From: Octopus vulgaris
Lineage: Eukaryota
Length of the DNA: 64,000 nucleotides
Direction: 5' to 3'
Assembly: GCA_951406725.2 (NCBI GenBank)
Contig: OX597815.1
Coordinates: forward strand, 120,342,001-120,406,000
Shown: positions 1 to 64,000 of the stretch, one piece after another
How positions within the stretch are numbered: the stretch's first letter is position 1
How the letters are laid out: each line of letters starts with the position of its first letter
Notes under the pieces: model-generated
The model's input: the letters and a program-made list of their open reading frames with translations, nothing else
Database searches by the model: none
What the model was told of the DNA's origin: nothing
Program-made: the position numbers and the translations under genes

Positions 1-1090
1 TTTTTTTACCGAAAGGGTTCCTTCCATGGTTTTGAAGTGCGAAAAAAAAAATGGCCAAAATCGGTCTGGAGTGGGATGAAGGAATGGGTTTTTTTAAAAA
101 AGAACTTAAAACTTTTTTTCATAAGTTGTTCGCCGCTCACTTCGTTTTCAAGGCTGTGGTTTGAAAAAAAGTGGGCAAATCCCCGTCAAAACGGATTAAT
201 TCCAGATCCGAAACTTCGTTTTTCGAGATTCCTCTCCCCACCCCCTCGGAAAAAATTTCCCCCACAAATTTCTTTATAATCGTAATCTGTGCCATTTGAA
301 AGATATTTGTATAAGATTTCATTGAAAGATATCCATTTTCTGAAAGTTATGAGGGAAAAAAGTCGGATCGTGTGAATTTTCCGAAACTCCTCTCCCCACC
401 CCCTCGAAAAACTCTTTCCCATAAGTCCCTATATATTCTGAATCCATATAATCTAAGCGGTATTTGTTGAAAATTTCGTTAAAAAGTATCCATTTTTCTG
501 GAAGTTATGAGGTAACAAAGTCGGTGGGTGTTTACATCTGTAGTTATGCCAGTTTTGTTTGTATGCATGATTGTGTGCGTGCTTATCTGTCATTTAGAAC
601 AACCAAACCGGCTCATAATGGGAAAATACTCTGAAAGTAAGATACACCTGAAATATTAATACAAACGAAATAAAACAAATTTCGCGTAAATCGGACCACA
701 GATTCCCGAGATAGGCGGTTGTTAGGGGTACCTTCATAAATAGTCAAAATGGTGCATAATGGGAAAATATTCCGAAAGTAACATAACCCTGAAATAGGAA
801 AATTGTTTCCATTAATTTTATGTTTACGTTATATAACAATTCCTTTTGTATTTTTGTAGAAGTGTGCACATATACTATGAATAAATGATGTTACTGGAGT
901 TCAAGTTCTATTTCTATTAGATGCTGTAAATAATCAATAAAACCTTAAACATGGACTTGTAAACCAGATCTATGATGACACGAACGAACTGAAATATTTA
1001 ATTGAATTATCATAAATTAATTTTCATTTCAATGCAATGTTGAAATCAGCTACAATGTTTTATAACCCGAATCGTCAGTGAACCAACTAG
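1..1090 (+). mobile_element. Probable non-autonomous Helitron-like repeat (5' end outside window or unclear)
   Basis: Internal sub-repeats (atatccattttctgaaagttatgagg, aaatcgg motifs); ends in a degenerate hairpin plus CTAG|T at 1087-1091. Confidence 0.4.
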
Positions 1091-2223
1091 TATATGTGTG
1101 TGTATGTGTGCATATGAGCGCGCGTGTGATTACACACACACATACATGTTGGTATGTATCGATATATTTATGTATGCATGTATCAAAATGAACTAAGCCG
1201 AGAGAAGTCCCTTAGTAACTATATGAGAAGGTGAGATAATCATCTCATGAATCAAGAATTCTCCAAAGTTGGCATGCCATTAAGGAAAAGGAAAGGCTTA
1301 TTGTCTGAAGATAAAAGACAGTCGTTGGACTCCCCTTCTCACATAGAGATGTTCTTAATTGTATTCATACGTACATACGTGTGTGTGTGTGTGTGTGTAT
1401 TCATATATATACGCACACATAAATGTGTGTATGTGTTTGTCTGGTACCCTCAATTCCCGCTTGATAATCGGTGTTGGTTTACTTACGTCCTCGACAATTT
1501 AGCAATTCAGCACAAGCGACCCATAGAATAAGTACCAGACTTGAAAAGAATGTAACTATTGAGGTTGATTTTCTCCGCTAAACCCTTCTCTTGTAGTGCC
1601 CTAGTATGGCCGCAGTCCAGTTACAAACGAGTGTATGTATACACACTAGATAATCAAATATAGATAAGTGGTTGTCGATATTTAGATCCGGATAAAACTT
1701 GATTAAAAGTTTGCCAGTTAATACTTATCTTCTTAAGTGTATGTTTAAGATTGCATTATCTTTGAGGTTTATGGGAACTTTAGTTGTATTTTGTAGCTGG
1801 TCGAGCAAGCGTAGGGAAACTCGCTTGTTACTTAGTCAAATTTAGATATACAAGTTTCATACTTGTTAGTCTAAATCAGACAGTAGTAACAGATGTTTAG
1901 ATATGGAGACATATGTCAACAAAAGTCCTTGGTTATAGAGATCGGCTTTGCTTGATGGTTACTTGAAACCACCGACATTCTGTCAGAGTTTATTTTGGGG
2001 AGAACACCTACAATGATTGCAGGATAGAAGACTTGCATTGTTCGCGAATCAGAAGCTTTGTAGTGGTTGTAGAATATAGGGATTTTACAAATTCACAAGA
2101 GGGGGAAATGACTGTATTTTTGAGACAGATCATACGTAACGGCTATGTGCATTCGAAATTAAAATTAAAAATACATAGAAGATTGGTAATTCATATACAT
2201 ACGTACATACATACATACATACA

Positions 2224-2254
<31 letters not shown>

Positions 2255-2255
2255 G

Positions 2256-2300
<45 letters not shown>

Positions 2301-2421
2301 AGTGTACATAAACATACATTTTGAACGCCATCGGTTAATGTCAGCATTATAAGAATATATGTATGTGATGACAAAGACATGAGGTAAAGTAATTTCGGCT
2401 TCATTATTTTAGATCCTAAAA

Positions 2422-3095
2422 AGGCGGCGAACCTGTAGAATCGTTAGCATGACGGGTAAAATGATTAGAACGTCTTTACGTTCTGAGTTCAAATTCCGCC
2501 GAGGTTGACTTTGCCTTTCATCCTCTCGAGATCGATAAAATAAGCTCCAATTGAGCATAAGGGTTGATGTAATCGACTTACCCCTACCCTTAAAATTACG
2601 AGCCTTGTGCCAAAGTTTGAAATCATTATTTTAGAGCCTAAAAAGGTGTCGAACTGGTAGAATCAATATTACTTTGGGAAAAATATTTAGCGGCATTTCG
2701 ATCGTCTCTATGTTCTGAATTCAAATTCTGCCGAGGTTGACTCTGCCTTTCGTCCTTTCAGGATCGATAAAATAAGTACCAGTTGAGCATTGAGGTCGAT
2801 ATAATCGATTAGCCCCCCCCTCCTCTAAAATAGGTTAAGCCTTGTGCCCATAGTAGAATAGGATTATTTTTTAGCCTAAAGAGGCAAGCTAACAGAATCG
2901 ATAGTGAATCATACAAACTGCTTAAGGGCATTTCTTACGGCTCTTTAACGAACTGAGTTCAAATTCTGCTCATGTCGATTTTGTCTTTAATCCTTTCGAA
3001 GTCGATAAAATAAGCATCTGTCAAATACTAGAGTCAGTGTTATTGACTGATCCCCTTAACCCCAAGTTGCTGGCTGCGCCAAAATTTGAAACTAT
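2422..3095 (+). mobile_element. Three head-to-tail copies of tRNA-derived SINE family S1
   Basis: Repeated aaggcggcga...gagttcaaattc (B-box-like)...tcgataaaataagtacc units separated by a repeated tcattattttagagccta target-like sequence. Confidence 0.8.
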
Positions 3096-3393
3096 TATTT
3101 AAGAGCCTGAAAATAAACAAAAATAAACCTTCACAGGAGCACTTCTTGCTATTACTAACCATCTCTTATTAATATTCAAACTAAAGATTCTTATTCAATT
3201 TACTGATCCAACTTCGTTGTTGAGGCATCATTCTATCGTTCAGCTTTACTTTAAAGTATTATACCTATAGAATCTACTTCCTTCACAGCTCCCTCTCTCA
3301 GCTTGATAAGAGCAACAAAGATTTGCTGTTACACTAGTTCAAGTCACTTTTCCTTATCCCATTATACATATATAATATAATATAATATAATAT

Positions 3394-3569
3394 AACAATT
3401 GCAGCGTGGAAGGTTTTTGTAAGCCATTTAAGAAACACACAAAAGCCGTTCGATTCACTTCAACATTTAAGTTTAATTTGTCAAAATAAAACTTAAATGT
3501 TGAAGTGAATCGAACGGCTTTTGTGTGTTTCTTAAATGGCTTACAAACACCTTCCACGCTGCAATTGTT
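3394..3569. repeat. Near-perfect palindrome, about 82-bp arms
   Basis: aacaattgcagcgtggaagg...aagttt / aaactt...ccttccacgctgcaattgtt; one mismatch noticed. Confidence 0.95.
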
Positions 3570-3802
3570 TTCGTTTCAGCACACGATCTCAGATCAAATC
3601 ACTTGCTATGCGAGTACATCTCCGTAATATAATATAATATAATGTATGTATGTATGTATGTATGTATGTATGTATGTATGTATGTATGTATGTATGTATG
3701 TATGTATGTATGTATGTATGTATGTATGTATGTATGTATGTATGTCTTTTCCGAATTTGTGTAAATGTGTATAGAATAATATATCAGTTGAATAAAGTTA
3801 AA

Positions 3803-4358
3803 ACATCATTAACTGGTTGTTAGAACAGGTTTGAACATTTTAATAAACCGTTTTTCTTTCATATTTCTTCCAACCTTACTTGTGTTATGTAGTTTGTGGA
3901 AATGAAAAATTAGGAACATTTTCTAACCACGTGTTTCTATATGTTCGCTCAATAGTATTTGGTGAACATTAGTGTTCCGGATTTGTTGTCTGTGGACTCG
4001 TGAGCGTTCCGATAACGCATTCCCTGTCTCGCCAATATATAGTTCCTCGCAATTCAGGTATTTAGTGCAGTAGATCAAATTTCTGCTTTTGCAGTTCATA
4101 TCTACATTTGCGAAAATCTGTCCATTTTTTTGTTCTGATGGATCTACCAGTATGCATGTATTGACACGTTTCACATCTGTTATCATTACACTTGGATACT
4201 GTGAATGCTTTATCCCGTTCATGTCGAATTTTGCTTTTGCTAATAGTTTTTTTTAGGTTATGTGGTTACCTTTAGGTTATATGGTTGCAACATATTAAAA
4301 TGTTAAAACCTGTTCTGAACGGAAATAACAACAATGATATAACAACCAGTTAATGATG
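3803..4358 (-). pseudogene. Penelope-like element fragment, GIY-YIG endonuclease, with inverted terminal duplication
   Basis: ORF 3923-4222 has CKSRNLIYC...C.ELYIGETG..LSER...H; 3803-3844 is repeated inverted at about 4294-4358. Confidence 0.8.
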
Positions 4359-4619
4359 TGGATTAAAAAATATATCGTTAACATATTAATATAAACAAAT
4401 TACAGAAGACTCCCGCCAACTGAAATAAAAACGATCGAAACCAACTAGGCTTGCTCACTCATAAAACCATTACATGTAAACCGTAAGCTAATTGGTTAAA
4501 ATAAAGGCGGGATCTATGCCAGTAATATCGGTACGCCCAGAAAACCGTGACGGTTAAGCTGCATGCAGATTGATCAAAACCATATTCCAAAACTTCGACT
4601 TGTTGGAGCCTTCTAAGAG

Positions 4620-6069
4620 GTACAAAAAGGAAGGATTTAGTAATTTTACTGCAGTTGTCAAGAACTCAACTGTCAATTAAATACATTTTCAATTCTGATA
4701 ATTACTACGAATGTATGAAAGCGCTAAATGAACTTTATGAACATTACAATTACCGATTTTCACCAAACTTTAGACACACATTACTTAAGTCTCAAGGATG
4801 CTCATGCACCATAACATTTTCCCCAGAGCCCCAGCGTAAATGGACGTAAATAGACATAATTTTTTGTATGTAGGGTCTTCCATACTTTTTTAATCTCTCT
4901 ATGAAAGTGTAAAGCATTTCATCTATTTATTTTTTTCCACTGTCTACCCACGACGGTGATTAAATTGACTAGGAACACTGAACGCATACATTTCCACAAT
5001 TCTCAACCGATTTTCACCAAACTTTACACATACACCAAACTTTACACATACACCAAACTTTACACATCCTAAGCATGGCCATGCACTAAACATTCCCCCC
5101 AGAGCTCCCGCGCAAATAGACTAAATGAACATAGTTTTTTGTATGTAGAGTCTTCCATACTTTTTAATCTTTTTCTAAATGTGAAAGGATTTTGTCTATT
5201 TATTTTGACTGTCCACCTGCCACGGTGATTAAATTGACTACGAACTCTGTACGCGATGAATATCCAATGCCAAACAATCTTAATTTCCACATTTAAACTG
5301 TATTAAACTTTACATATTCTGAGTTACTTGAAAGGTGATGTTTCCTTCCCTCTCTTCTATTTGTTGATACCTTTGTTTACCTACCAATGCGTTGTTTCAC
5401 TTTAAGAATGCTTATTTACCCATCCATTATGGTATTTCGACTGTTGTCCATTGTTTCAATTAGCATTGTCGTTCTAGCCTTTTCTAAACAATCACATATA
5501 ATTCGTCCCAAAGAATCGATCTTTAAATAAGAGTTTTGTATCCACCAACAAAAGCTATGTGTATCTTTCAGAAAACTCCATAGCAATTTAACTTTATGCA
5601 GCATTCGCTATTAGTTTATGCCCAGACTATGCGGGAAGACAGAATAAAGGAGCTTTGTTAGTTTATCTCTCCGAAAAAAATATCTCCCTTTGTTGTTGAA
5701 AAAATAAATTCGCAGAGAGGAAGCTTTAACGTCTTACTCCAATTTTATCGCACCATTTATATGGTTGTTTCTGACAAGAAATTTCGCTTCTATGTAAAAC
5801 AACTATATTGTGTAGTCATTATCCGTAATCTACTCCCAAAACACTTCAGTAGCTCTACTTTGCATCGCTTGCAAACTTATATGTTTTATGATCATTAAAG
5901 TACTACGACCTCCACAATAACCAGCCTTCAATTTGATTTTCCGTTCCTAGGTTAATCGTAAACATAGATTGCCATGCTACTCATAAACCTTCTCGGTAGT
6001 TCAATTATTTGGTGAAAAAAATGCCACCAAAGCAACTTAGACCGTCCAAGGGACGGGTGCGTTTGCTAG
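4620..6069 (+). mobile_element. Helitron-like element (3' end defined, 5' boundary approximate)
   Basis: Hairpin CCGTCC-aag-GGACGG (6042-6056) then CTAG|T at 6066-6070; internal duplicated ccgattttcaccaaacttta blocks. Confidence 0.5.
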
Positions 6070-6363
6070 TATATATATATAAATTCAGTAGCCTTGGTAT
6101 TTATTAGGAAGTTAAATGTTTGGCCTGTGGTTGAGTGATCATTGATTTCGCACCTATAAAGCACTTAACAGTATAAGTGACTTGTCATTCGTTCATTTGA
6201 GTCTGACGAGTCATCTATACTGGTTAGCGCTTTATAGATTCGAGACCAATGATCGGTCTATGACTGGGCATCACATTACCTTCCTAAAAAATATATTGCT
6301 GGTCAAATGCTTTGGAGTGTGCCTCTTTTTCGGATACATGAACTACTGATGACGTATATATAT

Positions 6364-6526
6364 AGGCGAAGAGGTGGATGTGTGGTAAGTAGCTTGCTTA
6401 CCAACCACATGGTTCCGGGTTCAGTCCCACTGCGTGGCCCCTTGGGAAAGTGTCTTCTAGTATAGCCTCGGGCCAACCAAAGGCTTGTGAGTGGATTTGG
6501 TAGATAGAAAATGAAAGAAGCCCGTC

Positions 6527-6527
<1 letters not shown>
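6364..6527 (+). mobile_element. SINE family S2 (tRNA head plus CORE-like box)
   Basis: gtggtaagtagcttgcttaccaaccacatggttccgggttcagtcccactgcgtgg...cttgggaaagtgtctt; other copies or parts near 25765, 27560, 28350, 31214, 43675(-), 45180(-), 48490, 52782, 60965(-). Confidence 0.8.
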
Positions 6528-6562
<35 letters not shown>

Positions 6563-6602
6563 TTGGGAATAGATGCGTGGCGTTCAATTAAATAATAACA
6601 TG

Positions 6603-6657
<55 letters not shown>

Positions 6658-6663
6658 TATATA

Positions 6664-7568
6664 CAGGGTGTTTCAAAAAATTTGATATCATTTCGCAATC
6701 TAATAACTTAGCCAGTTCTTGTTGAAACGACTTCAAATTTTAGCGGCATGTGTAGAAACATGTCAAAATTTTATGTTTAATGTTTGATATGTTTATTGTT
6801 TCAGGTATAGAAATGGCATTCACTGGAAGAGAAAAGGCGTTTTGTGTGTTGGAGTATGCTCGAACACAGTCGAACACAGTCGAACGCTGCACAGTCGTGC
6901 AGCGTGCCTTTGTGAGAGAGTTCTCTAAAAGAATCACCAACAGCAATGCAGATTTGGACATGGCACAAAAAATTCAAAGAGGAAGGCTGTCTGTGCAGGG
7001 TGAAAGGATCTAGACAACCACTGGTATCAGAAGAGACAGTCGAGTGGGTTTGCCAAAACCTCTTGTGAAGCCGCAAGAAGTCCATAAGAAGAACAGGTCT
7101 GGAAACCCAGATTCCTCCAACGACAGTTTGGCGCGTCCTGAGGAAACGCTTGCTTATGAAACCCTACAAGCTGCAGCTTGTTCAGGCCATAACAGCAGAT
7201 AGCAAGCAAAAGCGCAAACATGGGGCTATCTGTAGGCCCTGGTCTGTGTATCCCATCTTCCTGCAAACCTAGAGGAACTCGAGCAGAGAATCACTACCGC
7301 ACTGGAGACTGTTACCCAAGACGTGCTGCTGCGTGTTTGGGAAGAGCTGGACTACCGACTTGACATGTGATGTGTCTCAAACAGTGCGCATATTGAACAT
7401 TTGTGAAATCGTTCATAGAATCCACATACCTTTGAATTTCTCAATCAAATTTGGAGGAATAAATTATATGTTGTTTAACATTAAGCCTGTTTAATTTCAT
7501 TTGCTTCGACTTTGTAGTTTCTGTGATATTTACATTTCAAATGATATCAAATCTTTTGAAACACTCTG
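6664..7568 (+). mobile_element. Tc1/mariner-superfamily deletion derivative (maT/rosa-like)
   Basis: TIRs CAGGGTGTTTCAAAA / TTTTGAAACACTCTG, TA flanks, broken transposase N-terminus MAFTGREKAFCVLEYART. Confidence 0.85.
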
Positions 7569-8348
7569 TATGTATGTATGTATATATATATATATATATA
7601 TATATCACCGTGACCGACCAGGCTATCAGATGTTGCTACACATCGCTGGTCACAATGCGCTTCGCATTGTTTTAGCAGATATGTTGGTTACTTTCAGGGA
7701 CATCTCAGTTGAATAGTATCAAGGAAGAAGAAAAAAAAACTTAGAAGAGATTCATTTTGCAGACGAGCCATTTTAAATTTGGGAATCGGGAATATAGTCG
7801 CCATGGAATCAATCCCGACTATTTTGTTGGCTTGAAGAACTGGAGGGTTAGCGAGGGAAGAGGTTGATAATATAGAAATCGGATGGAGTTAAGTTCTTTG
7901 ATTAATCAACAATCAACTAATCTGATGTGGGCAAAGGCTAAGGAGAAATGAAGCGTGGTATCATGGTTAGACAGGAATGGAGGGTAGCAGAATGATTTGG
8001 TAAAGACTTGGTTTAGAAATGAACAAGAGCAACATGTTTGTAAACAGTTAGCTGTTGCTTAGCCCTGGGTCACCTCTGATCGACCACACCTACGATAGAA
8101 GGCATCCCATCGGTGACTATCTCGCCTTTTTCAAATGGAAACCCGTGAATACGTTACTCAACGTCCTACTTTTCAAGTCGGTAGCGTATGATGTTAGGGA
8201 TATGTGGTTACTATTTTTAGAATGTGGAGTCACCATGCACTAGAGTCTTTGTTGGTTCGTGAAAATGTTAATGAAATTTAGAGGCAACAAAGCTGCAGTC
8301 TGTGAGATGCAGCAAAGTATGTTTTGTTTTTCTGATAACTGTTTTATA

Positions 8349-9257
8349 CAAGGTGGTGTCAGAAAGTTCTCGGACTAGATCTGTAGCAGGCTAACAGATG
8401 GCAGCACACGCATGCGTGCGCTGTGAGAGATAACAGTGATTTTCATGAAGCAGTGTGCTGAGTGAAATTGCTGTGTTTACTTCGCAAGTGGTGAAACTTG
8501 TGCTTTTATGATCACGTGCATGCTGTAGTCTGCGATTTTGTCATGTGCAGGGAGTTGGAACAAAGAGCCAACGTGAAATTTTGTGCTAAACTTGGGAAGT
8601 CTGCTACAGAGACATAAAGCATGCTTCGGCATGCTTATGGCAAAGAAGTAATGGGTCGTACACAATGTTTCGAGTGGTACAGGCACTTCAAAAGCGGTAG
8701 AACGTCACTGGAAGGCGATGAGCGATCTGGAAGACTGCCACGAGTGTCACCCCTGGAAATGTGGTATTGTACATCGAGAATTCGCCCCCCCCCCCCACAA
8801 GGCCAGACCGTCAATTGAGAGTTCTACTGCGACGTTTTAAAGCATTTGAGGGAGGACATTCGGAGAAGGCGTCCGGATCTGTGGAGCACGAATAAATTGA
8901 TTCTTCATCGAGCTCGCTTCACTCGTGAGTTTCTCGTCAAAAACAACATGGTATCACTTCTGCACCCGTCCTATTCACCAGATTGTGCATCTGCGAACTT
9001 CTGTCTCTTTTCCATGCTGAAAATGCAGCTCAAAGGTCGCCATTTTAACACCGCTGTCGAGATCCAGAGCGAGTTGCAGAAGGTTCTCGACCCCCTTACG
9101 GAAAACGACTTCTAGACCGGATTCCAAAAGTGTAGGAAACGCTGGAACTGGTGCATTGCTGCGCAAGGCATTTTGTAGACGATGTTAAAACTTAAGTAAA
9201 TAAGTCATTTTTTAAAACTGAATATAACTAGTCCGGGAACCTTTTGATACCACCTCC
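8349..9257 (+). mobile_element. Mariner element, internally deleted pseudogene
   Basis: TIRs caaggtggtgtcagaaagttctcggactag / ctagtccgggaaccttttgataccacctc; HTH (FEWYRHFKSGRTSLEGDERSGR) and HPSYSPD motif. Confidence 0.9.
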
Positions 9258-10004
9258 TAGGTGAAATTCTTGTGACGCTCAGTGACCACCAGGTGTGATA
9301 GACAATACCTTTTGCTTGTACAGCTGGAGAACAGCTACGAGTGGACTATATAAGATTTTAGTAGGTGATTAATGGATTTAATCATGTGAGATTTATGAGC
9401 GAAGATAGCTTAATAGCAGTAACCTACTAATCTCTCTCTGTGTCAGGGGTCTGGGTATATTTGCTACTAAGTGTAATCAGAGTAGAACTTGTCAATTCTC
9501 AAGAAATCAGCTGGTTACTGAAACTCTTTCATACTCGCATAATCCGCAGGAAGAGCTGCATATTTGCAGGCCTCCTAGGCTATTTTTTTTTTAGCTTTAT
9601 TTGATTGGTTTGATTGAGTCGGGTGAGTCCGTATCCACACATTTTGCAGTCTTCTCTAGGATCGGTCAGATCAATGGGGTTAACGTGGGTCTTGAATAAA
9701 TCTATGTGATTTTCAAATCAATGGATGTAGGAAAAATTGCACCAGGAAAGAATTCCGGAGGATGGATGTTTTGGAGAGGAAGGACTGTAGGAATTGGTAC
9801 AAATTGTCTGATGTGGTGTAGATGAACACAGTGTGATGAGCAGTACATATGAGGGCTAGAAGTAGGATTGTATTCGTAAGAGATTTGATACCAAGTAGTT
9901 GGATAACCATTGCATCTGGCAGCAGTAGCACAGTCCTACTTTGAAAACAAGTATACTATTATTGGTTTCACTCTACCTTTATAAAGAGTTGCTAGTTGTT
10001 GAAG

Positions 10005-10240
10005 TGGAGGCACATGGCCTAGTCGTTAGAGCAGCGGACCCGCGGTCGAGGGATCGCAGGTTCGAATCTCAGACCGGGCGATGTGTGTGTTTATGAGCGA
10101 AATACCTAAACTCCACGCGGCTTCTGCTGACTCTTTCGCCACAACTTTCTCTCACTCCTGCATCTTGCAGCTCACCGGCGAGGAAACCGGGAAACCGGCC
10201 CTTATGAGCTGGGCGTGGCTCGAGAAGGAACAAACAATAA
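10005..10240 (+). mobile_element. tRNA-derived SINE family S4
   Basis: A-box tggcctagtcgttagagc and B-box ggttcgaatc followed by a non-tRNA body. Confidence 0.65.
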
Positions 10241-10249
10241 CTAGTTGTT

Positions 10250-11100
10250 GAGTACTGTCGTATTTTGTGGTTTTGAAGAGGAAGGCCTATCTTTCAGATG
10301 TACTCTTTGCTATGTTGAGTATGTGTTCGTCAAGAATATTTCTGTAATAGTAATGCCTAACATTTGTAGTAACCTCAAGGCTTATCATATAGCTAAGTAT
10401 TATTTATGTTTAGGAAAATTAGGGGGTAAAAATGTTTTTTTGTTGTTGTTTGATGTGATTTTGTCTTTTAATGTTGGAGGAAACAAGATAGGCGTGACCA
10501 CAATGGAATATGCTTTTGAGCTCTCTTTTTATGGAGCCAGGGCAGATTTAATGCAGCGTGTGTAAGTTACATGTGAATGATGCTTAAACGTAGACGGTTA
10601 TGGAGGAATGAAAGGTGTATCATCTGCGTAGAAATGGAAATTGTTGGATGTGACAGCAAGGAGGCTGTTGATATATAAGAAAGAAAATATAGGGAGCATA
10701 ACCGAACCCTTGGGAACGTCAAACTTGATTGTTTGTGGATCAGAGGAAGTCCTTTTAGTACACTCTAATGTAGTGTGATCCAAGAGACATGAAAAGGGTG
10801 GACTCCACATGCAGTTTTACCAGGAGATTCGCGTATTTGACAGACGAAAGCTTTAGCGATGTTAAAGGCAACAACACTGCTTTCACCAAATTTCGTGTGG
10901 AAGAGATCACACTGACGAATGATAAACTCGAGTAGGTCTGGTTTTGTGAAAGCCGTATATGTGCTCATTAAGGAAGGTGAGAGATTCAAGTTGTTGGAGA
11001 AAGTTGTTGTTAGTGACTATCTCCATCACTTTTAAGTTGTTGAAGAGTGAGAGCAAGAGGTCGATAGCTGACAGAGTCACATCAATTACCTTTCTTGGGA
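10250..11100 (-). pseudogene. CR1/Jockey-like LINE reverse transcriptase fragment
   Basis: VVAFNIAKAF, VPKGSVMLPIFSFLYIN and YADDT motifs across frames. Confidence 0.75.
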
Positions 11101-11123
11101 ATGGGACACATGATACTGTGTTC

Positions 11124-11159
11124 CTTTCTGTTGAAGAGCGTACGCTCCAAACGTTAAAG
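11124..11159 (+). ncRNA. Degenerate minimal type I hammerhead motif
   Basis: CUUU-CUGUUGA-A-GAGC/GCUC-CAAA-CGUU-AAAG; two core substitutions. Confidence 0.5.
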
Positions 11160-11254
11160 ACTTTCTCACTTCCCGAGCGTTATACTAATACATCTGTTTG
11201 TTGTCTACACCACCTGTCTTCGTCTTTTGTTTTTTGTTTTCTTTTGTGAATTCT

Positions 11255-11397
<143 letters not shown>

Positions 11398-11402
11398 ATA
11401 TA

Positions 11403-11930
11403 CAGGGTGATTGAAAAGTAACTCCATATGGTATTCACTATGCTGCAAGATGAGATCTGGCCAGTTATCAGTGCTTGGGAGAGTATCGAAGATTTTTATG
11501 CCAGATGATGTCCTTCCACATTTGGCTCTTGTCGTTCGTGAATAGCTGAGTACCCACTTCCCCGGGAGATGGATGGGTGGTCACGGTCCGCATGAGTGGC
11601 CAGCTAGGAATCGCAGCTTAACACCCTGTGGTTTCTTTCTTTTAGGTTGGTTAAAGGAACAAGTCTACTATACCAAGCCAAAAACTTTGGAAGAACTTGA
11701 AGGACGAATACGAGAAGTTATGTCTTCCAACCCACAAGAGATCCTTGTGAAATCAGCTGACGCAATTCCTGGGCGACTGAAGAAGCTGATGGCGACATCA
11801 GGTGTTCATATCGAATTTTAAATAAAATCTCATACTAAAAGCTTTCCTCTCGTTTCCATGGTTTTTGTAAAAATGACAATTTACAAATAATTTATAAGTA
11901 TTTTAAAATTGGGAGTTACTTTTCAATCAC

Positions 11931-11934
<4 letters not shown>
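11403..11934 (+). mobile_element. Tc1/mariner (rosa/maT-like) deletion derivative
   Basis: TIR CAGGGTGATTGAAAAGTAACTCC at both ends; WPARNRSLTPCGFFLLGWLKEQVY. Confidence 0.88.
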
Positions 11935-11984
<50 letters not shown>

Positions 11985-12684
11985 AGGGAAGAGAGAAAGA
12001 GAGATTGTTGTTGATAGCTGCTAGATCTGAAGCATATTGTTTGTGGGCGATTGAAGAGAATTGATCGGGCCAGTTACTTCATTAAGTTGTGACTATTGGA
12101 GATGTTATCGAAAATGGAGTGTATATGGGTATGAGAGGGAACATGGTGGAGTGGAAAGGAAAAGTTTTGGAGGAGAGATTTACTTGGTGCGTCAAGCAGT
12201 AGTTTAGCGTGGGTTACCAGCATTCGGAGCAAGGGTTTTTATTTATTATTTCTTCTTTATGCTTGCTTTTGAAAATTTTCACTTCTAAGAATCCCGCACC
12301 CCTGCATCCCAGTTCATGTTATACCACTGGTTTGATGTGGCGTATTCGTCTGGAGGAGAATTAATTAAGGAATTATCCGAACTGCGAAGAAAAGGAATGG
12401 AGGATGTCGTAAAGTGGACAGAACTTCTTCTGGCAAGAAATCTAGAAGACCAGTTGCGATTTAGGAGGCAGGTGAGGTGGCGAGAAATGCGATGCGCAGT
12501 TTCAGGTTTCGGCGATGATTTTTCAGAAGTTGTAGTTCTAGGTCAAAATCCGTCAAGTTTTTAGGGATGAGTGATTTCAGGCTCTCCAAACATTGTAGTC
12601 TTTGTCTACAACGTTCAAAGGACAAAAAGGACAGGCCCAAAACTTAAGAAAGCACACGGCCTACGACGTGTTGTTTGTCTAGAC

Positions 12685-13033
12685 CAGGAGTTCTCAGCCA
12701 TTTTTCTTATCTATGGATCCCTTTGATGACTATTGTATTTTGGTGTACCCCCATAGCCATTCGATGTTTAAAAACTAGTTTTATAGAAACTTCTTTCAAA
12801 ATTCCTATTTTGATTTTCACATGTGTAGGTTTCACTTGTATAGGTTGAATGTTAGAGAAAGAAACCTAGCAGTTTCACGCAATACATACCAACATATATA
12901 TCTAAAGCAAAATGCTTTCCGGGGCCCTTAAAATACTATTATGGATTCTCAATTTACTATTTTATTTGCGTGAACCTCCAAAAATTTTATATGGACCTTT
13001 AGGGGCCATATGGATCTCGGTTCAGGACTACTG
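12685..13033. mobile_element. hAT (Charlie-like) MITE
   Basis: CAG...CTG termini with perfect 8-bp TSD GTCTAGAC on both sides. Confidence 0.85.
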
Positions 13034-13122
13034 GTCTAGACAGATGCAGCACTGCTATGGTTGAACTCTTTGTGGAACTTGGGCTATGAGTTTTGACTGT
13101 GTGTGTGATGGAGGGAGGGAGG

Positions 13123-13194
<72 letters not shown>

Positions 13195-13569
13195 AAGGGA
13201 GAGAAGTTTATACGATTAGCATGTCACCCATCTAGCTCTTTCTGGAGGGTCTGGCGTGAAGTATGAGCTGTCGGGTATAATTAGTTATAATTTACTTATA
13301 GAGTCAATCAGTTGACTTGAAATCCAGAATGTGATGGTATGGTTTGATATTGTGTAGATGTGTGCTGGGTATTCGTGACAGGCAGTGGTCGGATGACCCA
13401 GTAGGTGCAGAGTTCTAGTAGAGGCCGGATTTGGAGTGTCTGTGTAGGTTAGTGAGGAGTGTAGTAGATGGAACTCGTTGATGTAGATAGAGGAAGATTG
13501 CGAAAGATTTGGGATGAATGTAAAAGTCAAAGTAAGTTGTGAGCGTTGAAGTTATCGAGGACGAGTGAA

Positions 13570-13885
13570 GGCGTGTGGCTTAGTGGTTAAGAGTATTCAG
13601 CTCACGATCGCAAAGTCGTGAGTTCGATACACGGCAGTGTGTTGTGTTATTGAGCAAGACACTTTAATTCACATTGCTCTAGCCGATTCGGCTGGCAAAA
13701 TGAATAGTACCTGTATTTTAAAGGGACAGCTTTTCACATTCTGTGTCACGCTGAAAATTTCTGAGAATTACGTTAAGAATTACACGTGTCTGTGGAGTAC
13801 TCAACCACTTGTACGTTAATTTCACGAGCAGGCTGTTCCGTTGATCGAATCAGCTGGAACGCTCATCGTCGTAACCGACGGAGGA
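13570..13885 (+). mobile_element. tRNA-derived SINE family S3
   Basis: gtggcttagtggtta...gagttcgatac head; homologous copies near 32683-32970 and 59440-59700. Confidence 0.75.
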
Positions 13886-14359
13886 CGATATTTTCAAAGG
13901 GGATTGAAGTGGTATTGATACCATTTTCAAAAGTATTCGATGTCCTCGGTGTATTATGGTCGAGGAATTTGTGATGGCTGAAAGAGCTTAAAGAGCGGCA
14001 GGGGACGCAGGGGACGGAGATTTCAATCAGAATAACCGTTGGGCTGTGGGTTTGCTGGGGCACCGCATTGAAGAATTTTAGTCGACCGAATTGACCACCG
14101 TGCTTATAATTTTTTTTTTTAGTAGAACTTTCTTGAAGGAAATACTTCTCATAAAGCCATTATTGTGTTGTGTGGACATTCTTCAAGGAAATACTGTTCG
14201 TAAAGCCATGTGTTGTGTGGACATTCTTCCATGTTAATAGAGATCCCTTAAAAAATTTTTTTGGGGGAAAAGGACCAGCAGCTTCTGGATGTGCACTGCA
14301 CGAAGATATATTTACTTTCCGGGTAATAATCATAGCGGGTTTATGATTGTGTATAAAAG

Positions 14360-14422
<63 letters not shown>

Positions 14423-14726
14423 AGGGGGCTGGTTACCTACCTGCCTACCTACCTATCTACCTACCTACTTACCTACTTACCTACCTACCCACCTACCTAC
14501 TTACTTACCTACCTACCTACCTACCTACCAATCTACCTACTTATTAATCCATTGATCCATCCATCCATCCATCCATCCATCCATCCGTCCGTCCGTCCGT
14601 CCGTCCGTCCCTCACACCAACCATCCATTCATCTATCCATCAAACAAGCAAGCAATCTCTGCCTGTTGGTCAGTCACCTTCTTTTAAAACACTCACACGC
14701 ACTTACACACGCACACACGCACTTAC

Positions 14727-14797
<71 letters not shown>

Positions 14798-14975
14798 CGC
14801 GCACTAATACACACATGTGTCGTTCACACCTTCATTCATTTATTCATTCATACACACGACATGCGAAATCACTAAACAATTAAAATATTGTTAAAAAAGA
14901 AAACACGATGCACACATTTACAACCACGACCTGCTAGAAATAATAGCCAAATCTCAAATTACACGCTACCATCAT

Positions 14976-15057
<82 letters not shown>

Positions 15058-16490
15058 AAGAGAGATAGAGAGATTCTGAATAATGTGTCCCACCTGGATA
15101 AAATGAACAATATGTTCCAAGGCAGTACTCTTGGAAAGACGTGATGGTCATGGCTGGAATCCCTGATCATTGTTTTCTACCGCCAAAGCTGACCAGGGAC
15201 AAAACAACAACAGCAACAACAAGAAGCACACAATACATAGTATGTAGTGACTTACCGCTGACTTTAGGATATGTCCCATATTGTAGTAACAGATATAAAA
15301 GAACACATCTAATCTCGAATTGTAAACCGGGTTTGCGAAGAGATCTACTTCTTTGGTGTAAGAACCAGGTTTTCTTTAAAGTACTAAATTCGCATGCCAT
15401 ATTTTTTTTTCATTCTTGATAAAAATTTCTCCATTGATATTGCATATGATCGATCTGATGCAGTTTATTTGTGTAATATTTTATATATGAATGTTATTGT
15501 CTGTTCATCGTGGCTGGTTGTCCCACGGGCAACCTTCGTCGTTTTCTTTAAACCAAAATTTTCACCCAATATTTTTTAACCAAATATTTTCACGCTATTA
15601 GTTTATATGTTTTCATATGCTTTCACGTTGTTAATTTATATGCTTCAAGATCCAATGTTCCAAAGAATAATTATATGTGTGTGTGTTAGAATGATTTCAG
15701 TATTTACATTTTGTTTTTCAAAATTGAGATGACCAATCAATCGAAAATTCAAAATTCATACTATAGTATGAAGACCAGCTTGTAACAATACAGTTAATAA
15801 TACTGTTAATTTGTAATGTACTCCTATGATTTAAACTACCTTAAAAAGCGCGCTGGTATTACATATCTACAGGTATTTATATCTTCTACAGAATGTGTAA
15901 TAAATGTGTTGTGTTGTGAGTCTCGTTTATATCCTTAGTATTGACGGTTTTTTTTTCTGTTAGTTTAATAAATTCAGTCGGTATTGAGTAAATAAAGGAA
16001 GAAAATGTGTTACGATTGAATAAATTGTTGTAGGTGATAAGACATAACCGAATTAACATTATATGTAATTTTAGTGGGTTACTTATGTTGTTCATAGCAA
16101 CAACCAGAATTAATTGCAAAATTATAAGAAGCAGTGAGTGAGTGGAAGGGAGAGAACTATGTAAACAATACAATGAAAGGGAGAATCTGAAAGAAAGAAT
16201 TCTGTGCTTTGGGCAATGATGTGAGGAGGCCATTCAACGATATTGTGTAAAAATAAAAAGATATTTACTTTTAACAAAAATCCTATTTATGTTTACTATA
16301 TGTATGTGTATACATACATATATACATGCATTACAGAAGTTTATCATTTAAATATATATGAGCATGTCTAGATATGTAACTATATGCATGATAATACGTA
16401 CATACATACATACATACATACATACATACATACATACATACATACATACATACATACATACATACATACGTACGAACATACGTCAAAACA

Positions 16491-16547
<57 letters not shown>

Positions 16548-16931
16548 GACCATGTCCTTTAGTGGCTGACGATATGTACATCTCTGACCACGATGAGAAG
16601 TAGTGGGGGAGCATCATAGCCATGTGTTGAATGGAATTCTTGGAGGTTTGGATAATTCACCTTTGTAAACATAGGTGGTTCGTTCAACATTCTTAAACAA
16701 CCCTTATTCAGAGACCTTTTGAGCGGGATGGGCTACTTGACCAGAAGAAAATTCTTACACTTGCAAGGTCATGCGCTGTTTATCTTGATATGAGATCCCC
16801 ATGTCGCGCACATTTGGTTGTGATGCATGTGCCTGGTGTACCCTTATCAAACGGCTAGTCATGATGGGTATACTGGGCTTCGTGTATTTTACCCCAGTGT
16901 CACTTTGATGGTATGCGCTGCTCTCTCACTC

Positions 16932-16985
<54 letters not shown>

Positions 16986-17160
16986 CCTTTCTACTGGAAG
17001 CACAAGCCTTCAACTTTGGGGGAAAGGATTAAGTCGATTACATCGACCCCAGTGCTCAGCAAAGTCAACATCAGCAGAATTTAAACTCAGAACGTAACGA
17101 CACACGGTATACCGCTAAGCATTTCGCCCGACGTGCTAACTATTCTGCCAGCTCAACGCC

Positions 17161-17232
<72 letters not shown>

Positions 17233-18369
17233 TTAGGGAAATATTTGGCTCCTGACCGTTAGTTATTGATCAGATGCTAAATGTTTTTGAAACCAAACAT
17301 TCTCAGTCTGAATGGTTTCCAAGCAAATGACATATGGAACCTGTCAAACAAGTTTACGCAGAGCAACGGATTTACACATGTCAACAGGATGCTTTTATTG
17401 TTGAATCGTCAGACGACTATAAATAAGGAATAATCAATAATTAAGAAAGTGATAAAGCGGGCGGGAAAAAAATGTTGTTAAAGGGAAGTAATTGACATTA
17501 AATGCAGTAAACCTCTTGAGATTTACTCCCCTTGTTACATTATTATTACTGTTTCACCCTGAGGTAAAAAAAAAATCTTCCTTTATAATCAAATACAATT
17601 CCCAAGAAATTTTGTCAGAACTAAGACATATTTGTCTTGATTTTGAACTAAATACACAGAATAAAAAGACAGGAAATGGAAATTAGGTTCCTTAAAACAA
17701 TAAACACAACTTCTGATAGGTAACTAGTATTTACCCATTGCAATTCTGGAACTACTATTAAACTTGAATTAGACATACCGTCTTTTTACATCGCCGTACC
17801 ACCACCGCCACCACCACTCAAAAACACACTTATTTTCTAGAAAAAGGATCGAGTGAAATTCTATTTAACTTCAGGTTTGACTGTATGAATAAACTACTGA
17901 ATAGAATGTTGAAGTTTTAGTAGCGATTTTTAACACTGAAATACGGTCATAAATTTCCGTGGGAGAAACAGTCAATTAAATATATCCCAGTGTTTGACTG
18001 ATACGTACTTTATTAACTTCCTCAATCGGATGAGAACTTGGAATATCAAGAAACATACTTAAGTACAAAATCGATTGACCAGCAGCAAGCAGAAGAAAAT
18101 CGCTTTCATATCACACCCTCTTATATTAAAAAAGGAAAAATGCATTGGATTGGATAAGGTGGTCCTAATAAAATATACGCGTTGGTTACACTTGGAATGC
18201 TTTTGATTATTGTCCACTCGATCAGGACTAACCCGGGGTTAAATTTGGATAACAACTAAATATATTTTATCCGACAGACTAAGGATTCTATCACCCATCA
18301 ATTCAATAGTTTCAATATTCAGATTATAAGTATTACATAAAATGACCAATCACAAAATATAAAAAATTA

Positions 18370-19740
18370 AATTTGTCAAGGTCCTTGCAATTGCGAGGAC
18401 GATGATTGAGGAATTTGGTTGAAGGGGCTTTAGCGTTAACAGTTCCAAATGTGAGCTTTGGCTCCTCAACCATCCATCTTCACATCATCAGACTGTAAAG
18501 CTGTTTACAGACTTCTTCCCTATATCGCGCTTCCTCCATCATCATGGTGCTTGCGCTCTTGAAGTCCCAATTTCCAACCAAGCTTTCAAGATCATCTTTC
18601 AATCCAGTATGGCTAACCTTGAGCAACTTTTAAAAAATATTGAGGTAATTGAGCCCGTCAAGGTTTTTTTTATACTGAGGTATTAATTGTCGATTCCTAA
18701 GTTATTGTATTTTTTCAGAGTTAGTCCTTCTTATAGATACTCGTCGTCTCTCCAATACTTTGACGGCCAAATCTTTAGTAAACTTTAATGCTTGGTCAAT
18801 GTCAGACTCTCCCCAGAGTCCTGCGACCAGGCTGCTTTGTCCAAATGGTTTGGGAGTCTAGGTCTGCACAAGTGCTCGTCTCTGTCTCTTCCCTGTTTTA
18901 TTTCCTCTCCAACATGGACTAGTTCCAACAGGGAGATGAATGAAGGTCCGTTACAGTGGAGAGAGCCAGGTATGTCAGTTCCTGTTACAGGCGAGGATAG
19001 ACGGAAGCATAGAGTATGGGACAATCTGCGCTCAAGTGCCACTTTCAACTCTCTCTTCGATCAATTTTCAAGGCGTCGCCTACTTTCTGAAAGTGCAAAA
19101 TTCACGGGGGACTTGATTAATGCCCTGCCTGTGGCCAACATTGGTGGTCTACACAGCTTTGATGAGCTCTGCATCTCCTCTACACTCAATAGGGGACTGA
19201 GATGTCACTGTAATAGGCCCCACGGTTCCACAGGCCTTTACGATCTGGCTGCCGCCTTAATGCTGGTCGTTTCGCTCGTCACACCAAGTTCAACTTAATC
19301 ATTAAGCGGTCCCTGGCTCGGGTTAATATTTCCTCAGTTCTGGAGCTGACGGGATTATCCAGAAGTGATGGGAAGAGACCAGATGGTCTTACCCTTTGCT
19401 CCTGGGCAAAAAGTAGGTGCCCTATCGGGGATGTAACACTCTGTGAACCCTTTTTGTCCCTCTCACCTCCTGGATGCTACGGTAAATGGGAAGGTCACTG
19501 CTCCGTAGCTGAACGGAACAAACTCCTGAAGTATCGGGACCTATCTGTGAATTATCTCTTCCAGGCGTTTGAGATGTTTCGAGGGAATGGGCCGCTAACA
19601 GCGAAGTTCTTTGCACCGTTGGCAGCTCACCATTCCGAGATATCAAGTGATGTCCGTGAGGGTGCTTGGCTGTTCCAATGCCTTAACCTCGCCGTCGCCC
19701 GTGGTAATGCCACGAGTGTGTTGGCTTGTTACAGTAGGTT
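18370..19740 (+). pseudogene. CRE-like non-LTR retrotransposon 3' fragment (RT end plus restriction-like endonuclease)
   Basis: Near 19340-19440 reads GLSRSDGKRPDGLTL..W.....DVT, followed by FQCLNLAVARGNA; many stops and frameshifts. Confidence 0.75.
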
Positions 19741-19929
19741 CCGTTGTGTTGCGCGACCAGTTGAGGTACTTGGTGTTCCATTGACGTTTTCCCCTTTTTC
19801 TTTCTTTTCTGTTTTTCTTTTTTCTCTCTTTTTTCTTTTTTCTTTCTTTTTCTTTCCTTGTTTCTCTTCTTCCATTTTTTATTTTTGGATATTGGATAAA
19901 TGGATATAAGCACACCAACATTATATATA

Positions 19930-21202
19930 TTGGGTCATCCCATAAATAATGCAGTTCTTTTAATTGCATGAACTAAAAGTCGGAGGGGGACGGGATAAGC
20001 TGCCTGCATCAACTTGCTATAAAAGCAGGTAGTAATTTTACCTTGTACTTATTCTTAGTGCAAGTTTTGAAGAGTGCAGTTCGATTTTAACAATTATTTT
20101 TTCAAAGCTATAATGGAAATGAAAAAGTAGCATATTCAGCATATTTTGCTTTACCAGTTCAGTAAAGACAACAACGCAATGGAAAGTGCAAGGAATATTA
20201 ATGCAGTATATGGGGATTAGACAATAAGTGTAAACCAGTGTCAACGGTGGTTCCAGATATTCCGAACCGGAAACTACAGCCTAGAAGACGAACCTCGTCC
20301 TGGAAGATCTGTAGAGCACGACAAGGACGTCCTGCAAACCCTGGTGGAATAAAATCTCATCGTAACTGTTGAGGAACTAGCTGAGAAACTTGGATTTGGT
20401 CATTCAACTATTCGTCGACGCCTGTGTGCTATCGAAAAAGTTAGCAAATTGGGTAAATGGGATCCTCACAGATTTTTCGAGTCTAATCGCGCGCAGAGAG
20501 TGAATGTGTACTCTTCTTTACTGTCACGTCTCACGAATGAACCTTTTTTTCGAGCCGAATAGTGACTGATGACGAGAAATAGGCTCTCTATAAAAATGTC
20601 AGCGCTGAAGACAGTGGATAGGGAAAGGAGAAACACCGACACCCCAGGCTAAAGAAGGTCTTCACCCACGTAAGGTGTTGTTATCTGTTTGGTGGGATAT
20701 GAAAAGTTTAGTCCACTCTGAACTTTTAAACCCAAACCAAACGATAACAAAAGAGATTTACTGCGAGCAGCTTGAGCGGCTTAAGTCGGCGCTAGAAGAA
20801 AAACGATCATCTTTGGTTTCAAGACGAAAGGTGTTCTTCCATCAGGATAATGCTCGGACACATACAGCACAGAAGACATTCCAAAGGCTGGAGCAGTTTG
20901 AATGGGAAACGATGCCCCACCAATCACATTCGCCTGACATTGCCCCGTCTGATTATCATTTATTCTGCAGTCTTCAAAATCAGTTGAATTCTGTAGACAA
21001 GGTCAGAACAGTATTGGCAGAGTATTTTTCGTCATGGACAAGTGAATTTTGGAAGAGGGTCTTTGCAACTTTACCAGATAGATGGAAGAACATAGCAGAA
21101 AATGAAGGAGAGCTTATTGTAGATTAAAAAAGAATTTTGTTTATCTTAATTTTGAAAAATAAAAGAAGTATAAAATACCGCATTATTTATGGGATGACCC
21201 AA
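19930..21202 (+). mobile_element. Near full-length mariner element, transposase pseudogene
   Basis: TIRs TTGGGTCATCCCATAAATAATGC, TA flanks; LLSVWWD, HQDNAR, HSPDIAPSDYHLF. Confidence 0.93.
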
Positions 21203-21341
21203 TACTTTTAAATTGATATTAATTTGCTTCGATGTTGTTATTCAAGCGGAAAAATTCTGAACGACACCAGGAATTTGACACTGTCGTGCGTTCGCAAGTG
21301 ATTTTTGTTATGAAATATATGATTCATCTAGTCTAAATTGT

Positions 21342-21632
21342 TGTGCAGTGTTTGGGGAGAGTAATTTTGTCTTTATGCCTTATTAACTAACAAACTCACC
21401 GGTTCGATTTCCATTCAATTAATTTATATATTTTCTCTTTCAGAATTTTCGCTGCTTCTTGCAACCTTCTCAATAGATGTTGAGAGTCAATAACTGTTGA
21501 GAAGGTTGTAAGAAGCAACGAAAACTCCGGAAGAGAAAAGATAAATATATGTGTTAATTGAATGGAAATCGAACCGGTGAGTGTGTTTGTTAATAGGGCG
21601 AAAAGACAAAATGATTCTCCCCAGACACAGCA
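21342..21632. repeat. Palindromic MITE-like element, copy 1
   Basis: About 135-bp imperfect arms around gatgttgagagtcaata. Confidence 0.85.
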
Positions 21633-21748
21633 AAATTTGCTTCAAAACCCGAATTCACATAAAGACTCTTGCAAACTAGATATAAAAACGCAGTAAATTT
21701 ATTGTTTCGTTGCAAGATTCTTTATGTGAGTTTGTGTGTTGAAGCATA

Positions 21749-22018
21749 TACTGTTGTGTCTGGGGAGAGTCATTCTCTTTTAGCGCCTTATAACTTAACA
21801 CACCCACCAGTAAAATTTCCACTTATTTTCTTTATTTTTCTAAAATTTTCGTTGCGTCTTGCAACCTTTTCAAAACTAGAGTCAAAACTACTGAAAAGGT
21901 TGCAAGGCACAACGAAAATTTTAACAAAATAAAGAAGGAAATAAGTGGAAATTTTACTAGTGAGTGTATCAAATTATAAGGCGCTAAAAGAGAATGACTT
22001 TCGCCAGACACAACAGTA
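21749..22018. repeat. Palindromic MITE-like element, copy 2 (same family)
   Basis: TACTGTTGTGTCTGG...CCAGACACAACAGTA termini; centre aaactagagtcaaaac. Confidence 0.85.
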
Positions 22019-22819
22019 AATTAATTGTATTACCCTTAAAACTTTATACAAGGGAGGTAACTTTAAAAACGTCTAAGGGACATAATTACTACATTCTTAT
22101 GAGTACGCCAATTTAATGAGTGAGCATTGACGGAATGAATGAATGAATGAATGAATGAATGAATAAAAAAGGTTGCATGCAGTATTTCTGCCCGCTCGTC
22201 ATATTGTAAGTTTAAATGCTGTCTTTCATCCTTTTCTAGAATCCTTATAATGTATTAGTCGAAGTAATCGTCTAACTCTCCACCATTTCAAAATTACTGG
22301 CCTTGGGCCTACACCAGAATCCATTAATACGCTAAAACATTAAAAAAAAAACATAAATATACAAATATGAAGTGAGGGCAAAATTTATAATCATAGATTA
22401 TTAACCTTATTTAATTTCTTTTTCTTTTTTATTTTCATGAGCACCAACCTTCAGTCATATCTTGGTTTTATGCTGAGCTCACTAGCGAAGCTTAACCTTC
22501 TCTCTGCTTATGAAAGTAGAGACACAACAATACCTTTCGGAGATGAAAAATTTAGTTTTATAGTGTCTGAATAATTCAGAAACTACTTCCACATTTTAAA
22601 CAAAGTAATTGTAAGTAAATGTAAAATTTAGTTAAAGTATGCTTCAAGAATGCCGGCTCTTTAAGAATGAGTTTATCTCGCTTTCTGAGGCGCTTAAGCG
22701 ACTGAGAATACAAGACTCACTAGATCCTGGACAAATGAGTTTTGTAGGGTTAATCCCATCCAGCTGCTGATATTTGTTTTCAGTCGGATGGATAGAAGCA
22801 ACATGAAATGAAATTTCTT

Positions 22820-23200
22820 GTTCAAGGACTCAGCACATCGCTTGGACCACATATCCTGCCCGCACGCAATTTATGATAAGTTATTGGGTCGATCTTTCTG
22901 TAACAAGTTGAAAAGTTTGTCCCACTATATTTCTGTCTGTCTCTGTCTGCTCTCTCTTTTTCCCATCTGTACAACTGTTCTTCAGTATTCAAAACTGTTC
23001 TTCTAAGAAAACTTAGCCTTGCATAAAGTTTTCTTGTGCTTTTTGTTAGTTCAAGGACTTCAACGTTTGTTACTTCATCTATATACGATCTCTTCAGCAC
23101 TCGTCCAAGGGACCACGTATCTATAGCATTAACAAACTTCTTTGCACTTGCTTGTTGTTGTTCAAATTCACTGAACTGTCTGTAATGATGATTTCTATGT
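22820..23200 (-). pseudogene. RTE-like LINE 3' fragment
   Basis: MLKRSYIDEVTNVEVL resembles the RTE C-terminal ILRISW.D.VTNEEVL motif. Confidence 0.55.
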
Positions 23201-23624
23201 ATGTCTCTAGAACTCTTTTCCCTATAGTGAATTTATTTGACAGTAATATATTTGATATTATCAAAAGCAGCTCTGAGCTGTCCAGACATTGACGGAATAC
23301 CTTTGTTGTTTTTCAAATCTGATGTAATAATTGTTAACACTGACAATAAATCGCTATCAATTTGACATGAACTGGTACGACTTGTCTGTAGTGTAGTAGT
23401 GTAATACGCCGGGATAGAGGTAGACGTGTGAGGATGAAATTAAGAAACATATTACATAGTCATGTGAATGAGATCCTATGAATTTTCATATACAACACAG
23501 CTGTCAGTGTGCAGCCAATGTCCTAATCCCGATACTGTCGTATATTATTTATAACTGACTTTAATTTCCTTCACCTACTACCGTCTTAGGACGTGTGTGT
23601 ATTGGATAGTTTCACAGGGGCCTC

Positions 23625-24352
23625 ACAAGCCCAGAGACCCAATTTTGATCTATATCTACTGTGGCTTGCTGTCAGTAAATAAATACTATAGAGCTCAGTG
23701 TATTGATTTGTCTGCAGTTCTCTCAGGCTTAGGCACTTAATTCCTGATCTATTCGTGCTGTGGTTTGCCGTCAATGAATAAATATTACAGGGTTCAATGC
23801 GATGATTTGCCCGCGAGCCTCTCTAACCTCTCAGGCTTAGGGACCCAATTCTGATCTATCTATACTGTGGCTTGCGGTCAATGAATAAATATTACAGGGC
23901 TCAATTCATCGATTTGCCCGCGGGCTTCTCTGACCTCTCATGCTTAGGGACCCAATTCTGATCTATCTATACTGTGGCTTGCCGTCAATGAATAAATATT
24001 ACAGGGCTCAATTCATCGATTTGCCCGCGGGCCTCTCTGACCTCTCATGCTTAGGGACCCAATTCTGATCTATCTATACTGTGGCTTGCCGTCAATGAAT
24101 AAATATTACAGGGTTCAATGCGATGATTTGCTCGTGGGCCTCTCTGACATCTCAGGCTTAGGGACCCAATTCTGATCTATCTATACTGTGGCTTGCCGTC
24201 AATGAATAAATATTACAGGGTTCAATGCGATGATTTGCCCGCGGGCCTCTCTGACCTCTCAGGCTTAGGGACCCAATTCTGATCTATCTATACTGTGGCT
24301 TGCCGTCAATGAACAAATACTACAGGGGCCCGGTACATTGATTTGTCCGGGA
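23625..24352. repeat. 107-bp tandem repeat, about 6.5 units
   Basis: cttagggacccaattc recurs at 23836, 23943, 24050, 24157 and 24264. Confidence 0.95.
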
Positions 24353-24772
24353 GCCTATACTGAATTTTGATGGGAAGTTTTAATTTAGATCGTTTTAAAT
24401 ATGAATATCACAGAACCAGGAGTGGTGTAGGATAGCGAAATGGGATGATTGGGCGCAGCAGTTTGGACGCCGGCAATTTGGCACGGTTGACTGGAGACTC
24501 AACCTGTTTTGGCGACAGTTAAGCAAACAAAACGCGCATTAGAGGGCGGAAGTATGCTTTGTGGCATTTTTTCTAACCCTTTTAATTCTGAGTTCAAATC
24601 CTGCCGAGATCAACTTTATCGTTCACCTTTCCGACGAGTCGATAAAATAACATACCAGATGGTGTCGGCTAACCACTTTCCTTGAAAACTGATGGCTTGC
24701 CCCTAATTTAGAAACCACCACTACCCTCCTCCTCCTCCTCCTCCTCCCTCCTCCTCCTCCTCCTCCTCCTCC

Positions 24773-24835
<63 letters not shown>

Positions 24836-25994
24836 CCACCACCACCACCACCACCACCACCATCATCGTCGTTATCATCATTATCATCATCGTCGTCGTC
24901 GTCGTAGTGCAGAGACAGTGGATTAGCAGTATTGTGACCGAGGAAGTCATTGGGGGGATAGAATGAAGAAAGAATGGGGGAGATACGACCAAGCCCCTAA
25001 ATTACACCACAATAGATGAAATGTAAATCGTGATGCGTACACTCTCCACAAGATGATTGAGAAATGGAATCCTTAGGCGACAACTTGGTTTCAAGATTTA
25101 CATTCCTAACAAGACTGCAGGCTTTGTTGATGTCAAGGGTAACACCAATGTTCTCACCGAAATACTCAATGTAGAAAATCATTATTAAGAAAGGAAAGAA
25201 ACTTAATTTGACCAAATAGGTGGAGTTATTTATGATTGCTTCCATCAGTCTTCTGATGATAGGTGCAGGCATAGTCGTGTAATTGGCCTCCACGGGTGGC
25301 TGCGGAGGTCATGGAGGAAAATTATTTCTACAGGGTGATGAATTCCTTTACTAAGGAAGAATATAATTATCTTTTATGGGACCCCGGCTTGCGACTGCAG
25401 GCTTGCCTACAGGTGGCAAGAGACTTAATCGGGGAGGCAGAGTAAGAGGTCTTAGCGCCTCGATTCGAACTTGGAGATTGTAAGAGGCTTAGCACCTCAA
25501 GTTGGATATTTTCTGAACTTTTTTTGATCGGTAAGAGGATCAGCGCCTCAATTTGTAATTATTGTAAGAGGTTCAACACCTCATTTGTGTTTTTTTTTAA
25601 AAAGAACAATGTTACCGGGAAGTAACAATCGGCGGGCGTTGGCTGCTTCCTCCACCAACCATCTCTTTTTTCATTCCATCATTATCATTGTGTCTGTGTC
25701 CAGCCCGCAAAGCTTCATCTGTATTAAGCTTTTATGGCAAATGTAATGAAATAAAGAAGCCTCTTACTAACCACATGGTTCCAGGTTCAGTCCCACTGCG
25801 TATCACCTTGGGTAAGTGTCTTCTACTATAGCATGAGGCCGACTAAAGCCATGTGAGTGGATTTGGTTGACGGAAACTGAAAGAAGCCTCTAAGATATAT
25901 ATGCGCGCGCGCGCGTGCGTATGAGCGTGTGTCTGTGTGTCTGCGTCTGTGTTTGTTTCCCACGACGGCTTGACAACCGGTATTGGTGTGGTTA

Positions 25995-26223
25995 AGGTGG
26001 CGAGCTGGCAGAAACGTTAGCACGTCGGGCGAAATGCTTAGCGGTATTTCGTCTGCGTTACGTTGTGAGTTCAAATTCCACCGAGGTTGACTTGCCTTTC
26101 ATCCTTTCGGGGTCGATAAATTAAGTACCAGTTACACACTGGGGTCGATGTAATCGACTTAATACCTATGTATGTCCTTGTTTGTCCCCTCTGTGTTTAG
26201 CCCTTGTGGGTAATAAAGAAATA
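25995..26223 (+). mobile_element. SINE S1 inserted in an S2 copy
   Basis: 16-bp TSD ggtattggtgtggtta at 25979 and 26224. Confidence 0.85.
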
Positions 26224-27071
26224 GGTATTGGTGTGGTTACGTCCCGATAACTTAGCGATTCGGCAAAAGATAGAATAAGCCCGAGATAAAATAAGTACCA
26301 GGCTTTAAAAATTTACGTGAGCATTGGGGTCGATTCATTCGACTAAAAGTTCTTCAAGGCGTTACTCCAGCTTGGTCGCAGTCCAGTGACTGAATCAAAT
26401 AAAAGATAACAGAAAAAAAGGTAAGAGATAGAAATAGTGACAATTCGGTAGCAGGCAGGAATGCAGGACTGTTGTGTTTCTATAGAGAAAAGGTCAACGC
26501 GAAAGGGAAAGAGCTAACCCAAAAAGCTCCTTAATTGAAAATGATACAGGAAACCCCATCATGATTGGCTACTTTGTTGGGTTGGTTGATGGGAAAAGTT
26601 TTTCCCATCGCATTTGCATTGAACTTATTGAGTGTAATGAGTTCAAAGAGTGATGAGTTATATAGATGTTCTCAGTGCAGCATGAGGTATAACGAGAAAT
26701 TTCGAAGAGCGGTTAATGACAGGGGATAAACTTAGAGGTCTGAAGAAGCGGGAAATTTCATCAGCAAAATACCAAGTCTTTCTAGTTGGATATATACACA
26801 CGTGAGAGAAGCAAAATGTGGGAGAATAGATTCTTTATAGGTGCAGACATCACTTTCCAAAAATAAACTGCAATAATAACGAATGTAGTCGAGAGAGTAG
26901 ATGTATGTTAGGGGCAGAGGAATATTGATTTGTTTCAAAGAAGTTTAAAATGTGTGGTTCGCATGTTTGTAGAAGTGGTATGTTACATCAAGGGTGAACT
27001 GATATAAGAGGGATGGACGGATATTGGTGAAATGAGATTTTTCCAGCAGATTGTGTCGTTGCTGTTACTGA

Positions 27072-27158
<87 letters not shown>

Positions 27159-27385
27159 CGTGCGTGTGCGTGTGTGTGTGTGTGTGTTTAACTGTTTGAA
27201 GAAGGTAAGGCAACTACTGTTTAAATATTTATCGTCTAATTAGCAAATCAGGTATTTCGAAAGATTTTACAGCAGAATAAAGATAGTAAGGTGAATGGAC
27301 ACATACGTACACGCACACACATGCACACATATATACACAAACAGACATATACACACATACATATACATACATACAGGCACATACT

Positions 27386-27454
<69 letters not shown>

Positions 27455-27849
27455 ATATGTATATGTGAGTATTTCTCAAATGTATACCTTTTGACATGAC
27501 GGATTTTTCAACCACAGCCAGTGCAATTGAATAAACTGTCATACAAAACGTGTATGCGTGTGTGTGTGTGTATGTTTGTGTGTCTGCATTTGTCCCCCCC
27601 AACATTGCTTGACAACCGATGCCGGTGTGTTTACATCCCCGTAACTTAGCGGTTCGGCAAAAGAGACCGATAGAATAAGTACTAGGCTTACAAAGAATAA
27701 GTCCTGGGGTCGATTTGCTCGACTAAAGGCGGTGCTCCAGCATGGCCACAGTCACATGACTGAAACAAGTAAAAGAGTAAAAGAGATATGTTTGTATGTG
27801 AGTGAGTGTGTGTGTGCGCGCGCGCGCGTGTTTGTGTGTGTGTGTGTGT

Positions 27850-27881
<32 letters not shown>

Positions 27882-28442
27882 TTGTTTTCCACGTTCCACA
27901 AAACACAATACTCGCTCTGCTCCAACATAAAACAATATTTCCTTAATAATGGTTTATTTCAATGATTTTGATTATCGCTATCTTCTTTCTAAAGCAACAG
28001 CTACATAACTAAAACATGTTTGATCGTGTTTTGCTGCGTATTCAGCTAATATAATGTTTTCAACTCGCTTCAGTTTTTCACGGTTCTTTTATGAAAAAAA
28101 AAATCCTCTTTGGGACAACAATAGTGTGCTATCTCATAAATTAATAGAAAATTAATTAACGGTACTATTAAATTAAGTTTCTATGTGGGGAAGTGAAAGA
28201 AGAGGCAGTTGGATGGTATGGATTATAACCATTTTCTTTTATTTATTGATGGATTGTATCACTGCATATATAACCGAGTTATTACACAGCCGAGTCAGCG
28301 GTGTAGGAAGTATGTGTCTGAAAGGATAAATAGAATAGGTCGTTATGGACGAAGGCATGGCTGTATTGTTAAGATTACTTATCAACCTCGTGGTTCAGTC
28401 CCACTGCACGAGACCTTGAGCCTTCTACTATAGCCCTGGGCC

Positions 28443-28963
28443 GCAAATTTTTTTCCCACGAGAGTTCCAGACCCCAATAATGAATTCATTTGCATACAGC
28501 CAATCAGAGCTCACATTTACCTTGTTACCCAGTTAACAAACACACTTTACCAAGTAAACTCAAGACGAAGAATGGTGTTGTAAGTCAACCGATCGCCAGG
28601 TTATGCCTGATTTTAGGAGACAAGTAATTAGATAGATTTGCATTTATACCTATTATCGGAATTTGTTAGGGCCCCGTTTGGTAAAGATGTGGATGGGAAA
28701 AATGTGGGTAGAGGGTGCTGTGCTAGTAACCCTCTCCCTTTACTGTTTTACAAAGTAAACAACAGCACAAATAACTATGCAGAGGCAGCCAGGGTTGAAA
28801 CAAGAACAACAAGCATTATTAAAATAGAAGAGAAACATGGTCATACCTTATCTTATCGCCCTTGTTACACGCTCGTAAATTAGTTTGATAGTTGAGCTCT
28901 GATTGGCTGTATGCAAATGAGTTCATAACTGGGGTCCGGAACTCTACAGGGAAAATATTTTCG
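28443..28963. mobile_element. MITE-like element with about 70-bp TIRs, inserted in an S2 SINE
   Basis: Arms 28443-28513 / 28893-28963; SINE sequence resumes after 28966. Confidence 0.7.
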
Positions 28964-29964
28964 CACGCCGACCAGTGTCTTAGAAATGAATCCGATAGAC
29001 GGAAACTGCATGGAAATCCGGTGTATATATATGTACTAGATATATAGTATTCAGTATAGCGAGGGGTATTCAATCCCGAGAAATTAGCGGGAGGAATAAA
29101 TAATACGATATGAATACCCCTTACTATACTGAATAGTATATATCTAATACAAAGCTCTTACCTGTCTTTTTTTCTTTCACCTGAATGTATTTTTTATTTC
29201 TCCTCTCAGTATTTGCACAACTTTGGAACTGCTAGCATTCCTTTTCCTTCACTATGGAGTGCTGCATAACCATTCTTTCCTTCCTCTCACCATGGTGCAC
29301 TACCTAAACATCCTTTCTGATCATGGATTTACCAACAGAATACCCGATCTAACTGGATTTAATTGAACCCATTTCACCCTCCTGGACATAATGAACCACC
29401 ACAAATTGATGAAGAACTTTCTCCCACAGTTTAACATATATCTCTCAGATGTCAGAATACCCACATTACAAAGTCTTAGCTCGATACGATGCTCCGGTAG
29501 CATCCCAAAAACAACTGTCAGAGACAAGTTTTTACTATTTTTCACCATTCGTTACGTAGTTAAATTAGACTGAATTGAATTAAATTAAATGTCCTTGTCA
29601 TATTTGCCTAATTGTTTGCCTTTCCTCACTACTTTAACTTACACCTACCAACTTAAAGGGAAGCCACCTTTAGCCGTTATGAACAAGGCAATCACATAAC
29701 CACTGCTGTTCAAACTGGAATTTTGGTGGCGCACCTTTTTAAGCACTCAGAACACATACCTTTTAGTTCGAGTCATCCAGGCAAAAACACCCCATATCCT
29801 TTACATGTATGTATGTATGTATGTATGTATGTATGTATGTATGTATGTATGTATGTATGTATGTATGTATGTATGTACGTATAAATATGTGTAGATTTGT
29901 ATGTCTTATTTTATGTATGTCTTCTCTTGCATATACTTGCATATCTAGACATTCTCATATATAT

Positions 29965-30180
29965 TTAACTGATAAACTTCTGGAAAGTTTTAGAGATTTT
30001 AACAGTTCCAGTAATAGCTTGGATCTGTAGTCTTCGAATCAGCTTTCTCTTTTCTGGTTTTGAGAAACATAATTTCTCAAGACTGGTAATCAGACAATGT
30101 GCTACATATCCCAATGCTCCAGTAATTACAGATATAAATCTCAACTTGTAATCTGGATAGAGTAACTGCAAATTTATATG
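29965..30180 (-). pseudogene. Dong/R4-like RLE LINE 3' fragment
   Basis: NLQLLYPDYKLRFISVITGALG, homologous to 39199-39453. Confidence 0.7.
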
Positions 30181-30244
30181 TGACCGCGTGTGTATCGTCG
30201 TCGATTTTCTTTCTCTGTCTTCCCTTCTTTGGACTTTTCCCATA

Positions 30245-30277
30245 CTTCTGATGAAGATGTCCGCTCGAAACGTAAAA
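30245..30277 (+). ncRNA. Minimal type I hammerhead motif in a ~200-bp repeat
   Basis: UU-CUGAUGA-A-GAUG..GCUC-GAAA-CGUA-AA; same repeat family as 36915-37125. Confidence 0.6.
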
Positions 30278-30592
30278 TCCTCTTTCTTTTCTTTCCTTTC
30301 CCGAGCGTCCAATAACACTACACTTCTTCCACGTCCTCGCATTGTTGTTTTTTCCTGCTTGTTCTTGTTTGGATTGTGTGTGTATATATATACATATGTG
30401 TGTGCATGTGTGTGTGTGTATATGTATAGATATGTGTACATACATATACATATGTATATGTATATATATATACGTATATACATGCATGTGTGTGTGTCTC
30501 TCTCTCTATATGTACATATTTTCGTATTATTTTTTGTTTTTTGTATTTATATTCGTGTAACATCGTCCGTTTTTCTGTTCTTGTTTCATATA

Positions 30593-30734
30593 CATTCGAT
30601 CCTTTTTCCAAGAAATCTAATGCTCATAGCTTAGTTTTTTCTGGGAGCTGGCCAGATCGGAGCAATCTCAAGATTAATTATCCGAAATTGCGAGGATGAT
30701 CCGGTTCTTGACTGAAGATTAGAGGCTTCGAATG
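30593..30734 (+). ncRNA. Non-circularly permuted hammerhead candidate, family B
   Basis: GCAAU-C 30662-67, UCAAGA/UCUUGA stem I, GAAA-UUGC 30684-91, CUGAAGA 30712-18; stem II degenerate. Confidence 0.65.
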
Positions 30735-31400
30735 ACCCATCCGTGTTTTTTGTATCATCTATTTGAATGTTTTGCGTTCTTGTCCCACTTTGTATTTATA
30801 TATATATATATGGATTAAAGTTTCGTGAGGACTGGTGTAGGATCAGTAGGCAAGACATTGTTGAATGACTTTTCACGTCCTATTTCGTTTAGTCTTATAC
30901 TGAATAACTCAACAAGAACGGCAATTTCTCTTCCCTTCAGGTGACAGCCGATAAGACGAACCATGATTCATCAATATTACAAACACCTGCTTTTTTTTTC
31001 TTGAAAAAATAAAATAAAATAAAAGAATTCAATTCTCAGCTTTCATTTGGACACAAATATTTGCACAAACATGACAAAGGAAAATTCCTTGTTATGCAAT
31101 TTCATTTGCGATATGCATGGACCGTTGTGGTTTTCACACTAAGTAGTTCACAGTTTCTAACGTTAATTTGCTTTTAGTTTAGAAATGTGTAAGAGAAGGA
31201 CATGATTGTGTATAGGTGCAGGCATAGCTGTGTGGTTTAGAATTTCGCTTTACAACCACAAGTATTCGGGTTCGGTTTCACTGGGGTGGGGCAACTTAGA
31301 CAAGTACCTTCAACCATGGTCCTGAGCCGACTGGTACCTAAATTTGTTAGACGGATACTGTGTAGAAGCCTGTCACACACACACACAGACACGTACGTAC

Positions 31401-31431
<31 letters not shown>

Positions 31432-31473
31432 TGTATGTATGTATGTATGTATGTATGTATGTATGTATGTATG

Positions 31474-31504
<31 letters not shown>

Positions 31505-31505
31505 G

Positions 31506-31610
<105 letters not shown>

Positions 31611-31780
31611 GCTTGGTATGTATTTGAATACACCCTGATACTTACTTTATCAGGCCTGGAAAGATGAATGCTAGACAGCCTTTTTGTTGTCAAATGAAAA
31701 TATACTGAAACATTTCATCCGATACGCAATTGCTTTTCCCATTCTGTTACTTTTCATTCAATGAATGACTGCTCTCTTGC

Positions 31781-32180
31781 AAGGTGAAGAGCTGGCAAAA
31801 TCATTAGCACGCCGGGGGAAATGCTTAGCGGTATTTCGTCTGCGTTACGTTGTGAGTTCAAATTCCGCCGAGGTTGACTTTGCCTTTCATCCTTTCGGGG
31901 TCGATAAATTAAGTACCAGTTACGCACTGGGGTCGATGTAATCGACTTAATACCTATGTCTGTCCTTGTTTGTCCCCTCTGTGTTTAGCCCCTTGTGGGT
32001 AATAAAGAAATAGGTATTTCGCCCGTCTTCATGTTCTGAATTCAAATTCCACCAAGGTCAACTTTGCCTTTCATCCTTTCGGGGGTCGATGAAATAAGTA
32101 CCAGTTGAACTTTAGAGTCGATGTAATCGACTAAACTCCTCTTCTAAAACTGCTGGCCTTGTGCAAAAATTTGAAATCAG
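31781..32180 (+). mobile_element. SINE S1 with internal partial tandem duplication
   Basis: Full unit, then restart at ggtatttcg after aaagaaata. Confidence 0.8.
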
Positions 32181-33326
32181 TATGACAGTTCTCTTTACAG
32201 AATCTGGTACCTGCATGTTAAGACATTGCTTATTTAAAGCGATCAGTTTTGGCTTTTAGACTGACCATCTTTTATATATCTTGTACCATTAATATTACGA
32301 CATCTATTTTATTTACATACGCACATCGAGTTACACATCCTTCTCCTTATAATCCCACCATTTAAAATAAACTGATCGTGTGACAGACTACAATTGTCTA
32401 GCAGCTGAATATTCAACCGAAAGGACGTCTAATCTTATTCAACTGACATCACTCAAACACTTTTCACTTGCGGGGCAGCTCTTACGTGTAATGGGGATAA
32501 CTCCTCCTTCTTAAAACAAAATGTAAAATCAGAAATTAGTTCAAAGTGCCGCTCCCTCGTTTAAAATTATAGTTACCTCTTCCTGGATATAAGGTAAAAG
32601 CTGGAAGGAATTTTCTTGTTTGTGTACTCAGTTGAGAACAATATTACTCTAACCTTAATTATTACATGAAATAATCATAAAGCGCACGACTTAGCGGTTG
32701 GGGGTATTCGGCTCACCATCGTAAAGTCTCGAGTTCGATACCCGGCGGTGTGTTGTGTCCTTTAGCAAGACATTTCGCGTTGTTCTAGTCCAATCAGCTG
32801 ATAAAAATGAGTAGTACTTGTCACATTGTGTCACACTGAATCTCCCTGTGTACATTAAAGGTACGCTGGTCTGTGGAATGCTCAGCCACTTGCGCGTTAA
32901 ATTCCCGTGCAGGCTGTACTGTTGATCGAATCAGCTGGAACACTCGTTGTAGTAAATGAGAGAGAGCCTGGCCGATTATAACTACATTTAGCATTTAGTA
33001 GGAAATAAAGTTCACTTTTGTAATGGTGCAGTCTTGTTAAAATACTAAATATATGGAAGTGTAAAATTTAATATTAAATTTAATTGACTTTAATTTTACT
33101 GCAATTCAGTGTTTTACTCAATTCAGTGTTTTCCGAGTTGTTTTGCAACTTGTCTTGTCACTGAAAGATCAATAGTGTTGTATGATTGTGGGGATGTATC
33201 AAAGAGATTGTCTTGCCAGACATAGTCAAAGGCTGTGATGCTTGCAAGTGCGATGACATTACACCACTGAATTTTGCAAAGGTGTGACAGAACACTAGTC
33301 AGTGACATGGAAAACTTATCTCCAGC

Positions 33327-33412
<86 letters not shown>

Positions 33413-34076
33413 GCACTACTAGTGATCTCTGAGAGAGACACAAAGTTTTAGAAAAAGCTGATTGTGAACGAATGTTCTTATCTTTGATATATTGTAAATG
33501 GGAGCGATAGGTCGATACTTAGTGAATTTAATCTTGCTGCTCTTGGGAATGGGACGTACCGTCACAAAATAGCGTGTTTCTAAAGATCAGGATGGATCCC
33601 TAAAGAAAGTTAAAGAATTCAGCGAGGATAGAGGATAGCACATAGGTGCACTATTCGAGGATAATGGAAAATATAGGTAATGCCATTCTGTCGATTTCTA
33701 GAAAGAACAGAATAGAGTTATATATGATCACCCCTAACTAGAAAATTTCAAAACTTCATAGTAAGTTAACAGAAAACAATGAAATACGTGAATTCTATGC
33801 ACCTTTTTTCCTTATAATTCCTTAGCCACCGGAGATATTTTCGTACTCGGGAAGTATATGACTACGGTGGAGCGAAGAAGGAAAGTTATGGAAGAGTATT
33901 GTTGAATGTGTGAATTGTGGAGCTAGAAGAAAAGCAATAAGATGGAAAACGTCTCTGTAAGTGTAACGAATACGCAACCATCATGGCTATAGGGGCGGGG
34001 TGATGAGCAGGAAGACTGCGAAGTTGAAAGGGGCACTCTGGAAAAAGGTAGTCCGGCAGGATTTGTGGACTTTAGA

Positions 34077-34239
34077 TCATCTTCTTCTTCTTCTTCTTCT
34101 TCTTCTTCTTCTTCTTCTTCTTCTTCTTCTTCTTCTTCTTCTTCTTCTTCTTCTTCTTCTTCTTCTTCTTCTTCTTCTTCTTCTTCTTCTTCTTCTTCTT
34201 CTTCTTCTTCTTCTTCTTCTTCTTCTTCTTCTTCTTCTT
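34077..34239. repeat. (CTT)n microsatellite
   Basis: Direct reading; one example of the many (AT)n, (AC)n, (ATAC)n, (AG)n and (AAT)n tracts in the window. Confidence 0.98.
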
Positions 34240-34577
34240 TCCGTCGTCATTGTTGTTCGGCCTTTTCACATTTTTAGAAAATGTATTCTTATTTTTGGAA
34301 TAGCGGATCTTCATAGCAGAATTTAATATCAGAATTTTATATTCAGAATACAGTAACAAGTTCATCCATCCATCCATCCATCCATCCATTCGTGCATACA
34401 TACATACATACATACATACATACATACATACATACATACATACATACATACATAGCTAGTCGATGTAATCGAGCACAACCTAGGACTTATTTTTAAAGCC
34501 TAGTCGCTTTTGCCGAATTGCCAGGTTACGGGGTCGTAAACACACCAATACTAGCTATATATATATATATACATATA

Positions 34578-34810
34578 CTCCTTACCTTCGTAACGCGAAG
34601 TAGATAAAACAGGGGACAACTGATGAAGAGAATGTTCTTTTTGTTGTACGTCTCGTGTCTGTTTTTTTTCGTTTTTCGAAAAATAGTTCGTTTTCTATGT
34701 TTTTGTTTTTTTATGTTCTCGTTTCTCATTCTGTCCACGTTCTTTTTTTGATGCCCTGTACCCATATATGCATGTATATATACATATATATGTAGGTATG
34801 TACATATATG
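34578..34810 (+). mobile_element. 5'-truncated family A repeat (half of the permuted HHR plus conserved tail)
   Basis: CCUUC-GUAA..GGACAA-CUGAUGA-AG, then tail gccctgtacccatatatg. Confidence 0.55.
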
Positions 34811-35139
34811 TATGTATATATGCATATATTTATATATTATACATACATACATACATACATACATACATACATACATACATACATACATACATACATACAT
34901 ACGTACATACATACATATGCATATATGTATATATATGTGTATGACGAATGGTCTATTTACTCGGACCTATTGTTTAATTGTGTTTATGTATGTATTTTTA
35001 GACATGTAAAAGTATATACACTCTGCTTATGCATGTATATGTGTATATATGTATATGTATAAGTCTATATGGATATTTCTTCATATCTTTATATATATCA
35101 AATTATACGCGTATCCTGTTTCATGTATTAATATATTTG

Positions 35140-35303
35140 GAGTTCTTTATAATCTCTGACGAGGCCTATGGTTATATATATAAGTACCCTATTTTTGAAT
35201 GCCTACAACCTCAATATAATTGACAACTATATGCAATAAAAATTTAAAAAACTATTTTTAACTATAGGCTGAAACAGCTGTAAGGAGTGATTTTAAGGAG
35301 TTC
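35140..35303 (+). ncRNA. Type I hammerhead with long loop II
   Basis: CUGACGA 35156-62; 12-bp stem II GGCCUAUGGUUA/UAACUAUAGGCU; GAAA-C-AGCU-GUA 35271-82; stem I UCU/AGG plus distal extension. Confidence 0.75.
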
Positions 35304-35472
35304 AATAATTTATATTATGATTTTTATAATTTATATTCTTATCTTATATGTATTGAATTATAAAGTATATATGTATGCTATTAAGGTTTTCATTTTGTTA
35401 ACTGAATAATTCAACATTCTAATATCCAAAAGTTGATGAACAAACTAAATTGTTTCTCCATTTTCTTATTTG

Positions 35473-35522
<50 letters not shown>

Positions 35523-35652
35523 GTGCGTGTATATGCATCTCTGTGTATCTGCCTCTGTGTGTGTGTATGTGTGGGTTGCTCGTGCTTTAGTGTTTATCAG
35601 ATCATCTACCTGTGAGGACAAGTGCAGAGTAAAATGAGAGAGACGAGGACAG

Positions 35653-35713
<61 letters not shown>

Positions 35714-37018
35714 CACAGAATAATAGATATGCAGACAGGTATTTTATTTGTTTACGAGCAAGTAAATAGACAAAAGCTGACCGACATGACAGACAGATAA
35801 ACCAATACGTAGAGTGACTGCGAAAGATAATAATGAGGAAAATGAGAGATAAACTGTGATAGACAATTCGGTGAGTAAATAAATAATTGTAATAATAGAC
35901 GGTCGGGTACACCCATCTTCACAAACATATTGGCAAACGTGCATACATGCCGACACACATGCGTGCGCGCTCACACACAGAGACACATATGTATGTATAT
36001 ATGAATGTATGTATGTATGTATGTATGTATGGTAAAAAGACATACATTCATACACATGTGTGAATGTGTGCGCGTGTATATATTATACATATACTATATT
36101 TTATGCATATTCTTTTACACACATACACATACATATAGAGTATGTATGTGTACACACGCACACACACACGCACATATATAGATAGATAGGCAGATGTACA
36201 TGTATATATATTTATATAAGAATATATATTCATATAAATATGTGTGCGCGCGCATGCGTACGGGCTCAGTTCCACACACGCACACAGACACACGTACATG
36301 CACACATACACACACGCGCGCGCGCGCGCACACACACACACACTCACACACAAACGCTCTCAAACTCACGTACGTCCAAGTGAGTGAGCCACGTAGATAT
36401 ATAGATAACGTAAATAAGGTGGAAAATACACATATTATGACCGAAAAATTGAATCAGATGTAAAAGATTTGAATGAGTTAAACAATTGAAAGCATTCACA
36501 GAACAAGCTCAATCTAAATATGCAAGCTAGTCACTGAGAAGAGCAATCGAATTTAGGTCATTGGAACATAGGATATACCTGTGCTGTCTGTGCAATATTG
36601 GGTCCAACGAGGTGTTTACAATGTGAACAAATCACAAATTGTAGCTTTTGTTTTGTTTGAAGACTAACTGTAAATAGGAGAGCGTTTGTTTTAGACGTTT
36701 AAGATAGACCTTCTTCATCACGGGCGTATGCAAGTATGTGTGTGGTGTGGATGGTAGCTTTATTTAGTTTGTTTTAAGTCTACGCGAGAATTTGATCACA
36801 CACACACACACACACACACACACAAAGACACACACATATATATATATATGTATGAGAGAGAGAGAGAGAAAGAAAGAGACACACACATATGTATATGTAT
36901 GTAGATATATATAAAGTTAATCCAAACATGAAAACACAAACAGAAAACACAACAACGCGAGGATGTGGAACAAGTATAGTGTTATTGGACGCTCAGGAAA
37001 GGAAAGAAAGAAGGAGGA

Positions 37019-37051
37019 TTTAACGTTTCGAGCGGAGCTCTTCGTCAGAAA
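37019..37051 (-). ncRNA. Minimal type I hammerhead motif, intact core
   Basis: UUU-CUGACGA-A-GAGC-UCC-GCUC-GAAA-CGUU-AAA. Confidence 0.7.
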
Positions 37052-37142
37052 CATAGAAAAAGGAAAGATCTATGGAAGGGAAGACGGAGGAAATAAAATC
37101 GCCAACGATACACACGCGGTCACTCGCACGCACGCACACACA

Positions 37143-37214
<72 letters not shown>

Positions 37215-37298
37215 CACGTACGCACACATACACACACATGAGTGTGTGTGTGTGTGAGTGTGTGTGTGTGCGTGCGTGCGAGTGACCGCGTGTATATC

Positions 37299-37354
<56 letters not shown>

Positions 37355-37480
37355 GCCTGCTCGCTTAGCCAGCAGGGTGGCGTCATTCGAAGGCTAAAAC
37401 AATGCGAACGCATTGTGACCAGCGATGTGTAACTACATCTGATGGACTGGTCGGTCACGTCATCACGTGATATATATATA

Positions 37481-38452
37481 TGCATGTATATATACATGTA
37501 GATGTAGGTACGTACATATATGTATGCATATATTTTATTTATTACATTATTGTATGACTGAGCGCCCTCGCGTCGATTCGATTCGATTCGTTTCGTTTCG
37601 TTTCGTTTCTTCTTCTCCCAGTACATTTTTTGTATATAATTATGACGCGAAACTCTATACCTCTTTACTTAACCTTCCCTTCTCTCCCTTTCTCTCTCTC
37701 TCTCACTCCTCCTCATCTCTCTCACAGCCGTTTGTCTTCCTCTATCTCTCTCTCCCTTTCACTCCTCCTCATCTCTCTCACAGCCGGCCAAATACTTCCT
37801 TTTGCATGCGGCCTCCTAACTGTAAACACACGGTTTTCTTGCGCTCCTTGAATCTCTCCTCGTCTAGGCAAAAAAGGCCCTCTTTGGTTGTTTTCTTGTT
37901 TGTTTTTATTTCTTGTATTGTATTTTTTTGTAATTGTATTTTTATTTTGTATTTTATTTTGTATTTTATTTTGTAATTTTATTTGTATCGTTTTCACGAC
38001 CTGTTTGCGTCACATTTTGTTCTTTCCTTGTTTTTACCCCTCTGCGAAGTAATTTTCTTTAATTTTTTCGCAGGAAGGGCTAGTTCGACGAGTTGTGTTC
38101 TGTCCTCACCTTCGAAACACGCTGGAGTTGAACTAGGGACAGCTGATGAAGGGGATTTTTCCTTGTGTAGTTTGTCTTGTACTATGTTTTTTCGTTGTAA
38201 AAAAAGGTCCGTTCCATGCTTGTTTTTACGTTTTCGTTCTCGTTGAATTCTGCGTCTATTTGTGGTGTCCTGTACTCACGTATATATATTTATATATGCA
38301 TGTATTTATACATGTAGATGTAGGTACGTACATATATGTATGTATGTATGCACATATTTTATCTATTACACTATTGTATGACTGAGCGATCTCGCGTCGA
38401 TTCGATTCGATCCGTTTCGTTTCGTTTCGTTTCTTCTTCTTCTCCCAGTACA
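37481..38452 (+). mobile_element. Non-coding element with about 150-bp terminal direct repeats (unit about 820 bp), family A
   Basis: 37481-37625 is repeated at 38297-38452; contains the permuted HHR. Confidence 0.75.
38037..38154 (+). ncRNA. Non-circularly permuted hammerhead candidate, family A
   Basis: UGUGU-U 38094-99, CUGUCC/GGACAG stem I, GAAGG/CCUUC stem II, GAAA-CACG 38114-21, CUGAUGA 38143-49, 10-bp extra helix. Confidence 0.75.
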
Positions 38453-38455
38453 GTT

Positions 38456-38514
<59 letters not shown>

Positions 38515-38928
38515 TTAATGCGGTGCTCCAGCATAGCCATAATCAAATGACTGAAACAAGTAAAAGAATAAAAGGATGATACATGCATACATATACATAT
38601 ACCTACATATATACATACACATATACATACACGCACACACACACGCATACATACACACACTCACATAACACACATAACACATACGTTGGGAGGGGTTTCG
38701 ACAGACTGGATTCGACACGTTCGTACGACCTTCTTCCTCGGCTAAATATGTGTGACTATGTGATTGTGTGTACACATAAATGAACATACAAACACGATTT
38801 AGACAGCTAACACTGAATCCATTTTAATACCTGAGAACGCCGTTCGGTCGATGTCCAGGACACACCCATGTATTCTGACAAATCATCTATTATGTTTGAG
38901 TACATTCGTACATACATACGTTTATATG

Positions 38929-38985
<57 letters not shown>

Positions 38986-39032
38986 ATGTATGTATGTATG
39001 TATGTACGTACGTATGTATGTATGTATGTATG

Positions 39033-39066
<34 letters not shown>

Positions 39067-39114
39067 TGTATGTATGTATGTATGTATGTAGTCTGTTCTA
39101 CTTTTTAATTATTA

Positions 39115-40398
39115 GAAATCTCCCACTAAGGAGGGAGCCGGTTTCCAACAAAGATACAAAGCTCCATCTTTGGGATGTAGTAAACATTTGGAATAAATTC
39201 ACATTTGGAACTTGAGAATAGTCTTGCATATTTTTATTGTTCCACTCAGTGATTTCCCTGGTAATATAGAAATTAGTCGGTCGTTTTCTATTTCTGAAAA
39301 TCCCAGTTTATCCAGATTCTCCTTTAAGCATTTACTAACAAAACCTAGTGCTCCAATTAATAACGGTATGAATATGAATTCATAGTCTGGATATAGAAGC
39401 TGGAGGTTTCGAAGCAGTTGTCCATAGATGTCCTCTTTTTCTTTGATTTTCAACGGGACATTTATTTGTGCAGGGCAACTAACTTCTATGATGGTACATA
39501 CCTTTGCCCCTTTGTCCCAAACAACAATATCTGGCCTATTATGCTTACATTTGACAGACGTTTTGATGGGAATATTCCATCAGTATTCCTTGAATTGGTG
39601 CTTATGAATGCATTCCTTAACAGAGGGATTTTCTAAGTTTATTTCTGGACAGTCTTTTTTGCGGATGGCATTGTAAATTGTTTCAGCGACAACATCGTGC
39701 CACATAAGGAGGTGGTGACATTTTAGGACAGCTGCTAATCACATGCGTAATGTCTTCCACAGAAACATGATATAGCCTACACATGTGGTTGCACTTTGGG
39801 ACTGCAAGAGCACCTCTGTCTCTCTTGTTCACCAGGTACCTTGTGACAATTTCCTGTTCCTGGATTGCAAATGCATAACCTTCAAAGTGTTATATGATGT
39901 TGTGGTCTTGTGTCCAAGAGAGGCTGCATTTCGTGTCAATTCTACTGTCTTCTTGAAGCTTCCGGGAAACATACCCATGCATGGTCTTTTTTAAATTTTT
40001 TTGTAAACTAAGTGCTTTCCATCCAGGTCTTCTCTAAGGTAAGAGAGCCCAGCTGTTTTGGGGCTGTATAGGAGATCATCAGGAAGAGAGTGTTTATTGA
40101 GGAGTCCACTGCCTACTCGTACAACTTTGCTCACTTCACTTTTCGGCACTGCATTAATATGTTTATTTTTGCTGCTGTTGTTTAGCAGGTGCTGCCTGAA
40201 TGATACCATAGGGCATTCGAAGGACGTCTGCACTGATGTCAGGCCTCTACCACCTTCATTTCTTCTTAGGTAGTACCTGTCAACATCACTATTTCTGTGG
40301 AAGATCCCAGTCGTCAGGATATTCCACCAGTATTCCTTGAATTGGTGTTTATGAAAGTATTCCATAACAGAGATTTTCTAGGTTTATTCCAGGACAGT
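39115..40398 (-). pseudogene. Dong/R4-like non-LTR retrotransposon 3' portion
   Basis: FHRNSDVDRYYLRRNEGGRGL, a C..(H)...EDITHVISSC-like finger, HNRPDIVV RLE motif, IGALG. Confidence 0.85.
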
Positions 40399-41736
40399 AT
40401 GTATGTATATATGTATGTATTTATTTATGTAGGGGAAATACAATATATTTAACCTTACTGTAAACTCCGAGTCTACTTGAATTCTTGTTAAACTCATTCT
40501 TTCATCAAATTACAAATAATTTATAGAGGTTTAAAGAGAAACTATTTGATTATCAAGGTAAGATGATATCAATCATACTACTTAAAATGAAATCTTTGGT
40601 GGTACCATTGGTGATCTCAGATTCAGAGAACTTGACTTCCAGAAAATGGGCAACTTTCAGAAATATTTTTGGTCATATTCTTAGGTAGGTAATATGGATT
40701 ATCAACAGCGACCAGTGAAGACAGAGCCTGTCATACAAAGGAATGAAAAACTGGAGGTGGTATATTGAGCATAGGACGTGCAATAAAATGCTTATGACGT
40801 CGAAAATATAGTTGTTTATAACATGCAGGTTAGTTATTAAACTTATTAACTAAAAAAAAGTTAAGTGATATAAAAAAAATAGAACGAAATGTATCGGAAA
40901 AAACCTAAACTTTTAAGATCATTTTCTCTGTAGAAAGGTCTGATTTGTTCAAATAAACTGTTTGAATAACATTAGTAGATACAGGAGGGTGTTAATGTTT
41001 TGGGAATATTTTTCGTATGGCATCTGATACATTACTTAGCTTAATCCAACTTTACTGGCAGCTGACCTTATACATTCTATTCCCGCTGTAGTTAATATTC
41101 TAATGTGCGTCAGCAATTAGAGTTGTGTACTTTGGAATCATCACGCAGAACTGGACCAAGGCTAACGTATCTACCTACATTCAACACAACGAGAAATTTA
41201 TTTGAATATTGATGAAAAGCATAACTAGTTAAATATCATTGAATGGAGGTGGATTTCATTACTATCTGACAGATAATTCAGGCCACTACAATAGTTGGTT
41301 GTACAAATTAAACAAATTGATCTTTTTCAGACTACGCTTTTAGACTTTTTAGAAGTAATTTTTAAGTATATTTAAGCTGATGATTCCCAATAGCTTTATT
41401 CTTCTTGAAACATTTTCATGAAGCTTCAATAGCTCTAGTTCTCTTTCCAAGGATTAAAGGTTCAGGGATTAACTAAATAATCTCCAGACAGCATTCTCTC
41501 GCGAAATGTTAACGTTGTGTGGATTAAAGGGCGTTGGCTTGTGATTAAGAAGTTCACTTCGCAGTGGGATACACACACACACAAGCGCGGACACACATAC
41601 GCACATCCTTTAAGTTCGTTTACTGAAACGTATATAAAAGCTATTTTATTATGTCGGCTGCAGCCTAATGATATCAACTTGCAATAGCAGTTTTATGGGG
41701 TTGTATCAAGCTGTGCCGATATAATGTAGGATAAAC

Positions 41737-41778
<42 letters not shown>

Positions 41779-41780
<2 letters not shown>

Positions 41781-42189
41781 CCATGGACGGAATTTATAAA
41801 TATTTTAATGCAGCACTCCGCACGTTTCCACAAATCTTACGATCATAGTATTCCTGGGATGATTACACTACAATCCGTCGTATCCATTGACAGCGGGTGG
41901 ATCTGACTTCATGCCTTCGTTTCATCAGGCGGTATGGCATTGAAGTTGGAAGCAACGAATGTATAATTGAAGGATGAAAACTGATAAACATCCTTTAGGT
42001 TATACATTCGTTGCTTCCAAATTTAATGCCATACCGCCAGATGAAATGACGGCATGAAGTCGATCCACCTGATATCAATGGATACTCTGAATTGTGTAAT
42101 CATCCCAGGAATTCGGTGCGTGATAGTTTGAAACATGAGACTCGCGCGTAGCGATGCATTAAAATATTTATAAATTCCATTCATGGATT
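41779..42189. repeat. Diverged inverted repeat with degenerate hammerhead motifs in the arms
   Basis: About 185-bp arms; CUGAUGA...GAAAC on the minus arm, CAGAUGA...GAAAC..GUA on the plus arm. Confidence 0.7.
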
Positions 42190-42225
42190 ATATATGTGTA
42201 CATATATGTGTGTGTATATATATAT

Positions 42226-42557
42226 ATAAATTAGAAAAAAACACCTTTTATCAATTCAAAATGAACAATTACATTACACCATCTAGAAAATCACATATAA
42301 TAGAAATATTAAAATTAAAATAACAATAATATACCAAAGATTAAGTAAATTGCAAAAAAATTAATAAAAACGTATATATTTGGTAGAATAACGACAAGTG
42401 TTTCGTGGCTATATTTATTACCTTTTGCAATTTACATTATCTTCGGTATATTATTGTTATTTTAATTTCAATATTTCTATTATATGTAATTTTCTAGATG
42501 GTGTAATTTAATTGTTCATTTTGAATTGATAAAAGTTGTTTTTTTCTAATTTTTATA
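42226..42557. repeat. AT-rich inverted repeat, about 130-bp arms
   Basis: ttagaaaaaaacacc...aattgcaaaa / ttttgcaatt...tttttctaa. Confidence 0.85.
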
Positions 42558-42648
42558 TATATATATATATTATATTTTGTGAAATTTGATTTAGTATTTC
42601 TAAATTGAATTTTTCCCTGTAAGTTAGGAATAATATTCCCTCAAATAA

Positions 42649-42702
<54 letters not shown>

Positions 42703-43592
42703 ATGTAAGTATATGAAGTATATGCGTATGTGTTTGTGGGGGGGGGGCGCTAAACTTTATACAGAGCATGGTACATATAACCAAGCCATACTCACTTGCG
42801 AGTGATGGCTGAGAGAATTACATATTCACTAAAAACAAAAATTATATTTCCTCTACTTTGCGAAATTTTTTCAATTATCTGAATGGAAATGATAATTTTC
42901 AATTATAAAACGTACAAAAAGTCACATTAATCAAGATTTAAGACTATAAGTAGTACACTGTTTTATAATCAGAAGAAAACTGCTTTGCTTGCCCTTCACT
43001 AACAGTTTACACTCCATTAAGCATATTTAATTGAAGTTATAAGAAAATAAGAACTTAAAAGTAGGTTGGATGCTTTATGATTGAAACGTAGCTAGGTGTC
43101 AAAGGTTTGGAATATAAAAAGCCGAGAAGGACATTAAATGACTTTATATCTTCTTTTTCTTTCTTTTAAAGTATACTATAAAAGAATGTTATTTACTGTA
43201 ATCCGGGATCTATCTAACATCAGTCACATCTCTGGCCAGATAAATTTTCAATCCGCCCACAATGAGTCATTAACTGGAACCATGCAGGGCTTTTCATCCT
43301 GCAGACAATTATCCTGAGTGTTTTAAATTATCTTTGGTTTCACATGTGCAGACCTGTGTTGAAGGGGTTTTCTATCTTACCCTTAAAGATACCCGATTTA
43401 CAGCGACCACGAGAGAGAAAAAGTAAAAAAAGAAAAATGAAAAAAAAAAAACGTAAAATTATTGTTTCTCTATATTTCACAATTATTCGGAACCTAATCA
43501 CATATTTTATTAAAACTTTCGAGTTAAGTTGATGTAGTAGCGGTAATCTTTCAGTTCCGCAGAGTTAATACTTCACAAGTTTAAAATATTTT

Positions 43593-43666
<74 letters not shown>

Positions 43667-43914
43667 TTGTGGTATTCTTTTACTTGTTTCAGTCATTAGA
43701 CCGTGACCATGCTGGAATACCACCTTAAAGCGTTTTAGTCGAATAAATCGACCCCAGGGCTTATTCTTTCTCAGATTAGTACTTATTCTATCGGTCTCTT
43801 TCGCCGGACTGCTTGGATCACAAGGAAGTAAAATTATCAAGCCTGGTTACCAAGCAATGCTGGGAGGACAAATAGAGACAAAAACACATACATACATACA
43901 TACATACATACATG

Positions 43915-44005
<91 letters not shown>

Positions 44006-44075
44006 GAGGACTCAGTTTCTGTTGACGAAATCCAGTTGCAAAACTTTAGTCTGCCCGAAGCTGTAGTAGAAGACA

Positions 44076-44115
<40 letters not shown>

Positions 44116-44116
<1 letters not shown>

Positions 44117-45078
44117 TAGCAGTATAGCCCGGCTTTGCTCGGGATTAAGTTATGATTATTAAGCTAATCAAGCTCTTTATTTCAAACCAAACTAAGTAAC
44201 ATCGACGTCAAGTTTGAACGAAATCCGTTGAAATTGGTAAACTTTTGGCTGGAAATGAGTTGCAGACAATTTGAATGGGAAGTCCAATAAGGAATCCGTT
44301 TATCGATTTTTTTTATCAGGATTAAATGGAAAACTCCACAAGGAATGAGTTTATTGATTTTTCACTCCAAATAGAACTTAACCGAAAACAACATTGCTGA
44401 TTCAAAAACATCTATATTTATACTTTAAATTTGGTTTTCATACCCAACCCAGTTCTGCAGGATCAGTGTCGCGACAGGAGTTTCATGGTTTGGGAGTTTG
44501 ATCGGCAGAGGTGATCAGGTTCCATATGCCAGTACTTTTGAAAAACACCCCCATCATGCAACCCCCTTTTCCCATGGGTTGGGAACCCTTCCAGCATTCT
44601 ATTTTCTTTGCTGGAAGGGTTCCCAACCCATGGGAAAAGGGGGGTTGCACACAAACATATACGTACATACATTTATTGCATACATGTTTTTTGTACGCCC
44701 TTGCCCCTGCCTCTGCCTCTGTCCCACCACCACCTCCTGCCCGAGTAATACCATCAACTGAGGCAAATTTGGCACCCCGGCGTAAGTTTTGTAAGAGGAA
44801 TAAAAAGGCCTACCTTCTCCCGCAGAGATGTGACAGTCAAATCTCTCCTTTCAAAAACACCGTCGCTAGAAGGGTACTTAACACATATTTGCAAAAGATG
44901 GTGTATTTCTCCGACTTGAAAATTGTTAGAAGTTATGGTTCAAAATTTTTTTACCGCTATTCGCTGGTGTCTCGGGGGAAAATGATTTGATGAAAATACA
45001 GCTAGGGTCGTGACGAATGTCCTCCTAAAATTTGAGCGACATGCGTGCTAATTTGTAGATGTGCATAAATTACATTCA

Positions 45079-45133
<55 letters not shown>

Positions 45134-45166
45134 GAACAAACACATCCTGCCTTTTATATATACAGA
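44116..45166 (-). mobile_element. Non-autonomous Helitron
   Basis: Minus strand begins TCTGTATATATAAAA and ends with a CCCGAGC/GCCGGG hairpin plus CTAG; A|T site. Confidence 0.8.
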
Positions 45167-46111
45167 TATATATACTTTACCCTTTTACTTGTTTCAGACA
45201 TTTGACTGCAGCCATGGTGAAGCACCGCCTTTAGTCGAGCAAATCGACCTCAGAATTTATTCTTTGGGAGCGTAGTACTTATTCTATCGGTCTGTTTTGC
45301 CGAACTGCTAAGTTATGGGGACGTAAACACACCACCATCGGTTGCCAAGCGATGTTGGGGTGACAAACACAGACACACAAACATATACACACGCATACAT
45401 ATATACGACAGGCTTTTTTCAGTTTCCGTCAAGCAAATCCACTCACAAAGCTTTGGTCGGCCCGCAAAATTTTGTTTGAAAATAGTGTTTCAACAATATT
45501 GTTTCTGTCAAGGAGTACCTATGAGAAGAAAATTGGAATGCTTTTTTAACTGTTTTACAATTGCGTTAAAATTTTGGCCTGGAGTACCGAGTGGCCTTTG
45601 CTGTGTTTTGAACTGTTGCTCTCTCTTCATCTTTCTTTTATTTAAAAAATACTCTTTACTGAACTGTTAATTTTTTTCTCTCCTTCCTTTTTTTCCTCTT
45701 CCTTTTTTTTCCTTAATTTAAGCCAGCGATTAAGTTTATCACTCGGGGGTCAAATACGCAACCGTGTGGTTGCTGTTTGACTCCCCAGAAGTGGTTCGTG
45801 AATTTACGAGCCAGCCCATGGACGGCAATGAAATTGTGTTTCTTTTCAACAATTTTCACAATCAAGTGAGAAAAAATTTTTCACTCAGCCTCAGGCAGAC
45901 TAGAATCCGGTGAGGACTTCTTGTTTGTAAAAATAATTGCGACAGAGAACAGGTTCCCACTAGACAGAAAAAAGTCTTACCTTACAGCTGAGTTTCAAAT
46001 GTTTTCAATTTAAGACGGCTTCAAAAGCATGTCTTACATCTTCGGTGTCAAATACATCTCTAATTCGCACATGCGCAATGAGGTAGCAAGCACTTGGTAA
46101 GCAAGCTACTT

Positions 46112-48418
46112 TATTTCATATAATTTGCCACAAGGGCATTACACAGAGTAAGAAGCTTGTGGGCTGGATGTAGACAAAATGAGATGAAATGAAAATCTCT
46201 CTATATATATAAAGCTGAAGTTGTCTGTGTATGGGAGGTTTGGTAGCCTTCAAGTAACACTATCTCCTCAGAGGCCCTGCGGCGCAAGTTGACCAAAATT
46301 GAGAGTATGATAGAAGAAGGCTTGCTCTGCCTTCCGTAGGAGAAAAAATTCAAATCGGACCATGTTAACACCAAAAATTATTAACATCAAAAAGGTGCTT
46401 TTTTTCTATGAAAACTCCTATTTTTTTACCATTTTTTGACTGCTGTGTCGCCATTTTTCGGTGTATTTCAACTAGAAAAATGTTCACTTAAAGGGGATAA
46501 CAAGCTACATAATGCAAAATGTTAACTTTTAAACAATTTCAATTCTAAAGTGTCGAAACAAACCCGAACAACGCCGGGCGATACTGCTAGTATAATGATA
46601 AAGATGAGAGGGATGTCGGCGCCCACCGACCAACAAGCACTCGAATACAATTTTTTTAATGCAAAAATTCAGAAATATCAATACAAATAAGGTCAATCCT
46701 CCTCATCAAAACCCCCAAGTCGGGTCCCGTGAAGAGGAAAGCAAACTCTTTCCTGTCAAAGGTCGCTATGACCCTTGATAGAATTTTATGTTCTATTACC
46801 TCCGCAGACACCTGCGGAGGTCATATTGGACTGCCTATGCAGTCCAAGTACCTACGGTCTCGGTCGCTCAGGCCGTCCAAAACTTCTCCCACACGCCCTC
46901 CCTCGTGATAAAGGAGGACAAATTCCTCCTCCTTCTCCTGACGGGAAGGAGCCTATAACTGCTCCGTCAGTGGCACATTTCCCACTGACGGAGCCTTTTC
47001 TGCTGGTGGCACATATACCACCGGTAGTTCAGTCGGCGGCACAGGGATATCTGCCGATTGTCCTCTGCTCCTCTTTTTTCTCTTCGTGCGGGCAAATTCC
47101 TTCACGACTTCCACCGTCTCCTCTGCCACAGGGGGTGGGGTGGGCACCTTACTTTCTTGTGCTTGGGCGATGTTACGGCCCCGGGGGCAGTCCTTCCTAA
47201 TGTGACCTGGCTCCAGGCACGAGTGACACTTGGGGGGAGAGATCCTCAAGTATCACCGGATACCTGCAGCCAGCCATTTTTAGGAAGTCCGGGAATACCA
47301 TTTCGCCTGCGGCCGATGGGGTCCATAAGGTCAAAATTGCTTTTGACCCCTCCCAGTCGACCGCTGGCGTCATTCTCACATTTAAAAGCCTGGGCCCGCC
47401 CTCCCCCAGGCCCTGCCGGATGGTATAACCAATCCATCCTGCTTCTGTGCTCGGGGGTTGCCCACATACCCAGGCTTTTATCACCCTCCTCCCACAATAA
47501 GTGGGGAGGAACAAAATTTCTTGCCCCTCAAGGGGCTCGCTGGCAAATCTGCCAGCTTCCTCGAGGGTACCAAACAGCAACCAGACCGTTGCAAATTTGG
47601 TCCCCCATGAAATAAATTTTATAGTTGGCAGCTAGTCTGCCAACCCTTTCTCGATCACAATCTTGTCGAATAGGGAGATGGCACCATGCGACTTAGAATA
47701 GGTCCGTAGCACCACCGTCCTCTTCTCAAGATCTTTAATACACTGTTTGGGAGGGACAACTTCCCACTCCAAAACAGCGGCACCGTTTATTTTTGCCATG
47801 TGCAAAAAGAAGTCTTGAAAGTTCTAAGTTCAAAGAAAAAGTCCAAAAAAAGGTACACAAAAAGTTAACAGAAACAGTCAAAAATTAAAACAAAGTCCAA
47901 AAAATAAATAAACAGTTCAAAAAGAAAGAAAGAATCAGGAAAGCTAGACGGAAAAAAGAAAAACAATTCATTCAGCAAAAATCCTATTTCCTGGCCAACT
48001 GGAACTCCCGGCCAAATGTGGATAGGGTCCTTGGTATGAAACTTTTTTTCTGGTAATTGGTAAAATAAATCCAATAAATCCAAACACAATACTGGCTACA
48101 GCCAACGGTAACTTCATCAGCAACTGTATAGGTTCTAATCATTCGAGCGAGGATACGTCCCCCTTTTTTTTTCCACAATAAATCCACAATATACAAAAAC
48201 AGCAGTCGTCGAGAGCTGGCGAAATTGTCCCAAAGCTGGGCAAAATTTATTAACAAAAAATTACAATATAAGATATTACGCCCAGCTCAGATAAAACAAA
48301 ACTAACTACCGCGCCGAACTCCTCTGTTTTTGTTCTTTTTTCTTGTAATTAGATAGAGCTAACAAGCTCATGTCCACTCTGGTAAAGCTGGAAGAAGTCG
48401 ACTAACTGCGCATGTGCG
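46112..48418 (-). mobile_element. ORF1-only L1/Tx1-like retroelement with a decayed CCHC zinc-knuckle ORF (about 47799-46690)
   Basis: PPKCHSCLEPGHIRKDCP; flanked by TSD gcaagctactt (46101 and 48422); no RT seen inside. Confidence 0.7.
46196..46590 (+). mobile_element. Non-autonomous Helitron nested in the element above
   Basis: A|TCTCTCTATATATATAAAG start; CCCG..CGGG hairpin plus CTAG|T end. Confidence 0.85.
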
Positions 48419-48704
48419 TATGCAAGCTACTTACCACACAGCCATACACATATTTTTTCCATACGAGACGCAAGCATAGATAAAAAAATTTGCTTCACAA
48501 CCACGTGGTTTCGAGTTCATTCCTGCTGCAGGGCAAGTGGCTTCTACTATAGCCTCGGGCCAACCAATGTCTTGTTAGTGAATTTAGTAGCAATAAAATG
48601 AAGTTTTGATTTCGAAATCGTTTAATACATATGTTTCGGCTTTGCAATAGGAAATGTATCTATTTAGTAAACCTTCCTCGCGGGCACCGCTCCTGAGCTT
48701 AACA

Positions 48705-48866
<162 letters not shown>

Positions 48867-49241
48867 TGGAAGGGTGTATGCACGTCTTTGTGTTTAATGT
48901 CACTACGTCTCCGTAAACTAGCAATTTGGCAAAAGAAATTAATAGCTGCTATTCCCATACATTTATTATTGGTGGTGTATCCCTGGACAAGGTTTAGGTC
49001 GTTATGAAGCTACAAATGCTGCAAGTCTTTTATGGATTAAACTTGTTATATTTTTATTTCTCGGAGCTGAATGGGAAAGAGAGTAATTTAATATAACAGC
49101 TGTAATTGTGTTTTTATGTTGTAACCGTTTAGATATTAGGTGGTGATTTTTTCAAGCAGTGGAAAGGATCACGATGGTTGAAACACTAAGTTATAACAAA
49201 CTGCCCATCGTCACTGTCTTTCACTTTCAATATTCTTTTAA

Positions 49242-49640
49242 AAGTAGTGTAGCTGCAGACCCGCTGCCAGATTTTGGCGCCTGGGGGTGCTTCAGAATAT
49301 TCTGGGTGGGCACGTATTTGAAATTATTAGATTATTATCTTGCTTCCAACTTCAGTGTTGCTGCCAGGATTTGAAAAATAGGGCAGATTTCCCCCCGCCT
49401 TATTTTGTGATCTAGGGTTTGTTTTTGAAAAACAAGGGGGAATTCGCGGCGGTGTTCAGTGAACAAATTAAACACACTATCGGCATTGGCTAAAACACGA
49501 ACCGATCAAGTTTATGTATAAATATTCTTTTTATGTGTTTGCTTATATATTTTATAAAAGACGCTATTTTAAAAAAATGTGCACGCAGGGAACGGTCGCT
49601 CCTCTTGCTCCTTTTTGTTCCCCTATAAGTTACGCCACTG
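49242..49640. mobile_element. Possible MITE with CAGTGGCGTA-type termini
   Basis: agtagtgtagct ... agttacgccactg. Confidence 0.4.
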
Positions 49641-50223
49641 AGCTAAGGTATCCTGATGCTTCTGAGCAGAAGGAAGACAATGAATCTGCTCGCTGTTACT
49701 TTAGTATAACGCGGAGCCACTGATTTAGGATTGGAGTTGATATGCAGTTGTGAATATGGGAAAATAGTAGGAAAAAGTGAGTGCGGTATCACTTTTGTGT
49801 ATGAAGTTGTGGGGATATGTGTAAAGATTGCGTATGTATAGATTAAGAAGAATAGGTGAGAGGAAGGATCTTTGCGGTAGTCCATTCGGAAAATTACAAA
49901 GAAGTGTTGCTTGGCGATCTGTTAAATTTATGGTTATTCTATGAAGTATTTATATGTGCTAACAGGATGTGTAAGCTTTAAATGTAATAGCATATTTAAT
50001 TACGAAACTGATAACCAGTTAGGAATGTGAACACATATAACTGTCTCAGTTTATGCTTCAATTAATTCACATGCTCGTCAGTGATCTCAGTTTAATTTGT
50101 TGCCGGTCGCATTGTAAGTTAAGCTTGACTAATCGCTTTGCATCGCATCCAACCTTCTGATCAAACATAGACATGTTTACACTGCTTTCTTTTTCAATCT
50201 ACTGACATTATTTGTTCGCAACT

Positions 50224-50620
50224 AAGGCGGTGAAGTGACAGAATTGTTAGCACGCCGGGCAAAATGCTTAGTGGTATTTCGTCTGCCGTTACGTTCTGAG
50301 TTCAAATTCCGCCGAGGTCGACTTTGTCTTACATCCTTTCGGGGTCGATTAATTAAGTACCAGTTACGCACTGGAGCCGATATAATCGACTTAATCCGTT
50401 TGTCTGTCCTTGTTTGTCCTCTCTGTGTTTAGCCCCTTGTGGGTAATAAAGAAATAGGTATTTCGTCCGTCTTTACGTTCTGAGTTCAAATTCTGCCGAG
50501 GTCGACTTCGCCTTTCGTTCTTTCGGGGTCGATGAAATAGTGCTAGTTACGTACTGGAGCCGATATAATCGACTAGTCCTGCCCTCCAAATTTCAGTCCT
50601 TGTGCCTTTCGAAGAAACGA
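50224..50620 (+). mobile_element. SINE S1, partial tandem form
   Basis: 16-bp TSD ttatttgttcgcaact on both sides. Confidence 0.88.
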
Positions 50621-50976
50621 TTATTTGTTCGCAACTCCTGATAAGAGTGTCACTTTTTTTTTATGATGACAAGGGTAAGAGGTGAGATTTGAAGTCAGTA
50701 CGCACAGATCCGCAACAAATGATTAAACATTTTTTATAAAATTATTAAACGAAGAACAGATTACATATAAACACATATAAAAGAGCCAATATTGGAATCT
50801 CTCTGCGATTGCTCAATTATACCCAACCATTTAAAAAAAAAGACATTAGTTGATGAAGTTCAACAAATGACAATGACTTCAAACAACAAGGGTTGGTCAT
50901 GATTAGATTGCCTTTGAACGTATGACTGCTGGATCTAGGCTGGTGTAGGGCTAAACTCATGCACGCACACACACAC

Positions 50977-51040
<64 letters not shown>

Positions 51041-51242
51041 ATTTACAGATACACACAAACGTAGATACATACATATATGTATATATGTATCTACGTATGT
51101 ATACATGAGGTAATATAAACAGATAATTTTTTATAATATAAACTTAAAATTATTCACAAATCGAACCATACTCCTATATTCCAGACAACAGCGTTATCGA
51201 TTATACCAAGACGCCCCGAAATAACCTAAACCATAAAATGCG

Positions 51243-51274
<32 letters not shown>

Positions 51275-51302
51275 TTCTCTCTCTCTCACTCTCTCTCTCT
51301 CA

Positions 51303-51372
<70 letters not shown>

Positions 51373-51452
51373 AGATAGCGAGAGAGAGAGAGGGAGAGAG
51401 AGAATGAGAGAGAAAAGCGTTAAGCAGTGATGTGCATAAATACAACTTGTTA

Positions 51453-51676
51453 CCAGTTCAAATATGCTTGATGCATATTCGAACTCGTATAAAAGCTATC
51501 CACTCTATTTTGTCATAGAGAAAATTTCTCGCTAACTAACTAGTCTGGTTAGGGAGCCCTGTGAATTGACTCTGTGTGTTTAAACCTATCTGATTACACT
51601 GAGAAATTTTCTCCATGACAAAATACAGTGAATGACTTTCTTAGGGTTCGAATATGCCTGAAGCAATTTGGACTGA
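51453..51676. repeat. Imperfect inverted repeat
   Basis: catattcgaac...tattttgtcatagagaaaatttctc / gagaaattttctccatgacaaaata...gttcgaatatg. Confidence 0.7.
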
Positions 51677-52089
51677 TGACCGAACTGGTTACGTTTTTCC
51701 GAGCTCCGAGCTCTACTCCCCCACCCCTGTCTATAATCCTTTAGGACAGATTTTCATTTCTCCTTCGCGTTACCAATTTTTGTCTTGTCTTGCAGCCCTA
51801 AGGATTTTTGTGGTATATGTATTATTTTAATTGTCTTCGTATGGCTCTAAGTCTACTAACGGTCTCGTTTCGAGCCCGTCTCGTTTTGTTATGTTTGGGT
51901 CCCATTCGCGTTAAGTTTTTTGCCGGCGCCTCCAGAATGGTAGCAACGTTATCGATAATTGCCGGAATTGCGCTCGACCTTCCGACCGATAATTGAAGAG
52001 GAGTTGGTGACCTGTTTTTCCGTTCTTCTGTGTATTTGGTAGATGTTTGTATGTTAGTTTACTACACATTTTAAAAATTATATATATAT

Positions 52090-52153
<64 letters not shown>

Positions 52154-52201
52154 ATATTTCGGAATGGTCATATTGCCAGTTTAGCCAATAAATATTTAAA
52201 C

Positions 52202-52237
<36 letters not shown>

Positions 52238-52375
52238 TTTTTTCGTTCGGCGTCAACAGCCCTTCTTATCTTGTTTTTCCCTGTCCCGTCTTTTACTGTT
52301 ATATTTTTTTACTGTTTATATTTTTGTACTGTCGTTACTGTCCTGTTTTTTTACCATTTTTTTACCATTTTTTAC

Positions 52376-52506
52376 CCCTCTGCGAAAAGATCTCAGAATT
52401 CTAATTGATTTGCTTTTCGCAGGAAGGAAAGTTTCTTGTCGAAGATACGTCTCGCTTTTATCCTTCGAAACGTAGAGTAGATGAAACCTTAGCGACTGAA
52501 GAAGGG
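52376..52506 (+). ncRNA. Non-circularly permuted hammerhead candidate, family A, intact core
   Basis: UACGU-C 52446-51, UCGCU/AGCGA stem I, GAAGGA/UCCUUC stem II, GAAA-CGUA 52467-74, CUGAAGA 52496-52502. Confidence 0.8.
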
Positions 52507-52714
52507 TTTTTTTCGTTGTGCTAATTGTCCTGTACTCCATTTTTTGTTGTTTTTTAAAAAATGTCCAGTTCCTTTGGTTTGTGTCTATGTTTTCGTTTCT
52601 CTTTGTGTTCGACGTCCCTTTGGTGTCCTGTACTCATATATGCGTGTATATGTACATGTAGAGGTAGGTACGTACATATATGTTTATATATATGCATATG
52701 TTTTATTTCATTTA

Positions 52715-52763
<49 letters not shown>

Positions 52764-52942
52764 TAAATATACATACATATAGGCACAGGAGTGGCTGTGT
52801 AGTAAGAAGCTTGCTTCCCAACCACATGGCTCCGGGTTCAGTCCCACTGCGTGGCACCTTGGACAAGTGTCTTCTACTATAGCCTCGAGCCGACCAAAGC
52901 TCTGTGTGTAGATTTGATAGACGGAAACTGAAAAAAGTCCGT

Positions 52943-53003
<61 letters not shown>

Positions 53004-53047
53004 TATATATAAATGAAAGAATGGAGTCGAACGAAAATGTTAAGAAA

Positions 53048-53145
53048 ATTCCTTTACTCTCGACATATGTTTCGAAGACCACATGGTTTCATTCCAAAGG
53101 AATAAAGGGTGTATGATGCAATCTTCTCGTCAGGAAAGAAAGGGA
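53048..53145 (-). ncRNA. Type I hammerhead in the inverted pLTR, intact
   Basis: CUUUC-CUGACGA-GAAGAUUGCAU..AUGUGGUCUUC-GAAA-C-AUAU-GUC-GAGAG. Confidence 0.85.
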
Positions 53146-53417
53146 GCCTCTCTCGGCAACAAGACAAAAATTTCGATGACTGTCTACATGGTAAACAAAA
53201 ATATTAGATAAGTATATCCCTATATTAATTAATAAATTAAAACTTAGCTTATGGTCCAATTCTGTTCAAGTCGTAGATTGGTTCACTTCTATTACTGATA
53301 AGGCCAGCACTAAATTTATCCAATTCGATATATCTAGTTTCTATTCTTCAATCAACCCTATTATACTTAATAAGGCCCTATGGCACGCACACAATAAGGC
53401 AGGCCTCTTCAATTAAT

Positions 53418-55124
53418 GTGATATTGACTGCTAGGAAATCCTTCATCCAGTTCGATAGCAAGTTGTGGGTCCGCAGAGATACCCCTAATGCGTTCGATAT
53501 ACTAATGGGAAGTACAGACAGCGCCCAGATAGCCGATTTGGTCGGAATTTATATTCTTTATGAAATGGCCGACCAATTCCCGGACATCTGTGGAGGTCCT
53601 TATCGCGACGATTGTCTGCTTTACCTCCAAAATGTCTCGAACCAAAAAATACAGAAGGTTAAAAATAGATTAGTTAGGTTTTTTGGTAGAATGGACTTGC
53701 ACATCGTTTTTGACGATGAGTTAACTAAAGCCAACTTCTTAGACATTACCCTCAATTTACAAAATAACTCATACTTCCCTTACCATAAACCCTCCACAAA
53801 TCTTAAGTATATTAGCCTTTACAGTAATCATGCCAAGCCCGTTACCGATAATTTAGTCAAAAACATATCTTTGAGAAATTATTCTAAATTATCTGCCAAT
53901 GTTGACATCTTTAACCAAAAGGCAGGCTTTTATAACGCCGCCTTGGCAAAAGCCGGCTATAAGGACAAAGTGTCATACATAGATTCAGCTCATTCTAAAC
54001 CAATATCTGCTTCTCCAGATAGAATAGTTACTTGTAATAGGAATAGTAGTTCTAATTCTAGTAGTGCCAGCAACACTATGCAAAATATAAATTCTTTACG
54101 GACCAGGGGAGGTAAGCGCCGTTCAACCCCAAATTTTCAACCCAGTAATTTTCCCCTTACTTTCACAAATAACTCTACGTATAAGTCAAAGGCCACTAAG
54201 AACCGTATCTGGTTCGTAATACCTTTCAGTAAACAAATTAAATCGAACCTTCCCTTACAGTTCCGTGAAGCCGTCGCTAGGAACTTTCCCAGAAATTCTA
54301 GATATTATTCTATTATCAATTCCCACATAGTCAAAATCGCTTTCTCTAACACTAGAAATCTTTCACAAATTATATCTTCTCACAATACCAAGCTGATAAA
54401 TAGAGATTCTTCACCCGGGAGTTCCAACATAAATCTTACTAATTCCAACCCATCATACAGTCATACTAATAGGAATAGTATTAATAGTAATAGCAATGGT
54501 AGTAGCGATAGTGTTAACAATGATAATATTAATAATAGTATCAGTCGTGTTAATAACAATGGTAATGTTGATAGTGATAACAATAACGGAGAAATTACTG
54601 ATTGTATTACCATTAATAATACTAATAATAATACGAATAGTGTAGTTGCTAACGCTAATAATAATAGTAACAACAATCATAGCAATAAAAACTTCGTTTC
54701 GATCTCGGAGGACAACCCCAACAGAATTAAATTTTTGTCTAGTAATTCTAAGATCGAGAATTCTATTTACCAGTGTAGAATCTCCCCTGGTACCAATGTC
54801 TTCTTCTATATAGGAGCGTCCTCTTCCCAGTTATCCAAGAGAATTTCAAACCATTATTCAACATTCAGGGATAGTAAAAAACGACATAGTACAGGGCTAA
54901 GTAAATTAGTTTGGCGTCTTAAAGACAATAATATAGATTTCAAGTTAAATTGGTTCATACTGTCTATATCCTTTCCTTTTGATAAGGGCAGGAGATTTTG
55001 TAATATTTTCAACTCTGAGCTCTTCCATATCCTCTTCTCTAAGGTTCCTCTTGTAAACACACTCATAGAGAAATCCTATAAATGTAAGCACTGGCAGAAA
55101 CATACTTTTTACTCTTACAAATGA
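53418..55124 (+). CDS. PLE reverse transcriptase / GIY-YIG endonuclease (truncated, frameshifted remnant)
   Basis: MGS..SAQIADL, YRDD, FLDI, SNH, SIYQ..YIGAS, R..NH; the upstream FDISSFYSSI motif lies in another frame at about 53231-53416. Confidence 0.9.
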   Translation: MILTARKSFIQFDSKLWVRRDTPNAFDILMGSTDSAQIADLVGIYILYEMADQFPDICGGPYRDDCLLYLQNVSNQKIQKVKNRLVRFFGRMDLHIVFDDELTKANFLDITLNLQNNSYFPYHKPSTNLKYISLYSNHAKPVTDNLVKNISLRNYSKLSANVDIFNQKAGFYNAALAKAGYKDKVSYIDSAHSKPISASPDRIVTCNRNSSSNSSSASNTMQNINSLRTRGGKRRSTPNFQPSNFPLTFTNNSTYKSKATKNRIWFVIPFSKQIKSNLPLQFREAVARNFPRNSRYYSIINSHIVKIAFSNTRNLSQIISSHNTKLINRDSSPGSSNINLTNSNPSYSHTNRNSINSNSNGSSDSVNNDNINNSISRVNNNGNVDSDNNNGEITDCITINNTNNNTNSVVANANNNSNNNHSNKNFVSISEDNPNRIKFLSSNSKIENSIYQCRISPGTNVFFYIGASSSQLSKRISNHYSTFRDSKKRHSTGLSKLVWRLKDNNIDFKLNWFILSISFPFDKGRRFCNIFNSELFHILFSKVPLVNTLIEKSYKCKHWQKHTFYSYK

Positions 55125-55351
55125 TTACGATAGGCATCGTGCTTTGAACAATTAGGCTAACATACACTCCACTTCAATAGTGAAATTCTTTCCTAAGCCT
55201 TTGAACATTCTTAATCATTCCTTTAACCCTTCTCTTCCTACTATCTAACTTTGACGTCAAATCTTCTAACGTTTTTTTAAAAAAATCACTTATTGTCGTT
55301 TTGTTAACCATGTAGACAGTCATCGAAATTTTAGTCTTGTTGCCGAGAGAG

Positions 55352-55452
55352 GTTCCCTTTTTTTCCTGATGAGAAGATTGCATCATACACTCTTTATTTC
55401 TTTGGAATGAAACCATGTGGTCTTCGAAACATATATCGAGAGTAAAGGAATT
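55352..55452 (+). ncRNA. Type I hammerhead in the 3' pLTR
   Basis: CUGAUGA 55366-72, 11-bp stem II, GAAA 55426-29, AUC triplet with a C-A mismatch in stem III. Confidence 0.75.
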
Positions 55453-55626
55453 TTGTTAACATTTTCGTTCGACTCCATTCTTTCATTTATTCATATATAA
55501 CACACAAATTTCTGCAAATGAACCCGGAGTTTCAACCGTGTTTCTGACGCGAATTTGCTACCCTGGTATCGGTTCAACGAATTTTCCATGCTGTTGATAA
55601 ACATAGGATAATTCATTCACCTATTG

Positions 55627-55692
<66 letters not shown>

Positions 55693-55790
55693 CAAAATGG
55701 GACAAGAACGCAAAACATCCGGACAACAAGGTGATACAAAAAGGGACAACAAAACATCTAGATAGACGATACAAAAAAAAAGGATGGGTC

Positions 55791-55930
55791 ATTCAAAGCT
55801 TTCTATCCTCAGTCAAGAACCGGATCATCCTCTCAATTTCGGCTGATTAATCTTGAGATTGCTCCAATCTGGTCAGCCCCAAGGAAAACTAAGCTAAGAG
55901 CATTTGATTCCTTGGAAGAAAACATCGAAT
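55791..55930 (-). ncRNA. Non-circularly permuted hammerhead candidate, family B, intact core
   Basis: GGCUG/CAGCC stem II, GCAAU-C, UCAAGA/UCUUGA stem I, GAAA-UUG, CUGAGGA, 13/14-bp closing stem. Confidence 0.78.
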
Positions 55931-56008
55931 GTATACGAAAACAAGGACGGAAAAACAGACGATGTTACACGAATATAAATACAAAATACAATAATATTAA
56001 TATATATT

Positions 56009-56124
56009 GATCCTCTATAAATCCAAAATTTTATATTAGAATTTATGGGAGCAACTTTCTTTGAAGGCTCATATAGTTGTTGAATGCTCGAAATAAGGAG
56101 TAGATAGACAGCTGATGAAGGGTC
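56009..56124 (+). ncRNA. Permuted hammerhead candidate, diverged family A-like copy
   Basis: GAUCCU/AGGGUC, CUAUAAAU/AUUUAUGG, GAGCA/UGCUC-GAAA, UUGUU/GACAG-CUGAUGA; one extra nucleotide at the cleavage site. Confidence 0.6.
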
Positions 56125-56213
56125 GTTTCTCTGTGTTTCCTAGTCCTGTTTTCCATTTTTCTCATTGTTTCGTGTTATTTGTACCATTGGTGACGTCCTG
56201 TACATATATGTGC

Positions 56214-56275
<62 letters not shown>

Positions 56276-56277
56276 TT

Positions 56278-56383
56278 GGGGCTGGCCAGATTGGAGCAAT
56301 CTCGAATCTCGAGTATAAGCAGCCGAAATTGCAAAGATAATCTGGAACTCGACTGAGTATAGAAAACTCCGAAAGACCGATCC
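56278..56383 (+). ncRNA. Permuted hammerhead candidate, family B, truncated and mutated
   Basis: GGCUG/CAGCC, CCAGAUU/AAUCUGG, GCAAUC/GAAAUUGC, UCGAG/CUCGA; core reads CUGAGUA; 7-nt duplication. Confidence 0.6.
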
Positions 56384-56434
56384 TTGTTTTCTTTGTATCG
56401 TCTGTCTGGATGTTTTGCGTTCTTGTCCTATTTT

Positions 56435-56534
<100 letters not shown>

Positions 56535-56564
56535 ATAAAACAAAATATAATAGATTGTTTACAC

Positions 56565-56890
56565 TAGGGGTTCTCAACTGGGATCCATATGACCCTTGGG
56601 GATCCATATAAGATTTTGTTACTAAAATTTATGTGCAATGGAATGGTTATAGTTCTACAATGCAAAAAATATTAAATTTTTTGTGGGGTGGTAGGGTTCA
56701 GTTCCAGCTATTGTTTATGAAAATTATAACTGTAATTACAATTTTATAATTTATAATTATAAATTATAATTTATAATTACAAAATAGAGTAAGATTATTT
56801 TCTATATACAGTAAATAGTTATGGTGGTCCATCTGAGTAAAATATGAATCAAAGGAGTCCATAGGTAAAAAAAATGGTTTACAACTTCTT
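56565..56890. mobile_element. hAT-like MITE
   Basis: taggggttctcaac start; degenerate 8-bp TSD gtttacac/gtttataa; resembles 12685-13033. Confidence 0.6.
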
Positions 56891-57341
56891 GTTTATAAGA
56901 TATTTAGTTACTCTATCTTATGTAGGTTTTATTAAGAATAAATTATCATTAGTTACATAAAACGAATTAATAAGACACGCTGTCAAATCTCCAGGAATGT
57001 GTAACCATTATATGTAACATTACTGAATTGTAGAATTCTTGACAGGTGTTAGTAAGGCGGAGGTAAGGACCCACGAGTCTCTGAGGATTTGACAATAAGT
57101 CTTATGTAATTTGCGGAGTGTAACTAATAATACTTTGATGTTCATGAAACAAACGTAAGATGGTGTTACTAAATATCTTATGAGCAATCATTCATGCTTT
57201 GTTATAATGCCTACATGTATTCTGTAAAATACCCAAATTTCGGCTTCGTACCAAATGATACGATTTTAATAACACAAATGCCAAAGGTCTTGTTCATTGC
57301 CTTCGTAAGGCCGAACACTCGAAAGGATCTCGGCCACTTTG

Positions 57342-57395
<54 letters not shown>

Positions 57396-57397
57396 CG

Positions 57398-57435
<38 letters not shown>

Positions 57436-57455
57436 AGTGTGTGCGTGTGTGTATG

Positions 57456-57497
<42 letters not shown>

Positions 57498-58037
57498 AAT
57501 TGAGATAGGGGTTGTAAATGCAACCCTCCATGGGATAATATATATCCAATATACTGCTAGTGAAGTACCCAACAAAGTTAATACATAAATGTTAAGGATT
57601 GCAATGCAATCAATTCATTTACTGTATTATATGGGCAAAGGTAAAATGATTTACCACAAATTACTAATACAAGATAAGAAAATGGAGAAATACATCTAAA
57701 TCAAATATCAGTTATCAGATAATACTCAATCACATACTTTATTAAACCACCACATAAGAGACTGTAGGGTTAAACATAAATAAGCAGAACAAATCAGTGT
57801 ACACAAAGGAATGTACATAAAAAAGTGTACATAAAAGAGTAATGTTGTTATAATGAGTAGAATATATATAAAAAAGAGAATATAAATATAAGTATATATA
57901 TATATATATTTTTTAATTTAGAGATAGTAGACCCCCTACATCTCACGAAATCAAAAGAATTCTTATTTTAATTTTAAAAACCTACTGTTTTATTACTTGG
58001 CAACACGTGTTTCATGAGGTACACACACACACACGCG

Positions 58038-58149
<112 letters not shown>

Positions 58150-58183
58150 CCATATTCATTTGAATCTAAATTGTTTTACTGAA

Positions 58184-58236
<53 letters not shown>

Positions 58237-58531
58237 GCAATAAACATGTATGTATGTATATATGCACATATGTAAATGTATACATTACACAAATATGCAA
58301 ACAGGCATAACTCTGTGTGTGTGTGTATGTGTAAATGATACATATATTCTTTAATATAAGAAATGGAGCAACAACCAAGGGGAAAAGTAGAAGCAAGAGT
58401 GGTGATATGAAATCCCACCACCCAGGGGAAATCGGTCAAAGAAGAATGATGATATGCAAAAATAATCATTGTCGTCCCCAAGCTGAACGCGAATAAAATA
58501 AATACATGCACATCCGTTTATCTATCCATCC

Positions 58532-58614
<83 letters not shown>

Positions 58615-59744
58615 ATTTACTCTTTTAGCTGATCGGGTGCTATTCTACTTGTTGGAGTCTTACAGCATAAGATATACCATTTACACACACATGTACATAA
58701 ATGACATATATATATATATGCCATTTAGTTTCTGCTTTCTTGTCATGAAGTGTTAACACACATAAAAACCTTATAATACAGATAGGCTATACGTAAGACC
58801 GTGCGCCTGTGAGTGCACACACACACACACACCAACCACATTAACTACACATATTTTTTACTTCTCCTTAGCACAAGGACATATTTATAAGCGATCATTA
58901 GCCAGACAGATTACGCTTTCAGTCAAGTTGTTACATGAATGTTTGGTTTTGCAAAATAACGTCAGCCATTCCCTTAGCAATAAGATCAGAGATGGGGGTT
59001 ACCATGGTTTGTCGGTTTGTTTATGTTGTAACATTCTGCGTAATATATAATCAACGCAGATAGACAATGATCAAAATAACTGGTTACTGTAATACTTGTT
59101 TATACAGGAAAAAATATTGTCGATTTGGTGCCCCCACCTTACTTCGCATCCACCACCGCCTCTTCCTCCTCGTCGTATCGTACATAATGAAAAGGATATT
59201 CATTAATATTAACAAATATTTCTGATACGCACAATGACTAAGGTTTTATGTTTGTACGGGTGGGGGCTGTCGAAATTTGTAGCAACTGCACTTTTACTAA
59301 GGGCATTAGTGTCGTAAGTCAAAACGGTAATCGAATCTTCCAGGTCATTATATTAAGTTTGCTAATAATGGAAAAAGATATGTACTAAATAATTTTCTAT
59401 AAAGGCATAATGCGACAAAATTAGAGTGAATATTATATGAAGACGCATGTCATAGTGGTTAAGGTATTCGGCTGACGATCGTGGGTTCTATTCCTGGTAG
59501 CGCGCTGTATCCTTGAGTAAGATACTTTACTTCACGTTGCTTCAGTTCACTCAGCTGGCAAAAATGAGTAGTACCTGTATTTCAAAGAGCCAGTCTTGTC
59601 ACATTCTGTGTGACGCTGAGTCTCCTTGAGAACTACGTTAAGGGTTTCGTGCTTGTGGATTGGTCAGTCCTTGCACATTGATTTTTGGAGCACATTAATT
59701 GCACATTAATTTTGTTGATAACCAACGAAGCTGCTACCAAAATT

Positions 59745-60326
59745 CTTTTCTACTTTAGGCACAAAGCCCGAAATTTTGGGGGAGGGAGCCAGTCGATTAC
59801 ATCGACCTCAGTATGCAACTAGTACTTAATTTATCGAACCCGAAAGGATGAGAGGCAAAGTCGACTTCGGCAGAATTTGAACTCACAACGTAACGGCAGA
59901 TGAAATACCTATTTCTTTACTACCCACAAGGGGCTAAACATAGAGTGGATAAACAAGGACAGACAAAGGGATTAAGTCGATTATATCGACCCCAGTGCGT
60001 AATTGGTACTTATTTAATCGACCCCGAGAGGATGAAAAGCAAAGTCAACTTCGGCGGAATTTGAACTCACAACGTAACGGCAGACGAAATACCTATTTCT
60101 TTACTACTCACAAGGGGCTAAACACAGAAGTGACAAACAAGGACAGACAAACGGATTAAGTCGATTATATCGACTCCAATGCATAACTGGGACTTAATTT
60201 ATCGACCCCGAAAGGATGAAAGGCAAAGTCGACCTCGGCGGAATTTGAACTCAGAGCGTAACGGCAGACGAAATACCGCTAAGCATTTCGCCCGGCGTGC
60301 TAATGTTTATACCAGCTCGCCGCCTT
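59745..60326 (-). mobile_element. SINE S1 with three-fold internal tandem
   Basis: Three aaagtc(g/a)ac(c/t)tcggc.gaatttgaactc blocks. Confidence 0.85.
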
Positions 60327-61184
60327 AGCAACTGCTACTAAAATTATTATCAACGTTGGTATAAAAGTACTCTTTTATTCAGACCTAAGGCTGTGGCCAT
60401 GCTGGGGCACCGCCAGTGTTAATCTCCCCTTAAATGGCTAATCTTATGTGATTGGCTTTTGATGAAGGAGGGAGTTCAACACTGCTACCCTCCAGTGTTC
60501 AGTTGGCAGAGCTGTTAGAGCAACGAACAGAATACCTAGCAGTATTTCTTCCGACTCTCTGTGTCTAGAGTTCAAGCTCAACGTTGCCTTTCACCGTTTC
60601 GGAGCCTATAGATAAAGTACCAGTTCAGGATGGTAATCCGTGAAGGTCAATTTTGTCATTCATCTTTTTGAGTGGGTCATATATAAAGTACAAGTCATAA
60701 TAAAGTACCGGGTAGGAGTGGGAGATTGGTGGAATATTATGGCGCCGAAAGAGGTGCCGTGCGGTGTCTGTCTCGACTCTGTACGTTCTGAAGTAAAATC
60801 TCGCCTCTTTGTCTCTAGTAAAATGTGATAAACTTGGGAAGGCTTTATGCAAATTACGTGTGTAGTTCAGCTGAGCACTCGCAACGCTAGTATATCGACC
60901 GACAGGAGAGTAAGCAAAAGTCGCTCATAACCTGCACACTCAAAGAATATTTTATTGCTAATTTTCATTGGTTTCAGTCATTGGACTGCGGCCATGCTGG
61001 GGGTACTAACTCGAAGGGCTTTATTTGGACAAATCGGCTCCAGTACTTTAAGCACTTTTTAAAGTCTGGTACCTCTTTTATTTTCTCTTTTGTCTAACCG
61101 CTAGGTTATTGAGACGTAAACAAACCAAAACCGGTCGTCAAGCTGTATAACACAAACAAACAAATAAACAAGCAAATACATATA

Positions 61185-62345
61185 CAGTAATACCTCACTT
61201 TACGAGGACCGACCCGCTTTACGAGACACAAGGTTTACGAGTTTTATAATGAATATAAAGATCCAAATTTTGGACGAAGTCCTAAAGTTTCTACTAACAT
61301 AATAGATGCTTCTACGAGTTAGCGAGAAATTTATAGAGAGAAAAAACTTCTAAGCAAACAATTCTAGACCTGCTTTTTAAAAAGAAATCCACAAGTCCGT
61401 CTACGAGTGTTTGTGAATTAGCTATCGCATCTACAAGTGATGGTGTGCGCGAGTCTAGTGAGAGAGAAAATGATTCAGAAAACGATAATAATAATAATAT
61501 TGTGACGTATATTTGCCATTTGAATATGGCTAACCCCTAAGGGTGGATGCTACTGTAGTTTGTAGCCCCAGGAAGACACCTCCTCCAGTTGGCTATAGAC
61601 ACACTTTCGGTGTCTTCCTGGGGCTACAAACTACAGTAGCATCCACCCTTAGGGGTTAGCCATATTCAAATGGCAAATATACGTCACGATGTGTTGCCGC
61701 TACTGTTTATAACTCGCTCTGAGACTTATCATTGTTTGATTTCACTTTTTCAATATCAGTGTCAATCGATACTGGAAAAAGTATATGTATTTGTGAGGGG
61801 AACTGACTTCTCGTCGACAACTGTGATTGTCACACGCCGATGATAGGTCAATACCTTGAAACTCGAGTCCGTGTGTATCATAAGTTGAAGACGGGAAGGA
61901 TGGCTTCCCTTCACAAATACTGATAGGGCACAGAAAGTGTGTCTATAGCCAGATGGAGGAGGTGTCTTCCTGGGGCTACAAACTACAGTAGCATCCACCC
62001 TTAGGGGTTAGCCATATTCAAATGGCAAATATACGTCACGATGTGTTGCCGCTACTGTTTATAACTCGCTCTGAGATTTATCATTGTTTAATAATAATAT
62101 TTTTTATTATAAATTATCTTGACATTCTTTTTATATTACATAAAATATTCTTTACATTCTACTGTTGTTTTCTTACTATTTATTTACGAGTATTGTAAAT
62201 TTTATAGGTAAAATATTTTTCTAGGGATGAAATACGATCTATCTATAACATTGCTACATTGGAAAATCATTGCTCTGCTTTACGAGTTTTCAATTACGAG
62301 CGGTCTCCAGGAAGAAATTAATTCGTATACTGAGGCATTACTCTG
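61185..62345. mobile_element. pogo/Tigger-like MITE hosting a nested insertion
   Basis: ta-CAGTAATACCTCA ... TGAGGCATTACT termini; ttacgag sub-repeats. Confidence 0.6.
61502..62089 (+). mobile_element. Retrozyme-like / non-autonomous PLE: 352-bp unit in partial tandem with an inverted 5' copy
   Basis: 61609-61738 repeats at 61961-62089; 61502-61608 is inverted; flanks share aataataatatt; HHR-like motif at 61831-61875. Confidence 0.8.
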
Positions 62346-62373
62346 TGTGTGGGTGTGTATGTGTGTATACATA

Positions 62374-62429
<56 letters not shown>

Positions 62430-62431
62430 AG

Positions 62432-63099
<668 letters not shown>

Positions 63100-63334
63100 T
63101 TATATTTATATAACGGTATAACGGGCTTCTTCACAGTGTATGTGAGACAAGCACAGACAACGATACATACATACATACATACATACATACATACATACAT
63201 ACATACATACATACATACATACGTAGCGGGGTAAAGAGTGGCTAGAAGAGGAAACCAGGTGAGCAGATATGATGCAATTATCATCGTCATCGTCGTCGTC
63301 ATCATCATGATCATCATCTTCCTCATCATCATTA

Positions 63335-63384
<50 letters not shown>

Positions 63385-63387
<3 letters not shown>

Positions 63388-64000
63388 TGATGGAAACTCT
63401 CGGCTTATTTTGCTGGGTGTGGTGGAAATTGTCAACTGTCCACAGCCAGCACTCTGATGTGACACTTGTTTACCGGTCATGCTTCAAGAACTCTGCAAAG
63501 AATTCTTACAATTCCAAGCAATGCTGATTTTTGTTGGGTGTTCTATCTTTACATTTGTGCCAATCTTTTTTTTACCTATGTTGGTAGTTGAGTGCTGATA
63601 CTTCCAAGTGCGCTAGTTACTATTGATATTACGTCTACTCTACTCATTGACCACAACTTTCGGATTTCCCACTTCAAATTGTCAAAGTAGTTTATTTTTT
63701 TCTTTTTGTTTCTCTTTGATCCTGTTGTCACCGGGACATGCTATGTCGATTATCATGCATATTTTTTTTTTTATTCACCACAACAATGTCCAGTTTCCGA
63801 TGTCTGGTCAGGTCATCGCATTGAATCGTTGCACTCCACAGGATTTTGCAATCCTCAATCTCAGTGACTCCTTCTGGGTTTTCTCATACCATATCTTTGC
63901 TCTTTGTAGGCCGTGATTTCCACAGAGCTCTCAATGGGTCATTCTTGTTGCATTGTCATGTCGTTTTTGTAATCGCATTGTGCCAATTTCGGGCATTCGC
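63385..64000 (-). pseudogene. Dong/R4-like LINE 3' end abutting a (TAA)n tract
   Basis: RPDI RLE-type motif near 63800-63815; the element runs into (AAT)n. Confidence 0.6.

Follow-up and report, generated by a model that had tools for sequence, protein, structure and literature searches.

Architecture of the 38037-38154 motif

A 118-base motif at 38037-38154 (+) was found to contain all the parts of a hammerhead ribozyme in a scrambled order, within the 64,000-nucleotide stretch of Octopus vulgaris DNA that was analysed here (the window). The conserved hammerhead-type fold is real, and we read the motif as a hammerhead with its blocks in the order S-G-C and a core that is probably open between A9 and G10.1; we predict it to be catalytic (probability of about 0.7). 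The initial annotation had described a permuted fold at this position; a helix-by-helix coordinate check verified each of its six helices and its core. The permutation is non-circular.

The splint helix P0 begins with CCCCU (38037-38041), which forms five Watson-Crick (WC) pairs with AGGGG at the 3' end (38150-38154) and lies flush with a hairpin (38042-38073). The hairpin arms, CUGCGAAG (38042-49) and UUUCGCAG (38066-73), form seven WC pairs and one GU pair, and the 3' end of the hairpin runs straight into G10.1 (38074), the first base of the stem II 5' strand GAAGG (38074-38078). This strand, which is displaced upstream of block S and shows the covariation described below, makes five WC pairs with CCUUC (38109-13). 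It is followed by the 5' strand of a helix connecting stems I and II (38080-38089), which pairs with 38127-38136 over 10 bp (nine WC and one GU; -14.6 kcal/mol for the cognate duplex). Block S (38094-38105) comprises a stem III strand, the GUU triplet and a stem I strand, and a 3-nt linker separates it from block G (38109-38121), which comprises the stem II 3' strand, GAAA (38114-17) and the other stem III strand. The split block C (38137-38149) contains the second stem I strand and CUGAUGA (38143-49). Stem I (38100-05/38137-42) has six WC pairs, and stem III (38094-98/38117-21) has four WC pairs and one GU pair; position 38094 is mostly C in 29 other family copies, where it gives a full WC pair.

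All core elements of a hammerhead were present, namely CUGAnGA, GAAA, A15.1-U16.1 and H17, and stems I, II (by way of the upstream strand) and III could all be formed in register with it. H17 corresponds to U38099, so that the cut previously expected 3' of this base falls at the correct position of the predicted cleavage site. In the computed minimum free energy (MFE) fold, P0, the hairpin, the I-II helix and stem III were paired, and the strands of stems I and II were left free. The folding energy gave a non-significant z-score of -1.28, which is uninformative here because the fold is pseudoknotted and stems I and II lie outside the score. Rfam searches, both at the gathering threshold and at E<=10, returned nothing relevant to the motif, which also lacks the circular block order of type I-III hammerheads.

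Identification of the stem II partner

We used a scan that required only blocks S, G and C together with stems I and III and left stem II free. In the window and the first 90 loci it returned 88 matches, of which 60 were distinct, and later it returned 141 matches in eight clusters. In 400 kb of randomly or evenly chosen genome there was one match, and five shuffles gave none.

Nine representatives were compared (families A1-A5 and B1-B3 and a Naiad copy). All nine had an upstream stem II partner that started with G and lay 20-27 nt before U16.1. These partners formed three to six WC pairs, fell into five distinct sequences and gave a cross matrix that was diagonal by sequence type. The downstream partner, in contrast to the upstream one, formed at most two WC pairs in any representative. 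We then aligned ten copies with MAFFT, blind to structure (59% column identity); in the alignment the Naiad row is shifted by one column, and the A5 copy carries a mutation at 10.1. GAAA and CUGAnGA were invariant across this alignment. The upstream stem II was 88% paired, with 18 two-sided changes and a score of 0.827 that was reached in 0 of 500 shuffles, whereas slid controls scored at most 0.21 and the downstream stem II was 55% paired (39.6% in the canonical register) with a score of 0.209, reached in 278 of 500 shuffles; these shuffle counts overstate significance and are not probabilities, because the families are related, were found by a core-dependent scan and are represented by hand-chosen rows.

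These results bear on the simplest alternative, a plain type-SGC hammerhead with an intact block C, in which the G-run after CUGAUGA pairs with CUUC across one extra A, and P0 and GAAGG form an inhibitory alternative fold or a switch. A weak downstream stem II of this kind is possible in A1, A2, A3 and A5, each of which offers four consecutive pairs (two WC and two GU) at an offset of 1, and the hammerheads of Penelope-like elements (PLEs) usually have an unpaired base preceding stem II; block integrity is also assumed in the type-SGC work (PMC10085705, in the sections drawn on here). Nevertheless, there were only zero or one downstream pairs in A4 and B1-B3 and at most two in the Naiad copy, the downstream stem II showed no covariation, and every change in the stem II 3' strand was tracked by the upstream strand. 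We consider this alternative quite improbable.

Chance complementarity in a low-complexity repeat is hardly credible. The folding z-score would agree with it, as would the shuffle P values for the upstream stem II within single families, which ranged from 0.001 to 0.58. Against it stand six helices, an invariant core, five covarying stem II sequences at the same position and the same layout in other animals. The selection on RNA structure proposed in the initial annotation was supported at the level of families, across which CUGAnGA and GAAA do not vary and covariation is seen in the upstream stem II.

The splint helix P0 and the probable opening of the core

In the preferred reading, the opened S-G-C hammerhead, the bases after CUGAUGA pair with the 5' end of the motif, and the partner strand of stem II is found upstream, immediately following the hairpin. 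When the upstream flank was folded together with the tail, P0 and the hairpin formed one continuous helix in A1-A4 and were nearly flush in B1 and B2. P0 was flush on a hairpin, both with new sequences, in A2, A3, A4 and B2, and was likewise flush in coral-type Naiad loci (7 bp); the sequences in A4 and B were unrelated. The P0 energy matrix was not cleanly diagonal, the cognate pair being best for A3, A4 and B2 only. P0 was weak or absent in the A5 and octopus-Naiad representatives, and the B3 sequence ends short of it. The A2 copy in the window had an MFE fold with a different interior.

P0 and the hairpin would stack as one 13-bp helix. The nested scaffold of the P0-hairpin helix, the I-II helix and stem III would fold first, and once block C and P0 are transcribed, the stem III loop could dock on the two free junction strands, so that stems I and II form as pseudoknots. 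The stacked P0-hairpin helix would place the 3' end at A9 beside the 5' end at G10.1, much like a strand crossover. The CChMVd (+) hammerhead tolerates one extra A between A9 and G10.1 (PMC3705267), and an extra base there is common in PLE hammerheads (PMC4209133). The CChMVd (+) insertion is at the same backbone position but consists of a single nucleotide, compared with two stacked helices and the chain ends in the octopus motif.

Copies, families and the repeat unit

The motif lies in a non-coding repeat unit of family A1 (approximately 790-830 nt) at 37638-38465 (+). This full unit ends at (TA)n and is preceded by a partial extra copy of the 3' tail of the element, a 169-nt pseudo-LTR-like partial tandem at 37470-37638 (+) that is 88% identical to 38286-38465. 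A family A2 copy of the same ribozyme was found at 52375-52507 (+), in which stems I and III and the I-II helix differ in sequence from those of the A1 copy and still pair, as had been noted before. A structural comparison with this copy and the one at 56009 had also been proposed. The A3 copy at 56009-56124 (+) has lost its stem I strand and fails the scan, although other members of its family keep the strand. A family B copy with the same layout and a decayed stem II is located at 30626-30760 (+), and further B copies are located at 55764-55896 (-) and 56278-56403 (+). At 34579-34842 (+) there is a 5'-truncated A-type copy in which GUAA replaces GAAA. The A3, B and PLE insertions at 56009-56403 and 55764-55896 are crowded in (TA)n tracts, a shared target hotspot.

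A first look at the 2.8-Gb genome gave 2,058 candidates for A1 (the best 40 at 95-100%), 2,720 for A2, 2,905 for A3, 3,839 for B1, 630 for B2 and 558 for A4, in overlapping sets that are not copy numbers; A4 was read from one copy. Among 30 A1 loci, an extra direct piece was present in 16 and an inverted piece in seven, and a run of (TA)6 or more followed the core by 180-420 nt in 25, with variable 5' ends. Most A1 copies hold a single ribozyme, and a tandem spacing of 790 nt was seen in one locus. B2 forms 844-nt head-to-tail arrays of up to five copies. In one five-copy B2 tandem, the copies inspected had GAGG for GAAA, and amplification or persistence is therefore possible without an intact core. 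The A and B units have no coding frame of their own, as only low-complexity frames cover them. Family homology stops within about one unit, and no coding partner was detected within 1.5 kb upstream of A/B copies. The fixed 3' ends, variable 5' truncation, partial tandems, inverted pieces and microsatellite target are those of a non-autonomous Penelope-like repeat.

The expectation that genomic copies conserve the core better than the linkers did not hold consistently within a family. In 30 BLAST-picked copies each, core and linker deviations were 0.8 and 2.4% in A1, 1.3 and 0.4% in A2, and 4.1 and 4.4% in A3. We attribute this to neutral decay of copies after insertion, so that selection would act on active source lineages and not on each copy. 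A1 and A2 look young. None of the data sets that contain the motif is recorded as RNA. Four contig sets that we guess to be RNA covered the motif, in contigs that show no ends, strand or circle.

Occurrence in Naiad Penelope-like elements

Naiads were reported without a canonical hammerhead, and only 'core' or 'half core' strings were flagged in the sections drawn on here (Craig et al. 2021, PMC8557442). We read by eye the 52 published Naiad consensus 3' ends (PMC8557442 supplement), approximately 350 nt each. Eight of them revealed the S-G-C order with an upstream stem II strand (Bfor, 3_Chem, Amil, Aacu, Anas, 2_Movir, Obim and Ovul), the splint of 3_Chem and 2_Movir lying outside the roughly 350 nt covered, and the Esco end probably has the same layout. 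As read by eye, the split layout reaches octopus, coral, hydrozoan and ctenophore consensus ends. Another six ends, all from nematodes, appeared by eye to be of type CSG with block C intact or carrying one extra base; this type is known from two metagenomic sequences in PMC10085705, as far as the parts drawn on go. Neither S-G-C nor CSG was recognised by eye in 37 of the 52 ends. In Naiad-1_Movir and in bivalve and hemichordate ends, the place of the hammerhead is taken by a twister-like motif and by another conserved 3' motif.

In the octopus genome, a motif from the octopus Naiad had 212 exact matches, compared with none for a control, in short and decayed 3' fragments. Two Naiad remnants followed 5 kb upstream contained no ORF, no intact Naiad was found in this genome, and a distant Naiad query gave only two weak Naiad-like reverse transcriptase (RT) matches. 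BLASTN of the A/B tails against the Naiad tail detected no similarity.

A motif from the coral Naiad was found in 109 metagenome loci. Among the 66 coral-type loci with enough flank, many of them truncated or decayed, stem III could be formed in 45, stem I in 41, an upstream stem II of at least five WC pairs in 33 and a P0 of at least six pairs in 34, compared with 10 loci for a downstream stem II of at least three. In three coral-type loci, an RT-like frame ended 347-350 nt upstream of the motif. Sequence searches against Pfam and PDB gave no name for these fragments, which we take to be RT-like from a YIDD motif and which by eye resemble published Naiad proteins.

On these comparisons, the motif is likely to be the ribozyme that Naiads were missing, and the A and B repeats may derive from Naiad elements. 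The two groups share (TA)n ends, 5' truncation, partial tandems and inverted pieces, all of them Penelope-like insertion features (PMC8557442, in part), as well as the ribozyme layout; A and B differ in being non-coding and in lacking tail similarity to the octopus Naiad remnant. The split form may be regarded as the CSG/SGC ring with its opening between A9 and G10.1; shifted boundaries in tandem repeats could bring about such a change. More broadly, we lean somewhat towards the view that Naiads from ctenophores to cephalopods, together with tens of thousands of non-coding passengers, use an active seventh topology that is open at A9/G10.1 and held by a helical splint, and that nematode Naiads use an intact CSG form. 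One ring would have different openings, and non-circularly permuted hammerheads would be standard in animal genomes. Naiads would therefore have seemed to lack ribozymes because the ring is opened at different points.

Comparison with known hammerhead systems

The closest known system is the non-circularly permuted type-SGC hammerhead (HRIMA-1), which cleaves in vitro and has a 3-nt linker and an I-II helix (Eckert et al. 2023, PMC10085705). The type-SGC/CSG RNAs and the octopus motif share the S-G-C order, the 3-nt I-II linker, a helix that links stems I and II at their far ends, the pseudoknotted state of these stems, and the full core. They differ in that block C is interrupted in the octopus motif, where the stem II strand has moved to the 5' end and P0 and the hairpin would act as a splint. 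In the parts of that work drawn on here, CUGAnGA and the stem II strand are assumed to be separable by 1-2 nt at most. The split core is a type-SGC-like way of working, with the block order, short linker and I-II helix of this type, but the stem II strand does not lie 0-2 nt after CUGAnGA. The Eckert RNAs also come from metatranscriptomes and metagenomes, with none described in those parts as validated in genomes of known organisms, in contrast to the thousands of animal genomic copies found here.

Metazoan non-LTR retrozymes and PLE minimal hammerheads (PMC4209133; bioRxiv 10.64898/2026.07.22.740005, each in part) are likewise non-coding tandem units with one hammerhead per unit and are proposed to be non-autonomous PLE derivatives. 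As described in the sections drawn on, these hammerheads are of type I and often depend on dimers, whereas the A1 motif, which is not type I, has a stable stem III, a non-circular order and a longer unit of approximately 800 nt. In the open-access literature covered, we found neither a hammerhead with an opening at A9/G10.1 nor a permuted one in a Naiad; the portions of PMC13725137, PMC10162972, PMC3088659, PMC6765202 and bioRxiv 10.64898/2026.07.22.740005 that were covered contained neither.

If the preferred reading is true, a topology would be added beyond the six counted as possible by Eckert et al., and the A9-G10.1 bond would be a natural entry point for the chain. Non-circular permutations, until now a matter of environmental RNA contigs, would be present in many copies on animal chromosomes; the reported absence of hammerheads from Naiads would be overturned; and the scaffold would be one whose activity could be gated through P0. 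The split layout also explains why standard descriptors and Rfam miss such RNAs.

Proposed function of the motif

The ribozyme would cut the RNA of the non-coding Penelope-like repeat after U38099. The products of hammerhead cleavage end in a cyclic phosphate and a 5'-OH. If successive copies of a tandem are cut, a monomer of approximately 790 nt would be freed; its two ends could reassemble the ribozyme, ready for ligation, which would be favoured, or for priming. The likely route is retrotransposition, in which a borrowed Penelope-type reverse transcriptase would copy the monomer into (TA)n. Many near-identical 899-aa frames of a different PLE family are present in the genome. The 615-aa PLE ORF in the window was considered as a source and rejected, as it has an ordinary type I hammerhead of its own and no useful tail similarity to A/B.

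A different function would follow if the fold were real and hammerhead-derived but not catalytic, serving as a binding or priming signal for a Penelope reverse transcriptase. The bond at which the core is opened is not known to be interrupted in any tested natural hammerhead, the B2 tandem was amplified with a broken GAAA, A1 copies neither start nor end at the predicted cut site, and other Naiads have other motifs or none recognised. However, CUGAnGA, GAAA and the UH triplet are kept across families from several phyla while the stems drift, and U16.1-H17 with a free H is hard to explain without cleavage. This alternative is, in our judgement, unlikely.

Alternatively, the active unit might be put together from adjacent tandem copies, or within a circle, with the remaining roughly 700 nt of the monomer looped out of P0 in a CSG-type order and the single-copy fold being secondary; the two modes are not exclusive. 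Block C of a copy could form the same helices with the upstream parts of the copy that follows, tandems of 790 and 844 nt exist, and nematode Naiads have an intact CSG. A single copy, however, holds every part within 118 nt with its scaffold as the MFE fold, and most copies have one ribozyme, which leaves this arrangement very improbable as the principal one compared with the opened single-copy hammerhead.

Other features of the window

Minimal type I hammerheads in which an extra A precedes stem II were found at 37001-37080 (-) and 30234-30296 (+). Such hammerheads gave four matches in 400 kb of random genome and often occur near A/B copies on the opposite strand. Sequences at 53277-55124 (+) and 55355-55460 (+), with an inverted copy near 53020-53200 (-), possibly belong to the Hydra clade, as judged by eye. 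Additionally, a fragment of a Mariner-type transposase (PF01359) is located at 20609-21127 (+).

Follow-up and report, generated by a model that had tools for sequence, protein, structure and literature searches.

A hammerhead-like motif in animal repeat DNA whose stem II strand probably lies upstream of a core opened between A9 and G10.1

Seven copies of a hammerhead-like motif, four of family A and three of family B, lie in the window (the whole 64-kb stretch of DNA analysed here) with their blocks in the non-circular order S-G-C. The best reading of these copies, held with good confidence, places the 5′ strand of stem II upstream, although a weak downstream stem II is possible in family A. 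Such a wiring had been proposed in the initial annotation on the ground of covariation, and the pairs on which it rests could be verified: in the copy at 56009-56124 the strand UGCUC (56085-56089), just before GAAA, forms five Watson-Crick pairs out of five with GAGCA (56049-56053), and the corresponding partners are GAAGG/CCUUC at 38143+ and 52496+, and GGCUG/CAGCC in family B at 55812- and 56353+. More tentatively, we propose from the sequences that the motif could be a seventh layout beyond the six block orders regarded as exhaustive, its core being opened at A9/G10.1 by a perfect four-way junction, and that it may work as a two-part device, the arm tip of each repeat unit docking on the junction of its neighbour, which would cut only tandem (full-cycle) retroelement transcripts. 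This layout would be shared by at least two unrelated-looking families and by thousands of related contigs, from runs labelled with three organisms.

The window is animal DNA rich in microsatellites, which dominate the repeat-finder output; a repeat near 6400 hints that the animal may be a cephalopod. Listing all CUGAnGA sites with their flanks, together with a self-comparison of the 64 kb, brought out four families of hammerhead-like repeats. Families A (38143+, 52496+, 34620+ and 56112+) and B (30712+, 55812- and 56353+) both have GAAA upstream of CUGAnGA, and the self-comparison gave no sequence alignment between them. Within family A, relatedness was detected by nhmmer from the 52k to the 56k copy with an E-value of 0.027, and at the 3′ ends with an E-value of 1.6e-9 (copies are called here after their position in kilobases). 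Profile searches of the 64-kb window revealed no additional A or B copy. With the Rfam covariance models, no hammerhead match reached the gathering score in the whole window, and hammerheads are absent among the 24 matches up to E 10 in 52300-56500. Families C (30248+ and 37048-) and D (55366+, 53133-, 62866+ and 62704-) resemble by eye ordinary minimal Penelope hammerheads. In both C sites an additional A separates A9 from G10.1, and in the 37048 copy stem II, GAGC/GCUC, has the letters of stem II in the 56k subfamily of A, a possible hint at the origin of family A. Natural intact copies of A and B are about 130 nt long. Apart from the 56k copy, which is detailed below, the copies are laid out as follows.

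38037..38154, + strand: family A, all helices present; P0 5 bp, P4 8 bp, stem II 5 bp, helix 'I' 10 bp, stem III 5 bp, stem I 6-7 bp; predicted cut after U38099 (GUU)
52376..52506, + strand: family A, all helices present; P0 4 bp, P4 10 bp, stem II 6 bp, helix 'I' 2+5 bp, stem III 5 bp, stem I 5 bp; predicted cut after C52451 (GUC)
34578..34626, + strand: family A, 5′-truncated; GUAA replaces GAAA and the upstream part is lost
55798..55923, - strand: family B; P0 7 bp after U-U, P4 8 Watson-Crick pairs, stem II 6 Watson-Crick pairs, helix 'I' 6/7, stem III 4/5, stem I 6 Watson-Crick pairs; predicted cut after C55857 (AUC)
30601..30725, + strand: family B, stem II broken
56280..56359, + strand: family B, 5′-truncated; stem II 5 Watson-Crick pairs, helix 'I' 7 Watson-Crick pairs, 7-nt duplication in stem I, G8 changed to U

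Stem III and P0 of the B copy at 55798..55923 are better paired when 55833 and 55922 carry the letters of the subfamily majority. Three elements are packed within 55690-56440, namely this B copy (-), an A copy (+) head to head with it and, behind a TA run, the truncated B copy (+). The 7-nt duplication in stem I of the latter (56296-56359) is a tandem one, and loose contig ends show that relatives in its subfamily have an intact CUGAnGA.

The complete set of hammerhead core letters (C3-U4-G5-A6-N7-G8-A9, G12-A13-A14, A15.1-U16.1 and H17) is found at 30712+, 38143+, 52496+ and 55812-, and stems I and III closing the cleavage site have 4-7 bp in four copies. The 56k copy keeps the core letters too, and the exceptions are the 34k copy (GUAA) and 56353+ (G8U). 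All catalytic positions, U16.1, a non-G N17 and G10.1-C11.1 are retained in A and in B. In either family the cleavage block precedes GAAA, which in turn precedes CUGAnGA. In the B copy, N7 is the sole CUGAnGA position with a variant among the listed contig differences, a hammerhead-like pattern. A descriptor made of stems I and III plus the core in S-G-C order gave four strict matches in the window (30712+, 38143+, 52496+ and 55812-), whereas a match to 56112+ required the tolerance of an additional base. Over 200 block-wise dinucleotide shuffles, the mean number of matches per window was 0.025 in the strict form and 0.05 with the extra base, and an upstream stem II of at least five Watson-Crick pairs was seen in none of the 200. 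A MAFFT alignment of five copies leaves the helices out of register, and pairs were therefore counted by coordinates. Relatives were also sought elsewhere by pattern scans. Viral contigs gave 34 and 36 loci, and the S-G-C descriptor matched none of 34; metagenome contigs gave at least 118 loci in 7 of 64 parts, and a relaxed descriptor matched 4 of 188 loci, all weak and chance-like. These scans say little on absence, since the collections are poor in animal DNA and the patterns are specific to family A.

The upstream stem II amounts to 25 Watson-Crick pairs out of 25 over five of the six copies holding both strands, in three sequence versions, and a sixth pair is present in the 52k and 55.8k copies. 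The exception among the six is 30712+ of family B, where stem II is broken (two Watson-Crick pairs and one G-U among the first five); 34620+ of family A is devoid of the upstream part. G10.1-C11.1 is constant, and positions 2-5 of the stem vary on both strands between versions. In the alignable 38k and 56k copies, three stem II positions are changed on both sides. When the 39-nt upstream zone was shuffled, a run of five Watson-Crick pairs occurred with a probability of 0.019 (38k), 0.034 (52k), 0.008 (56k) and 0.059 (55.8k); the first two values are not independent of each other, the 38k and 52k copies sharing one version of stem II. The agreement between A and B may reflect convergence or deep divergence, with only about three independent versions at hand.

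A stem II 5′ strand placed directly after A9 or within 1-2 nt of it, as in the hammerhead class, is not seen. At offset 0 after A9, no downstream pair forms in any of five copies. At offset 1, the 38k, 52k and 56k copies of family A show 4, 3 and 4 pairs, of which 2, 1 and 2 are Watson-Crick, and the fourth of these pairs changes on both sides, from G-C (38k) to U-G (56k); in family B, CAGCC finds no pair at offsets 0 and 1. Folding with the core strands forced single gives the upstream pairing a probability of 0.99-1.00, and the downstream one 0.000, in four of five copies. Unconstrained folding gives the upstream stem II a probability of at most 0.01 in the three A copies, and of 0.96 in the 55.8k copy of B.

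The bases that follow the core in the flagged copy, AGGGUC (56119-56124), had been assigned to a helix with GAUCCU (56009-56014), and this helix, P0, is indeed found there with five Watson-Crick pairs and one G-U. The order of elements along the chain is P0, P4, stem II 5′ strand, helix 'I' 5′ strand, stem III 3′ strand, cut, stem I 5′ strand, a linker of 3-5 nt, stem II 3′ strand, GAAA, stem III 5′ strand, helix 'I' 3′ strand, stem I 3′ strand, CUGAnGA and P0 3′ strand. P0 has 5, 4 and 6 bp in the 38k, 52k and 56k copies, 7 bp after one U-U in 55.8k, and 5 bp after two in 30k. Its 5′ strand abuts hairpin P4 (8-10 bp), whose 3′ strand in turn abuts G10.1, and all links from A9 to P0, P4 and stem II have 0 nt in the 38k, 52k and 56k copies. 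With the A9-G12 pair as a fourth arm, P0, P4 and stem II would therefore form a linker-free four-way junction at A9/G10.1. The three helices II, P4 and P0 came out in register in 6, 2, 1 and 7 of 20,000 shuffles of a 94-nt upstream zone (38k, 52k, 56k and 55.8k, respectively), by criteria that were set post hoc and that allowed the B copy one U-U skip.

Helix 'I' has 6-10 bp in six copies, and in all six only 0-1 nt separate its start from the preceding upstream strand, and its end from the stem I 3′ strand that follows; the linker between stem I (5′ strand) and stem II (3′ strand) has 3-5 nt. In type-SGC RNAs, one strand of helix 'I' follows the stem II 5′ strand and the other precedes the stem I 3′ strand (PMC10085705). 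Since helix 'I' trails here the upstream strand and not the downstream one, its position further supports the upstream stem II. A G-A pair lies in the internal loop beside stem III in every copy (6 of 6), and the loop reads GAAGA/GAGUA in the 52k copy and in the subfamily majority of the 56k copy. This symmetric 5x5 purine loop, kept in the two A subfamilies (52441-52445/52475-52479 and 56063-56067/56098-56102), looks like a loop E submotif with tandem G-A. As for the earlier proposal that two helices are inserted at A9/G10.1 and that the RNA ends leave there through P0, it is favoured by the three versions of stem II changed on both sides, by the zero-nucleotide junctions and by the position of helix 'I'; it falls short of proof, with a downstream alternative of 3-4 pairs standing against it in family A.

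In the flagged copy the elements are distributed as follows, all on the + strand.

56009..56014, +: P0 5′ strand GAUCCU, where the RNA enters; pairs with 56119-56124
56015..56048, +: hairpin P4, outer stem of 8 bp (56015-56022/56041-56048), with no linker to P0 or stem II
56049..56053, +: stem II 5′ strand GAGCA, G10.1 being 56049; five Watson-Crick pairs with 56085-56089; no alternative letter among the listed rows
56055..56060, +: helix 'I' 5′ strand, joining the outer ends of stems I and II; pairs with 56106-56111 in 5/6 positions, 6/6 with the majority letter at 56057
56061..56067, +: purine-rich internal loop separating helix 'I' from stem III, 5′ side; the majority letter at 56067 gives a tandem G-A
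56068..56079, +: block S, with stem III 3′ strand 56068-56072, predicted cut after A56073 (AUA) and stem I 5′ strand 56074-56079; the stem I partner is missing
56085..56097, +: block G, with stem II 3′ strand UGCUC, GAAA 56090-56093 and stem III 5′ strand
56098..56111, +: internal loop, 3′ side (56098-56105), and helix 'I' 3′ strand (56106-56111), followed by a predicted loss of about 7 nt that takes in the stem I 3′ strand
56112..56118, +: core CUGAUGA, C3 to A9
56119..56124, +: P0 3′ strand AGGGUC, directly after A9, where the RNA exits

This copy had been described as carrying an extra nucleotide at the cleavage site and as possibly dead. The extra nucleotide is a misreading, in which the helix 'I' strand GACAG (56107-56111) was taken for stem I; the real event would be a deletion of about 7 nt together with substitutions. 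The stem I register UUGUU/GACAG with an extra base was rejected: it has three Watson-Crick and two G-U pairs at the wrong spacing, and GACAG has a 6-bp partner at 56055-56060 in the subfamily. P0 was likewise considered as the true stem II and discarded, with no GAAA behind its 5′ strand in the 56k or B copies. The suspicion that the copy is dead holds for a different reason, namely that it lacks stem I through the deletion; from GAAA to CUGA it counts 18 nt, versus 24-25 in the four copies with intact cores. It is very likely an inactive, decayed member of a family that appears intact.

Contigs of four coded runs were aligned to 55690-56200 at 80% likeness (12,116, 12,628, 7,761 and 2,123 contigs). 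This depth gives no copy number, but about one contig in ten is at least 99% identical, a scarcity which indicates that both elements exist as many diverged copies. The RNA origin of the smallest run (X10, 2,123 contigs) is a guess, and its contigs were not taken as expression. In run X1, 60 contigs (agreement 0.72) carry extra letters ending in CGACAA just before CUGAUGA. With these loose-end letters and the subfamily majority letters, stem I has six Watson-Crick pairs and stem III five, with the single A56073 between them; the stems closing the cleavage site, which are lacking in the 56k copy itself, are thereby present in its subfamily. Contig piece 24 spans the site with 7 more letters and 7 gaps, and together with the 18-nt spacing it puts the deletion at about 7 nt. 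On the other side, the long pieces 8 and 23 run across the site without net gain, and the difference table has no insertion at 56112, so that this size is an estimate and other copies may share the loss.

Of 60 rows of contig differences, 40 are listed, and 11 of these lie within 56009-56125, where they spare the stem II strands, the core and P0. As an independent check of the predicted fold, the six letters that are near-fixed, at 89-99% in both X1 and X4, were compared with it: at five positions a Watson-Crick pair takes the place of a mismatch or wobble (56057 in helix 'I', 56095 in stem III, 56075 and 56078 in stem I, 56035 in P4), and the sixth, at 56067, gives a tandem G-A. Among the minor rows, 56062 betters a pair, 56038 and 56040 are unpaired, and 56125 (40%) removes a G-U that borders P0; the variant at 56111 (19-34%) disrupts a pair, as expected of contigs misplaced across the deletion. 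The letters of these differences are unlinked.

The mechanism that we prefer combines this wiring with self-cleavage of the intact copies, most likely in trans, when the arm of one of them docks on the junction of a tandem neighbour, the flagged copy being decayed; judged from the sequences, it comes a little short of an even chance. A lone copy would fold without pseudoknots, as a multiloop closed by P0 and holding P4 and one long arm composed of helix 'I', the G-A-rich loop and stem III. Helix 'I' and stem III make up one arm because the two ends of a type-SGC RNA are joined here. The cleavage site, GAA and two strands (stem I 5′ and stem II 3′) would lie in the loop at the tip of the arm, and their partners, namely stem II 5′ and stem I 3′ with CUGAnGA, would stay single-stranded. 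The P0/P4 stack would keep A9 beside G10.1 across the break, in the fashion of a four-way junction, and the core would form once the tip loop pairs with the two free strands. The minimum-energy and centroid folds of the 38k copy are this nested monomer. The fold z-scores are unremarkable (-1.26, -0.31, -0.78 and +0.28), and that of the 56k copy is -2.94.

Within one copy, such pairing would force an arm that is anchored by both strands into a U-turn, a geometric difficulty that the initial annotation does not mention. With two copies, helix 'I', stem II, the core and stem III would stack straight, one copy acting as the enzyme and the other as the substrate. In a rough geometry, assuming 2.8 Å per base pair and 6.5 Å per nucleotide, a coaxial helix 'I' leaves a gap of 50-62 Å to the end of stem III, versus a link reach of 26 Å in B and 32 Å in the 38k copy; a helix 'I' folded back leaves 23-28 Å, just within reach. 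Docking in trans is favoured over a strained monomer since the coaxial gap exceeds the reach of the shortest links. A coaxial stack of this kind exists in the solved pseudoknot hammerhead, where the extra helix past stem II lines up with stems II and III (PMC11300833), and Penelope hammerheads are reported to function as dimers within tandem repeats (PMC4209133, PMC6765202). Against docking in trans, published type-SGC RNAs are reported to cleave during transcription with a link as short as 0 nt (PMC10085705). A symmetric dimer with two cores was rejected by reasoning, as two straight stacks cannot close a ring, and one core at a time is assumed. Cutting in trans would process head-to-tail transcripts of a Penelope-like element, or of a non-autonomous derivative, into unit-length RNA.

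With the same wiring, a single copy might also fold as a multi-pseudoknot monomer and cleave in cis, its arm turning sharply at the G-A-rich loop, which we consider unlikely but worth serious attention. The GAAA-CUGA spacing stays within 24-26 nt in A and B alike, as would be required for a tight fit inside one molecule, the links can span the fold-back gap, the copies in the window are mostly solitary, and type-SGC RNAs of about 80 nt are reported to cleave co-transcriptionally at 0.007-0.19 per min (PMC10085705). However, stem III is joined to helix 'I' by short links of 3 + 6 nt in B and of 4 + 5 nt in 38k, and their G-A pairs would continue the helix. Helix 'I' is moreover tied to stems I and II by 0-1 nt, which, by analogy with the solved structure, favours coaxial stacking away from stem III (PMC11300833). 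The short link of the RNAs of Eckert et al., as far as their text could be consulted, is left unexplained by the authors, and the word 'dimer' occurs in the supplement only within a reference (PMC10085705).

The preferred reading, upstream wiring with docking between copies, must also be weighed against explanations that give up the wiring or the cleavage. The motif could be an ordinary type-SGC hammerhead with an intact block C, in which stem II lies downstream after an extra A, and the upstream strand with P0 and P4 acts as an off-switch hiding the strand before GAAA. Such an arrangement is improbable. It draws on the A-GGG that follows the core in three of the four A copies and offers 3-4 pairs; an unpaired base between positions 9 and 10.1 is a conserved trait of Penelope hammerheads (PMC4209133), seen in family C too, and natural stems II may be as short as 1-2 bp (PMC3088659). 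Yet in family B the base after A9 is U or A and CAGCC lacks a downstream partner, half of the downstream pairs are wobble, and the kept A-GGG is accounted for by P0. Moreover, with helix 'I' trailing the upstream strand, the SGC contact between stems I and II would be lost. A hammerhead-derived structure that does not cleave, for example a dimerisation or protein-binding signal of the retroelement RNA whose catalysis was disabled by the A9/G10.1 break, seems quite improbable. In its favour, A9 adjoins G10.1 in the solved core (PMC11300833), and Penelope hammerheads are described as cleaving poorly in vitro, other functions not being excluded there (PMC4209133); what it leaves unexplained is the retention, in A as in B, of the catalytic positions, U16.1, the non-G N17 and G10.1-C11.1 beside a freely variable N7. 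Decayed AT-rich repeats might also pair by chance, as could be argued from the few independent versions, the post hoc junction criteria and the unremarkable z-scores, but this explanation is largely refuted and hardly credible given four descriptor matches for 0.025 expected, and given subfamily majority letters that restore pairs predicted from other copies.

The repeats around the A and B copies give some indications about the host element. Both families show 5′ truncation, TA-run insertion, inverted neighbours and a duplicated 3′ tail, features that match the insertion pattern of Penelope-like elements as described in PMC8557442. The 38k copy lies in the following unit.

37470..38465, + strand: 816-bp unit with the 38k copy; 180-bp direct terminal repeat at 37470-37638/38286-38465 (88%), hence a partial (1.2-unit) tandem

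This partial tandem makes tandem transcripts plausible, and no complete A or B tandem was found in the window. No reverse transcriptase or nuclease frame is attached to A or B in this window either. The Penelope-like host of A and B is therefore a putative one.

Several other repeats were noticed in the course of the analysis. A 568-aa frame with an Asn/Ser-rich stretch (53418-55124, +) resembles the C-terminal part of a Penelope-like protein. Its nearest Atlas clusters carry HTH_animal, RVT_1 and GIY-YIG (score 0.94-0.97), with no Pfam match for the frame itself, and it is flanked by inverted D hammerheads (53133- and 55366+), not by A or B, within inverted repeats at 53000-53200/55299-55499. 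Family D hammerheads also sit in each arm (62704- and 62866+) of a near-perfect 233-nt inverted repeat with 1 nt between the arms (62552-63018). At about 3930-4110 (-), a broken GIY-YIG-like nuclease fragment (YIGETG) ends at a TATG microsatellite, with no hammerhead core behind it. A long hairpin at about 41900-42060 (-), with CUGAUGA in one arm and no hammerhead layout, is probably a small inverted-repeat element. Tandem arrays occupy 23720-24327 (107-bp unit, 5.7 copies) and 59791-60277 (184-bp unit, 2.6 copies), the region of the 184-bp unit having inverted matches at 31843-32084 and 50222-50539.

Among known hammerheads, the nearest are the type-SGC RNAs (HRIMA-1 and variants; Eckert, Friedrich, Weinberg and Weinberg 2023), which share with A and B the S-G-C order, the full core, helix 'I' and a short linker (3-5 nt here, typically 3 there) (PMC10085705). 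Type SGC has a continuous block C, with one end of the RNA ahead of block S and the other behind helix 'I', and the authors assume at most 1-2 nt inserted beside CUGAnGA (PMC10085705). In A and B, by contrast, the junction of those ends closes the internal loop, and the opening of the chain, by way of P0, is at A9/G10.1, with P4 as a second hairpin. An uninterrupted block C is thus not what is found here, the Watson-Crick partner being upstream in five of six copies, with the weak downstream option in A. The origins differ too: type SGC comes from a metatranscriptome screen near hairpin ribozymes (PMC10085705), A and B from animal repeat DNA. We would therefore file the A/B motif as hammerhead-like, nearest to type SGC but a variant apart from it, as it appears to lack the unbroken block C.

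The minimal hammerheads of Penelope elements (Cervera and de la Pena 2014) resemble A and B by their 3′-end position in repeats that are 5′-truncated, TA-inserted and partly tandem or inverted, by their tolerance of an insertion at 9/10.1, by the kept G10.1-C11.1 and by the dimeric action proposed for them (PMC4209133). They are, however, of type I with a tiny palindromic stem III and one base at 9/10.1 (PMC4209133), whereas A and B have the S-G-C order, a 5-bp stem III and two helices at that place. The animal non-LTR retrozymes likewise have a non-coding low-GC unit with one hammerhead and a head-to-tail arrangement (PMC7229834; bioRxiv 10.64898/2026.07.22.740005), recalling the 816-bp unit and its 180-bp repeat. 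Retrozymes have type I hammerheads in tandem units of 150-450 bp (PMC7229834), and A and B, which are not of type I and show only the 1.2-unit tandem, fall outside this group. The pseudoknot hammerhead of PDB 8YDC (Zhan et al. 2024) also has an extra helix beyond stem II, with II as a pseudoknot, but its A9-G12 and G10.1-C11.1 are contiguous, without helices in the core (PMC11300833). Neither A nor B shows such an arrangement, in which a loop pseudoknot on helix IV stands in for helix II and A9 directly adjoins G10.1. The pseudoknot hammerhead itself reportedly goes back to Weinberg et al. 2015. A full-text search of the literature, which covered few subscription papers, found no hammerhead broken by helices at A9/G10.1 and no S-G-C order in an animal genome; in the same search 'type-SGC' occurs only in Eckert 2023, and the phrase 'A9 and G10.1' is absent. 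A 2026 paper mentions known hammerhead variants that bear extra helices or are permuted in other ways; two of the three works it cites for them are Eckert et al. and Weinberg et al. 2015 (PMC13725137). The available part of the third (PMC10162972) holds no such description of inserted helices.

The catalogue of six orders of three blocks assumes an uninterrupted strand from CUGAnGA to stem II (PMC10085705). If the A/B RNAs cleave, this assumption would fail, and descriptor searches would have missed a whole class. The S-G-C order would then extend from metatranscriptome RNAs to animal retroelement DNA, and the hammerhead core would offer a new entry point for engineering. Docking in trans also gives a testable account of the short link, which Eckert et al. 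were unable to reconcile with the crystal structure (PMC10085705). Lastly, some Penelope-like clades are reported to contain halves of hammerhead cores that fit no descriptor (PMC8557442), and the wiring with an upstream stem II gives a concrete pattern to seek in such clades.
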